NCBI GenBank assembly: GCA_038087875.1
Contig: CM075989.1
Location: forward strand, 16,370,001 to 16,434,000
From: Malacoraja senta
Taxonomy: Eukaryota
Length of the DNA stretch: 64,000 nt
Reading direction: 5' to 3'
Position 1 is the stretch's first letter; every line of letters begins with the position of its first letter. Both the position numbers and the translations under genes were made by a program. The notes under the pieces are model-generated. The model was not told where the DNA came from. It saw nothing but the letters and a program-made list of their open reading frames with translations, and searched no databases. Positions 1 through 64,000 of this stretch are shown here, piece by piece.

Positions 1-973
1 ATGGAAAAACCCAACCCTCCAACCTCTGCTGCAAAGCGAAATCCCAGCTTTAAATTATGATGGTTATGTAGTCATATGGTGTTAACTTGTACCAAAACAA
101 TACAATACCAAAATAGGCCCAAAATGCTGGAGTAACTCAGCGGGACAGGCTGCGGGACGGGATGGGTGACGTTTCGGGTCGAGACCCTTGGCCCACCGAG
201 ATTGCATTGACCATCAGATGCCAATTTACAAGAATCCGACATTAATCAAATATATTCTCTTCAAGTTCCCATAATCTCCCCCTAGATTCCACCACACGGG
301 GCAATTTAATCTACTATTGTGCATGGAGTCCATGAGATGTGGTCAAGGTAAACGTGCAAACTCCAAGTAGACAACATCGGAGGACAGGATTGTATATCTG
401 TGCCCAGCTCTTTGAGACATTGGCTTTACTAACTGCCTCAGTTTATGACCTGGGACACAATGATATTCTCTCCCATTTTTTGTTAAACTCAAATATCATT
501 TGGTATTTAGTAATTGGTAGGATATAAAGCTTTTAAGTTGCAGACATTCTGATGTCAAAGTAGCTGACTTCTTGATTTTATTATGTAAATATGTGAAAGG
601 AGCTTGCTCTCCAAAGTGATTCCTATGCTAATTAATGCTAATTTCACCCAACCCCTTTGAGGTTCAAAGCTGCAAAGCGCTGCACATTTAACAAGAGAAT
701 GTTACTTTCAAACCTCAATTAGAAGATCAAATATCCTATGATATTTGTAATACAATATTTGCATTTTTTTTTTTATCATGCAGCAAGGAAATGTTATCTT
801 GTCCTTGAAGTTGCATCTTCGCTGACTAACAATTTTGTTGATATAACCTATTAACAAGTTTATTGTCATATGCTCAAGTATGGTGAGATACAGGTACAAG
901 GAAAAATCTTGCATGAGGTTTTGAGAACACAGTGGTTTTCTTTGAATAATCTGTTGTGTTGTTTCTTATGCAG

Positions 974-1099
974 TCGAGCACATGAGCGGCCTCCACCACA
1001 CCCACATCGTATGCATCCTAACTATGGCCATGGACATCATATTCATGTTCCTCAGACAATGTCCTCACATCCACGGCAGCCACAGGAGAGGCCAACATG
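974..1099 (+). CDS. RNF111: RNF111 (Arkadia E3 ligase) internal coding exon
   Basis: cag| acceptor at 971-973 and |gtcagt donor at 1100; encodes [42 protein letters not shown], recognisably RNF111. Upstream exons lie outside the window. Confidence 0.95.
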
Positions 1100-1824
1100 G
1101 TCAGTGGGAAATTCCCCTCTTCAATTTATTCCTGCAACCATTTAATGCCTTAGTTTCCAAGTAGCTGGGGGTAGCAAAGGCTAAGCTTGAGACTGATGCG
1201 TTGGTATAATTTATTGAAGATCGGATTTTTTTAAATATCAGTAAGGTTTGGGTAAATTTAAAAAGGTACAAACAGCAATATTCATATTTTCCCCCTGAAA
1301 TGGAAAGTGATACTTTTCCTAAAATGTTGACCTTGATTTTAACCAACAACTGCCTTGTATTGCAAGCCTTTTCTGTTTGTGTAATAAACCTGCTGGTTAT
1401 AAACAGATGCACTGTGGCATTTAACATAAAATCGTGGTCAGGGAAATACAATAAATTGTTTGTCATTTTTAACAGAAAATGATTAGTTCTGCATGTCACT
1501 TTAAGTCGGTAGTATCGCACAAGGCCATAGATTTTAGAATTTACATAAAGAATGAGATCAAATTGTGGATTTTCCCAGATACAGCTGTGGGATTCTATGT
1601 GGTAAAAACATAATTTGAACCACTCATTCAGGTTATTGTCCCAGTTAGGTGATTCCAGTCATGATAACCAGCTTCCTCAATTAGTTAATAATTTACATTG
1701 CTAAATATTGTATAGACATAGACCTCTTTATTTTTGTAGCAATTAATAATTGTAGAATCTTTTAAATTACTGCAGCTTTAATATTGAGTAAAGAATTAAT
1801 AAATTTGTGTTTAAACTGTTACAG

Positions 1825-1957
1825 GGATCTAGGTATTGATCCAGGGGTGACTGCAGCACCATATCCACCAGGTCATCTTCATCCTCACTTGGCTCATTAC
1901 CACCCTCCTCCACCTCCTCGACTACATCATTTCCCAATTGGAGCATTGCCGTTTATG
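1825..1957 (+). CDS. RNF111: RNF111 coding exon
   Basis: acag|G GAT CTA ... TTT ATG|gtgagc; [44 protein letters not shown]; in phase with the previous exon (TG+G=W). Confidence 0.95.
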
Positions 1958-3023
1958 GTGAGCAAATTAATAGATGATAATCCAATTTTAAAATGATTCT
2001 AAATGTGATCATAAACCAGGTTTATGACAATTGCCTTTTCAAGTCACTCCAGCGTAAAAAAATATCAAGAAGATCATTGTAAACTTAAACCCATCTTCAT
2101 AGAATTCACAGTGAAGATTGTTTTGATGTGCTTTAATTTTTGCTTTGCATTGTAATATCTTGGTAAAGTTTGTTTTAAAAGGGTGTCAAACTTGCTACAA
2201 TCACTCTGCTTTCAAGGTTGTGGTGTGAGATTAGAGGAAAACAGGTTGTGCAGTTACTGGTTTCATTGGTGGCTATTAGTAGAAGCTATTTGCCGTTCGA
2301 GCAGCAGGGGGGGAAACAACATTACCATGTTCAATAGATAAGCCAACACTGTGTACTTTCAATCTAAAGCTCTCCCCATTTTGAACCATGATTTTTTTTT
2401 AAATCATTTACCATTTTATGTCAGATGATGTCCTGAGGGATTTTCTTTTCTCTGACACTTTCATTTCAGGTTTCTGCATTCCCCAGAATTAATCCAGCAA
2501 CATATGTTGCAGAAGTTGGGGGTATCAATTAGATGGCTCCAGGCTAATTAAAGTGCTGATATCCAAATAAATGAACAGATGTTATTCAGCTATTACCTCC
2601 ATCCAAAAACAGATACCAGTGGAGAAGCAGTGAATTCTGAGCTGAAAGTCATTGCTCAATATGGGGAATATCTTGCTGAATTAATTCTCCAAGTTAATGA
2701 GAGATTTGCTGTAGTAGAGACGTTTTAATATAAAATTGAGTACATCGGATATTGCACAGTATCATTCTAAATATGAGATGATCTGACTCAATGACTCTGA
2801 TTTATTAATTATTGTCAGGTTTACAGTGATTTGCATATTTAGCCCTTAATATGGTGGTTCTCAAACAAACACTGTACCAAGCCACAGAGAACACCTTAGT
2901 GTTAAAGAAGGAACTGCAGATGCTTCATTAATATTCAAAAATGTTATAAGAAGCTGAATGGTTTTAAGAAAACTAATCAAAAAAATTGGCAGAACAAGTA
3001 AAAACATGGCATAACATCAGAGC

Positions 3024-4505
3024 TTTTTTTATTTCCAAAAATAAACTTTATTCAGAATTTTTTAAATATACAAAACAAGCTCTTCCGATATTCTTGGTCT
3101 AAACATTAATTAGTGTCATATTCAGTAGTGTTCGCAACTATCATAAAATCAAGCACCCTTGCCACTCTTGTAGCTCCCTGGGAATGATATCCCTTCTCTT
3201 TGATGGGTGAGCCCACTGGACTATGCCCCCAATGTCCAGCAGCAGAAGGACCTTAGACTGTGATCCACCTCCACAGAGTCTGAGCAGTAACTGAACCCAA
3301 GCTTCAGCAAGTCCCTCAGCACATACTCCTGAAGTCTGGAATGAGCCAGTCGGTGACATTCCCTGTCGGACATCTTGCTCTGCTCCATGGCCAACAAGTT
3401 TTGGGCAGACCAGACACCATTTTTCACCAAGTTGATGATCTTCCAGCAGCACTCGATGACGATCTCCGAATGTGTCCATGGGAACAACCTGTGAATCAAA
3501 GAGTCCTCCGTTGCAGAGCTGTTCGGGATGAATCACGACAAGGTCCCCGGCATTATTCTCAGCCCTTCTTTGCAAATCCACACTCTGTGGTGAGCAACCG
3601 TCCCCTCTACTTAGCAGCCGTCCCGATGGCAGCATGCATCAGTAGTAAGATTCTGATAGTTCCGGGAGGATCTGACTGGGTGGGCCCTGCTCACTGTCAG
3701 CCTAGCGTGGTCTTAATGCTTTAGATTTTTGAGAAAGTGTGGAAACAGGCCCTTCGGCCCACCGAGTTTGCACCGACCAGCAATCACGCCATACACTAGC
3801 ACTATCCTACATAGTATTTACAACTATAGACGTAGACAATTTACAATTTATTTTACCAAAACCAATTCGCCTACAAACCTGTACGTCTTTGGAATGTGGG
3901 AGGAAACCGGAGCATCCGGAGAAAACGGATACAGGGAGAATGTACAAACTCCACACACACACAGCACCCGTAATTGGGTTTGAACCCCGGTCTCTGGCAC
4001 TGTAAGGCAACGACTCTACCACTGCAGCACAGTGCTGCGCTTGTGGTGATGAGGCATTTTGCCAGACAAACTGGGCCGTCTGCTCAGGGATCCATGCCAG
4101 GGAATCCATCGAGTCCTTGTCCTGTAGTGTCTGCATGATATTCCGTGCTGACCACTGCCTGATGAACTTGTGTTTCGACGTGTTTGTCCAGAAGAACTTT
4201 TTCCACAAAGGACAGGTGGAGCAGCAATGTCCAACTAACTGGCACATTGCATGGCTCAGTGTCAGGCCCATCTTTCGCAATACCAGGGGCAGGTCGAACC
4301 TCAGCAGGTAATGACACTCAGTGCCCATGTGCTTTGGCTCTACGCACAGCCCAATGCAGCCACACACAAGGTGGCCATCAGGATCAAGACGACATTGTCT
4401 GCTGACTTTGCCCCCACTGCCTGCCGACTTTTACTCTGTCCCGCTGGACCGCTCCATCATTGATTCCCCAGATGAACTGCTAATGTCGCCTGTACTTGCG
4501 TGTTA
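3024..4505 (-). mobile_element. L1/Tx1-like non-LTR retrotransposon 3' fragment, interrupted by a SINE
   Basis: Degenerate ORF2 C-terminus (CCWKIINLVKNGVWSAQNLL); 3' AATAAA and A-rich tail near 3024-3053; related to the copy at 23400-24405. Confidence 0.7.
3722..4037 (-). mobile_element. tRNA-derived V-SINE (HE1-like)
   Basis: On -: tRNA-like head with A/B boxes, V-domain (TCCGGTTTCCTCCCACATTCCAAAGAC) and CR1-like tail (GGGCCGAAGGGCCTGTTTCC). Confidence 0.8.
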
Positions 4506-7500
4506 ATCGGGAATTCGAAAATCAAGGAGTTATTGGAGGACTATGGGTTTGAGATTACTCAAATGACAAAGGGTGGGTCTAAGGATGAACTTGAATATGT
4601 AGATAAGTATTAAAGATTCATGGCTTTGAAACAACTGGGAATCTACATGGGGCATCAGGTACAGCGGTAGTGGCTTAATGGGTCATGGTGTGAGTTACAT
4701 TTCAGGCAGCAGAAATATGGTTGTTCTTTGGTTTGCAGTGGGTGAAATGTAGCTAAAAGCTCTGGCATTTCAACAAATGCTGGAGGCAGGCATTGGATAT
4801 TCAGCTTGGGTTCGGATAGAATGAGAACAGTCTGGTTGGGCCTCGTAAACAGATATTTACTGACATGCCAGATGATGAGCTCTCTGGTGAATACATCAAG
4901 ATTCTAACTGATCATTTTATTTGTGTGCATTTATATATGATCACTCATCGGAACCTGAAATCCATCCAAATTCCAGAGCCAATGACCAATTTCAGGAGGC
5001 AGATTGCTAATGGGGCTTTAAGTAGTTTAATTAATGAGACGATGAAAGAGAGAAAATCATAAATGTAAATCACACTTTCCATATCTCCACATGTGGCATT
5101 TACCACCCAAAAATTGTAAATTAAATGCTGTATGAAAAATTATTGTTTTTAAAACTATGTTGATAATCTTTTCAGAATGAGAAGCAGATTTGTGGGAATT
5201 AGTTCACCCTTTGAGCTACACCAAGCAGCTGAACACTTTGGCACAAGATTGTTCAAAGGTCAGAACTAAGCAAGGGGTGGTGCTGAAAATATTTTTCAAC
5301 TCAAATCAGAAACGTAGATAAAACACATTTTTCAAAACTTTGAAATATGGTTTCATTTTTGTTTCTGATTTTAAAATTAAAGCTTAATTATATATTTAGG
5401 AAACCAGCAACTTTATTCTAATACTATTGATCTGTAAATAAGACATTTTGAAATCTGGCCAGATCCATGAAATTAGCTGAATGGTTTCTGCTTCATTTCC
5501 TATGATTTCTACTCCTCATAGTTGGATTAACGTGCTGGCCAATTCTTGATTACTTAAGTGACTTAAGCTGCTTGGGATCTGCAAAAGGAAAAGTATAGCA
5601 AGCAAAACAAAAACAGAAAAGTACATCAGGTCAGTTTGTTACTGTGGAGATGAGAAACATTCTAGATGCCAACCTTTTTAATGTTTAGATTCAGTGATTA
5701 AACACTTTATTAATTTTAAATCTTTTCCCAAACTCTGCTCTAAATTTTCAAGAGGAATTCCATCATTAGAAAGTTAGTAATGCAAGTTCTCAGTCGTACT
5801 TGGTCAGGTGCTGTTTCGAGATTCCCAGGACTAAACTAGCAAATGTAAATTGCTTAGATTTGTTTGGCAGTCTTCATGTATGAGAGCTTCTCAGGAGGCA
5901 TTTATAAACAAAGGTTCACTTGGACAATGGAAATTGTGAGGCCATGATTGAGGAAAGCATTTAGGTGGAGTGCTTCTGACTTGTGAAACATGTGGGGCAG
6001 GACTGATCGATGATAAGAGAAAGTTTTGTAAAACAAAGATAGAGACAAAATGCTGGAGTAACTCAGGCAACGTCTCTGGAGAAAAGGAATAGGTGACGTT
6101 TTGGGTTAAGACTCTTCTTCAGACTGAGAGTCAGGCAACAGGGAAAACAAGGTTTATTTGCCAGAGGACTGGCCACAGTTGGTACATTTAAAGGAATGGG
6201 CACTGAGCTGTATTACAGACACTGAGAGGGGATGTTTTGAGTTGCAGTAAACTGGGAAAAAAGAATATGAAGGAACTTAAAGATGAGGTCAAATTTTATG
6301 CGCTGGGTAATGGAAAGTCTTGAAACGTGTCAACAATGGATGGAGTGGCACTATCTAATCAGCTTGCTTTTACCCAAAGTGACAAAATTATGACACATCA
6401 GCAATATCCACTAAGCACGTTATTTAAAATATGTCCACTAAATTAACCACGGCATGTTGGTAAATGCAGTTTTCTTATGTAAGACATTATGAACAATGTT
6501 GGCTTGGAAAAGACACTAGCTGTTTCTGGCCAGTGTTACGTAATTGTGAAAACTTGCTGGTAAACAATAATATAGACATTTTAATCCATCTGAAGTCCAT
6601 GTCCCCTGGAAGCGCTGCAAAACCAGACAAATTCCTGAGAAAGAGTCCTGGTTAAGCTTTTCTCCCAGGACTCCCTGGCACCATTAAAATTTAAAGCTAG
6701 TCAGAAAGACTCAGATGATCCTGACAATGTTAACATCTGAACTCAAAAACAGGCTCAGCTAGTGTTTAAAAAATGTCTATCCACTGTGTGAACTTGTGGT
6801 CTGAACCAGTTTTCTACTATTTTTGGGCCAGGAATCATTTTCTAACAAGAGACATAAGAAACTGCAGAACAACCAGAATCTTGAGCAAAAAACAAAGTGT
6901 AGGAGGAACTCACGGGTCAGAGCATTTGTGGGAAGGAATAGACAGACAATGTTTTGGGTTGGAACCCTTCTCCATGATTCCGACCTGACATGTCGTTTGT
7001 CAAATCCCTCCACAGATACTGCCTCACCCGCTGCATTCTTCCAGCACTTTGTTTGTTTGCTCAACCATCTTCTGACACTTGTACAGCTTAAATTTGTTAC
7101 CTAGACTAAACTAATCTATTTAATTTAAATAAACTCGTATACATTCTGATACTTTTACCTTATATAATTCTACCTCACGAAGTATCAATATACTGTGTGG
7201 GGAGAGAAAATTTGGGCTGAGGTATTTTTAGCAATACCTGACCGGGGTCTTGTACGAGGTCAAAATAGTACATGTACTAGTACATAGAGATACAGCATAG
7301 AAACAGTCCCTTTGGCCCACTTAATGTACCAATCATTAATCACCCATTTACACTAATTTGACATTCATTCAATTTTTATTCCCATCAGTTACGCCCAGAT
7401 TCTACTCACACCTACACACGCGGAGTAATTTACAGTGTCTGCATATTATTGAGATATGGGAGGACTACAGAGCATCCTGGGGAAATCCAAGCAGCCATAG

Positions 7501-7938
7501 GGAGAACATGTCACCTTTACTGGCGCACACACTCGCAGGCAAACACACCACAAATCTTTGGCTGTACTAGCTGTTCTATTGTGCAGCCATGTTGTCTTGA
7601 GGTACAATTTCTATAATGCCTCCAAAATAGGTAACTTTAGCTCATAGATTGCTCATTGCGCATGAATCCATGCATAGTATTGAGCACATCTATCTTCCGT
7701 CACCTAATTTAATACTTTTATCTGTAGGGTTAGCATCATTTAGTATTCACTTTACCCACATGAACAACATTACACATCTTCAAATTTAAAAATTATTCAC
7801 AAGGGCAGTCTCCCATTTCTTCTGTATTCCCCTGTAGCAGGTGATCATTGGTGATAGTTCCAAAAATACCTCTACAAACCCCATAGCCGCCTCCGTCTAA
7901 ATCATAAATAAAAGCAGCAGCCCTAGTTCCATTTCTTA

Positions 7939-8474
7939 AGGGGCTGTCCCACTTGGGCGACCTAATTGGCGAGTTTAGAAGAGTTTGAAAAAATGACATG
8001 TTGAAGACCTCCTTCGACTATGTAGAAGACCTCCTTTGACCTCCTTTGACTATGTTGAAGACCAGCTTTGACTAGCTACGACTAACTTCGTGAAAATTGG
8101 ACACCGAATAGTGGAGAGTGAAGACGACCTCCTTCGATCTCCTTCGACCTCCCTTCGACTATGATGAAGACTATGACTACCTTCGACTACCCTCGATTAC
8201 CTACGACTAACATGCCGACCTACTACGACTAAACCTACGAGTAAAAAAGTATCCATTTTTTCCATGGCGACTTTTTTTACTCGCATGCATTTTTTAACAT
8301 ATTGAAAAAACCGCCGCGAGCTAGCTGAGGCCTCGAGTACGCGGAGACCAGTCTCGAGCATGAAGGAGAGTTACGAAGACCTCCTACAACCTCGTGTCGA
8401 CCATGCTGCGAGTATGAGTCAAGGGCAAACTCTCCAGAACTCGCGGATTGGGTCGCACAAGTGGGACAGGCCCT
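7939..8474. mobile_element. PIF/Harbinger-type MITE
   Basis: 16-bp TIR AGGGSCTGTCCCACTT; TTA at 7936-7938 and 8475-8477; internal CGACT/CGACCT repeats. Confidence 0.8.
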
Positions 8475-8789
8475 TTAGTACCACCAGTGATCAGTCTCAA
8501 CATAAAATTCCATATGTAATTGTTATCTTGCCTCAATATTTCCAGACTCTTGGAACTTTGCTGGCACCCATGTCACTAAGCATTTGGAGGTCTGAATATA
8601 ATAATTTGTGCTGAGGTTCCTACTTCATAGTGATTTCAAAAATAGCGGTCAAACTCCTGTTAAATATCCATAATGCTTCCCTTACCCTCTTAATTAATCA
8701 CATGTTGTAGCCTGGCAATTCTCTTCAGCAACTTTCTCATTACTTATGTCAGTCTTTTGGGCAGAGTGATGCTCTAAAAAGTAAGGAAA

Positions 8790-9320
8790 TCTGGCACGTC
8801 TCCAACTTGCTCAGCAGATTAAGGAAATTTGTCATGTCTCCAATGACTCTTACCAATTTCTGCAGGTGCATAGTAGAAAGCAGCCGAGGGGGATGCAAAA
8901 TCATTTGGTTTGGCAAATGCTATGGCCAAGGCTACAAGAAATTGCAGAAAGTTGCGAAGCAGCTCAGTCCATCATCTAAACCAGTCCCGTCCCCACCCGC
9001 CCCGTTTCTCCCTCCCCCCCCCCCTCCAAATTGGCTGTATCCACTTCATACAGCTCAGGAAAACCGCCATGATCAAGAACTATGGTCATTGCCTCTGCTT
9101 TCTTCATCCATTAGGTAGAAGATAAAAAAGCTTGAAAGCATACACCAACTATTTCCGTAGCTGTTACACTATATTCTCAAATGTTTCCTTTATCTTTTTT
9201 GCACCAACTGCTGTACCTGTGTATGGTTTGATTGTATGATTTGCCTGGGTAATATGATTTGCCTGGGTAGCATGCAGAACAAAGTTTTTCGCTGTACACA
9301 TAACAACAAAAAACCAATTA
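8790..9320 (+). mobile_element. Rex1/Babar-L2-like LINE 3' fragment
   Basis: Degenerate LRRLRKF..S..TLTNFYRC..ES-type motif; same family as 51475-52265. Confidence 0.6.
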
Positions 9321-9659
9321 GAATGAATTTGGTGTCAACGTTATGACATGAAAAGGAGCAGCAGCCTGTGGATATGTTGTTTTACCCACATCTAAGTTTT
9401 TAATTATTTATCTGTGTTTAAATTTTTTTTTTTATAACCATTTCAATCAATTTTATACACGTCTGACTTTCCAGAACTTTAAAAAAATAATTGAAAAGTC
9501 CCTTTACAGCATCTGACAGTCAGGAAGGCTCAAGTTGTTAGTGGGTCTCATATGATGCTTTCTCCTGCTGCAGACCCCACGACATCTTGCCTAATATCTG
9601 TTGAATGCAGAAGGGCAACTAACTCGGTTCTGTACAAACCAAAAAATGTGTGCAGGCAA

Positions 9660-10056
9660 GCAGGGGGTCTTATAGAAACAAATAAAATTCTTAAGGGATT
9701 GGACAGGCTAGATGCAGGAAAGGCAGGAAAAATGTTCTCGATGTTGGGGGGAGTCCAGAACCAGGGGTCACAGTTTAACAATAAGGGTTAGGCCATTTAG
9801 GACTGAGATGAGGGAAAGCTTTTTCAGCCAGAGAGTTGTGAATCTGTGGAATTCTCTGCCACAGAAGGCAGTGGAGGCCAATTCACTGGATGCAAGAGAG
9901 AGTTAGATATAGCTCTTAGGGCTAACGGAATCAAGGGATATGGTGAAAAAGCAGGAACAGGGTACTGATTCTGGATGATCAGCCATGATCATATTGAATG
10001 GTGGTGCTGGCTCAAAGGGACGAATGGCCTACAGCACCTACTTTCTATGTTTCTAA
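9660..10056 (+). mobile_element. CR1 LINE 3' fragment
   Basis: GDLIE..KILKGLDR / FFSQRVVNLWNSLP-type motifs plus CR1 3' tail. Many more copies: about 19578, 21420, 22210, 24750, 26115, 31470(-), 33060, 35125(-), 36140, 43460, 45065, 46690, 52265(-), 57095, 59075(-), 61240 and 61725. Confidence 0.85.
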
Positions 10057-10351
10057 GCAGTGAATCCAGGTGGACAGCTAGGTCCATGTGGATCCAAATC
10101 CAGATGTTTACTGCCTAACATCAATCTACGAACAAGGATATACAATAGTTTACATCCAAAAAGTTCCATTTTTAATGATACATAAAATCGTTCATTATGA
10201 ATTACTGGCATATGTGTAACCTCAAAAAATGGCTCAAGATTTTCCTATAAACACGATGCTTTTAAAAAAAAATGTTGATACTGCAAATATAACCTTAAAT
10301 TGAAATATTGTGATATTTCATCTCAACAAATACTTTTTTTGTTTTGTATAG

Positions 10352-10432
10352 GCTGTACCTCCAGACATGGCAGGCTATCCTCATATTCGCTACATTTCCT
10401 CAAGGATTCCGGGATTCAGAGCCACCTATGAG
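10352..10432 (+). CDS. RNF111: RNF111 coding exon
   Basis: tag|GCT...GAG|gttggt, 81 nt; AVPPDMAGYPHIRYISSRIPGFRATYE. Confidence 0.92.
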
Positions 10433-10531
10433 GTTGGTATAACCACAACAAGAAATACAATACGTTAAAGTTGATCTGGTTTTATATTTAAATGTGAGCA
10501 TTTAACAAAATAAATATTCTTTCTTTCATAG

Positions 10532-10627
10532 GACTTACTACATTTAGAAGAACGACTGGGTAATGTTAATCGAGGTGCCTCACAGGGTACAATTGAGAGA
10601 TGCACGTACCCACATAAATATAAAAAG
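10532..10627 (+). CDS. RNF111: RNF111 coding exon (pre-RING region)
   Basis: tag|GAC...AAG|gtaaaa, 96 nt; [32 protein letters not shown]. Confidence 0.96.
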
Positions 10628-10798
10628 GTAAAACATTTCTCATTAATTTTCAATTTATATTATAAAAATTGTCTTTATATACAACACAAATTATAAGCAA
10701 ACAAGTTGAAATTATTATTGTATATGTTTTGTGATTTATTTGATTAAACCATCTGACAAATTTGAATTTGTGGTAACAAGGCGATAACTGACTTACAG

Positions 10799-10902
10799 AG
10801 GAAATTGCAGTATAAACAGGAGGAGGAGGATGGAATAGAGGATGATACAGAGGAGAAATGTACAATCTGTCTATCTATTCTAGAAGAAGGAGAAGATGTT
10901 AG
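10799..10902 (+). CDS. RNF111: RNF111 coding exon (start of RING-H2)
   Basis: ttacag|AGG...GTT AG|gtaag; [35 protein letters not shown]. Confidence 0.95.
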
Positions 10903-11717
10903 GTAAGATGGCTATGTCAAACAAATGATCTCTGTAAATCTGTGCAAGCATTTCTAATAGACTGTTAATTGATTAATTAAAAACAATTCCATGCCAAACA
11001 AAAACATAATTAACTGACAAGCAGATACAAAAGAAGATAATTTGTGGAGAACTTGTTCCTGTTGATGAACTGTGTTGTGTGAATTGGACCTTTCATTGCA
11101 TTGCACCTTATTGATATCAATAATACAATTCCTTTGCACACAATTGTCTTTGATCTTGCTGTAAAGCAATATTTAAACTAAAATGAAAAAGTCCATTATC
11201 AAGTACCTTATGAACTAGTTTATACTGTCTGCTGGGCAATGATGTCCTTGCCTTGCTTCAAGGAAACTTGGTTGTAATGACTGTTGGGTGGGGGTTGGGG
11301 GGAGGGTCAAGATTTGATTTTGTCTGCTTTTGTTATAAGTATATGTATCTGATAAATGTGTCTGCTTTTGTTTCTCATTCTTAGGAAAACTATTAAATGC
11401 CAATTTGAACAATGTATATTTTAGATTTATTACTCTTGTTTACTCCAACGAAAACAGATTCTTAATAACCATGATCCTTAAATACTATCAAACATAATTG
11501 TAGAAAATGATGGCAAGCCTTAATTTTCAAAAATGATCAGGAGATTTCTTCAATCTATAACAATGGGAAATATAAACATGTAGTTAAAACTTTGATCGGC
11601 AAGTTATACCTGGTTCAAATGTTAAATTGATATTTTCACAAGACTTTTTATTTTGAGTATTTAAAAGGGCAAGTAAAAATCTGTGAATTTAATATGGAAG
11701 GATATGTCTGATGATGA

Positions 11718-11891
<174 letters not shown>

Positions 11892-13430
11892 CATCTCATT
11901 AACTCTTCTCAGTACTGCAGTCAACCAAAGATGGCATGAATAACCTGCGCAGATTCAAAAGCATTGAACCTAGAGTGCGGCTAAGCCACATAGTACAATT
12001 TATGCTAGGCCTACAATGATATTTCAGTATAGAGTTTAAATTTTAATGTATTTATGAAGCTTTTTTATGTGGCTTTTTATGTTTTTCCAAGTCATTTTAT
12101 TTTGCATGGTTCCTTGGATTGCATTTCTTTGCACATAACGGGCTTTGTGTCCTCAGACTTGCAGACAAGATTAGCTGCTCTAGATAGAAACAAAGTCATT
12201 TTCATGATGCCTTGCTTTACTGGAATAGAATATGTCATCAGTCACTAACCCTGGACTTTAATTTAAACATTTATACTAGATTGTGTATATAGATTGTGAT
12301 CTGTTCATTAAGGAGGAATATCAAGACATTCCGTGATTAGGAAAACGGCTGCTGTATTGTAGAAACTCATCACACAGCATACAATCAGTTGAAGGGATCT
12401 TATCCCAACCAATTGCCATTGCAAGAAATATGTATCCAACCATATAAACTCTTTAGGTTTGTAATAAAAATCCATTCTTGTTTGGCACAGTGATAAATGT
12501 AATTTTTAAGAATGTCAATATTCTATGAGACTAACAGGCTGAAAAATTTAACTTCAATGTTTTCATTCACTCTGATTTATTTTGGTTTCCCTTTTCTTTA
12601 CAATTTTAGCTGTTTGGCTGCCATTAAACAGCTCTAACAAACACTAATGTTAAGTAAATTAGCTGTATTGCGTATACTTGCACATCTGATGATTTGTAAT
12701 GGTGAGCTAGTCAGATTGTAGAACAAGGTTCCAGATGAATTCATCAATGAGCACATCTAGGTAATGAATTTGAAGACAGATGACAGAATAATGGCTGTTA
12801 AAGATTCAGGTGAAATGTTGGAATGCAGTACTAATGGCAGGTATCCATGCATTCACAGATTTGTAAAGGTCCCTGGATGCATTTTTCAGGATGACTTAGT
12901 TTTAAAGTTAATAAAGATAGTTAACTCCAAGTGTGTTTGTATTTCTTTTCCATCTAAGTGTATACCTAATTCAGCAACTCTTTTTTGCTTTCCATTTGGA
13001 TCAACTATCACTTTTTGATCTGCATCATTGTTTCTGCATGGAAGGAAAAGAATGCTGGAGATTCTGCTGTGTACAAAGACCATCAAAACCTAGTTCAACA
13101 TCAGTTCATTGTGTTTGTGATCAGACATCTGCCATTTTATAATCCCAAATTGTTGCCGTATTATCTGATAAGGAAACTGATCTGGAAAAAAAACCACTGC
13201 CGATGTTGAAATTCAGCTGCATGAATATTAAAATGCAAACCATGAAGTTATTGTGCTCGCTATTTTAATAGTTTTTAGCTTCTCAAATTAAGTAAAATCC
13301 CAATAGGATGATGAACAATGGGTTAAATCATGGGTTAAGCCATTGCATTTCCACAACATAATATTAAGCCCATTATGTTTCAAATATGACAGCCAGTGAA
13401 AACTAAAATAAAAAAACTACAATAAATAAT
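11892..13430 (+). other. RNF111: RNF111 3' UTR (3' end uncertain; may extend to about 15.3 kb)
   Basis: Repeat-poor AT-rich sequence after the stop; AATAAA at 12463, about 13407, 13421, about 14782 and about 15317. Confidence 0.6.
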
Positions 13431-16024
13431 TAAGCAAACGTACGCTGTTTTGAAGATGAAACCATCTAACAAGTGCAATAAGGCAATAATTGAACATTTA
13501 ATTATTCTTATTATTGATAACATGAAAATTGATCAATCACTGGAAGGCCTCAGTGTTGGTTTAAACTAACCAAGTATGGGTTTAGCTCTTGCATTCAGTG
13601 TTGCCCTGTGGATGCATTCAGTGGCACAAATCAGTCTGCTAATGAGAGTCATTTTGCAGCATCTTAGCGTTCTTTCCCATCCACTGACAAAAGCAGTTGC
13701 ATATTTTTTCCACAGGACACTTGTCAGCAACATCACCCAATGAAGAGGCTTACTCCAGGCTTCTGCTGTTGAAGGCTTCATGCTCACAGTGGGCCAATAG
13801 CTTCAAATATGAGTGCATTTTAGGCCATGTGGCAATCTTTGATCACTCACTTACAGGACTTTGAGCCTTTCATTTTCCATATTAGTGATACCGAGTGTCT
13901 CCCCGAAAATGGATTCACACATTCCAGGTTAAATATAATTCAGTTCCTGATAACGACATAATACTCAGACTTTTTTATCTTGGTTTACTTGAGGTAAGAG
14001 ATAAAAGAAAACCCTTTATGAAGCTCCCTTGAAAGCTTACAATTATACCAGGCCATACGGAAGATCTGATATTCCATTACTGCTGAACAAAAGAATAACA
14101 ATTAAGATTGTCATTTTCTTTCAAAAGTTGTTCGCCATCTGTTGTCTAACAAGGGTAATGACACTGCAGAGAAGCAGGAAGTGTATTTGAATGTAGTCGC
14201 AAGTTGGTTTATAGTACCAAGGGAGGCAACTATGCTGCTTCATTTAGAGCGGGGGGGAAAAAGTGCTGGAGGAACTCAATTGGCCAGGCAACATCTGAGG
14301 AGGGAAGTAGACGGTTGTGTTGGATCGGGACCCAAGATCTAACACCTTTGGACTTGGGAATTTAGAGAATATTGTCAGCGATTCATATTTTAATGTAGTG
14401 TTTTTTCAGGTCTTTGATGTCGTAAGGGGATTGAGATCCGCCCTCAAGCTCTTCCAGGATAAAAGCTAATTGACTTCAACAGTGATGACAAACATTGATG
14501 GGCTGGCTAACCACAATGTAAAACTGGTCTGTGGGAGGGCAATGGGGAAAAAACTGCTGGGAAATTCTTCTCTCTAGTGGTCATTTCCATTTAATTTTGA
14601 TTTGAAATTTAGCATTGGCATCTTAAAAGTAATCCTCTCAAAGAAAATATTTGCACTGAGATTAGCAACATTTCCATTCCTGAGAAAATTTGCATTGTAA
14701 CAATTATTGCAAATGGTTGAAATACACAGTCCTTATTAGGTTGTATTTAATACCATGGTTTAATTTCCCTTCGAGCCTCAAAATAAATACGTTGTGTCTC
14801 AGACCAGATTGATTTCCCCATTACAAATGTGTCTTCCAAAACATTGAAACTATCAAATGTGTATGCTAAGCCCCATAGCACTTTTTATCCCCTGAAGAAT
14901 GAATAACTAAGTTTTGTTTTTCTGTTCACTAGATTATAGGTTATTAAATTATTGCCATTTTTATATGGATGTAGCTGTTACCTACCAGTAATACTAGACG
15001 TGCCAACCAATATATTGCCATTTTCAATTTTAAAATGTTGTACAATATTTAGTGTGAATATCATCAATTTTATTCTAAACTCGTAAAATATTTTATGAAA
15101 GAAAATCTTTATATGTACTTGATTCAATAAGAAAATATGTTCTGGGGTGGGCAGTTAAATGATACATTTCTCATTGCTATTTTTGTTGTAAACTTCCCCA
15201 TTTTTTTAATTTGTTGCTTGCTACATTTCGTGCAGTATAATTTATCCATTTATACTTATTACAATTGGCTTCTAAAAGGCGAATGATCACAATTTTATTC
15301 CAAGTGCAAGCTGGAAAATAAATGCCTTGATAGTTTGAGTGTTTGGATAGGCAGTAGGAAACTCAATTACTGCCTTTTAATAGGGTGCACATTTTCTAAT
15401 TGCGGAAACTATTGCCACACATGCTATTCATAGAACTTTAGACATGCTCACACATTTCTCCATTTGGGTAAATACGATGATTCCAGCTATGTAACTTATT
15501 GACTTTTGCTTACTTTATTTACAAAACTCTTGGGTCGTAAAACTACCTTTATCATATCCTTTCAGAGTTTTAAAAGCAAACATTTGAGAGCAAACATTTT
15601 GAATTCAATTAATTTACTTTGTGCAGAAGAATTAGTTATTACTTGCTCATCTTTATCAACCTAACTTATTTTTAAAAATCATATCAGCATCTTAAAAAAT
15701 GGATTCAAGATTTTTTTTTAATTAGCTTTTACTGTATTTGCAAGTAGAGGATGTCTCAAAAGAGTTTCCACCTAATAACTTGTTGAGATGTATTGGCTGT
15801 CATGATAGTAAATGCAGAAAGGTTCCTCCACCAAATTATATAATGATCAGAAACTTCTTATTGATGAAATCCTTATGATCTTTTATAAAAGAGCAATTTG
15901 ATTTTCATTCATTAGTAACTTACAAAAATAACATTATCCATTTAGTTAAGAGTCCTGAAGCGAGGTGGATATTATTGTGCTGACAGGGTATTCCTCTGGC
16001 CAATAATGAGTAAGAAGGAAATGT

Positions 16025-16280
16025 TTAATTTAGAGATACAGCATGGAAACAGACTCTTCTGCCCACTGAGTCCACACCGAGCATCAATCACCCATTCACA
16101 CTACCATGTCATTCCCACTCACACCAGGGGCAATTTTACAGAGCCCATTAATCTACAAACCTGCACATATTTCAGATGTGGGAGGAAAAACCATCATGGT
16201 CACTGGCAGAATGTGCAAAATCCACAGCCCCGAATCAGGGATCTTTGGTGCTGTGAGGCGGCAGCTCTACTGTGTTGGCC
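16025..16280 (-). mobile_element. V-SINE (HE1-like), degenerate
   Basis: Same head, V-domain and tail as 3722-4037. Confidence 0.7.
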
Positions 16281-16862
16281 TAACTAGAGCAAATCAGCAG
16301 AAAATATGTAGAGTGTTGATATTGGGGACCACAATCACCTTAATATTAATTTGGATGAAGTTGCAAAGTGAAGGAAATGTTTCAGATAAGTACTCAGGAG
16401 AACATTCTTACTGGTATGTTGTTCTCACCCAGTGGGGTCAGAGGCATTGCATTGTCTGGTTGAGAAGAGAGGTGACCTCGGTTTATAACATGTCACTGTG
16501 AGAACATTTGGAATGTGGGTACACACAAGGATTAGACTAGCAACGTCAAAGAGCTGGAGCAATCTGAAGTAGAACTACTCAAGTGGAGGAGGGTTAACTT
16601 CAAATGTTGAAGAGAATCTGACCAGTTTGAAGTGGCACTGATGAGTTTGGCTAATATTAAGGAAAGTCTTGAAAGAGATATTTGAAGTACCTGCTAAGTG
16701 CACTCCTACATGGGAAAAAAAGGTAAGTGGATGAAAAACCATTGTTCTCTGGGCAACTATGATGCATTTCAGGTGAACAATTCAAGTGACAAGACAATAG
16801 AATCAGTAATGCATAGATAGCTAAGGACCAAGGGCTGTAAATGGGATTTAAATAAATGTTTA

Positions 16863-18580
16863 AGGAGGAACTGCAGATGCTGGAAAATTCAAGGTAGACA
16901 AAAATGCTGGAGAAACTCAGCGGGTGCAGCAGCATCTATGGAGCGAAGGAGGCAACGTTTCGGGCCGAAAACCATCTTCAGACTGATGTGCGGGTGGGGC
17001 GGTGGCGGGCGGGAAGAAGAAAGGAAGAGGAGCCGCCAGAGGGCTGAGGGAGAGCTGAGAAGGGGAGGAGACAGTTGGGACTACCTGAAATTAGAGAAGT
17101 CAATGTTCATACCGCTGGGGTAGAAACTGCCCAAGCGAAATATGAGGTGCTGCTCCTCCAATTTCTGGTGGTCCTCACTCTGGCTGTGGAGGAGGCCCAG
17201 GACAGAAAGGTCGGATTCTGAATGGGAGGGGGAGTTGAAGTGCTGAGCCACCGGGAGATCAGGTTGGTTATTGCAAACCGAGCGGAGGTGTTCGGCGAAG
17301 CGATCGCCAAGCTTCCGCTTGGTCTCACCGATGTAGATCAGCTGACATCTAGAGCAGCGGATGCAATAGATGAGGTTGGAGGAGGTGCAGGTGAACCTCT
17401 GTCGCACCTGGAATGACTGCTTAGGTCCTTGAATGGAGTCAAGGGGGGAGGTAAAGCGACAAGTGTAGCATTTCATGCGGTTGCAAGGGAAAGTACCCGG
17501 GGAGGGGGTGGTTCGGGTGGGAAGGGAGGAATGGACCAGGGAGTTACGGAGGGAGCGGTCTGCGGAAAGCAGAAGGGAGGAGATGGGAAGATGTGGCAAG
17601 TGGTGGGGTCACGTTGGAGGTGGCGAAAATGACGGAGGATTATTTGTTGTACGTGACGGCTGGTAGGGTGGAAGGTGAGGACTAGGGGGACTCTGCCCTT
17701 GTTAGGAGTGGGGGGATGGGGAGAGAGATGAGTGTCATGGGGTATCAAAGAAACCCTGGTAGGAGCCTCATCTATGGTAGGAGAGGGGAACCCCCGTTCC
17801 CTGAAGAATGAGGACATCTCCGATGCCCTGGTGTGGAACACCTCATCCTGGGAGCAGATGCGGCGTAGACGAAGGAATTAGGAGTAGGGGGATGGAGTCC
17901 TTACAAGAAGCAGGGTGGGAAGAAGTGTAGTCCAGATAGCCATGGGAATCAGTAGGTTTATAGTGGATGTCGGTCAGAAGTCTATCAACTGCGATGGAGA
18001 TAGTGAGGTCATGAAATGGTTGGGAAGTGTCGGAAATGGTCCAGATGTATTTGAGTGCGGGGTGGAAGTTAGTGGTGAAATGGATGAAGTCAGTGAGTTG
18101 TGTGTGGGTGCAGGAGGTAGCACCAATGCAGTCATCGATGTCGAGGAGGTAGAGGTCGGGGATGGGGCCCTGGTACGTCTCGAACAAGGATTGTTCGACG
18201 TACCCCACAAAGAGGCAGGCATAGCTAGGGCCCATGTGCGTGCCCAAAGCTACACCTTGTATTTGGAGGAAATGGGAGGAGTCAAACGAAAAGTTATTAA
18301 GGGTAAGGACCAGCTCTGCTAGGCGGAGGAGATTATCTGTAGACGTGGATTGGTGGATTCTCCGGTCGAGGAAGAAACGGAGGGCTTTGAGACCCACCTG
18401 GCGGGGGATGGAGGTATAGAGTGACTGGACGTCCATGGTGAAGATGAGGGAATGGGGGCCTAGAGAACGGAATTCCTGGAGACGGCGGAGAGCGTGTGAG
18501 GTGTCTTGAACATAGGTAGGGATTTAACCAGGGGGGATAGGATGGAGCCGAGGTATGTGGAAATAAGTTCGGTAGGGCTT
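16863..18580 (-). mobile_element. Penelope-like retroelement (Neptune-type), 5'-truncated, frameshifted RT plus GIY-YIG endonuclease
   Basis: RT motifs DVQSLYTSIP, QIQGVALGTHMGPSYACLF and LDIDD (17843-18436); Cys linker PCNRMKCYTC; GIY-YIG NLIYCIRCSRCQLIYIGETKRKLGDRFAEH (17081-17599); TSD aataaatgttta at 16851-16862 and 18581-18592. Confidence 0.9.
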
Positions 18581-19014
18581 AATAAATGTTTACTTGATAA
18601 TCAGCACAGATGAGGTGGGCCAAATAGCCAGATTCCTTGTTCTTACTCTATAAATGTAGTATGTGGAAACGAGAGGTGGAAAAGAAAAGAAAAGAAAAAA
18701 TGAGCAAAGAGAGAGCCAAGGCTGTTTAAAAGAAGGAACAGGCATGCAAATACTAGGCCTGTAATCCGAGGGTTGGGATCTGAGAGAAATGGAGGCCAGG
18801 GCTGCAATATACAATAAAACATTTATACAAAATATGTAGTAAAGAAACTACCCACAATCTTGCGAGGTATGAGTTGGGAAATTTAACCAGGTAGAAGGCT
18901 GGTAGTGTTCAACGTAAGTCACTTGGGCCCAAATAGAAATTCAATGCAGAGGTTGTGAAGTGGTGCATTTTGATAGCAAGAATGAGGGAGCCACAATACA
19001 TTTAATGGCACTGA

Positions 19015-19576
19015 AGCGCAAACAGGAAGTTGTCAAGATTAGACTTTTAATTGTATAGAAGGCAAGGCAACTTTAATTAGGCAAGGCGACTTTAATTAGG
19101 CAACACAACTTTAGCATTTCCAAACCAAAGGCAACACAGCTTTAGCATTTCCAAACCAAAGGCAACACAGCTTTAGCATTTCCAAATTATATTTTCAAAC
19201 CACATTAAGGGCACTGACAGGTCAGTAAAACCACTCACAGTTTAGTAGACACGTGTTCAGTGTTATTCACAGCTCAGACTGAGAGACGTGACCCTCTCGC
19301 TCCCCCATCTTGCAGATACTGACAGAGGCACTCAACACTTCTGGGTTTCATAGTCCCTCCGGAAGGGGCGTGGCCTTCAGGAGAGAGAATCTAAACATTT
19401 TTTAAACACTAATAACTCTTTTATTTTTCATCGATGGGAAAAATCCTCTTGTCCTGTGCAGCGGAGGGGGACTCTGAGTAAGATGGCCAAAAATCACAGC
19501 CGTAAGTGGCAGCTTTTTTTCTAAAATCAATATACAGAACAGGAAGTGGTCAAGATCAGACTTTTAGTAATATAGA
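19015..19576 (-). mobile_element. Non-autonomous Helitron-like fragment with two 5' termini and internal 19-31-bp tandem repeats
   Basis: On -: A^TCTATATTACTAAAAGTC at 19576 and a related TCTATACAATTAAAAGTC at 19059; tandem repeats at 19060-19186; no 3' CTRR end seen. Confidence 0.55.
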
Positions 19577-21581
19577 TATGAATAGGGTCAGATGGAGACA
19601 TTTTTAAAAATATGTAGAGAGGCAAGTTTTTTTACGCAGTGGATGGCAGGTGTCTGGAACATGCTGCCAGGGTGGTGGTGATAGAAGCAGATATTGATGC
19701 TTAAGAAGCTTTTGGATAGATCCATGAATATGCAAGAAATGGAGGAATATGGAGCATTTCCGGACAGAAGGGATGTTGAATTTGCCATCATGTTCGGCAC
19801 AGACATTGTTGGCTGAAAAGCCTGTTCCTGTGCTGTACTGTTCTTTGTTATATCTTGGGTTTTGCAACAGAGACATAAAATGCAAAAGCAAAAGTTGAAA
19901 CTTTATAAAACACCGCTGATCACGGTTGGAATGTGTCAGCCATTTTTTTAGATTGAAGGGAAATGTAAGATTTAAGGGAGTGCAAAATAGATTTAATAGG
20001 ATATTTCTAAGAATGGGGTATTTTAGCCAGAGGAGCTGCGGTTGTTTCCTCGTTGACAACAAGATTGAGAGGAGATTTGAACAAAAGCTGTACAAAATCA
20101 TTATATATTTGGACAGTAAGTAAGAAAAGCAGATGGGTTTTCGAGGTATCCTTGCCAACCTCCATCCCTCAGCCAATAGTATTTAAACATCATCCGGCAT
20201 TCATCTCACTTCCATTTCTTGGAACGTGGTGCTCACAGATGGGACGCCAAATTTCTGTCTCTAAGATACTAATGTGAAGGACATTAACGTGCAATGAAAA
20301 ATGCCATCACATTGCCAATTAATAGTATTCCACAGGACATCAATGAATGCCACATTTAGTTTAGAGATACCATGTGGAAACAGGCCCTTCGGCCCACCGT
20401 CACACTGAAGATCAATCACCCGTACACTAGTTTTATGTTATCCTACTTTTGCATCCTTCACATTAGCGCCAATTTACAGAAGCCAATTAACCTATAAACC
20501 TGCATGTCTTGGGAATTACATTGTATTGTCATGAAAAACAACTTCAATGTGTATTAAAAAGTGAATGCAATAAACCACTGCAAACACATTGAAATTCTGT
20601 GATGATATCAAATGTACTATGTAAATGTAATTTTTATTTACTGGATCAAATACAATTAGTTTAGTTTATTGTCACGTGTACCAAGGTACAGTGAAAAGCT
20701 TTTGTTGTGTGCTAACCAGTCAGCGGAAAGACAACACAGGATTGCAATCGAGCCCTTCACAGTGTACAGAATACATGATAAAGGGAATAACATGAATAAC
20801 GTATTTATTTATGCCTATTCTAAGCAAACACTGGGCATTAGGAACTTTTTTCGTGACCATTGCAAGACAGCAGATTGTGCTTGAACCAGCAATGAAGATG
20901 GGCCTCTCGACCCATAATATCCTTTTCTTTTATTCTTTTCTAATATCCTTAATCCTTTTCTCCAGCGATCCTGTCTGACCCGCTGAGTTACTCCAGCTTT
21001 TGTGTCTATCTAAGGTCTGAAACTAGCTGGTTAGCAGCAGAAAGCAAACTCCAGGGCAAATACCTGTTGAAGCTGAGGTTGTTTAGACCTGAGCCAGGAC
21101 AAAGGTTCCTCACTAATAAGTTAATTTACATTGTTTTAAATATGTCAAGTCCTTTGTTAATTTCACTGACTTTAATAAGTTTAAATGTCTGGGTCATAGA
21201 GAACTTGTCAGTTTTTGGCAGGTCTGACTACTGACTTGCAAGTGGCTCCAGCTGGATGCCAGTGCTTTTACGCACTCTTCAGTGAGTTAGGCTTGTTATG
21301 CACCTCCCCCTGCACCACCTCCATCCCCAACCACCTTTCCTTGGCCAGGTGCCATCATCACATGATACAATCAATGACGGGCTCCCCCTTATCATTTAGC
21401 ATTTGGACGGCACTTATCCGGAGAGTTGTGAATCTGTGGAATTCTCTGTCACAGAAGGCAGTGGAGGCCAATTCTATGGATGCTTTCAAGAGGGAGTTAG
21501 AATGAGCTCTTAAAGATAGCGGAGTCAAGGGATATGGGGAGAAGGCAGGAACGGGGTACTGATTGTGGATGATCAGCCATG

Positions 21582-21614
<33 letters not shown>

Positions 21615-21825
21615 TTTATTCATGGGCGCCTTTCAAAAGTCTCAAGGACACCTTACAAAGTTTAACAAATAGTAGAAACATGTAAGCGGAATGAAATAAA
21701 TAGTAAAGACATCACGAGTACACAAATTAAAGAGAGAATTCAATCCAAAAACAAAAATCAAAAACACAATATGGAAGAGAGAGCAGCGGCTGCTAAAGCG
21801 CGCCAGCGTCCACTCTCCCTTCCGG
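21582..21825 (-). mobile_element. L2-type 3' tail with (TAT)n end, inserted in a CR1 tail
   Basis: On -: TGTAAGGTGTCCTTGAG...AAAGGCGCCC...(TAT)n; a shorter copy at 33883-33955. Confidence 0.6.
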
Positions 21826-21874
21826 CAGTGCTGGGTCGAAGGGCCGAATGGCCTACTCCTGCACCTATTTTCTG

Positions 21875-22130
21875 CAACTGGAAACTCGTGCCAGTGACAG
21901 GACTGGCTGGGTAACAACCACTAGGATGACAGTCAGCAGTTTCAAAGACAATCGCAGAAGCCGACACGTTAGTGCCAGAGACAGGAGGAAGGCTGCCGCC
22001 CTGAATCCCCCACAGTGGCCCCACTGCTCCCGTGTGTGTGGCTCGCGCATCGGACTCATGAGCCACACTCGATCCCACAAGACATGAGACTGCACAACCA
22101 GGCTATCGTCGTCTACGATGGCCACCACCA
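21875..22130 (+). mobile_element. RTE-clade LINE 3' fragment
   Basis: C-terminal CxxCxRVCGSRIGLMSHTRSH motif; a more decayed RTE-like copy at about 49720-50150. Confidence 0.6.
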
Positions 22131-23399
22131 CACCACTGCACATTCCAACACTGCACTGACACTTCCAAAATGTTACTGCAGAAACTTCAAAATTATATTT
22201 ATGAATTAATGATGAGTGATTGTCGGCACTGGGCCTGTACTCACTGGAGTTTAGAAGAATGAGGAGGGAGCTCATTGAAACATACAGAATAGTGAAAGGC
22301 TTGGATAGTGTGGAGAGGATTTTTCCACTAGTCTATGACTAGAGGTCATAGCCGCAGAATTAAAGGACATTCTTTTAGGAAGGAGATAAGGAGAAATTTC
22401 TTGGGTCAGAGGGTGGTGAATCTGTGGAATTCTTTGCCACAGATGGCTGTGGAGGCCATCAGCGGATATTTCTAAGGAGGAGGTTGATTGATTCTTGATT
22501 AGTACAGGTGTCAGAGGTTATGGGGAGAAGGCTGGAGAATGGGGTTAGGAGGGAGAGATAGATCAGCCATGATTGAATGGCCGAGTAGACTTGATGGACC
22601 GAATGGCCTAATTCTGCTCATATCACTTATGACCTGATGAAAGTGACTTCCTTCCTGATAAATGATTTCAACAGTGTTAAGTCAGAGCAACACAGTGAAA
22701 CTATCAAAATATTAAAGAGAAAATATGTTGTTATATTAACAACATATAGTGGAATTTCCGGGGAAAATGAGCAGAATAATAAAAACTCACAGTCAGTCTA
22801 AGACAGTTGATCAACTCTAGTAACAGCTGTGCAGTTCTGCCCACGGCAAAGCTCCTTGTTAATGGGTTTCTGCCACATTCTTTATTTGTCATGTACTGTC
22901 ATGCTGTAAACACAAAGCCAAATTAATTCTGAAGAGAGATGAGTGCACATGATGCTACTAAGATGTTACTGTGACAAATCTACAGGCACCAATCAACATA
23001 CAAAAAAAGGTTAAAACTTATCAAGAACAAGTCCTTCTATGGGGTATAGAAGGTATGGAGCTGTGAGTTGGCATTGTACCAACTTCACCACAGTGCCCCC
23101 CAAATGTCTCAGCTGAAAGATGAAAGATGAGACTTATCCTGTCTTATTTTTGTTATAAATCTCTCTGGGCCAATTGTGTGCTCTGCAACTTGATGATGAG
23201 ATAAAAGAACAATCTTGTCTGATTCTTCACTTCTGCCTCCATCAGCCTTCAAAAAAGCAGGTCGGCTGCATCCAGCCTGATGCCTGGATTAAGGTGGAAA
23301 CTAAATTTGTGAATCGCCAGCGCCATATGCTTCCGTTACTTGCTGGCTTCACCAGCTGAACCTTTCGATACATTCTTCATGTATGTATGTGCAGGGATC

Positions 23400-24405
23400 G
23401 TTTTCTTTTTTCTTTTTTCTTTTTAAATTTCAAAATAGACTTTATTCCATTAATATGTACAACACAGGAACCGTGCAAAAAATTCATCCGACATTTTCAG
23501 AGGCTATGCAAACATTCAAAAACATTCAAAACTGTTTACACAAATTTCACACATTTATCCCCACCCTTGCCACTCATGTGGCCCACTGGCATGGAATCCC
23601 TTCCCTTATTTTGAAGGGCACCTCCACCACACTCTGCCCCCTATGTCCAGCAGCGGAAGGACCCTAGACTGTGGTCCTCCCGCACAGAGCCTTGGCGTTG
23701 GCTGCACCGATGTTCAGTGCGTCCACAGCGCGTACTCCTGCAAAATCTGCAGCCGGCCAGTTGGCAACATCCCCGACGGACATCTCGCTCCGCTGGGAGG
23801 TTAACAAAACTCGGGCTGACCCAAGAGCGTCTTTCACCGAGTTGATGACCTTCCAGCAGCATTCGATGTCAGTCTCTGAATGCGTCCTGTGAACAATCCG
23901 TAAATCACAGAGTCCTCTGTGACAGAGCTCGTTTGGAATAAACCGTGACAGGGACCCATGCAACCTCTCCAGACTTTCTTTGCAAGTCCACACTGTGCCA
24001 AGAGGTGGATACCGTCTCCTCTCCAAAGCAGCCATCCCGAAGGTAGCGTGCGCTGGTAATGAGGTTCCGACGGTGCTGGAAGGATCTGACTGGGAGGGTT
24101 CCCCTCACCGCCAGCCAAGCCTGGTCTTGGTGCTTGTTGGTGAGTTCTGGTGATGAGCATTTCGCCAGACCAAGCTGGGCAGTCTGCTCTGGGAACCATG
24201 CCACAGGATCCATGGAGTAATTTCCCTACAGTGCCTGCAGGACATTCCGTGCTGACCACTGCCTGATGGACTTGTGGTCAAAGGTGTTGGTCTGGAAGAA
24301 CCTTTCCACGAATGACAGATGGTGCGGCAATGTCCAGCTGACAGGCACATTGCGTGGCATCTGCGCCAGGCCCATCCTTCGCGACACTGGGGACAGTTAG
24401 AACCT
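23400..24405 (-). mobile_element. L1/Tx1-like LINE 3' fragment
   Basis: zf-RVT-like ELTNKHQDQAWLAVRGTLPVRSF and CCWKVINSVKDALGSAR; T-rich tail at 23400-23430 on +. Confidence 0.75.
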
Positions 24406-25007
24406 TGATTAATATTGAAAGTTTACCCTCAAGGAGAAAGAAATGCTTGCATTTCTTATGCTGCTTTCATGGCCTCTAGTTATCTGAGACACTTTACAGA
24501 CAGTGAGGGACAGTTGAATGGTAATTACTGGGGCAGCAAATGCAACAGCTTACACAGCTTATACAGCTCATTGTTTGAGAGAAATATTGGCCACGATAAC
24601 TCTTCTGCTTAGAAATAATGCAGTGGCATCTATTCCATCATCTTAAATCATTTATGTCAGTGTTATACAGCTCTTAATCAGGCCTTTCGACCCTTGGAGT
24701 CCACAGTGACCTTCAAGCACCCATTTTCACACTACTCTATCCTAACAATCCTAGATAGGGCTCTTAAAGATAGCGGAGTCAGGGGATATGGGAGAAGGCA
24801 GGAACGGGGTACTGATTGGGGATGATCAGCCATGATCACATTGAATGGCAGTGCTGGCTCAAAGGGCCGAATGGCCTACTCCTGCCCCAATTGTCTATTG
24901 TCTATCCCATTTTATTATTTGCAAATTTCCATCAACTATTTCTTCCAGATTCTACCACTCATCCACATTCAAGGTAATTCATAGTGGGCAATTAGCTTAT
25001 CAATACA

Positions 25008-25220
25008 TGTGGCAAAGAACTGCAGAAACTGGTTTAAATTGGTTTAAAGATAGCCACAAAAAGCTGGAGTAACTCAGCGGGACAGGCTGCATCTCTGGAG
25101 AGAAGGAATGGGTGACGTTTCGGGCCAGTCGGAAGAAGGGTCTTGACCAGAAACATCACCCATTCCTTCTCTCCAGAGATGCTGCCTGTCTCGCTGAGTT
25201 ACTCCAGCTTTTTGTGTCTG
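25008..25220. mobile_element. Penelope-derived fold-back (palindromic) element
   Basis: Arms at about 25055-25120 and 25150-25218 are reverse complements; TSD gcttatcaataca at 24995-25007 and 25221-25233; interrupts a V-SINE. Confidence 0.8.
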
Positions 25221-25576
25221 GCTTATCAATACACACGTCTTTAGGATGTGACAGCACCCAGTGGGAACCCATGCAGTCACGAAGAGACTGTAAACTCCAC
25301 AGACAACATCCAAGGTCAGGTTTGAACTCAGGTCGCTGGAGCTGTGAGACAACAATTCCACCAGCTGCACCACTGTGCCACCATGCCTCAGCATAAAGAT
25401 GTCATCTCAGACAATACAGCCACCCAGTTGTGGAGCAATGTTGAATAATTCCAGATTTTTGCTACAGATTACAAGGAGAAACTCACATCTTCTGCTTCAG
25501 AGATGCCAGTCTACCAACTGAGCTGCACCCGCCAGCTTGACTAATGCAAAATTATCCCATCAGCACAATTCCTACA

Positions 25577-25850
25577 AGGGGGCAGAAGAGTGAGCAGTTT
25601 ATAGAGCTTCCGCCTCACAGCTCCAGCAGCCCAGGTTCAAGCCTGACCTCTGGTGCCATCTATAGTTTACACATTCTTCCAGTAGCCGAGTGGGTGTCCT
25701 CCCACATTACAAAGACGTGTAAGCTATTAGGTGAATTGGCTGCTATACACTGCTCCTATTGTGTCCGTGCTTGGTAGTATCTGGGGATGTGGGAGAATAA
25801 AATCGGATTCATGTAAATGGGTGCTCGAAGGTGGGCGAGGCTGCTTGTAT
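25577..25850 (+). mobile_element. V-SINE, degenerate
   Basis: tRNA-like head and V-domain remnant. Confidence 0.6.
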
Positions 25851-25989
25851 GTTCTTTGAGGTTCATTTTCACACTCTATTCTGGCTTTGCACCACCCACC
25901 AGTGGTAAATTCAGTTATTTAATATCCAGAAAGGAAATAATGAGGTGAACAATCTGCAGCTTGAAGAACCGATCTCCAAACAAACTCAC

Positions 25990-26920
25990 TGAGGAGATAG
26001 AGAGCTTAGTAATATGATTACAAGACCACAACCTCTCCCCAATGTCAGCAATTTGAAGGATCTAGTTATTGACTTCAGGAAATGAAGTGATGTGTGTGCA
26101 CCAGTGGTGCTGAGGGGGAGTCCAGAACCAGGGCCACAGTTTAAGAATAAGGGTTCAGCCATTTAGAACGGAGATGAGGAAACACTTTTCACCCAGAGGG
26201 TGTGAGTCTGTGGAATTCTCTGCCTCAGAGGGCAGTGGAGGCCGGTTCTCTGGATACTGTCAAGACAGAGCTAGATTGGGCTCTTAAAGATAGCGGAGTC
26301 AGGGGATCTGGGAGAAGGCAGGGACGGGGTACTGATTGTGGATGATCAGCCATCATCACATTGAATGGCGGTGCTGGCTCGAAGGGCCGAATGGCCTACT
26401 CCTGCACCTATTGTATATTGAAGTAGTCAAGAGCTTTAACTTCCAAGACATAACTATCACCTACAATTTGTCCGGGACCAACTCCATTAAAACTACGTCC
26501 AAGAAAACAGACCAACGTCTCTACTTCCTCAGAAGACGAAGGAAGTTAGGCATGTCCCCAAATACTTTTACCACTTCCACAGATGCACCTTAGAGAGCAT
26601 CCTATCAGGATGCACCACAGCTTGGCTTGGCATCGACCTTGCCCATGAACGCAAGAAATTGCATAGAGTTGTGGATGTAGCCCAGTTCACCACACAGACC
26701 AGCCCCAACCCCACCCACCCCCCGCACCATCGACTCCATCTGCACTTCACTCTGCCTCAGGAAATCAGCCAAATAATCAAGGAACATTTCACCCCAGTCA
26801 TTCCCTCTTCTCTCTCCTCTCCCGTTGGGCAGATGTAACAGCTTAAACCACATACTACCAGTTTCAAGAACAGTTTCTTCTCTGCTGTAATCAGACTTCT
26901 TAATGGTCCTCTTATAAACT
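25990..26920 (+). mobile_element. Rex1/Babar-like LINE fragment split by CR1 (26115-26415)
   Basis: VIDFR and KKTDQRLYFLRR motifs on either side of the CR1 tail. Confidence 0.65.
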
Positions 26921-27362
26921 AAGGGTGTAGTCCTGAACTCTCACACTACCTTATTGTGGCCCTTGAATCTGTCAATCTCTGCCTTAAAAATATCCATTGA
27001 CTGGCCTCCACAACTGTCTGTGGCAATGACTTCCATAGATTCACCACCCTCCTGACTGAAGAAATTCCTCCTCATCTCCTTTCTGAAGGTACTCCTTTTA
27101 TTCTGAGGCTGCATCCTCTGGTCCTAGACTCACTTGTGAACGCAGCCCCAGACCATCACACAAACCAAAGCTCCCTTCCAGTGACTCCATTTACAGCTCA
27201 CTGCCTCTGCAAGGTCAGCAGCATAATGAAGGATTAGTCACACCTGGCCGCTCCCTTAGTCTCCCATTGGGCAAAAGGTATAGAAGTGGGAAAACACACA
27301 CCTCCAGATTCAGGGACAGTTTCTTCCTAGCTGTTGCCAGGTAACGGAACCACCGTACCAAC

Positions 27363-28206
27363 CGAAGATCCTATAGCGGTGCAAGATAGACCACTCCTTC
27401 TAAATGCAATGGGCTGACGTGTAGTACGCAACGGAGCGGAACGTGGGCCTTTTTTTCATCCATTTCAGTAACCCGACCCGACCCGACTCGCAGTGTGATC
27501 AACGTTGCGGGGGAACAGTTTGTGTTAATAAATTATAATTCTGAAAATGAGGAGATTTTTCCAAATAACTTTTATTTTTACGAGGATGTTTCCATAACCG
27601 GCTTCTGTCTCTGCACTAGTTATCTTTGCTCCGCTGTGGGATCTTTGGTGCGGAGACGGAAGCAGGTTACGGCAATGGGGCCGAAAATTACCCATGTATC
27701 TGCCCATGACCGTACTACCTCTTTTTCGTCGAGTGATCTATCTTGCTCGCTATAGGGGTTGCACGTAGGTCCANNNNNNNNNNNNNNNNNNNNNNNNNNN
27801 NNNNNNNNNNNNNNNNNNNNNNNNNNNNNNNNNNNNNNNNNNNNNNNNNNNNNNNNNNNNNNNNNNNNNNNNNNNNNNNNNNNNNNNNNNNNNNNNNNNN
27901 NNNNNNNNNNNNNNNNNNNNNNNNNNNNNNNNNNNNNNNNNNNNNNNNNNNNNNNNNNNNNNNNNNNNNNNNNCCTCCACTTTTTGAATTCTGAAGTTGG
28001 CTAAATGTCTCTCACGCTTATCCCGATTTCCATAATTATTTACAGCGCAAAAATTGACCATTTCGGCGGGTTTTAACGGGCCCGCTACGCTGGAAACAAT
28101 GGTAAGTGCTTACCTGCAGTTCATCGCGTGTAATCCATTTGGCGTAGCGTAGCAACAGTACGGGTCATGGGGTCGTGACCCGACTGCCGTGAAAATAGGA
28201 TCTTTG
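27363..28206. mobile_element. Non-autonomous TIR DNA transposon (P-element-like or hAT-like) spanning the assembly gap
   Basis: Termini CGAAGATCCTAT / ATAGGATCTTTG; 8-bp TSD gtaccaac (27355-27362) and ctaccaac (28207-28214); splits a Rex/L2 tail. Confidence 0.7.
27774..27973. other. Assembly gap (200 N)
   Basis: Run of N. Confidence 1.
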
Positions 28207-28632
28207 CTACCAACAACTAGAGAGTGGTCCTGAACTATTATCTACCTCATTGGGGACCCCTTGGACTATCTCTGATCGGACTTTACTGGCTTTGTCTTGC
28301 ACTAAACGTTATTCACGTTAATCCATTTATCGTGTATCTGTACACTGTAGATGACTGGATTGTAATTATGTATTGTCTTGCCGGTGACCGGTTAGCACAT
28401 GGCAAAATATTTTCACTGAGGAGAGACACAAAATGCTGGAGTTAAACTTCAGTGTAAACCACCATCTGCAGTTCCTTCAAAAACCTTTCACTTTGTCTCG
28501 GTGAACGTGACAATAAACCAAACTAAACCAACGACATGCACAAAAATGCTGGGGTAGCTCAACATGTATTGGGTTGGGACGGATGTTGGTGCATACTAAC
28601 GTGCTCGTTAGTGCCCACTAGACAGTTTTAAG

Positions 28633-28668
28633 CAAAGATTATAGAGCAGAGCTCCTCTAGTATCTTTG
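28633..28668. mobile_element. 36-bp TIR-only element or footprint with 8-bp TSD
   Basis: gttttaag [CAAAGAT...ATCTTTG] gttttaag. Confidence 0.8.
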
Positions 28669-28780
28669 GTTTTAAGGGGGCACTAAGTATGCACAACACA
28701 TCCAAGTTGGCGATATGCAGAGTACTGCCCTGCCGACTACAAATTCGGGAGGGAGGGAGGGAGGTTCAGAAGGATTCTCC

Positions 28781-28820
28781 CAAAGATCCTAGAGCGGGTC
28801 CTATAACTAGAGGATCTTTG
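28781..28820. mobile_element. 40-bp TIR-only element or footprint with 8-bp TSD
   Basis: gattctcc [CAAAGATCCT...AGGATCTTTG] gattctcc. Confidence 0.85.
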
Positions 28821-28914
28821 GATTCTCCCGCGGGTTTTCCGCATCTTGCTACATTTATGGAGATTTGTATTAAAGGTCCGGGCTGTCGCCCAGGCAACGC
28901 ATTCCAGAGCCCGG

Positions 28915-28990
28915 CCACAGCCAATGGGGCGAGCGCATCCTTTCAAGTTCGGGCCAATGAGGAGCAGAGAAGTGATATTTGAAAGATTCG
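28915..28990 (+). promoter_or_regulatory. CCNB2: CCNB2 core promoter: two CCAAT (NF-Y) boxes plus CHR
   Basis: CCAAT at 28921-28925 and 28954-28958 (33-bp spacing), TTTGAA CHR at 28978-28983, no TATA box, within a CpG-rich region (about 28730-29700). Confidence 0.85.
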
Positions 28991-29006
28991 CGGGGAAAGG
29001 AGCGGA

Positions 29007-29106
29007 GTGAAGGAGCGCCGCGGCCAAGTGAGGGAGCGCCAGCGAGGAGTGAGGGAGCGCCGCGGCCAAGTGAGGGAGCGCCAGCCAGCCAGACAGACAG
29101 ACAGAC
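29007..29106 (+). repeat. 4 x 21-bp GC-rich tandem repeat plus (AGAC)4 in the probable CCNB2 5' UTR
   Basis: Units GTGARGGAGCGCC... start at 29007, 29028, 29049 and 29070; (AGAC)4 at 29091-29106. Confidence 0.9.
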
Positions 29107-29326
29107 AGCCAGCGGCGGACCCCACTGCCTGGCATTGAACACCCTCCTCTGGACCCCGCCGCTTGTTCTGCCCGCTGCTCCAGCCAGGGAGAGGAGAGGC
29201 AGCGCTGCCCCCACCAGCTGAGCCGAAGCCGGAGACCGAGCACCGTTCCGCTGCCGCCTTGTATCTCCCCAGCCTTTCCCCCCCCCCCCCCCCCTCCGCC
29301 TCATCCCCCTCCCTCCAGTGCCCACC

Positions 29327-29350
29327 ATGGCTTTCACCCGCCGGGCTGCG
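29327..29350 (+). CDS. CCNB2: Cyclin B2 exon 1 (coding part)
   Basis: Kozak gcccaccATGG; MAFTRRAA|gtaagt. Confidence 0.9.
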
Positions 29351-29699
29351 GTAAGTGTCTTCTGTGTGCTAGCAAGTGATAGTTGAGGAGAAGACAAAAT
29401 GTGTAGGAAGGGACTGCAGATGCGGGTTTACACTGAAGATAGACACAATACCCCCCCCCCCCCTTCCATTGACTCCATCTACCCCAGCAAGGCCAGCAAC
29501 ATGATCAAGGACGAGTCGCACCCCCTGGTCACTATTTTATGTCCGGCTGCCTCTGGTAAGTGTCGGCTCTGCCTCTTGCTGTGTTGGCATTGCCCGCTCT
29601 CCCCTCCACCCCCCGACCCGCTTGCAAAGGGGAATAATTGTTCAAGTTGCCCGGTCACCCCGCGGAGAATCGCCGCCTCTGTTCTCCAACACAACCGGT

Positions 29700-29830
29700 C
29701 CAGTCTGAAGAAGGGTTTCGGCCACAAACGTTGCCTATCTCCTTCGCTCCCTAGATGCTGCTGCACCCGCTGAGTTTCTCCAGCATTTTTGTCTACCTTC
29801 GATTTTCCAGCATCTGCAGTTCCTTCTTTA
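29700..29830 (+). mobile_element. Penelope terminal fragment in CCNB2 intron 1
   Basis: Matches the end of the 16863 element; flanked by acaaccggt repeats at 29691 and 29831. Confidence 0.75.
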
Positions 29831-32023
29831 ACAACCGGTTTAGTTGTTCCAGCCACGGGGACCCGTCCTTCATCTCCAGAGCTCCTAATCTCAAACCCTT
29901 CCTGTCTCTCTACAAAATGGCGATATTCTCTGATTCACTTTTAAATAATGTGATCTGATATTGGATTATTTCAGTGACCTTGCCGTTTTATTAATCGCAA
30001 AGCTTCTTTGAATTTGGTGTCAGTTTTACAATGCTTCACGAAAAATTTGCAATATTTTGTTTGAATAACATCTCTCGTTTTAAAGAGTGTTGCAGCAAAT
30101 GGACTATTTGATTCGCAGTCCACATGTTGCCCGGCTTCCTGTTTCGTGGCTAGTGTTGCTGCTTTAAATTTGGATTGATTTTGCGTACAAAACGTTAAAA
30201 ACCTGTGTCTTAACGTGTAATTCCACATCGTTAGCGTACTAAAGCAGTTCTGGTGTTTGAAAGGAATCGAGAATTATAGAATAGGCCAGATAGCTGGAAG
30301 AAAGCGAGGGTCGGGGTGGGGCAAGGACTGGCAAGCGATAAGTGAGGAGAAGGCCAAGTGTTGGAAGGATCTGCAGATGTTGGCTTACACCAAAGTTAAA
30401 CACAAAATGCTGGAGTAACTCTGGGTCAGAAAGCATCTCTAGAGAAAAGGGACAGGTGACGTTTTGGGTCAACCTTTGTCTAAATGAGGAATTGGGTGGT
30501 GGAGAAAAAGGAGTTTGACCCAGGGTTGGGAAGTAGAGAAGACAGGGTCCAAATGGTCAACTATAATAAGGAAGATGGCAAGTGAAATGTGTGCCAGGGT
30601 CAGTTGGAGTTCCCCGTTTCCCATAATGACCCATTTGTACTTGGCTTCCTCCAGTGCCAGAATTTGAAGAATCGTGTCTTCTACTGGAGTAGCCTAGAAC
30701 CCAATGGCGTGACTATTGCTGCCTACAATTATGGGTGAAACTCCACCTACCGACTCCTCATCTGCCTAGCTCTCTTCTCACACATAGTTTTCTTTCCAGT
30801 CCCGCTGCACCTGTCACCAGGTTCATTTCCCCTCCACCTCGTAGATGTGCCCATCACCCACCCCTTCCTGCTCTGGGCCTCTCTTCCCCTATTCCTTAAT
30901 CCTGTTCTATGTTACACTCTTTATCAGATACCACCATTTGAACTGTTTTGTCATCTCTAGCCTTGGTTACTATCTTCACTCCACCCCTTCCTCTCGCTAC
31001 TTTCTACTGACTTTCTACCCTCTGCTCCACTAGCACGAAGGGGCCTGACCCAAAACACCTGTCCATTTCCCTCCACAGATGCTGCCTGGCACATCGAGTT
31101 TCTCCAGCACATTATTTTTCACTCAAGATTCCAGCATCTGTAGTCTCTCTCCCCCTGGTGTCAGTCTTGTTGGCATAACCACATAGACCTCAATCGCTTC
31201 TCAACCTATCACGGAGGTCTACGGAACAGCAATCTGCCTTTTTCTCCGCTGTTGAATGTCTGCAGGAAACTTTCCGTTCAACTTTCTTCCAATTGCCCTT
31301 GTCTCTAATTTCCATCTTCTCTCCAGGTTTCCGACTGTAGGTTATTTGATTGTTCAGCTGCAAATTGATGGCCTGGGGTCTATTTCCAGTGATTCTAGCC
31401 TGGATAATGTTTCTAATTATGTTTGGGGCAGAATTTCAAAGAACAGATCCTTGCCTCAACTTATCCAAGGCTAGCCCCATCAAGGCCTGCCCCATTTGCC
31501 TGTTTTTGCCCCACATCCCTCAAGCCTTAATGTTTTATTTATTATTGTCTGCCTCAACCTCTACCTCTGACACTTGTTCCATTTACCAAAGGGGGAGGAG
31601 TGAGTTCCCTTGAATTCCTATTAAATCTTCCCCTCACCATAAATCTAAGCCTCTTGTTCTCGATTCCTCGCCCCTGGAGGGGAAAAGAACTTTGTGCATT
31701 TGCCCTGTCTATTTCCCTCATGATTTTACAAGGTCCCCTCTCTGTCCCCTGTGCTTCAAGGAATAGTCCTAGCCTGTCCAACCTATTCCTATAGCTCAGG
31801 CCCTCAAGTCCTGGCAGCATCCTCAGGTTTTCTCAACACTTTTGTAGCTTAATGGCCTAGTTCCTGTGGCTGGGTGACCAAAACCAAACACAATGCACTA
31901 GACAACAAGTAAAGCCTCGGTAACATCCTGCAGTTTTGACTTAATTAATACACACCATCGATCTGGGTTTTGGAAGGCTGGTGAGAAATTGTCTCTATAA
32001 CACTCTACATCTTCTGTTGTTAG

Positions 32024-32134
32024 GCTCTTCGCAACTTGGAGAACATGGCGCCAGTATCCAAGGTTACTGGAGTCGTCCGACGGCCTGCTTTGGGTGACCT
32101 GGCCAATCGTGCTGTGACTCGGGCAGCTGAGCAG
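32024..32134 (+). CDS. CCNB2: Cyclin B2 exon 2 (destruction box)
   Basis: tag|GCT...CAG|gtagaa; contains D-box RPALGDLAN. Confidence 0.93.
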
Positions 32135-32227
32135 GTAGAATGTCCTTCAGCTTTGTGTCCTTCAGTTTTATGTGGCAATAGCAGCGAGTTATCCAGCTGT
32201 TAACTTTGCCTTTTTTACTTTCTGCAG

Positions 32228-32377
32228 AAAACTACCAATGTGAAACTGTCCAAACCAGTAGCGACTAAACCAAAAGGCAAAGTTGTGCAGAAAAATGCTT
32301 TGAAACCCACTGATCAAAAGAAGCAACCAGCAGTTATTGAAGTAAAGCCCCATGTAATCCAAGAGCCAATTGAAAAG
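32228..32377 (+). CDS. CCNB2: Cyclin B2 exon 3
   Basis: tgcag|AAA...AAG|gtatgt; Lys-rich N-terminal region, 150 nt. Confidence 0.9.
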
Positions 32378-32460
32378 GTATGTGAAACTTGCTGTTTGCT
32401 CCTTCAGTGTACTCTAAGTTGTTTTTGTCCCTTCCACTTTCTAATCGTCTCTTTTCAAAG

Positions 32461-32631
32461 GTCCCTCTGTCTCCAACACCCATGGATGTGTCAATGAAAG
32501 AGGAAGACTTATGCCAAGCTTTTTCTGGAACCTTGTTAAAGGTGGAAGACATTGATGCTAAAGATCACAGTAATCCTCAACTGTGCAGTCACTATATAAA
32601 GGACATCTACAAATACCTGCGCCAACTTGAG
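32461..32631 (+). CDS. CCNB2: Cyclin B2 exon 4
   Basis: aag|GTC...GAG|gtgagt; [19 protein letters not shown]...[20 protein letters not shown]. Confidence 0.96.
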
Positions 32632-34657
32632 GTGAGTAGATGCCAATGTCACTAAATTGTTACTCCTGAATTTGGTTAATGAAGTTGTGACCTAGACTTG
32701 GCAGAGTGCAGAAGGTCTTGAGCCTCATAGGGTGTACCTGGGAAAGGTTGGCCAGATTGGCATCTTACAACCAGCAATAGACACAAAATGCTGGAGTAAC
32801 TCTGGAGCATCTCTGGAGAGAAGGAATCGGTGATTTTTTGGGTCGAGATCCTTCTTCAGACTGAACAGCGGTCTATTTCCTTATAGCCGTACAAACGTTC
32901 TTACAACCAGCGGCAAGGGTTAAATATCTGCTTGGCACATAGTCTGAGTAAGATGGGCAGTTTAACATGACTGGAATAAAGAACTTTCTTCCTCAGTGGT
33001 GGTTTGAAACAATTGTCACTTCAATTGTTCATCTCGCTTGCCTGAGATCTTCACTGGAGAGAATTGGCCAATGTCAGAGGGTTGTGGTGGAAGGATGATA
33101 TTCAGGCTAAGGTCAGTGACCAATGAAGTTCTGCAGGGATCTGTTTGTGGTTTATACAATTTACATGTGAACAGACTAGTAGTATGTTTGCAGATGACAC
33201 CAAGATTGCTGGGGTCATGGACTGTGAGGAAGGCTGTCAAACTATACAGTGAGATGTAGATGGGCTATAGAAATGGGTGGAGAAATGACAAATTGAGTTT
33301 AATCTCAGCTGGTATGAGGTGTTTACACTTTGGGAAGTCAAATGTAAGGGCAAAATGTACAATTAATGACATGACCCTTCACAGCATTGAACAGAAGGAT
33401 CTTGGGTCCAAGTGCATAACTCCCTGATAGTACTAAAGAAGATATGGTATTCTTGCATTCATAGGTTGGGCATTGAATACGAGTCAGTAAGTCAAGATGC
33501 AGCGCTTTACCACTTTGCTTAGGTTGCATTTGGAGTATTGCATGCAGTTCTGGTTGCCCCATTGCAGGAAAGATATCGAGGCTTTGGAAAGGGTGCAGAT
33601 GTGGTTTACTAGAGCGCTGCCTGGATTATAGGGGGTATTAGCTCCAGGGAGAGGTTGGACATACTTGGATTGTTTTTTTCTGCAATGCAAGAGGTTGTGG
33701 GAAGACCCAAGAAGTGTATAAAATGATGAAAGAACTGCTTTCCCAGGATTGAAAAATCACATTCTAGAGGGTGTATATTTAGGGTGAGGAGCAAGTATTT
33801 TGTGGGTCGTGAGTTCCTGAAATGTGCTGCCAGATGTGATGGTTGAAACGGATAGGATGGTGGCATTTAAAATACTTTTGGATAATAATAATAATAATAA
33901 TGGATTTTATTTACGGGCGCCTTATACCGAGGTCTCAAGGACACCATACAGAGATTTATAGAAAACATATAATCAGAATTATAGGCATATAGGCATATAG
34001 ATATGCACAGAATGGATAGATCGACTGCAGGCAGATAAGAGATCTTGGCACAAATATTGTTATGCTGACCACTGACACAATTGAAGATGAGGCAGTTGGT
34101 TCAATCTCCATAACCCTGCAGTTTATTACTGGTGATGAGATAACAGTGCCTCCTTTCCACAAAAGCAAGGCAGCAAGTGCATTGGGACACTAAGTCTTTC
34201 TAACCACCCATTGCGGATGCATCTCCACATCCCAATGTTGTTAGTTTTAAGTTGTCCTCTTGTCCAGCAGTGGTGGTGCCTTAATCTGAAGGATCTCCAA
34301 CTGTTGATTCCTCTAATCCAGTATCAAGGAAGTGGTGGCCACTTGCAAAGTGTTTACTATGGGCATGAGCCATAACATGACATTTGTTCTTGATACAGTG
34401 CTACAAATTTGAAAACCAATTTTAGTCGTTTGAATAATATCCTAATGTCAAATGGCCTGCATCTGAACCAGTGTTTTGTTCACTTGTCTTTTGTCAACAT
34501 TAGGTGAACTTTAATCTTTCCCCTAGCTTTTTCCTTATTCCATTAAGACCATTGGCTTGCAACAACTGCTCGTGTCTTGAACACTTACTGATTTATTTCT
34601 CTCTTTTCCAGTGTCAACACTGTTTTGTATAATGCTTGTCATTTTACCCCATGGCAG

Positions 34658-34816
34658 AGGCAGCAAACAATCAGACCTCATTACCTTGAGGGCCAAGAAA
34701 TAAATGAACGGATGCGTGCAATCCTGGTTGACTGGCTTGTTCAGGTTCATTCAAAGTTTCGCCTGCTCCAAGAAACACTCTACATGACCGTGGCTATAAT
34801 GGATCGCTTTCTACAA
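34658..34816 (+). CDS. CCNB2: Cyclin B2 exon 5 (MRAIL, cyclin box)
   Basis: cag|AGG...CAA|gtaaat; [35 protein letters not shown]. Confidence 0.97.
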
Positions 34817-36768
34817 GTAAATATCTCATTATGGGAGATAGAATGCCTTTGAAATGTGCAGTCTAATATGTGTTTGTACATGTTCTGGATTTCATGGGGT
34901 GGGATGGATTTGTTTCCCAAATGATGTTTTGTGTTCCACAATAAAACACGTGTCCGGACTTTGAAAATTATTGCTGGACATCTAGGCAGTAGAGGTGGTC
35001 CATTACTTTGTATATGAGGATCCTCTAAGAAATTAATTGGATAGCTGTTCAACTTTTATACAGTATACCTCGATCCTTTGGAGGTTGCATATGCATTTGG
35101 CGGGCTAGATTTGCCGTTAGAGTTGGAGTCATACAACACCAAAACAGGCCCTTTAGCCCAACCTGCCCATGCCAACTAAGATGGCCCATCCAAGCTTGAC
35201 CCACCTGCCTGCGTTTGGCCCATATCCTTCTAAATCTTTCCTATCTATGTACCTGTCCAGATGTCTTAAATGTTATTCTGTAACTTGCCTCAATTACCCC
35301 GTGCCAGCTTGTTCTATACACCCACCCAGCTGTGGGAGGGGGGGGGGGGGGGTAGTATTTAGGTTCCTATTACATTTTACCCTCACTGTAAACTTGTCCT
35401 CTGGCTTTTGATTCCCCAACTCTGGATAAAATACTGCATTCACCCTATTTATTCCCCTCGTGATTTTATACATCTCCAAGATCACCCCGTGGCCTCCTGT
35501 GATCCAAGAAATAAAGTCTTAGCCTGCTCAACCCCCTCCTATGACTTGGGTGACAGTCCTGGCAACATCCTTGTAAGTCTCCTATGCGCTCTTTCCAGCT
35601 TAACAATATCTTTCCTATAGCAGGATGATCTAAACTGAACGCAATACTCTAAGTGTGGCTTAACTAATTCTGTTACAACTGTAACATAACATCCCAACTT
35701 CTCTAGTCAATAGATAAGACACAAATTGTGGGACAGGCAGCATCTCTGGATAGAAGATACTCCAATGTACCAAAAACCATTGACCACCTTATCTATCTTT
35801 GACATAATTTTCAGGGAACTATGTACCTGCACTCCTGGATCCATCTGCTCTACAACACTTTCCAGTGCCCTGTCATTGTCTCTCACTTATCTGCATTAAC
35901 CGTTCCTTTGCCCTGTTGATCAAGATCCTGTTTGGGTAACCATCTTCACTATCCACAATACCACCCCCATTCGCATCCAAATCATTAATGTAAGCCGCCC
36001 TGAGACACACCACTAGCTACAGGCTGCCAGTCTGAAAAACAACCTTCCACCATCACCCTCTACTTCCTCCCTTGAGGCAAATTCTCTATCCAACTGGCCA
36101 GCTCTCCCTGGATCTCACCAGCTCACCAAGCAGATCATTTTGATTAGTACAGGGGTTATGGGGATAAGGCTCGAGAATGGGGTTAGGAGGGAGAGATAGA
36201 TCAGCCATGATTGAATGGCGGAGTAGACTTTATGGGCCTAATTCTGCTCCTATCACTTATGACCTTATGATTATTAAATGCCTTACTCGTCCATATAGAC
36301 AATGTTTATGGCTTTGATCTCATCAACCTGGTTTAAGGCAATGCAGAGATGAATTGTAGTGTTGAACACCTTTTTCCTGATTAGTTGACTAGGTATAAAG
36401 CACCAGTCTTCAGCAGAATTGTCTTGAGTTTTTATATGTTAACATGCACCAATTGTACATTTGAACATGTCAGACTATTGATATGAAAAGTGGGGGGGGG
36501 GGGGGGGGAGAAGGATTTTATTAAAAATGTCTACATAAACACGACGAAATTTAATCAGGAGTGGATACTTGGAATTAAAAGTGAAATCTCTACCGAAATG
36601 GAAAAAATCTCGGCGTTTCTGCATGTGGTGTTGGCGTAGCAACGAATCAAAGGAAGGCTGGCACCCACAAGACAGGCAGAAACACACATACAGAGTTTTA
36701 AATATAGATAGATAGATAATCCCCTTATTTGCTTCTGCTATGTAATATTTGGAAATGCATCTTTTTAG

Positions 36769-37005
36769 AGCCAGCCTGTTTCTCGGAAGAAGCTCCAATT
36801 AGTTTCAGTGACTGCCATGCTGATAGCTTCCAAGTATGAAGAGACGTATCCACCTGCAATTGGAGACTTTGTTTACATCACAGACAATGCATACACCAAG
36901 GAACAAATCATACAAATGGAAATCCTCATTCTCAAAGAGCTTGACTTTAATTTGGGTCGTCCACTTCCTCTGCACTTCCTGAGGCGTGCTTCAAAGGCTG
37001 GTAAT
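36769..37005 (+). CDS. CCNB2: Cyclin B2 exon 6
   Basis: tttag|AGC...AAT|gtaagt; [24 protein letters not shown]...[18 protein letters not shown]. Confidence 0.97.
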
Positions 37006-37168
37006 GTAAGTACAACGTTTGGCCTCTGTAATGGCTGCAAACGCCTCGCTACTAAGATTTCAGAAGTTGTAGCTGACACAGTTGCCAACTGTAGTTTGTG
37101 ATTTGGTTTCTGAGCAGTTGGGTCAGTGGTTACTGCTTTTGTTTTGAGCCTTCTATTTTAACAAGCAG

Positions 37169-37309
37169 GTAGATGCTGAACAGCACACTCTTGCCAAGTA
37201 TCTGATGGAGCTGACAGTTATAAACTACAACATGGTGCACATCTACCCATCTGAAATAGCAGCCGCTGCACTTTGTCTCGCTCTCAAAGTCCTCGATCAA
37301 AGCAAGTGG
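37169..37309 (+). CDS. CCNB2: Cyclin B2 exon 7
   Basis: cag|GTA...TGG|gtaagt; [47 protein letters not shown]. Confidence 0.96.
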
Positions 37310-37783
37310 GTAAGTTTGCTCGACTTTGATATCTCTCATGGTTTGCATTTGAATATATAACAATTCCAAGGAGGAAAGAAGAAGGTTCAGTTCCTTCAAG
37401 CTTTCCAAGTTTTTTTGGTCTGGTTTCCATAGTTGCTTCAGATGCCCTCTTGCCACTTCCCTGCAGATTATCAACATGAGTTGGATCTAACCAATTGGTT
37501 TTCCATTCAGGATGCAACGTGCATGTGAGTTGTTGGTATCACTGGTGCTTGTTGTACCCAAGCAGTAGCTTGCTTTAGATCCCATAGTGTAGTAAGATGG
37601 TCTGATGCCTCTGTTAGTGACATCATGAGCGAGAATGTCGTTAGATGATCTAGCTCTTTATTTGGCCATGGTTTGATTTGAGCTACAATTTAGAGATTGC
37701 CACTAATTATTTCTAATTTTCCAATACTGCTCTAAAGGCCAAGCTGAATGTCTAAATTACAAAACCATAAACTTTATTTTTAG

Positions 37784-37894
37784 ACTGCAGATCAACAGTA
37801 CTATACTGGCTACTCTGAGGAATCCTTGCAGTCAACTATGAAGTGCATGGCACAGAATGTGGTGAAAGTAAATGAAGGCCTCACAAAGCATGTT
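37784..37894 (+). CDS. CCNB2: Cyclin B2 exon 8
   Basis: tag|ACT...GTT|gtaagt; [37 protein letters not shown]. Confidence 0.95.
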
Positions 37895-37969
37895 GTAAGT
37901 GTAAACCCAATTGAGATTTTTTACTCTTAACTACTTCACTGGTTTAATCTTGGTTTCTCTATTTTCCAG

Positions 37970-38071
37970 GCCATAAAGAACAAATATGCAACCGCTAAAC
38001 TGCTGAAAATAAGCACTATCCCTCAACTTAAGTCACCAATTGTCAAAGAACTGGCTGCTTCTGAATTGTAA
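37970..38071 (+). CDS. CCNB2: Cyclin B2 exon 9 (stop)
   Basis: ccag|GCC...; [33 protein letters not shown]. The nine exons sum to 1206 nt (401 aa), all introns phase 0. Confidence 0.96.
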
Positions 38072-38397
38072 CCATCTAAAAAATAATGAACATTTTTGCA
38101 CTTTTTGGAGATTTTAACAGAATGCTGCTATATTACACTGCTCAGACGTTGAACTGTGGTACATCAGGTGCATGCCCTAATTTCAATCTTATTGAACTGT
38201 GCCATCATTTATTAGTCACTCCAATAGGATTTCTTGTCTTGACTCTGGCTCCTGCAACAGTTTCTCTATTTGGAGAGTGGTCAGCGTTACTATCATCCCA
38301 CCAGTTGTGAGCAGCTGAGATCGGTAATGTAACTAGCCAAATGCTCTAAATGTGTATGTACATTTTAAAGTTATGCCTTTATAATGCTAATTTCAAA

Positions 38398-38403
38398 ATT
38401 AAA
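38398..38403 (+). terminator. CCNB2: Probable CCNB2 polyadenylation signal (ATTAAA)
   Basis: ATTAAA about 330 nt after the stop, with TGTA motifs upstream and U/GU-rich sequence downstream. Confidence 0.55.
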
Positions 38404-38728
38404 AACTTTTTTAAGACTGTGGGGTGACTTTTTAAACTTTCCATAGTTGAAGCACCTGTTGTTCACCTTGTCTATAGCATGTCTATTTAATGCAAACATT
38501 CACCGTAAACACAAATATTACTATGTGATTAGATGTTGCAATTGGCTACTAATTTTTAAAAGTTGGGCTTTGTGGTTCAATTAGTGTAGAAGGGGCACAT
38601 TGGCCACTGCTGCTGCCCAGTGCATCCTGTTGGGAAGGAGGAACTGGCATCATGCCAGTGCAGTTATCAAATCTTAATGTACAGATGCAGAATTTGCCTT
38701 GCACATCCAACACCATTGACTCTAGGCT

Positions 38729-38987
38729 ACACAAAAATGCTGGAGAAACTCAGCGGGTGCAGCAGCATTTATGGAGCGAAGGAAATAGGCAACGTTTCGG
38801 GCCGAAACCCTTCTTCAGACTGATAGGGGGTGGGGAGAAGAAAGGAAAAAAGGCGGAGGAGGAGCCCAAGGGCTGGGGGAGGGGAGGAGACAACCAGAGG
38901 GCTGATGAAGGGGAGGGGACAGCAAGGGCTAGCAGAATTGGGAGAATTCAATGTTCAAGCCCCCAGGATGTAGACTGCCCAAGCGGA
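38729..38987 (-). mobile_element. Penelope 3' fragment with hammerhead motif
   Basis: End of the endonuclease plus 3' region; TSD attgactctaggct at 38715-38728 and 38988-39001. Confidence 0.85.
38787..38822 (-). ncRNA. Minimal type I hammerhead ribozyme motif (PLE-associated)
   Basis: On -: agt-CTGAAGA-A-GGGT TTCG GCCC-GAAAC-GTT-gcc; conserved core, helix II with UUCG loop, palindromic AACGTT helix III; helix I is only about 2 bp. Confidence 0.6.
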
Positions 38988-39476
38988 ATTGACTCTAGGC
39001 TGTCTGGCTTAACAAACTGGGCCACAGAGATGATTCCTAATTAGCTAAGACTGCTAAATGGCTTCAAGTGTTCAGATTGGGTATGTCGGGAAACTAGTGA
39101 AATCAAACATTTGGGTCCATGAATAGCAAATACCATGGATTTTAATCCAATTTTACTGAAAAATGCAAATTGTGAGTTTGTATTTTACTAATTCATTCCT
39201 GTAGAACCAAAATATTTTGGCCTAGTGCATGGATTGGATAGTGACTGAGCAGCAGCCCAAGGCAAAATATTAGTTGCTCGTGTTTGTTTTTTGGGTGTGA
39301 TTGCTTCAACTTCAATCCTGTGGTATTGCTAGATGTTGAATCTGAGCACCATAGCTACACTGTAGCATTTGTCAAGTAAATGATTTGGTTACCATAATCC
39401 TTGATGTAAATTCAACCCAGATTAATTCTTGCGCCAGTTAGCACAATAAAGTGTTCATAACATAGATGCAATTAAG

Positions 39477-39482
39477 TTTATT
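39477..39482 (-). terminator. MYO1E: Probable MYO1E polyadenylation signal
   Basis: tttatt (AATAAA on -) at the end of a repeat-free AT-rich 1.4-kb stretch below the MYO1E stop. Confidence 0.55.
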
Positions 39483-40858
39483 TATGAAATAAAACTGCGT
39501 CCCTAAACTGTGGAAGGTATAATTGAGGGTGGGATATAATAGCAACAAACCTAAACTGCACCTGCTTCATTAGTGGCTGAGATGGCCTTGTCAAGATTAT
39601 CCTCCTTCCTGAACTTTAAGATATTCAAAGTAAAATCAACACCTTTTTAAATGTGAAGCGTAATGCGCAGCCTGAAGGAGACCAGATATATTAACTCCTT
39701 AATGGGCTTGCGAGCAAGGTATTAATTGGAACTGGCAGAATATAGACAAAATATATGTAGCCATTAACTTTGTCATTAATGTTGCTTTTGGAGAAAGATC
39801 CTATATACCAATAATCCCAGAACTATCTCCATAACCTGTACTGTATTAAACAGGACATGTGTTAAACAGTGAAAATAGATTGACATTGCAAAAGTCTTAA
39901 ACACACAACATTTTTAATATAACAATGAGTAAGTATCATCCTTTCGATATTTCCACTGAGCCAGTCACTATCCAAGCTAAATAGGCAACTTGGTTTCTAA
40001 TTGGTGTTGGTCAAATCTCAGATCAAAATTGTTTTGGTTATATTGAATTGTTTGTCAATGTGGGAATCCTACATTTTAAGTATTTGTTCACAATTTAAGA
40101 TTCAACTGTGTTGCCTTTTGCTTTGTCAATGTTGCTTAGGTCTAACAGGAAAACTAGGAGTACATTGATAGGCAGAGACGAGTTTCAGAATCCAGTTTTT
40201 TTTTTTTAATACAGTAAAAGGGGAAAGCAAAACATTCTGTAACTTCAGTTCAAATACAGCATTTAACATGGACCAGCCACATTTATGCGATAAGGCACTA
40301 AATTGCAATTGTTTCTTTTTTGTACTGAGCAGTCTGGTCAAAATGCAGTCTGCAGTACTGGTGTGGACCCTGGTAGAAAGTTTATTTTTAATAATTTTAA
40401 ATTATTTTCGAGAGAACACTCCATTCCTTTGGGTGTTAAGTGCAGCAAACATTCTTCATACACGAGTCAGCAGCAAAGTTCAGTGTTTTTCCCAACTTAG
40501 AACTCCTAGTGGGAAGTTTTTATATTTAATCACTAATATTCCAGAAGAAATAGCCGATTACTAAAATTATAAAAAAGTAAAGCTTTAATTGATAAAGGAT
40601 AAAGCAAAAATAAGAACCCCCTATGTAGTTATTTTATGGTCCAACTTAACTGCAACATTCTTCTAAACTACATCCAGTATTGGGAAATGTATAAATACAA
40701 TAAATTACAACTCCTTCAGTTTTATCACAAGAGTAGATCAGGACTACAGCTCTGATGCATACATTTACAAACATATACAGTGTTTCAATGTCACACTGTA
40801 CAATTGCTGTCTGTGCTATACTTCCATTTGTTTTATCTGTATATTCTAATAACTGCTT

Positions 40859-40984
<126 letters not shown>

Positions 40985-41096
40985 TCATTCATGTGTAGAC
41001 TGTACCTTAACTTGATACAATCAATGAAAACAGGTCTGCCATGAAAGTGGCATGAGTTCGGCATTTACAGCTTTCCATTTCTCCAGAGCTCAGGTG

Positions 41097-41421
41097 ATGA
41101 TTCACCTGATACCCAGTGTTTAGTTCAGTTTTGAGATACAGTGTGGAAACAGGCCCTTCAACCCACCGAGTCCGCAGGGACCAGCGATCGCCGCACACCA
41201 CCCTACACACACTGGGGACAATTTACATTTATACCAAGCCAATTAATCTACAAACCTGTACGCTTTTGGAGTGTGGGAGGAAACCGAAGATCTCGGAGAA
41301 AACCCATGGGGAGAACGTACAAACTCCGTACAGAAAGCGCCCGTAGTCGGGATCGAACCCGGGTCCTCGGCACTGCAAGCACGGTAAGGCAGCAACTGTA
41401 CCGCTGTGCCACCGTGCTGCC
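41097..41421 (-). mobile_element. V-SINE (HE1-like), full length
   Basis: On -: head GGGCAGCACGGTGGCACAGCGGTA, B box GGTTCGATCCC, V-domain, (AAACT) tail. Confidence 0.85.
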
Positions 41422-42056
41422 CCATTTGTTACACTTTAGGGCTAAGCTTCCCCATATATACTGTCATGTATCGGCAGAGAAGAATGCACTTCTGTGACTG
41501 ACTGGTTTGATCAGCAAGATCCCACTGTTAAATAATGTTGGAGTTTGTCGTTAGGTGGGCAATAAACATTGGGCAGGTTGCAGGGGCTGTCCTGCTCTTT
41601 AAAGCCATGGGATGCTCTACGTTCACCAAGGAGGAGAAGCCACAGTTTTAACATTGCATTAGAAAAAACAGCACAGGACTCTCTGCGTACTGCACCAAAG
41701 GCTATGTTCTGAAATGATCTAAAAATAAAAAGTGAAGACCATTTACACTCCTGTTTCGCCTCCTATGAAGAAATTATGGTTTAATTTTGGGTGAGATGTT
41801 TCATTTGGCCCTTTTGGGTGATATCTGCTCACAGCACTATTGCAACCCGATGTCCAAGCCAAAACTGATCCTTCAATTAATGATATTAAAATAGTGGTTG
41901 ATTTAAATTGTTGCTTCATTAGTGAGATTCTGCTGACTGCCAGTAGGTCGCTGCCTCTCCTTATGCAGGCTGTTGCTTGATAATGAACAGGTTCAATTTA
42001 TTTAAGTCAGAAAAATTCACAAAGATCAAGTGATTATGGTAACTATCTCCACGCTA

Positions 42057-42516
42057 TAGGTAGTTCTGCTGTAACATTGTGTTTAAAAACAATTGAATCA
42101 ATGCACAAAATGGGGTTAGGGGGCTAGAAGGTGTCACTCAATAACAAAATTATTTTTTCTCAGTGGTCTACTTTTGTTACTGTAATCTACAATAACTGAA
42201 GGCTGTATTGTTTAATTGCACAATGGTCAATAGAACTGATCGCACGTCAAGATCAATGGCCTGTGGTAAGACGAACAAACTGTTCCTCATAGACAATGGT
42301 ATCTGGTTACTGCGGGGAGGTTACTCGGAAACATTCATTTCAAGACAGCTTTTTTTCTACTTGCCTGTTTCTAAAGTAACTTTTTAATGATCTAATTCAT
42401 GATCAAAATCGTGTAATAACCAATTTGGCCTGTGTAATACAAATAGTGTTCCATAATTCATCAATGGCATTGCATCCAATTCATATTGTGGAAAAACATT
42501 AGAGCAGAACCACCTG
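42057..42516. mobile_element. Old Tc1/mariner (Tigger-like) MITE
   Basis: Imperfect TIRs taggtagttctgctgtaa / ttagagcagaaccacctg. Confidence 0.45.
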
Positions 42517-43695
42517 CATTGTGATGAATGGCATCAAATCCACACAAGAATTATTTGAACAAAAAGCTACTAAAAGTCGAGCGAGAGAGGAAACGGCTTC
42601 TGCTATTCCCAGGCACAAAAGTATGTACATACATCAGGCTTTTGCATTTAAGATTATGGGAGTTTGTTCCTATGTATGGGTGTCAATAAATTAGGCATTT
42701 GTAACGCAGGCTGTGCATACAACCCGATTTTAGTGCAACAGCAATTATACTTGCTGATAATTGCCTTTAAAGCACTTTGGCCACAAAAAGAGTAAGGTGC
42801 TATGTAAATGCAAGATCTTTCTTAGTAAATCTACATCATAGTGACGGTCAGCTACTGAATCTGTGTCACAATATATGTGTGTGGCCTGGGGAAACTATGT
42901 GGCCTATTACAAAGTTGGTTGACAAACTTTGAGGAGTATCAACGCTAATTGTATCGTGGTTTTTTGAAGACATTTTGAAAAGTTTCGGTTAAAATTGAGA
43001 TAATTAAAGGTGGCCTCAGGATATTGTTGAGAAACTGCGTTATTGGATCAAGACACCAGCCTGTGCTTCTTTCCTGGAAATTTAAATAACGGTCAATTTT
43101 AGAGTTGGCTGAGGAGGACCAATTCAATTCAATTCCTTTCTTGTCATCTTGCAAGCAACAGTTGTGCAGTGCAAACGAAAAGACGTTTCCCAGGGAATAC
43201 CGGAGCATCGCACATGAAGTTTAAAACATTTCACACATAATAATAACAACACTAAAACAATCCAGTCCCTGGTGGAACAGTATAAAGTTAAAATAGATAA
43301 AAACAACGTTAAAATACAGTAAGACCAATCATAAACATGTCCGGGGTGGCTGATTTGAGTGGCCAGTGCCAGTTATTGAAGTGGCCAGTGCCAGTTATTA
43401 TAGTGTCCGTGCCAATCATGGGTACTGTACCAGGGGCCAGCAGTGGGTGCAGTTTGCAGCTAATGGAGGTTGTTCTCGATTAGTACGGGTGTCAGGGGTT
43501 ATAGGGAGAAGGCAGGAGAATGGGGTTGAGGGGGAAAGATAGATCAGCCATGATTGAATGGCGGAGTAGACTTGATGGGCTGAATGGCCTAATTCTGCTC
43601 CTAGAACTTTTGAACGTATGCTTGTCCCTACTTTGCAGCAATAGTTAAGCCCATGTGAGGAGACCCGAGAGCATGCACTGTGTTTAGAGACTTAC

Positions 43696-43865
43696 CTTCT
43701 TTTACAATTTCTATAACGTCATCAGCATTAAAGCTAAGTTCATCTGTGTCCTGAGCATCATACGCATACAGCGCCTTGCACTGTGGTACCTGAGGCTTGG
43801 GCTTAGGCTTGGGCTTTGGTCGACCTCCTGCTGGGGGCGGCCGGCTGGTCGTCTGCCTGTGCGCC
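43696..43865 (-). CDS. MYO1E: Myosin IE exon (Pro-rich TH2 / SH3 N-terminal half)
   Basis: ttcag|G GCG...GAA G|gtaag; [54 protein letters not shown]. Confidence 0.96.
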
Positions 43866-44019
43866 CTGAAGCAGAACAATACAGAGAAAGTGGAACGGCC
43901 GCTCTCCATCTTGAGCCTCTACTTCTGACAAGTGAATGTCTAGCGAAAGGAAGCATTGCTGACCAAGAGTGTCCAAGCTCTTTGTCCATCCATGCCTCAA
44001 GTAACCTATCAACCGTGGC

Positions 44020-44237
44020 AATTATCCATCAGCTCCCCTGAATTTAGAGCGAGCCAGCAGGCAATGATCCCAACCTGACAGCCAACCATGTCATCTCTGG
44101 GTGCCCGCTCTACACCCACCAAATGGAGCTCAGGGCCTGGCAGACATTGACGCAGAGACAACAACCTGGCTGGTCAACACCCGGCTTGAGATCTAACTAT
44201 TCCTTTGGTTTATGTTTCATTCGCAAGAAGAAGAGGA
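44020..44237 (+). mobile_element. Non-LTR retrotransposon 3' end (RTE-X-like)
   Basis: TANHVISGCP..., GLADIDAETTTWL..* followed by a cattcgcaagaagaaga tail. Confidence 0.45.
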
Positions 44238-47214
44238 AGATCCCAAACTGTGAACAGAACTGGCGTCATGTTATTTACTGGCGTTGCACATGACGATGGC
44301 AAATGGTTTGGACATTCTTGCCGCAGACAATCACAACGATGTACACAGGAAGCAAGTCTCCAGAGTACCCAAGTTGCTAAACATGATCCCTTTAAGTAAA
44401 GGTGTTTTGGGCACAGGGAGTAACTTTGCCTTTGGCTGATCTCAACCCTGGCTCCTCCGCTGAGTTACTCCAGCACTTTTTGTTTGTGGACCAGCATCTG
44501 CAGTTCTTTGTGTCTTTTGTCAACTGGTTCACCCATGCGTGGTGCAAATTAGTGAAGGACCAAGCGTTTTGTGGGAGAAACAGGTCCCTCTATCCCATAT
44601 AAAATAAAAATGTGATCTTTTCCTGTCCATCTTAACATAGAACAGTATAGCACAGGAACAGGCTCTTTGGCCCACAATATCTTTGCTGAACATGATGCCA
44701 CGTTACTCTCCACATAAGCACATGATCCTTATCCCTCCATTCCCAGCATATCCACGGCCTATCTAAAGCTTCTTTAAACGCCACTATCGTATCTGCCTAT
44801 TCTGCCTGTATCACCACCCCTGGCAGCGAATTCTTGGCACTCGCTACCCTCAATGCAAAAACTTGCCTTGCACATCTCCTTAAACTTTGTCCCCGCACCT
44901 TACAGCAATGCCCTCCAGTCTTGATGTTTCCTCTGCTTCTCAGAGAAGCCTTAATGTGACCGTCATGTCACATTCACACCAATTAATGCAGCATAATGGG
45001 TGAGAAATTGCCTTCAGGTACAGAGCCATCCAATTAGTCCCAGCTATTGCTTCTTCAAATCTCGAGAATAGAAGGAATATGTGTGTACAAAATCATGAGA
45101 GGAATAGATCGGGTAGACGCACAGAGTCTCTTGCCCAGGGTAGGGGAACCAAGAAGCAGAGGGGATAGGTTAAGGTGAGGAGTAAGATTTACTAGGAACC
45201 CGAGTGGTAACTTTTCATGCAAAGGGTGGTTGGTGTATGGAACGAGCAGCCGGCAGAGGTAGTTGAGGCAAGGACTATTGCAACATATAAGAAACATTTA
45301 GTCGGGTACATGGATAGGACAGGTTTAGATGGAATTGGGTCAAACGCAGGCAGGTGGGACTTGTGTGGTCTAGAGTAGTGTAGACTCTATGATTCTATCC
45401 ACCTTTTGTTTCAGATTTATTCAATCCATCTCCCACTATCCTCTTTGCCTATAGCGAACAACATCCCTGGATAAAATAAAGTAACAATCCACCAGGTATT
45501 TTGGTGTGAAGTAACTTGCATCTGAATTCTTTGGTCCAGCGGCCTATCAGTGGGAGAGGCTGGTGCTCCATCCCTCTGGTGTAGCACTAAGCTTCTGTCC
45601 TTCAATATACATTATTAAGCACTGTGCATATCAATATACACCGTCCGTGCCTGCAACAAGTCCTCTATTTAAAATCTCGTGGGTTTTGTTTAGAAGGAGG
45701 CTATATAGAATGGAAAAGGTGCTAAAAGCCAAGTTCACACATTCTCCATCTTTATTACAATTGCTTAAAGTGATCATATTGATGGTGAAAAAAAAAATAC
45801 ACAAAATGCTGGAATAGCTCAGTAGGTCATGCAGCATCTCTAGAAAATGGATGGGTGGCGTTTTGGGTCAGGACGCTTCATCAGACTGCAGGCCCGAAAC
45901 GTCACCTATCCATGTTCTCCAGGAATGCTGCCTGACCCGCTGAGTTACTCCAGCACCGTGTGTGTTTTTTTTTGTAAACCAGCATCTGCAGTTCCTTGTG
46001 TCTCCATTTTGACAATGATTGCTTGTAATGATATTAGTAGAATAAAATGTCATTTGCATCAGCAAGAGCTCTCTCCCATCACCATGGCTGGTTTAGGTTA
46101 GCATTACAATCTATGTCACCATCAGAAATGCAACCAATGGCGAACTACATGATTCTAAATATTAATTAAAAACAAATCATCAGAATATGAATGGCAGCAC
46201 CCAAACCATCACCCAACAATATCATTCTTGACTCACTTTCCTTCACTTGCTCGTGTCATTCAGTACGGTTACTATAAAAAGGAAGAGATTTTAAGAGACA
46301 CATGCACACACCTGTGATTGCTGGAAGCTAACACAGCAAAACAGACGAGACAAAAATCCTTTCTGATAAAGAAGCTCCCATCAATACCAATTGTATTAAT
46401 TTGACACTGAAGTTTCTAGGCTATCTTGACATATTTTCCACACTTTTAGGCCTTCCCAGTTGGTGAGAGGTATCAGTGCAGTTCTAAGGAACACCAGCAG
46501 AGGGCACATTTCCTTCATTTGTGGCCAGTACACTCCAGCTGCACTGTAACCAGTAGCAGTAGTGAGAGTAGTTCCATCCTCTCGGATTATTGATCTGCAC
46601 TGATGCTTCAGAACTTGCTGCCATTGGCGCTGGTAAATCTAACATTTACGGGACAATATTCTGTGGGGTGGTCCCAATGGTGGGTATATGGAGAGGTAGT
46701 TGAGGCAGGTATTATAACAATGTTTACGATACGATAGAACTTTATTTATCCTAGGAGGGAAATTGATCGGCCAACAGTCATCATAAAACGCAAGATACTT
46801 GAAATTACGAGTGGAAAGGATTGGGGATGTGCAAAGATGTGCAACGAAAGGTGTTTGAACAGGTACATGGATCGGAAAGGTTTGGAGGGATATGGGCCAA
46901 ATGTGGGCAGGTTAGTTGTGGTCAGCATGGGCAGGTTGGGCCGAAGGGCCTATTTTCATGCTGTATCACTTTGACAAGTAGAGGAAGTCTGGGGTTTACA
47001 CACCTGATACCCGACAGATTAAAACAAATGCCGGTGGTGAAATTAACCACTGATGGTCAATCCCTTCACAAGAGTGTCTGGGTATGGATCGGGGGGAATG
47101 GATCAGTTCTTTGATTCCAGTTTCATGCCATATTTCCAGTTATAAAAGCTCTCGTCTGAGAGATATCATGTCTCACAGAGCTCAAAGCACAAGGTTTTCT
47201 GCAGTTCAGGGAAA

Positions 47215-47497
47215 CGGTGTGGAAACAGGCCCTATATCCCACTGAGTCCACGTCGACCAGCGATCCCTGCACAGTAACACTATCCTACACACACTAGGGA
47301 CAATTTTACAATTTAACCAAGCCAATTAGCCTACAAACCTGTACATCTTTTGAGTGTGGGAGGAAACTGGAGCACCCAGAGAAAACCCACGCAGGTCACG
47401 GGGGGGAAATACAAATTCCATATAGACAGCGCCCGTAGTCATGATCCAACCCGTGTCTCTGGCGCTGTAAGGCAGCAGCTTTACCGCCTTGCCGCCC
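47215..47497 (-). mobile_element. V-SINE (HE1-like)
   Basis: Same family as 41097-41421. Confidence 0.8.
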
Positions 47498-47703
47498 AAG
47501 GCACACATCACCTTGTGGACCGGCTGCTGGTAAAATAAACCTAGCCAGCCACAGTCGATCATCTCCCAACAATGGTGTGAGCATTTGAGAATGTTCAACA
47601 CTTGGTGTGAAAAAGTTTCCAAAGCACCTCATCAGATGCCACCTATTTCCCTGGAGACAAGAAAAACATCACAGAAGCTTGTGCCTCCCGGAGCTGCCCT
47701 TAC

Positions 47704-47906
47704 CCTGCCCGCGCCCTGCTCGGGCACTCTCAAGAAGTCCAGATTGTTTTGGACACGGGCGTTCTTCCCGCGAGATGTGTGCCTGGTCTGGGCAGAGTCG
47801 GCCGCCCAGCCGGAGAGCTCTGGTGGGGTGTTCGCTGGCTGGGTCGGTGGAGCGGAGGCTGGGAATTGTTTGTGTGGACCTTTGACAACTCCGTTCTGGT
47901 GCACAC
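47704..47906 (-). CDS. MYO1E: Myosin IE TH2 exon (apparent 1-nt frame discrepancy)
   Basis: caag|GT GTG CAC CAG AAC GGA... and ...LDFLRVPEQGA..|gtaag; 203 nt, incompatible with the flanking phases (see findings). Confidence 0.85.
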
Positions 47907-48590
47907 CTTGAACAAAATCGAGAGAAATTAGTCATCGTCACATTTGAAAAAGGTCATAAAAAATAGGAGTAGAATTAGGCCATTCGGCCCATCAAGTCTA
48001 CTCCGCAATTTCACTCACGGCTGATCTATTTCTCCCTCCTATCTCCCTTCTCCTGCTTTCTCCCCATAACCTCTGGCACCTGACTGTAATTATCACACAA
48101 ACTTTGTACTCCTCTACAGAAACCCAAATAGAGTCACATTGAGTCATGGAGTCATAGAGAAATGACACTGGCCAGGAGTCCAGCATAAATATTTCAGCAG
48201 GAGGGTCCAGACACAAAATGTCACCTATCCATTCTTCCCACAGATGCTGCCTGACCTGCTGAGTTACTCCAGCACATTGTGCTTTAGTCAAGATTCGGGC
48301 ACTGCTGTCCTTGTGTCTCAAAATATTTCAGCACCAAGTCACGTATGCACCCCTGCTGCCCTCCCCACTGTTCCTCCATCACCTAATTTTCCCGGTCCGG
48401 ACTCTGTGACTGCTGATTGTATCTGACATCTTGCAGTTCTAATGGTCAGGCATTCCCTCCCCACAGAGGTTATCCAGCCTCGCCAGATCAGTTAAGACTA
48501 TGGTAGGCAATCACGTGGGAGTGGAATATTCATTTTGCTTTCACAGTCAATGAGAGGGGTAACCACTCAGCCCCTGCTGGACAAGTCTTA

Positions 48591-48787
48591 AGGGCCTGTC
48601 CTACTTTCATGACCTAATTCACGACCTCTGCTGAGTTTGCCCTTGACTCATACTAGCAGCATGGTCGTCACGAGGTCGTAAGTAGGCCGTAAGTAGGTAC
48701 TCGTGGCATCAAGTAGGTCGGGGCGTTTTTTCTAGCATGATAAAAAATGTCAATGAGTGAAAAAGGTCGTGAAGTGGGACAGGCCCT
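48591..48787. mobile_element. PIF/Harbinger-type MITE, short relative of 7939-8474
   Basis: TIR agggcctgtcctactt / aagtgggacaggccct; flanks tta / ttc. Confidence 0.75.
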
Positions 48788-50373
48788 TTCGTATGCCAAA
48801 TCAACAACTTGCAGCGCCAGAGACCTGGTCGGTGGTCGGTGCGGACTCGGTGGGCCGAAGGGCCTGTTTCCGCGCTGTATCTCTAAACTAAAGGAAACTA
48901 AACAAATCACACACTTTTACAAGGATCTACTTACCTTCTCAATTGTTTAACACAGTAACAATTAATCCCCTTCCCCAATAATTTTATCTGGTAGAATATA
49001 GAACAGTACAACACAAGAAGAGGTTCTTCGGCCCACAATGTCTGTGCCGAACATGACACCAAGACCAACTCTTATCTGCCTGCACATAATCCACATCCCC
49101 CATTTCTTCACCAAACATGCTCCAAAAAACCTCAAATGAAGTTGTTCTAAATGCTTCTTCCCACTTCCCACCCCCAGGGTTATTTGCAGCAGTGTCCCAG
49201 AGATCAATAAGGTTTGCAATGAGAATCTGGAACCTATGGGTCACTCCTCATACCTCAGGGGCTACATCTCCACACAGGGAGACCTTGGTGAGGAAATTCC
49301 CAGCACCTTCAGCAGGTCTGCAGGGCTTCGGCCTCTGCCAAGGATGGTGTCTGACCATCAAGACCTCAAGCGTTGGCACCAACCTCATGATCAACAGGGC
49401 GAGTGTGATCTATGTACTGACACATGGATAACTCACTGCACCCCACAGCGCGGGGCTGATCATCCAAAATCAGTACCCCGTTCCTGCCTTCTCCCCATAT
49501 AGGTGACTGGGCCTCCACTGCCTACTGTGGCAGAGAATTCCACAGATTCACAACTCACTGGGTGAAAATGTTTTCCCTCATCTCAGTCCTAAATGGCTAC
49601 CCCTTATTCTTACACCATGACCCCTGGTTCTGGACTCCCCCAACATCGGGAACATTTTTCCTACAAAAGCATTTTTCCTGATAAGCCAAGCAATATCAGC
49701 ACACTCTCCCCGGACACGATCCACTGCTATAAACATCTAATGACACTCAGCTGGCCGCGAGGGGCAGGCCGATCGTCATATGGCTCACACCAGAGTCGCG
49801 AAGCAGACCTTCTACTCCGAGTTCCATCAGGGAAGGAGATTTGCAGATAGACGGAAGATGTTGAGGATATTCAAAAGCAACCTTAAAAAGTGTAACACTC
49901 CCATCAGCTCATGTGAATGGCCAGGCCCTTTCTGCTCAGCCGGCATAGGAGTGTTTCAGCAGGCATTGAGAACATAGTCCACCTGCTGGCAAGGTGCAGA
50001 AGCCTAGCGTAAATGGCAGAAGGAGCACCTAATCTACTCATTCACCTGCCTGCCCCACCTGTGGGAGAGTTGGCAGGTCCACTTGGGCTTCTTCAGCTAC
50101 CCTGCCACCCAAAGTACAAGACAAAGCAAGTCATCCTCAACTCCATACAATGGCTGGAGGCATCAGTACAACCCTGGGGACCTGGCACCACCGTCATAGA
50201 GTTATACAGCGTGGAAACAGGGCCTTGCCCGCACCGACCAACATGTCCCATCTACACTAGTCCCACCTGCCTGCGTTTGGCCCATATCCCTCCAAACCCG
50301 TCCCTCCATTTGATTTCTTTAGGTTTCCAACGGCAACAAATCCGGTATGAATTCTAAACTATCGCAGAGTTAC

Positions 50374-50466
50374 CTGGAGGTGGTGGAGCAGCTCGCATTG
50401 GGTAGGCTGTCATTTGTGGCCTTGTAGTTTGTTGTCTGTTCAGCATCGGGTCCCTTTTTGTGGGCC
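50374..50466 (-). CDS. MYO1E: Myosin IE exon
   Basis: tag|GG CCC...CCA G|gtaac; RPTKRDPMLNRQQTTRPQMTAYPMRAAPPPPG. Confidence 0.92.
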
Positions 50467-51474
50467 CTAGAATAAAAGAGCAACAGAAAGTCTGTAAGCA
50501 AGAACCATCACGGACTGTCCACTCATGGAGAAATGCTCCAAATGAAACAAGTCCGTAGGTTTTGAATGTGACATGAAGATATATTAGAGGCTGGTTGAGC
50601 ATCACTGAGCATAGAGTCTTTCATCTAATGAGTATCTAACGAATCAACAAATGCGGCATGATAATCCAGAGTGGTGCATTTGTCTTTGGGCCCTTTACTG
50701 CTGACAGAGTTATATTCATGTCAAAGGCGCAGAATTCAACCATTTGGCCCATTGAGTCTACTTCACCATTCAATCATGGTGGATCTATCTTGCCCTCTAT
50801 CTTGCCCTCTCAGAACCTTTCTCCTGCCTTCTCCCAAAGGTGTAACCTTTGACACCCTTACTAATCAAGAAGTGTATGTATACACATACACACATGTGCA
50901 TATGTACACACTTGCAAACACATGCATGTGTTAAGCTCCATTATTGGCATGGTGAAGCAGTGGGGGGGTTTTCATAGACTTTAGCACGAGTCGGACTGAG
51001 TCAGCTCTGACAATCAGTGTCAAATGGAGCCGTTCGTGGTTTAAGGGTGAACTTGCCCCTTTGTTCTTTTAATCGTAGTACATTTGTTGGGGTTCTGGAA
51101 AGTAACAAGGAACAGCTTCCCGCTTGTTTAGCTCCTGACAGTGGTTTGGTCATTCCGTGGGATAGTTGCAGTACCACAGGACCTCCCTGCCGAGACTGAA
51201 CACCATCCAGGAGCCAGAACACCAACAATCTTTCAGCACAACGTTAACAGGATCCCCTTCATTCATAGTTTTATACCCGAGTCGGAAATTAACTTAAGCA
51301 TTGCATTCCATCACGGATGATAACTGAATCAATAATTATGCAGTACTTAAGAACAGAGAAAGGTACAGCACAAGAACAGGCCCACAATGTCTGCCCTGAA
51401 CAAGTTAAACTAATTTCATCCAATCTCCCTCCATTGCTCAATCTCTCATCCCTAGAAGAGAGATCGAACAACTG

Positions 51475-52265
51475 ACCAAATGGTGCCAGCACAATAACCT
51501 GGCCCTCAACACCAGCAAAACCAAGGAACTGATTGTGGACTTTGGAAGGAGTAGGATGGGGACCCACAGTCCCGTTTATATCAACGGGTCGAGGGTTGAA
51601 AGGGTCAAGAGCTTCAAATTCCTGGGCGTGCACATCTCTGAAGATCTTTCTGGTCCGAGAACACTGATGCTACTATTAAGAAAGCACATCAGCGCCTCTA
51701 CTTCCTGAGAAGATTACGGAGAGTCGGTTTGTCAAGGAGGACTCTCTCTAACTTCTACAGGTGCACAGTAGAGAGCATGCTGACCGGTTGCATCGTGGCT
51801 TGGTTCGGCAACTTGAGCGCCCTGGAGAGGAAAAGACTACAAAAAGTAGTAAACACTGCCCAGTCCATCATCGGCTCTGACCTCCCTTTCCATCGAGGGG
51901 ATCTATCACAGTCGCTGCCTCAAAAAGGCTGGCAGCATCATCAAGGACCCACACCATCCTGGCCACACACTCGTCTCCCTACTACCTTCAGGTAGAAGGT
52001 ACAGGAGCCTGAAGGACTGCAACGACCAGGTTCAGGAACAGCTACTTCCCCACAGCCATCAGGCTATTAAACCTGGCTCGGACATTACACTGAACTTTAT
52101 TAGCCAATACTGTTATTTGCACTTTATCAGTATATTGATTCATGTGTGTATATATTTATAGAATGCCTTGTAGTCAATGCCTACTATGTTCTGTTGTGCT
52201 GAAGCAAAGCAAGAATTTCATTGTCCTATCATGGACACATGACAATAAACTCACTTGACTTGACT
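51475..52265 (+). mobile_element. Rex1/Babar-like LINE 3' part
   Basis: KTKELIVDF, FKFLGVHISEDL and TLSNFYRCTVESMLTGCIVAWFGN motifs; (ACTTG)n tail. Confidence 0.8.
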
Positions 52266-52984
52266 TCTCTGCATATTCATATGCCAAACTAAAAGCCTCT
52301 TAAATGCTAGTATCGACTCTGCCTCCACCACTATCCCCAGCCATGCGTTCTAGGCATCTGTAATAAAACTTGTAAAATCAGCTCCTTTGAACTTTGTCCC
52401 TTTCACTTAAAAGCCCCCTAGTCTTTGACCTTTCCGCCATGAGAAAAAGGTTCTGACTGTCTAAGCTATTTATGCTGCTCATAATGTTATATACTTCTAT
52501 GAGGTTTCCCTGCAACCTCTAGCATTCCAGAGAAAACAGTCCAAGCTCGCTTTGCAGTTAATGCCCAACAATCCAGGCAGCATTCTGGTAAACCTCTTCT
52601 GCACCCTTTCCAAAGCCTCCACATCCTTCCTGTAATGGGGCGACCAGATCCGCACGCAATACTCCAATGTGGCCATTGCCTTCAGGGCCGGGCTGCAGGA
52701 GGCGGCCGCTGGACACAAAGATGACCGGACGAGGAGAGGGACGTCAGTTCTCGGGAACTGCTTCAGTACATCGAGCCTGCGGGCTATCCAGATTTTGGAA
52801 ATGGTACCAAAACATGGTGGCGCCTGCATGTGTAATATATGCCAAGAGAATTTCACTCTGCAGTGGCATATGTGACAAATAAAGCTCCATTGAATAAAAC
52901 ACCTTTGGACTGAACCAAAGTCGTATCAAGCTGCAAAACTTGCTTACTAGTTATAAAATGTACTTTTACGGTGCCTCGGTACTC

Positions 52985-54073
52985 TAGCAGTCAGGGTGGG
53001 CAGTAGGACATCAAAAACCATAGCCGTGAGCACTGGCTCGCCCCAAGGCTGTGTCCTAAGCCCCCTGCTGTTTAGTCTGCTAACACACGACTGTACTGCT
53101 AGACTCAACAACAACTTCATCAACAAGTTCGCTGATGACACAACAGTGGTGGGTCTCATCAGTGACAATGATGAGTCGGCGTACAGGATGGAGGTGGAGC
53201 TGCTCACAGGATGGTGCAAATCCCACAACCTCATTCTCAACGTGGAAAAACGAAGGAGATGGTGGTTGACTTCAGGAGGGCGGGAAAACAACACCATACA
53301 CCTCTGCACATCGATGGAGCTGATGTGGAAAGGGTCAACAGAGTGAAGTTCCTAGGACTCCACCTGTCAGATGACCTGACGTCCACGACCAACACCACAG
53401 CACTGGTCAAGAGAGCCCAGCAGCGACTACACCCTCTCCGAAGACTACGTAAAGCAGGTCTCCCACTACACACCTACGAACTTTTTATAGGGGGACAATC
53501 GAGAGCACATTAACCTACGGCATCACTTCCTGGTTCGGGAGCTGCAAGGCGTACGAACGGCACCAACTAGACAGGGATTGTGAAGACCGCAAGCAGGATT
53601 ATTGGTGCTCCACTCCCTTTCCTGCTGGACATATACAGGAAGAGATGTATCAGCAGAGCCATCTCCATCATCAAAGACCCCTACCACCCATCCATCACAT
53701 ATTCTCCATCCTGCCATCTGGGAAGAGGTACCGGAGCATTAGGTGCAAAACCAGCAGGATGCTCCTCAGCTTCTTCCCGCAGGTTATTAAGACTGATAAA
53801 CGGACTTTGTCCCCTGCCAAAGTATCGTGCACCAACCACCAACCTGGACACACTGCAGCAGAGCCACTGTCGTGCCGCTGCCGATCGGAACGCCTGTTGA
53901 TGTTTAGTAGAGTAGAGTGTTAATTTGTTCATGATATATGTATTTTTACTTCTATTTATTTTTTACTGCACACACTGAAATGGACACTGGTTGAGGAACG
54001 TTTTTTTGTTTCCTCTGGGTATGCGAATACTCAGGAAATAACAATAAAGATATACAATACAATACAATACAAT
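52985..54073 (+). mobile_element. Rex1/Babar-like LINE RT 3' part, frameshifted
   Basis: GSPQGCVLSPLLFSLLTHDC, KFADDTTVVGLI and KTKEMVVDFRR; (CAATA)n tail. Confidence 0.85.
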
Positions 54074-54167
54074 AGATCAATGGTATTTATGTTAGTGAAG
54101 ATCTCACACAATGGGCAGGTAGTCTTGGACACAGCGCTTGAGCACACAGGAGTAAGGCATCACTTAC

Positions 54168-54325
54168 GCGAGTTCTTCGGCAGCCCTGGTCCAATGCAGA
54201 TCTGCAGGGTTTTGCTGCTGGGCTTCAGCACAGCCTCCTGTCCGTGGCCTTGGATAAACTGAACTTGCCGCGAACTCCCAGCGCTCCAGGGACCCCAGTT
54301 ATCCTTCCTCACCTTCATTTCGAGT
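54168..54325 (-). CDS. MYO1E: Myosin IE exon (end of TH1)
   Basis: cag|A CTC...TCG C|gtaag; [23 protein letters not shown]...IGPGLPKNS. Confidence 0.95.
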
Positions 54326-55368
54326 CTGAGGAACAGGAATGACAAAAGTCAGACTGAATGAACAAAGGTGCATCGCGCAGGGTCATCGCAACTTGAGCAC
54401 GTGCCTAAACTGGTGAAACGTTTGGCCTTGGGTGCCGTGAAAGGAAACACAGCAACTATTCTGCATCGGGCAGAGACCCAGACCCACAGGCAGCAACAAA
54501 ATAAGCTGCACATCAACAGTTTTCAGTGGGTGATTGAGGATAACGTTGGCCAGAATTCACCTACTTTTGTTCAGAATACCACCTATCTATCTGTGAGTCG
54601 CTGTCTTCCCTTATAGCCATCTGTCCTGCCCTTATAGTCATCTGTCACCTTTCATGGGGCAGGGATTGATGGGGAAGGGTGTGGGACATCTACCGAGCCA
54701 TGGCCTACGCCAATGACTAAAATGAAGAAATCAGGTTTAGTACAATGAAGACACAAGAGACAGCAGATGCTGAAATCTTTTGATTAAAAGACAAGTGCTG
54801 GAGGAACTCAGTGATTCAGGCTGCATCTGTGGAGGGAAATGGACAGACTGTGTATAGGGTTGGGGGGTCTTCAAATTGATAGTGTAGAGAGGAGAAGACC
54901 AGTAAAAAAGAGAAGAGGGGGAAAGGGGGTGGGGGGCAAAAGAATGGGTGTAGTAGCAAATCTGGGTCACTATAGCTTTTGTTTGAAGATAGAAACAAAA
55001 TGCTGGAGTAACTCCGCAGGTCAGTCAGCATCTCTGGAAAAAGGAATAGGTAACATTTCAGGTCAGACCTCTTCTTCAGACTGAAAGAGAGAGAAGGCCA
55101 GAACAATACAGGGCCAGCACCAGATGTGGGATCAGGAAGCATTAGGAAGGACTGATGGCTATAAGGGATCCATAAAGACAGGGCGTCCCATGGTGGTATT
55201 CTGAAGAAAAGTGGGTGAATTCTGGCCACCTTTATTCTCAATCAACCACTAAAACCTGTGGATGTGCAACTGATTCTGCTGTTGTCAGTGGGACATTGCT
55301 GGATGCAGGTTACATTGTCCAGGGCTGTTTCAGAGTCGGGCATACGTTGGTGTGTGGAGAGTACTCAC

Positions 55369-55515
55369 GTGTTACTGAAGCGCAGAGGCAGCTTCCTTTG
55401 CATCCTCTCTTCGTAACGCTTGGATAACAGGCTGATGAATTCAGTTTTGAAGACCGACTCCAGCAGACTGTCGTACTCCTGCTCATGGAGGATGAAGAAG
55501 TCGTCCTGCATGGTG
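55369..55515 (-). CDS. MYO1E: Myosin IE exon (TH1)
   Basis: cag|C ACC...AAC AC|gtgagt; [49 protein letters not shown]. Confidence 0.96.
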
Positions 55516-55794
55516 CTGCATAGTAAACGGAGGTGCGGTTATTGCCAAAATAAACCTGTGCTGACCATCACCAGCTCCTCCCATTATCGGGGGGGGGGGG
55601 GGAGTTTTATCAATGGCAGCAGAATTCCTCCCCAGACAGTATTGTGGAGCTGCTGGTGTCAGAGTGCAATACAGCTCAGAAACAGCCCTTCAGGCCATCG
55701 GGTTCACACCAGCCATCTGGCATCCATTTAATCCCATTATATTTTCTACTAGCTGGACCACTGGAATCCAGGTTTACTCTCTCAGCTAATTATT

Positions 55795-56100
55795 AGCATA
55801 GTGCGGCTGGTAGAGCTCCTGCCTCACAGCGTCAGAGACCCCGGTTCGATCCTGACCTCGGGATCCATGTGGAGTTTGCACGTTCTCCCTGTGGCCGCGT
55901 GGGTTTCTTTCTGGTGCTCTGGTTTCCACCCACATCCAAAGACGTGCGGGTTTGTAGGTTAATTTGCCGCAGTAAATTGCCCCTCATGTGTAGGGAGTGG
56001 ATGTGAAAGTGGGATATCATAGAACTAGTGTGAACGAGTGATGGATGGTCAGCAAGGACTTGCTGGGCCGAAGGGTCCATTTCCATGCTGTTTCTCTAAA
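55795..56100 (+). mobile_element. V-SINE (HE1-like)
   Basis: tRNA-like head, V-domain and CR1-type tail. Confidence 0.8.
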
Positions 56101-56231
56101 TTCAACAAAATATTATCTTCTAAAACACAACAGTGGAATGAATGCAAGATGAACCACGTTCTCAAGTGGGGCATGAATGTACCACTTTTAAGAGAATCAA
56201 GGAGCATAGCAGGGGTGTCGACCACAGAGTC

Positions 56232-56582
56232 GACAGATGGCGCAATGGGCTAAGTGTTCGGCTGGCAACCGGAAGGTAGCCGGTTCGAATCCCGCTTGGA
56301 GTGCATACTGTCGTTGTGTCCTTGGGCAAGACACTTCACCCACCTTTGCCTGCGTGTGAATGTGTGTGAATGTGTGTGAGTGATTGGTGGTGGTCGGAGG
56401 GGCCGTAGGCGCAGATTAGCAGCCACGCTTCCGTCAGTCTGCCCCAGGGCAGCTGTGGCTACAGAAGTAGCTCACCACCACCGAGTGTGACTGAGGAGTG
56501 AATGAATAATGCGATGTAAAGCGCCTTGAGTATTAGAAAGGCGCTATATAAATCCCATCCATAAATCCCATCCATTATTATT
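56232..56582 (+). mobile_element. tRNA-derived CORE-SINE with L2-type tail (resembles teleost AFC-type SINEs)
   Basis: A box TGGCGCAATGG, B box GGTTCGAATCC, CORE TGTGTCCTTGGGCAAGACACTT, tail GTAAAGCGCCTTGAG...AAAGGCGCTATATAAAT...(TTA)n. Confidence 0.8.
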
Positions 56583-57539
56583 AGAGTGCCTCTAAACTGC
56601 TTGCCATTCAATGACCGGCAGACTGGATACTTCCTCCCTCTTCAGCCCAAGTCCATCTTATTTGGTACCTGAGTACGCAAACCTATCAATCTCAGCCTTG
56701 CATTGGCTCAACGAGCATCCATACCACTCCAAGGTAGAATTTTGAAGATCCACATCCCTCAGAGGAATGCATTTTTCCTCAACCCCGTCCCATATCCCAG
56801 ACGTGTGCGACTAGTTCTGGTTCACCACCTGGTGGAGACATCTACCCTGTCCACCCTCTCAGAAGGGAAAAGGACACAGCCTAGCAAGACAAGCATGTGG
56901 AGATTGCAGGAAGGACCTGCAAATGCTGGTTTAAACCGAAGATAGACACAAAAAGCTGGAGTAACTCAGGCAACATCTCTGGAGAGAAGGAATGGGTGAC
57001 GTTTTGGGTGGAGACCTTTCTGAAGAATCTCCAGAGATGCTGCCAGTCCCGCTAAGTTACTCCAGCTTTGTGTGTCTATCTGAAGCATGTGGAAGATGTT
57101 TCCACTAGTGGGAGAATCTAAGATTCACAAATAAGTTATACCTTCAGAAAAGAGATGAGAAGGAATTTCTTTAGTCAGAGGGTAGTGAATCTGTGGAATT
57201 CATTGCCACAGATGGCTGTGGAGGCCAAGTCAATGGATATTTTTAAGGTGGAGGTTGATAGATTCTTGATTAGTACGTGTGTCAGGGGTTAAGGGGCGAA
57301 GGCAGGAGCATGGGGTTGATCGGAAAGTATAGATAAGCCACGATTGAGTGGCGGAGTAGACTTGATGGGGAAAATGGTCTTATTCTGCTCCTAGAACTTA
57401 TCAACCTCAGTCATGGTAACCGAGAAGTCCAAATCTGAACTGCGGATACGGAGACAAGCAGTGTGAAAGCTTGTATCATGTGGGATCTCGAGTTAGTAGC
57501 AGCCAGTGATTGCTGGAGTTTGCTCAGCCACTGATTTAC

Positions 57540-57685
57540 CTCAGTGAGACGGTGAGGATCCGCTCCAAGTCGATCTTTCGTTTCAGCACTTCCTTCACCT
57601 GGCCCTTGGCCGAACCTTCCTTTACCTTCTCTCGTCCAATGAGGTACACAAACTTGGGGGTGAGGACGAGGTCACGCTTTATACT
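57540..57685 (-). CDS. MYO1E: Myosin IE exon (TH1)
   Basis: cag|AGT...CTG AG|gtaaat; [49 protein letters not shown]. Confidence 0.96.
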
Positions 57686-57927
57686 CTGAAAACACAACAC
57701 CTCACTTTAGTGCTTCCTCACCAGTCACTTGCCAAAAAGTAACAGCCGAAAGTGTTGCAGCTTTGAGATTTGACTATTCTTGATTCAGAATCTTTCTCGG
57801 GTTAGCACATAATGTAGGAAACACTTTGTACATAATGGTCCCATTCAGGGCCCTCTATTGGATAGAATGGCAGAGTTTTCATTGTGCTGGTCTACAGATG
57901 AACGGGTGCTAACAGGACCTTTTACCT

Positions 57928-58774
57928 CAGGGATCGGCAACCTTGTTCTGCATAGGGGCCGGGACGCATGTCTGTGAGCAGATGGCGGGCCACATCTATC
58001 ACTTGTACACATGGATCCCACCCCCATCCCGGTCCGGATGGCAGGCATCAACCTGATTAACCAACCTGATCTCCCGGTGGCTCAGCACTTCAACTCCCCC
58101 ACCCATTCCGAATCCGACCTCTCTGTCCTGGGCCTCCTCCATGGCCAGAGTGAGCACCACCGGAAATTGGAGGAGCAGCACCTCATATTCCGCTTGGGCA
58201 GTCTGCACCCTAGCGGCATAAACATTGAATTCTCCAATTTCCGGTAGCCCTTGCTGTCTCCTCCCCTTCTCAGCTCTCCCTCAGCCCTCGGGCTCCTCCT
58301 CTTCCTTTTTCCTTTCTTCTCCCCGCCCCCCCACCCTACATTAGTCTGAAGAAGGGTTTCAGCCCGAAACTTTGCCTATTTCCTTCGCTCCATAGATGCT
58401 GCTGCACCCGCTGAGTTTCGCCAGCACTTTTGTCTACCTTCTGGCAGGCATCAAATCACGTGTTCACAGAAAGTAGCCAAGAATGCTGGAGAAACTCAGC
58501 GGGTGAGGCAGCCTCTTGCAATCCTGGCATGTCTCACCCGCTGAGTTTCTCCAGCATTTTTGTCTACCTTCGATTTTTCCAGCATCTGCAGTTCTTTCTT
58601 AAACGTGTTCACAGAAGGTGCGCGGCTGTGCCAGCGGCTTTGCGCAGGATGCGGTACAGCCAGAGCTCGGCGCTCGGCGGGCCGGATGATTACGGGGGAA
58701 AAATCCGCATGCGGGCCGGATGATTTCGGGTTACGGTCGCATTCGGCCCGGGGGTGGTAGGTTGCCGACCCCTG
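57928..58774. mobile_element. hAT MITE containing two nested Penelope-derived insertions
   Basis: TIR cagggatcggcaacct / aggttgccgacccctg; imperfect 8-bp flanks ttttacct / ttttcctt. Confidence 0.75.
58052..58441 (+). mobile_element. Penelope 3' fragment (GIY-YIG C-terminus plus hammerhead-like motif)
   Basis: NQPDLPVAQHFNSPTHSESDLSVLGL...NIEFSNFR*; TSD tggcaggcatcaa at 58039-58051 and 58442-58454. Confidence 0.88.
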
Positions 58775-60323
58775 TTTTCCTTTCAAACAGGTAAGACATT
58801 CCCTGGAGAAAGATCTTGAATAATTCAATCACAAAGGGTGCAGCCCTGACATCTGTGTACAGCCAGATGCATATTAGTGGAGAGGAGAGTCAAGAGTGTT
58901 TTATTGTCATGTGTCCTGAAACTGAGCAATGAAGTTCTTTTTTGCAGCAGCACAACATCTATGTAAACACAGCACTCAGTAAGTACCATAATAAACTGCA
59001 AAAAAACTTCAATAAATCAAAAAATATATATAGTGCAAAAAACAAAATGGAATCCTCAAAGTCCTAATGCAATCATAGAAACATAGCAAAATAGGTGCAG
59101 GAGTAGGCCATTCGGCCCTTCGAGCCTGCACCGCCATTCAATATGATCATGGCTGATCATCCAACTCAGTATCCTGTACCTGCCTTCTCTCCATACCCCC
59201 TGATCCCTTTAGCCACAAGGGCCACATCTAACTCCCTCTTAAATATAGCCAATGAACTGGCCTCAACTACCTTCTGTGGCAGAGAATTCCACAGATTCAC
59301 CACTCTCTGTGTGAAAAATGTTTTTCTCATCTTGGTCCAAAAAGACTTCCCCCTTATCCTTAAACTGTGACCCCCTTGTTCTGGACTTCCCCAACAGCGG
59401 GAACAATCTTCCTGCATCTAGCCTGTCCAACCCCTTAAGAATTTTGTAAATTTCAATCAAGGCAGGTTGTAGTTTAGCCCGCCAGAACTTGTAAATGGTG
59501 CCTCCGGACATCGAAGGACACTTTACCCCAAGCCCAAGATAGACACAAAATGCTGGAGTAACTCAGTGGGACAGGCAGCAACTCTGGAAAGAAGGAATGG
59601 GTGACGTTTTGAGTCGAGACCCTTCCATGTTCAATTATGACGCTTGCCCCTGGTGGAAGGGTTGGATGATACTCATATTTTATAATTTTCTTGTGGAAAT
59701 AACCACTGGATAAGGCAGCAGCAGCTGTCTGCCTGCCGCTGAACCGAGGCAGCAGAGGGAAAATTGGAAGAGTGGGTGGTAAAGAATAGGTTTCAACGAT
59801 TTATACCGAGTGATTAAAATGTTACGTCCATTCTTGAAAGTGGCTAGGGATATTCAAAAAACTGCTAGTTTGTTTCTTTCAGAGAAACATTTCAAAAGCT
59901 ACATCAACGCACCAATATTTGGCTCTCACACTCATTGAACCTGCCTTGACATGCAGCAACCCCTGGGCTGGACAGCAGGGGGAGCTGCTAGCATGAAGGG
60001 CGTTCAATCTGTTGCAACCGATGGTGTGTCGTCACAGACAAGGCCAGAAGACCACGGAAATAAGTCTGGCCAATATTTAGCCTGCAATCAACCTCGCAAA
60101 AACATTATCCCATCATTACTACATCGATGTTCCCGGACACTTGCTATTTACAGCACGGACTACACTTCAAAACTTATAAAGCACATTAGAATAACACGCG
60201 ATCTTAAAAAGCTGTGTATTAATGCAAGTCTCTCTTTGTTTCTCTCTTGCTCACATGTTCGTCTTCACCACGATGATGAGATGTAACTTTAAACCTTCCT
60301 TGCATGTTGATTCTTATACAGTA

Positions 60324-60645
60324 GGGCGGCACGGTGGCGCAGCGGTAGAGTTGCTGCCTCACAGCGCTTGTAGCACAGGAGAACCGGGTTCCATCCCGAC
60401 TACGGGTGCTGTCTGTACGGAGTTTGTACGATCTCCTCGTGACTGCGTGGGATTTCTCCAATATCTTCGGTTTCCTCCCACGCTCCAAAGACGTACAGGG
60501 TTGTAGGTAAGTTTGCTTGGGACAAGTGTGTAAATTGTTCCTTGTGTTTGTAGGATAGTGTTAATCTGCAGGATCGCTGGTCGGTGCAGACTCGGTGGGC
60601 TGAAGGGCCTGTTTCTGTGCTGTATCTCTAAACTAAAAACTAAAC
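60324..60645 (+). mobile_element. V-SINE (HE1-like), full length
   Basis: GGGCGGCACGGTGGCGCAGCGGTAGAG head, V-domain, (AAACT)n tail. Confidence 0.85.
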
Positions 60646-60748
60646 TAGAATTACCTGTCTTTAACACTCAAGGTGAACACTGAATATTCAGCATAACAAG
60701 GAACAACCCTTAGTGGAGGACTATATAAACTGGTAGACTATAATGAAT

Positions 60749-60880
60749 GGTTGAGAAGGAACTGCAGATGCTGGAAAATCGAAGGTAGACAAAAGTGCTG
60801 GAGAAACTCAGCGGGTGCAGCAGCATCTATGGAGCGAAGGAAATAGGCAACGTTTCGGGCCAAAACCCTTCTTCAGACTA
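60749..60880 (-). mobile_element. Penelope terminal fragment with intact hammerhead core
   Basis: TSD agactataatgaat at 60735-60748 and 60875-60888; on -: CTGAAGAAGGGTTTTGGCCCGAAACGTT. Confidence 0.8.
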
Positions 60881-61017
60881 TAATGAATCACAGTTCCTCC
60901 AGCTCTCACGGTATATACCAGTATCGATAAGGAATCAAACCTGACCTAATATAGAGATGATTTCATTAATCCGTCTCCTCGAGTAGCACGGACAGGGTTA
61001 GTTAAGGTTGGACCCAC

Positions 61018-61187
61018 CTTAAACCTTCGGTCATATTTGGTGACAGTATCTGCAAATTCCACCTTCTCCCTTTTCCCTATAAACTGCCGCAGTTCCAGCC
61101 GATCTTCCATTCCGATATAATCGCCGACAAAGTTCCGGTTGATGCTGTTTCTCCGTCTCTCCTTCTTATTGAGCAGCAAGTCAGATG
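61018..61187 (-). CDS. MYO1E: Myosin IE exon (start of TH1)
   Basis: cag|CA TCT...AAG|gtgggt; [29 protein letters not shown]...[13 protein letters not shown]. Confidence 0.97.
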
Positions 61188-62695
61188 CTGAGGAGAAAGC
61201 AAATCAAATCGAAGATCAGATTAATCTGATGGGAACCTGCCGGGTAACTATTTTCAGTGGGTGTAAGGAACAAGCTGCCGGAGGAGGTAGTTGAAGCAGG
61301 TACTATCGTAATGTTTAAGAAACATTTAGACAGGTACATGTTTAAATGGATATGGATCAAAAGCAGGCAGGTGGAACTAGTGTAGACGGGGCCTGTTGGC
61401 CGGGCGTGGGCAAGTTGAGCTGAAAGGCCTGTTTCCACACTGTATGACTATGACTATAATCCTTCTGATGTTCTGAAACATGTTAAAACATTTAAAAACT
61501 GCAATTTGAGGAATGGGTAAACAACGTCATGGTACGGAAATGATAGTTTTCCACATTCTTCTCACAGGGATTGTTAGTTGTGTCTATGTCTATGTGCAGT
61601 AAGTGTCAATGGATTAGCCAGCCAGTCACAAGTAAACCTGATGAAGCAAGGCCACAATGGAAGCTGGGAGCTGGCGTATTGCTGTGGGTATTGGGAACCT
61701 GGCTGATTTACCCGACCTCTACCTCAGAGGGCGGTGGAGGCAGGTTCTCTGGATGCTTTCAAGAGAGAGCTGGGTAGGGCTCTTTAAAAATAGTGGAGTC
61801 AGGGGATATGGGGAGAAGGTAGGAACGGGGTACTAATTGGGGATGATCAGCCATGATCACATTGAATGGCGGTGCTGGCTCGAAGGGCCGAATGGCCTAC
61901 TCCTGCACCTATTGTCAATTGTCTACCCTGTACCCAAAGCCCCAATTGAGGTGCTCAAGATCATGACGGGTTTAGCCGATTCGAGACTGAGAAGATGCTT
62001 CCACTTGCAGGAGACCCACAACCAGAGAATATAAAAACAAGCTTAAATCTCCACTCTTGAAGTTGGGATAGAAAAATATAGGGTGACTGCCCCATGCAGA
62101 ATAGAATGAGCACAGAATTTTCAGGAGTAATGTTAAGCCAAAGCCACATTTCCTTTTCTGGATTGACATAAAGGATCCCATAATACTATTTCACAGATGA
62201 ATCAGGTAGTCATGAATGAGCCAATATTCATTACTCAGACAACGCCACCAGATTAGCTGGACATGATTACATTGGTGTTTGTGCAACATGCTGTGTGCAG
62301 TTGGACTGTTGTCTTTCCCATATTAAAACAGTGACCACCACAAACATTGTTCGAGACTGCTTTGGGATATGAATGCACAATACAAATGCAAGCCTTTCTT
62401 TAAGATAAGGCAGTAATAAATCCACTAGAGAATTCAGAGAAACATCTTTAGCCAGAGAGTGGTGAGAACGCACCTTGGGGTGAAAGCAGAAATGCATTGA
62501 AGGGGAAGCTGGATAAATTCATTACCATAGGGAGGTCAATGGACAGAATGTTCTGTTTCTGTGTTGTAAATATTACAGGTCACAGCAAGAACAGAGCCCA
62601 GACCCGCCCCGGTCCTCAGGGTTAAGCTGTTCAATGTTTAACGAGTAAAAGAGATTTGGAACCATTCCCAAATAGAGTGGCTTTCTTTGCTTTAC

Positions 62696-62810
62696 CTTCC
62701 TCTCTCATCTGCACATATTTCTTTCTTGCAGCGTACTTCCTCCATGCCTTCTGAATGGCCCGGGCGTATGCATCAAACTTTCTTTCCCGCATCTCCTCGA
62801 GTAAAAACAG
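62696..62810 (-). CDS. MYO1E: Myosin IE exon (IQ motif)
   Basis: cag|CTG...GAA G|gtaaag; [38 protein letters not shown]. The gene continues beyond the window. Confidence 0.97.
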
Positions 62811-63477
62811 CTGTGGAAGAGGAAGAAGATGAAGACTGAAAGATTTATTCAAATTTACCGCTTTATGTCAGGTGAGGAACAGGCAGCAGGATGAAAGGAG
62901 GGATGACTGTGTTCCAGAACCTTCTCTCCAGGTTATTCTTGGTTTAACCATAATGACCTGGAATTGAGGCCCCACGAGTACAATGACCAGGACGAAAAAA
63001 TAGCCGCCCTGGATTCATGGTCCAAGCATGCACAATGACGGTGTTTGGGAGGCTTGTGTGCACACAAGATGACTTTGTGCGGTATGAGCACCTGTGTCGC
63101 ATGTACATCTGGCTGCACATCGGTTGATAAAAGCAATGCTTGGTGAATCTGTTCACGAGTATCAGAAGATATCCAACCATTTTAAAAAAGGTGCCGCAGA
63201 GGGGCACCTCTCATATACATGGTGAACACTTTTCTCAACCCTCTTACCTCCCCTCTTGAAGGCACTGACATGCTACAGGATGGATGCTAATAACTGGCAA
63301 TCTGACTGAATAATCATTTTCTCTGCGTTAATTTTGTCAGTAAGAGTCTATGATTCTAACTCTCAGCAAGGCCAGCAGCATAATCAAGGACGAGTCGCAC
63401 CCTGGCCACTCCCTCTTCTCCCCTCGCCCATCAGGCAAAAGGTATAGAAGTATGGAAACACACACCACATGATTCAG

Positions 63478-63678
63478 GTAGACAAAAATGCTGGAGGAAC
63501 TCAGCGGGTGAGGCAGCATCTATGGAGCGAAGGAAATAGGCAACGTTTTGGGTCGAAACCCTTCTTCAGACCCGAAACGTTGCCTTTTTCCTTCGCGCCA
63601 TATATGTTGCCTCACCCGCTGAGTTTCTCCAGCATTTTTGTCTACCTTCAATTTTCCAGCATCTGCAGTTCCTTCTTA
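63478..63678. mobile_element. Penelope-derived fold-back element inserted in a Rex/L2 tail
   Basis: Inverted arms; TSD accacatgattcag at 63464-63477 and 63679-63692. Confidence 0.82.
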
Positions 63679-64000
63679 ACCACATGATTCAGAGACAGTT
63701 TCTACCCAGCTGTTATCAGGCAACTGAATTATCCTACCACAACAAGAGAGCAGTGCTGAACTACTAAGTTTAGTGACACCCGGACTATCTTTGATCGGAC
63801 TAAACGTTATTCCGGGGTGTATCGCCCGGGGGGTATCGCCTCAGCGCAGAGGGAGAAGAGGAGGGAAGAGACTGCACTCCTAAGACTTTTGCCTCCATCA
63901 CAGTGAGGAGATGCTGGGTGGACTCACTGTGGTGGATGTTAATATGTGTTTATTGTTGTTTTTATTGTATTATATGTATGACTGTTGCAATTTCGTTCAG

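Follow-up and report, generated by a model that had tools for sequence, protein, structure and literature searches.

Probable Excision Scars of a P-Superfamily Transposon Upstream of a Vertebrate B-Type Cyclin Gene

The Cyclin B Locus and Its Two Inserts

The window, that is, the whole stretch of 64,000 nucleotides that was analysed, contains a B-type cyclin gene whose first coding exon was placed at 29327-29350 (plus strand), with later exons near 32020, 32490, 34700, 36770 and 37180. The product carries the Pfam domain Cyclin_N, and its best PDB matches are cyclin B1. A motif search of the promoter (28921-28983, plus strand) identified two CCAAT boxes, at 28921 and 28954, and a CHR-like TTTGAA at 28978, which we take to be cyclin B promoter elements; none of them is disrupted by the inserts described below. 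The 5′ region of the gene also holds, at 29004-29087, a 42-bp direct repeat with 95% identity between its copies, after which come short tetranucleotide repeats. Tail to tail with the cyclin gene lies a myosin-I-like gene, its SH3-domain C-terminal exons being located at 40927 and 43774 on the minus strand. The first-pass annotation of this DNA had spoken of cyclin B2; the B-type assignment is borne out by the domain and PDB matches, and the choice of B2 over B1 rests on the SH3 neighbour together with the CCNB2-MYO1E synteny, which we presume to identify the gene.

Two inserts of 36 and 40 bp, each between perfect 8-bp target site duplications of different sequence, had been reported upstream of this promoter, and both were found again in place. 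The 36-mer (28633-28668, strand unspecified) consists of two transposon end pieces between the gttttaag copies at 28625-28632 and 28669-28676, and the 40-mer (28781-28820, strand unspecified) of end pieces plus an insertion between the gattctcc copies at 28773-28780 and 28821-28828 (all four duplications on the plus strand), a site that is present as a single copy in orthologues. Their ends lie 253 and 101 bp from the first CCAAT box, in agreement with the earlier estimates of about 250 and 100 bp. The 36-mer can be read as 20 nt of one transposon end (28633-28652) and 18 nt of the other (28651-28668), which share a 2-nt GC overlap. The 40-mer had been viewed as a plain scar of two ends; the ends are there, but it comprises 17 nt of one of them and 10 nt of the other, separated by a 13-nt insertion that is a partial copy of end sequence. 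The termini of both inserts form inverted repeats, with 7 (36-mer) and 10 (40-mer) perfect terminal pairs, and the fold z-scores are -2.7 and -3.4, respectively.

A larger relative had been proposed at 27363-28206. The family assignment holds, but a single parent element is ruled out, as the interval is made of a MITE and a different repeat nested in it across an assembly gap (27774-27973). The MITE, of about 405 bp and belonging to the same transposon family, was delimited by DNA search at 27363-27756 (plus strand); it is intact except for its interrupted right end, the last 11 nt of which follow at 28196-28206 (plus strand, from the sequence). Its duplication (27355-27362 versus 28207-28214) matches at 7 of 8 positions, and the search returned 2589 candidates, the best of them 93-95% identical, about 405 bp long and flanked by 8-bp duplications. 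The nested sequence (27753-28195, strand unspecified) is an unrelated high-copy repeat, also recognised by DNA search (2392 candidates, the best 99-100% identical), and lies at the TATA in the right end of the MITE; at another locus, L067, the same repeat likewise abuts an end of the transposon family.

Comparison with other organisms revealed empty sites. The 40-mer is present in organism A and absent in organisms B, D and F, whose contigs match the promoter from 28820 onward with one copy of the duplication and just 3-4 differing positions over 170 bp. Upstream of that copy they resemble the left flank of the window (19 of 22 positions in X10, judged by eye); three of the four runs were informative, the X15 contig beginning at the site. 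Contigs of a further run, X3, did not cover the promoter. As for the 36-mer, one contig of organism B passes from 28632 straight to right-flank-like sequence, which suggests an empty site, in a flank that is repetitive. A search for paralogous empty sites of the 36-mer returned only other remnants among the best 40 of 285 DNA-search candidates.

The Parent Element and Its Transposase

Sequences encoding the P-type GTP-binding domain are numerous in the genome, with at least 150 scored matches among 312 candidates. Both CAAAGAT ends and a perfect 8-bp duplication were found around the transposase gene in 8 of 40 fetched 10-kb stretches (6/20 and 2/20 in two sets), which gives an end-to-end distance of 5.0-8.6 kb for the autonomous elements; the remaining stretches showed one end or none within 10 kb. 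A CAAAGAT-like motif within the transposase ORF was rejected as an element end. Some copies of the gene share one flank and represent duplicates of one insertion. Moreover, many autonomous copies on unplaced contigs (L339-L342, L344, L345, L351, L096, L104) have a common left flank, and thus derive from a single insertion amplified inside a larger repeated unit.

The domain content of the protein is that of a P transposase. A THAP domain (PF05485, E 3e-10) is encoded by the second exon of copy L086, with splicing deduced from the sequence, while the 36-aa first exon by itself gave no domain match. A split RNase H domain (PF21787 and PF21789) is present in 3/3 copies, together with an HTH and the GTP-binding insertion domain PF21788. 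The fly P transposase is the sole PDB match (E 9e-44), and in the alignment to this enzyme the equivalents of the catalytic residues D230, D303 and E531 are kept, as are the GTP contacts K385, V401, S409, F443, D444, N447 and D528, K400 being replaced by R (fly numbering as in the available text of PMC7776569). Among the Pfam matches of the long ORF there are P-type families only and no hAT domain. The enzyme encoded between these ends in the autonomous copies is P-type and not hAT, as its domains and PDB match indicate, and by all sequence features tested the family is a member of the P superfamily.

The first-pass annotation had proposed an affiliation to THAP9. Among the best 120 of 284 protein matches, three are named from gastropods and most are unnamed; these gastropod P transposases, at 37-42% identity, are the nearest named proteins, and none within the same best 120 is named THAP9. 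Unnamed proteins 56-81% identical to the transposase occur in other public assemblies, alongside named relatives that are gastropod, and horizontal transfer is possible. Within the genome, identity over the main exon is 96-99.8% for most copies and 84-94% for older ones (50 loci compared, partly duplicates of each other). An older subfamily, with 71-78% protein identity, bears end types of 19 and 20 nt.

Non-autonomous elements of 0.4-2 kb share the family ends. One of them, found in L316 and 595 bp long, has an end of 18 nt and another of 20 nt; joined at their shared GC, the two reproduce the 36-mer of the window exactly. In autonomous copies (L086-L105, L336-L355) the same inner left end is preceded by an 18-nt or a 20-nt outer piece, depending on the copy, as though this piece could be swapped; a possible cause is re-annealing of the excised element to partly complementary donor overhangs.

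Three remnants of its own family are found in the autonomous element itself (L086:2276-2388, L086:9410-9445): the first intron, which is rich in GC, holds two, and the third lies close to the right end. This third one mostly has no duplication, and its GCTCC repeats vary among copies. Young autonomous copies contain the two first-intron remnants, one of which is the same 36-mer, and the older copy L103 lacks both and has single target copies instead. Empty sites therefore exist at both orthologous (B, D and F for the 40-mer) and paralogous (L103) positions, as the comparison suggested in the first-pass annotation had sought.

A Genome-Wide Class of Short Remnants

The vertebrate assembly of 1.94 Gb was searched with a pattern that demands 11 nt of each end. 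As matching was exact the counts are lower bounds, and they are inflated by hitch-hiking. The whole assembly yielded 824 matches at 22-31 bp, 1165 at 32-40 bp and 233 at 41-70 bp, and reversed control patterns gave 0 in each length range. There are thus 1989 remnants over the 19 length classes from 22 to 40 bp versus 233 over the 30 classes from 41 to 70 bp, so that the predicted peak of short lengths is found as a pile-up at or below 40 bp, spanning 22-40 bp rather than being confined to 32-40 bp. Intact ends number 4192 in the genome.

Raw matches were ruled out as numbers of events, given that flanks are shared among copies of the most frequent form, a 27-mer, among most of the 22-mers sampled and among some of the 32-mers. 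The 27-mer is one event borne by a host repeat, and since the 27-mer and the 22-mer each share one flank, they have spread as passengers. After clustering by flanks, 302 short forms in the fetched loci were reduced to 128 independent sites. Taking the best copy per cluster, the 8-bp duplication is perfect at 93/128 sites and has at most one mismatch at 114/128; the 14 sites with two or more mismatches were excluded from later counts, leaving 114. At one locus, L128 (G000:C1:182060776-182060839), two identical 28-bp remnants stand in tandem with three copies of one 8-bp duplication. Both inserts of the window belong to this genome-wide class of tiny remnants built from two P-type element ends.

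Could the remnants be tiny mobile elements, micro-MITEs that make their own 8-bp duplications? The same 36-mer indeed occurs at several further, unrelated sites with different duplications, and remnants rival intact elements in number (about 2,000 versus 4192 intact ends). In addition, no filled allele was found at remnant sites: a targeted pattern for three host sites, in one orientation, gave 2 matches with unrelated flanks, and the flank comparison of all fetched loci gave only high-copy repeats in which insertions of differing end type share a position. Nevertheless, the remnants come in many lengths, from 22 to 50 bp, with end pieces joined at microhomologies or through templated inserts; the recurrent forms are those predicted from the parent ends, the inner motif of intact ends is absent, and the high-copy 27-mer and 22-mer are passengers. 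Self-mobile remnants are for these reasons considered very improbable. In two sets of loci (L316, L114 and L124; L315, L162 and L191) independent insertions with differing end types occupy the same base in separate copies of a high-copy repeat, which points to target hot spots.

Enrichment at CpG islands, another check suggested in the first-pass annotation, was also observed. Flanks of 250 bp on each side are CpG-island-like at 44/114 remnant sites versus 20/396 background windows, the latter drawn from 20 stretches spread evenly along contig C1 and not independent of one another. Outside detectable repeats the figures are 19/53 versus 13/159, a comparison that covers 109 of the 114 sites and uses a repeat library made of the fetched DNA only. 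Intact MITEs are CpG-island-like less often (3/19, or 4/35 with shorter flanks). This pattern fits insertion into open CpG-rich DNA followed by preferential loss of long inserts there. The target consensus of the remnant sites is GTNNNNAC-like.

A Sharp Limit to the Retained Ends

In intact elements, the outer piece of the end is 18, 19 or 20 nt long in 38, 16 and 39 of 93 ends, respectively, and finishes in AGC or AAC, after which come AAGAT and a conserved inner motif. The conservation score at this inner repeat is circular, because the motif was part of the search pattern. Among the 228 remnant ends at the 114 sites, 97 stop exactly at the C, 7 at the next base (+1), 2 beyond and 122 are shorter. 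Two of the searches had required 16-18 nt or more of the end, and this inflates the share at the boundary; for this reason the count was repeated on the 11-nt-anchored subset, where 21/80 ends stop at the C, 4 at +1, 1 beyond and 54 are shorter. The position of the limit follows the end type: 18-nt ends peak at 18 (59/74, none at 20), 19-nt ends at 19 (7/14) and 20-nt ends at 20 (21/39). The annotation had expected 16-17 nt to be kept per end; long retained ends are confirmed, but they reach up to 18-20 nt, and a 17-nt stagger in the strict sense of the fly P mechanism was not found. The boundary at 18-20 nt suggests, by analogy with the fly enzyme, a long staggered cleavage that would leave 3′ overhangs.

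The limit bears first on whether the remnants might be extreme internal deletions, arising by aborted gap repair or end-to-end microhomology deletion with no long stagger involved. Such a route exists, given that a few longer forms enter the inner motif, and copies shortened to 0.4-2 kb by internal loss are common. However, of the 217 microhomology joins possible within the first 60 nt of one MITE, 200 lie beyond the boundary, yet just 2 of the 228 ends extend further than +1. Lengths over 40 bp are also rare (233 in 30 length classes versus 1989 in 19), indicating a drop above 40 bp. Internal deletion is in our view most improbable as the general origin of the class.

The joints themselves provide further information. 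The overlap is 2 nt in 39/114 joins and 1 nt in 16/114, and 43/47 simple joins have the terminal C superimposed on a G native to the partner end. These figures are relevant to a cryptic-end scheme, according to which the transposase would cut both strands at the inner AAGAT, the inner element would be lost and the outer units joined. The inner motif does resemble the terminus, and lengths of 34, 36, 37 and 38 bp equal simple sums of outer units ending at G. On the other hand, shortened partners are joined almost only where G faces C (the 43/47 above), so a single-stranded end is needed, and this transposase type is known for long staggered cuts; double-strand cutting at a cryptic end thus seems hardly credible.

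A closer competitor keeps P-type excision but places the inner cut at one fixed distance of at least 20 nt, with repair trimming the overhangs to GC and thereby producing the 18/19/20 pattern. The GC at the boundary is a self-complementary microhomology, as seen in the 39/114 joins with 2-nt overlap; a fixed stagger of 17 nt is known in flies (PMC7776569); and four 18-nt ends and two 20-nt ends extend one base further. Still, no 18-nt end reaches 20, and in joins with insertions 0/17 18-nt ends pass 18, whereas fly insertion joins often retain the whole overhang (PMC2895639, Table 1). The joins with 1-nt overlap likewise end at the C, and in the four cases where an 18-nt end reaches +1 the microhomology is ambiguous. 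Fixed-distance cutting is accordingly judged unlikely, although less so than the preceding schemes. It is possible that the cut lies one base earlier or later than the C of AGC.

Returning to a cut set by sequence, a single element may have ends of different length that are both kept to the C, which argues that the inner cut follows sequence. Drawing on these lengths and on the fly analogy, we consider that the cut is probably placed in this way and not by a fixed 17-nt count.

Proposed Mechanism of Excision and Repair

We interpret the remnants, including both inserts of the window, as excision scars of a resident P-superfamily element, with a probability of roughly 0.86. The direct observations behind this reading are the ends, the 8-bp duplications, the enzyme type, the parent elements, the empty sites and the sharp limit of the retained sequence. 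Neither the transposase type, nor the lengths, nor the empty-site comparison speaks against the P-type excision footprints proposed in the first-pass annotation. On the other side weigh the 14/128 sites with two or more mismatches in the duplication, the failure of the searches described above to find a filled allele, and a further count: remnants of 18-nt ends (524 and 504 matches) seem to outnumber intact 18-nt ends, which make up about 1 in 10 among the first 100 of 4192, and repeated hopping would therefore be needed. The two inserts upstream of the cyclin B gene were most likely left when non-autonomous copies were cut out again.

In this process, non-autonomous copies would first have inserted upstream of the gene and later been excised. 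As in the fly, the transposase would make a staggered cut, at the terminus on one strand and, on the other, immediately past the C of the AGC that lies 18-20 nt inside, so that each flank would retain a long 3′ overhang of the transposon end. During end joining, the terminal C or GC of one overhang would pair with G or GC of the other, or templated bases would be added, and fill-in would complete the joint. Under this scheme the 36-mer would represent a full join of 20 and 18 nt at GC, and the 40-mer a trimmed join with a partly templated insertion. The join types observed, namely short microhomology, longer microhomology and templated insertion, match the classes of fly P excision joints (PMC2895639, Table 1). 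Having lost the inner motif, the remnants would probably be immobile except as passengers of host repeats.

How could one enzyme produce staggers of different length? The fly structure shows a looped-out transferred strand paired with the 5′ portion of the non-transferred one, an arrangement that transposition requires; the fly stagger is fixed at 17 nt (PMC7776569). In the family described here, a cut placed by sequence would free a strand beginning with AAGAT, equal to positions 3-7 of the terminus, which might pair again with the transferred strand, much as the fly structure shows, with the spacer looped out; a loop of variable length would tolerate 18-20 nt. The inner repeat offers only 5-7 possible pairs with the transferred strand, and re-pairing as the cause of the sequence-set cut is advanced tentatively, at slightly under even odds. 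The full scheme, in which a recently mobile vertebrate P transposon has its inner cut set by an internal repeat of the terminus, one enzyme thereby making both 18- and 20-nt staggers, is to our mind an even bet.

Relation to Known Transposons and Significance

The best-studied relative is the fly P element (PDB 6P5A/6PE2), with which the family shares THAP, HTH, split RNase H and GTP-binding insertion domains, the catalytic D, D and E, the GTP contacts (K400 being R here), the 8-bp duplication and remnants made of two end pieces with short microhomology or templated insertion. CpG-rich or promoter-like DNA is preferred by the fly element, and CpG-rich DNA is the part of this preference seen here. 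In contrast to the fly element, the retained ends measure 18, 19 or 20 nt instead of 17 and may be unequal within one element, the termini start with CAAAGAT, the elements are 5-8.6 kb long, and the remnants are fixed genomically at many sites, whereas fly remnants were recovered in crosses.

Among vertebrates, zebrafish Pdre/zfTHAP9 and human THAP9 likewise represent P-family transposases, for which 8-bp duplications and copies with internal deletions are also described (PMC7776569, PMC10983969). Zebrafish Pdre2 has 13-bp terminal repeats, distant subterminal repeats and one full-length gene, and in tests it was excised but failed to integrate (PMC10983969). The present family differs from Pdre2 in its many near-identical long-ORF copies and in its nearest named relatives, which are gastropod (37-42%, best 120 of 284 matches). 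The available portions of PMC7776569 and PMC10983969 give no cut position for vertebrate P enzymes. BuT5, a P-family MITE of the Drosophila repleta group, is similarly non-autonomous and has only its ends in common with autonomous P, but these ends, with 3-bp terminal and 16-17-bp subterminal repeats, are unlike those described here (PMC3698922); the word "footprint" is absent from that paper.

The hAT transposons also generate 8-bp duplications, and their target consensus resembles the GTNNNNAC type found at the remnant sites. Excision of hAT elements leaves footprints derived from the flanks, not long element ends, and, in contrast to hAT elements, the protein encoded here has no hAT domain among its Pfam matches. 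In the literature searched there is no description of the family, which Repbase, Dfam or subscription journals, all outside that search, may catalogue. The same literature, repeat databases and subscription journals again excepted, contains no P stagger other than 17 nt and no genome-wide natural P footprints.

With three natural end lengths and scars that record each cut, the question of whether the P enzyme uses a ruler or a sequence becomes directly testable. In tests the zebrafish enzyme carried out excision but no integration (PMC10983969), which makes a young vertebrate family such as this one, whose open frames are long and whose MITEs are natural substrates, a candidate for performing the full P reaction. 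The scars, which repeat annotation would probably miss because of their small size, also document how double-strand breaks in CpG-rich DNA were repaired in the germline. If the inner cut is indeed set by the inner repeat, the fixed scars would reveal, in nature, both the kind of strand re-pairing known from the fly transpososome and the way in which germline ends are joined, and among the long-ORF copies there might be a vertebrate P transposase with full competence.
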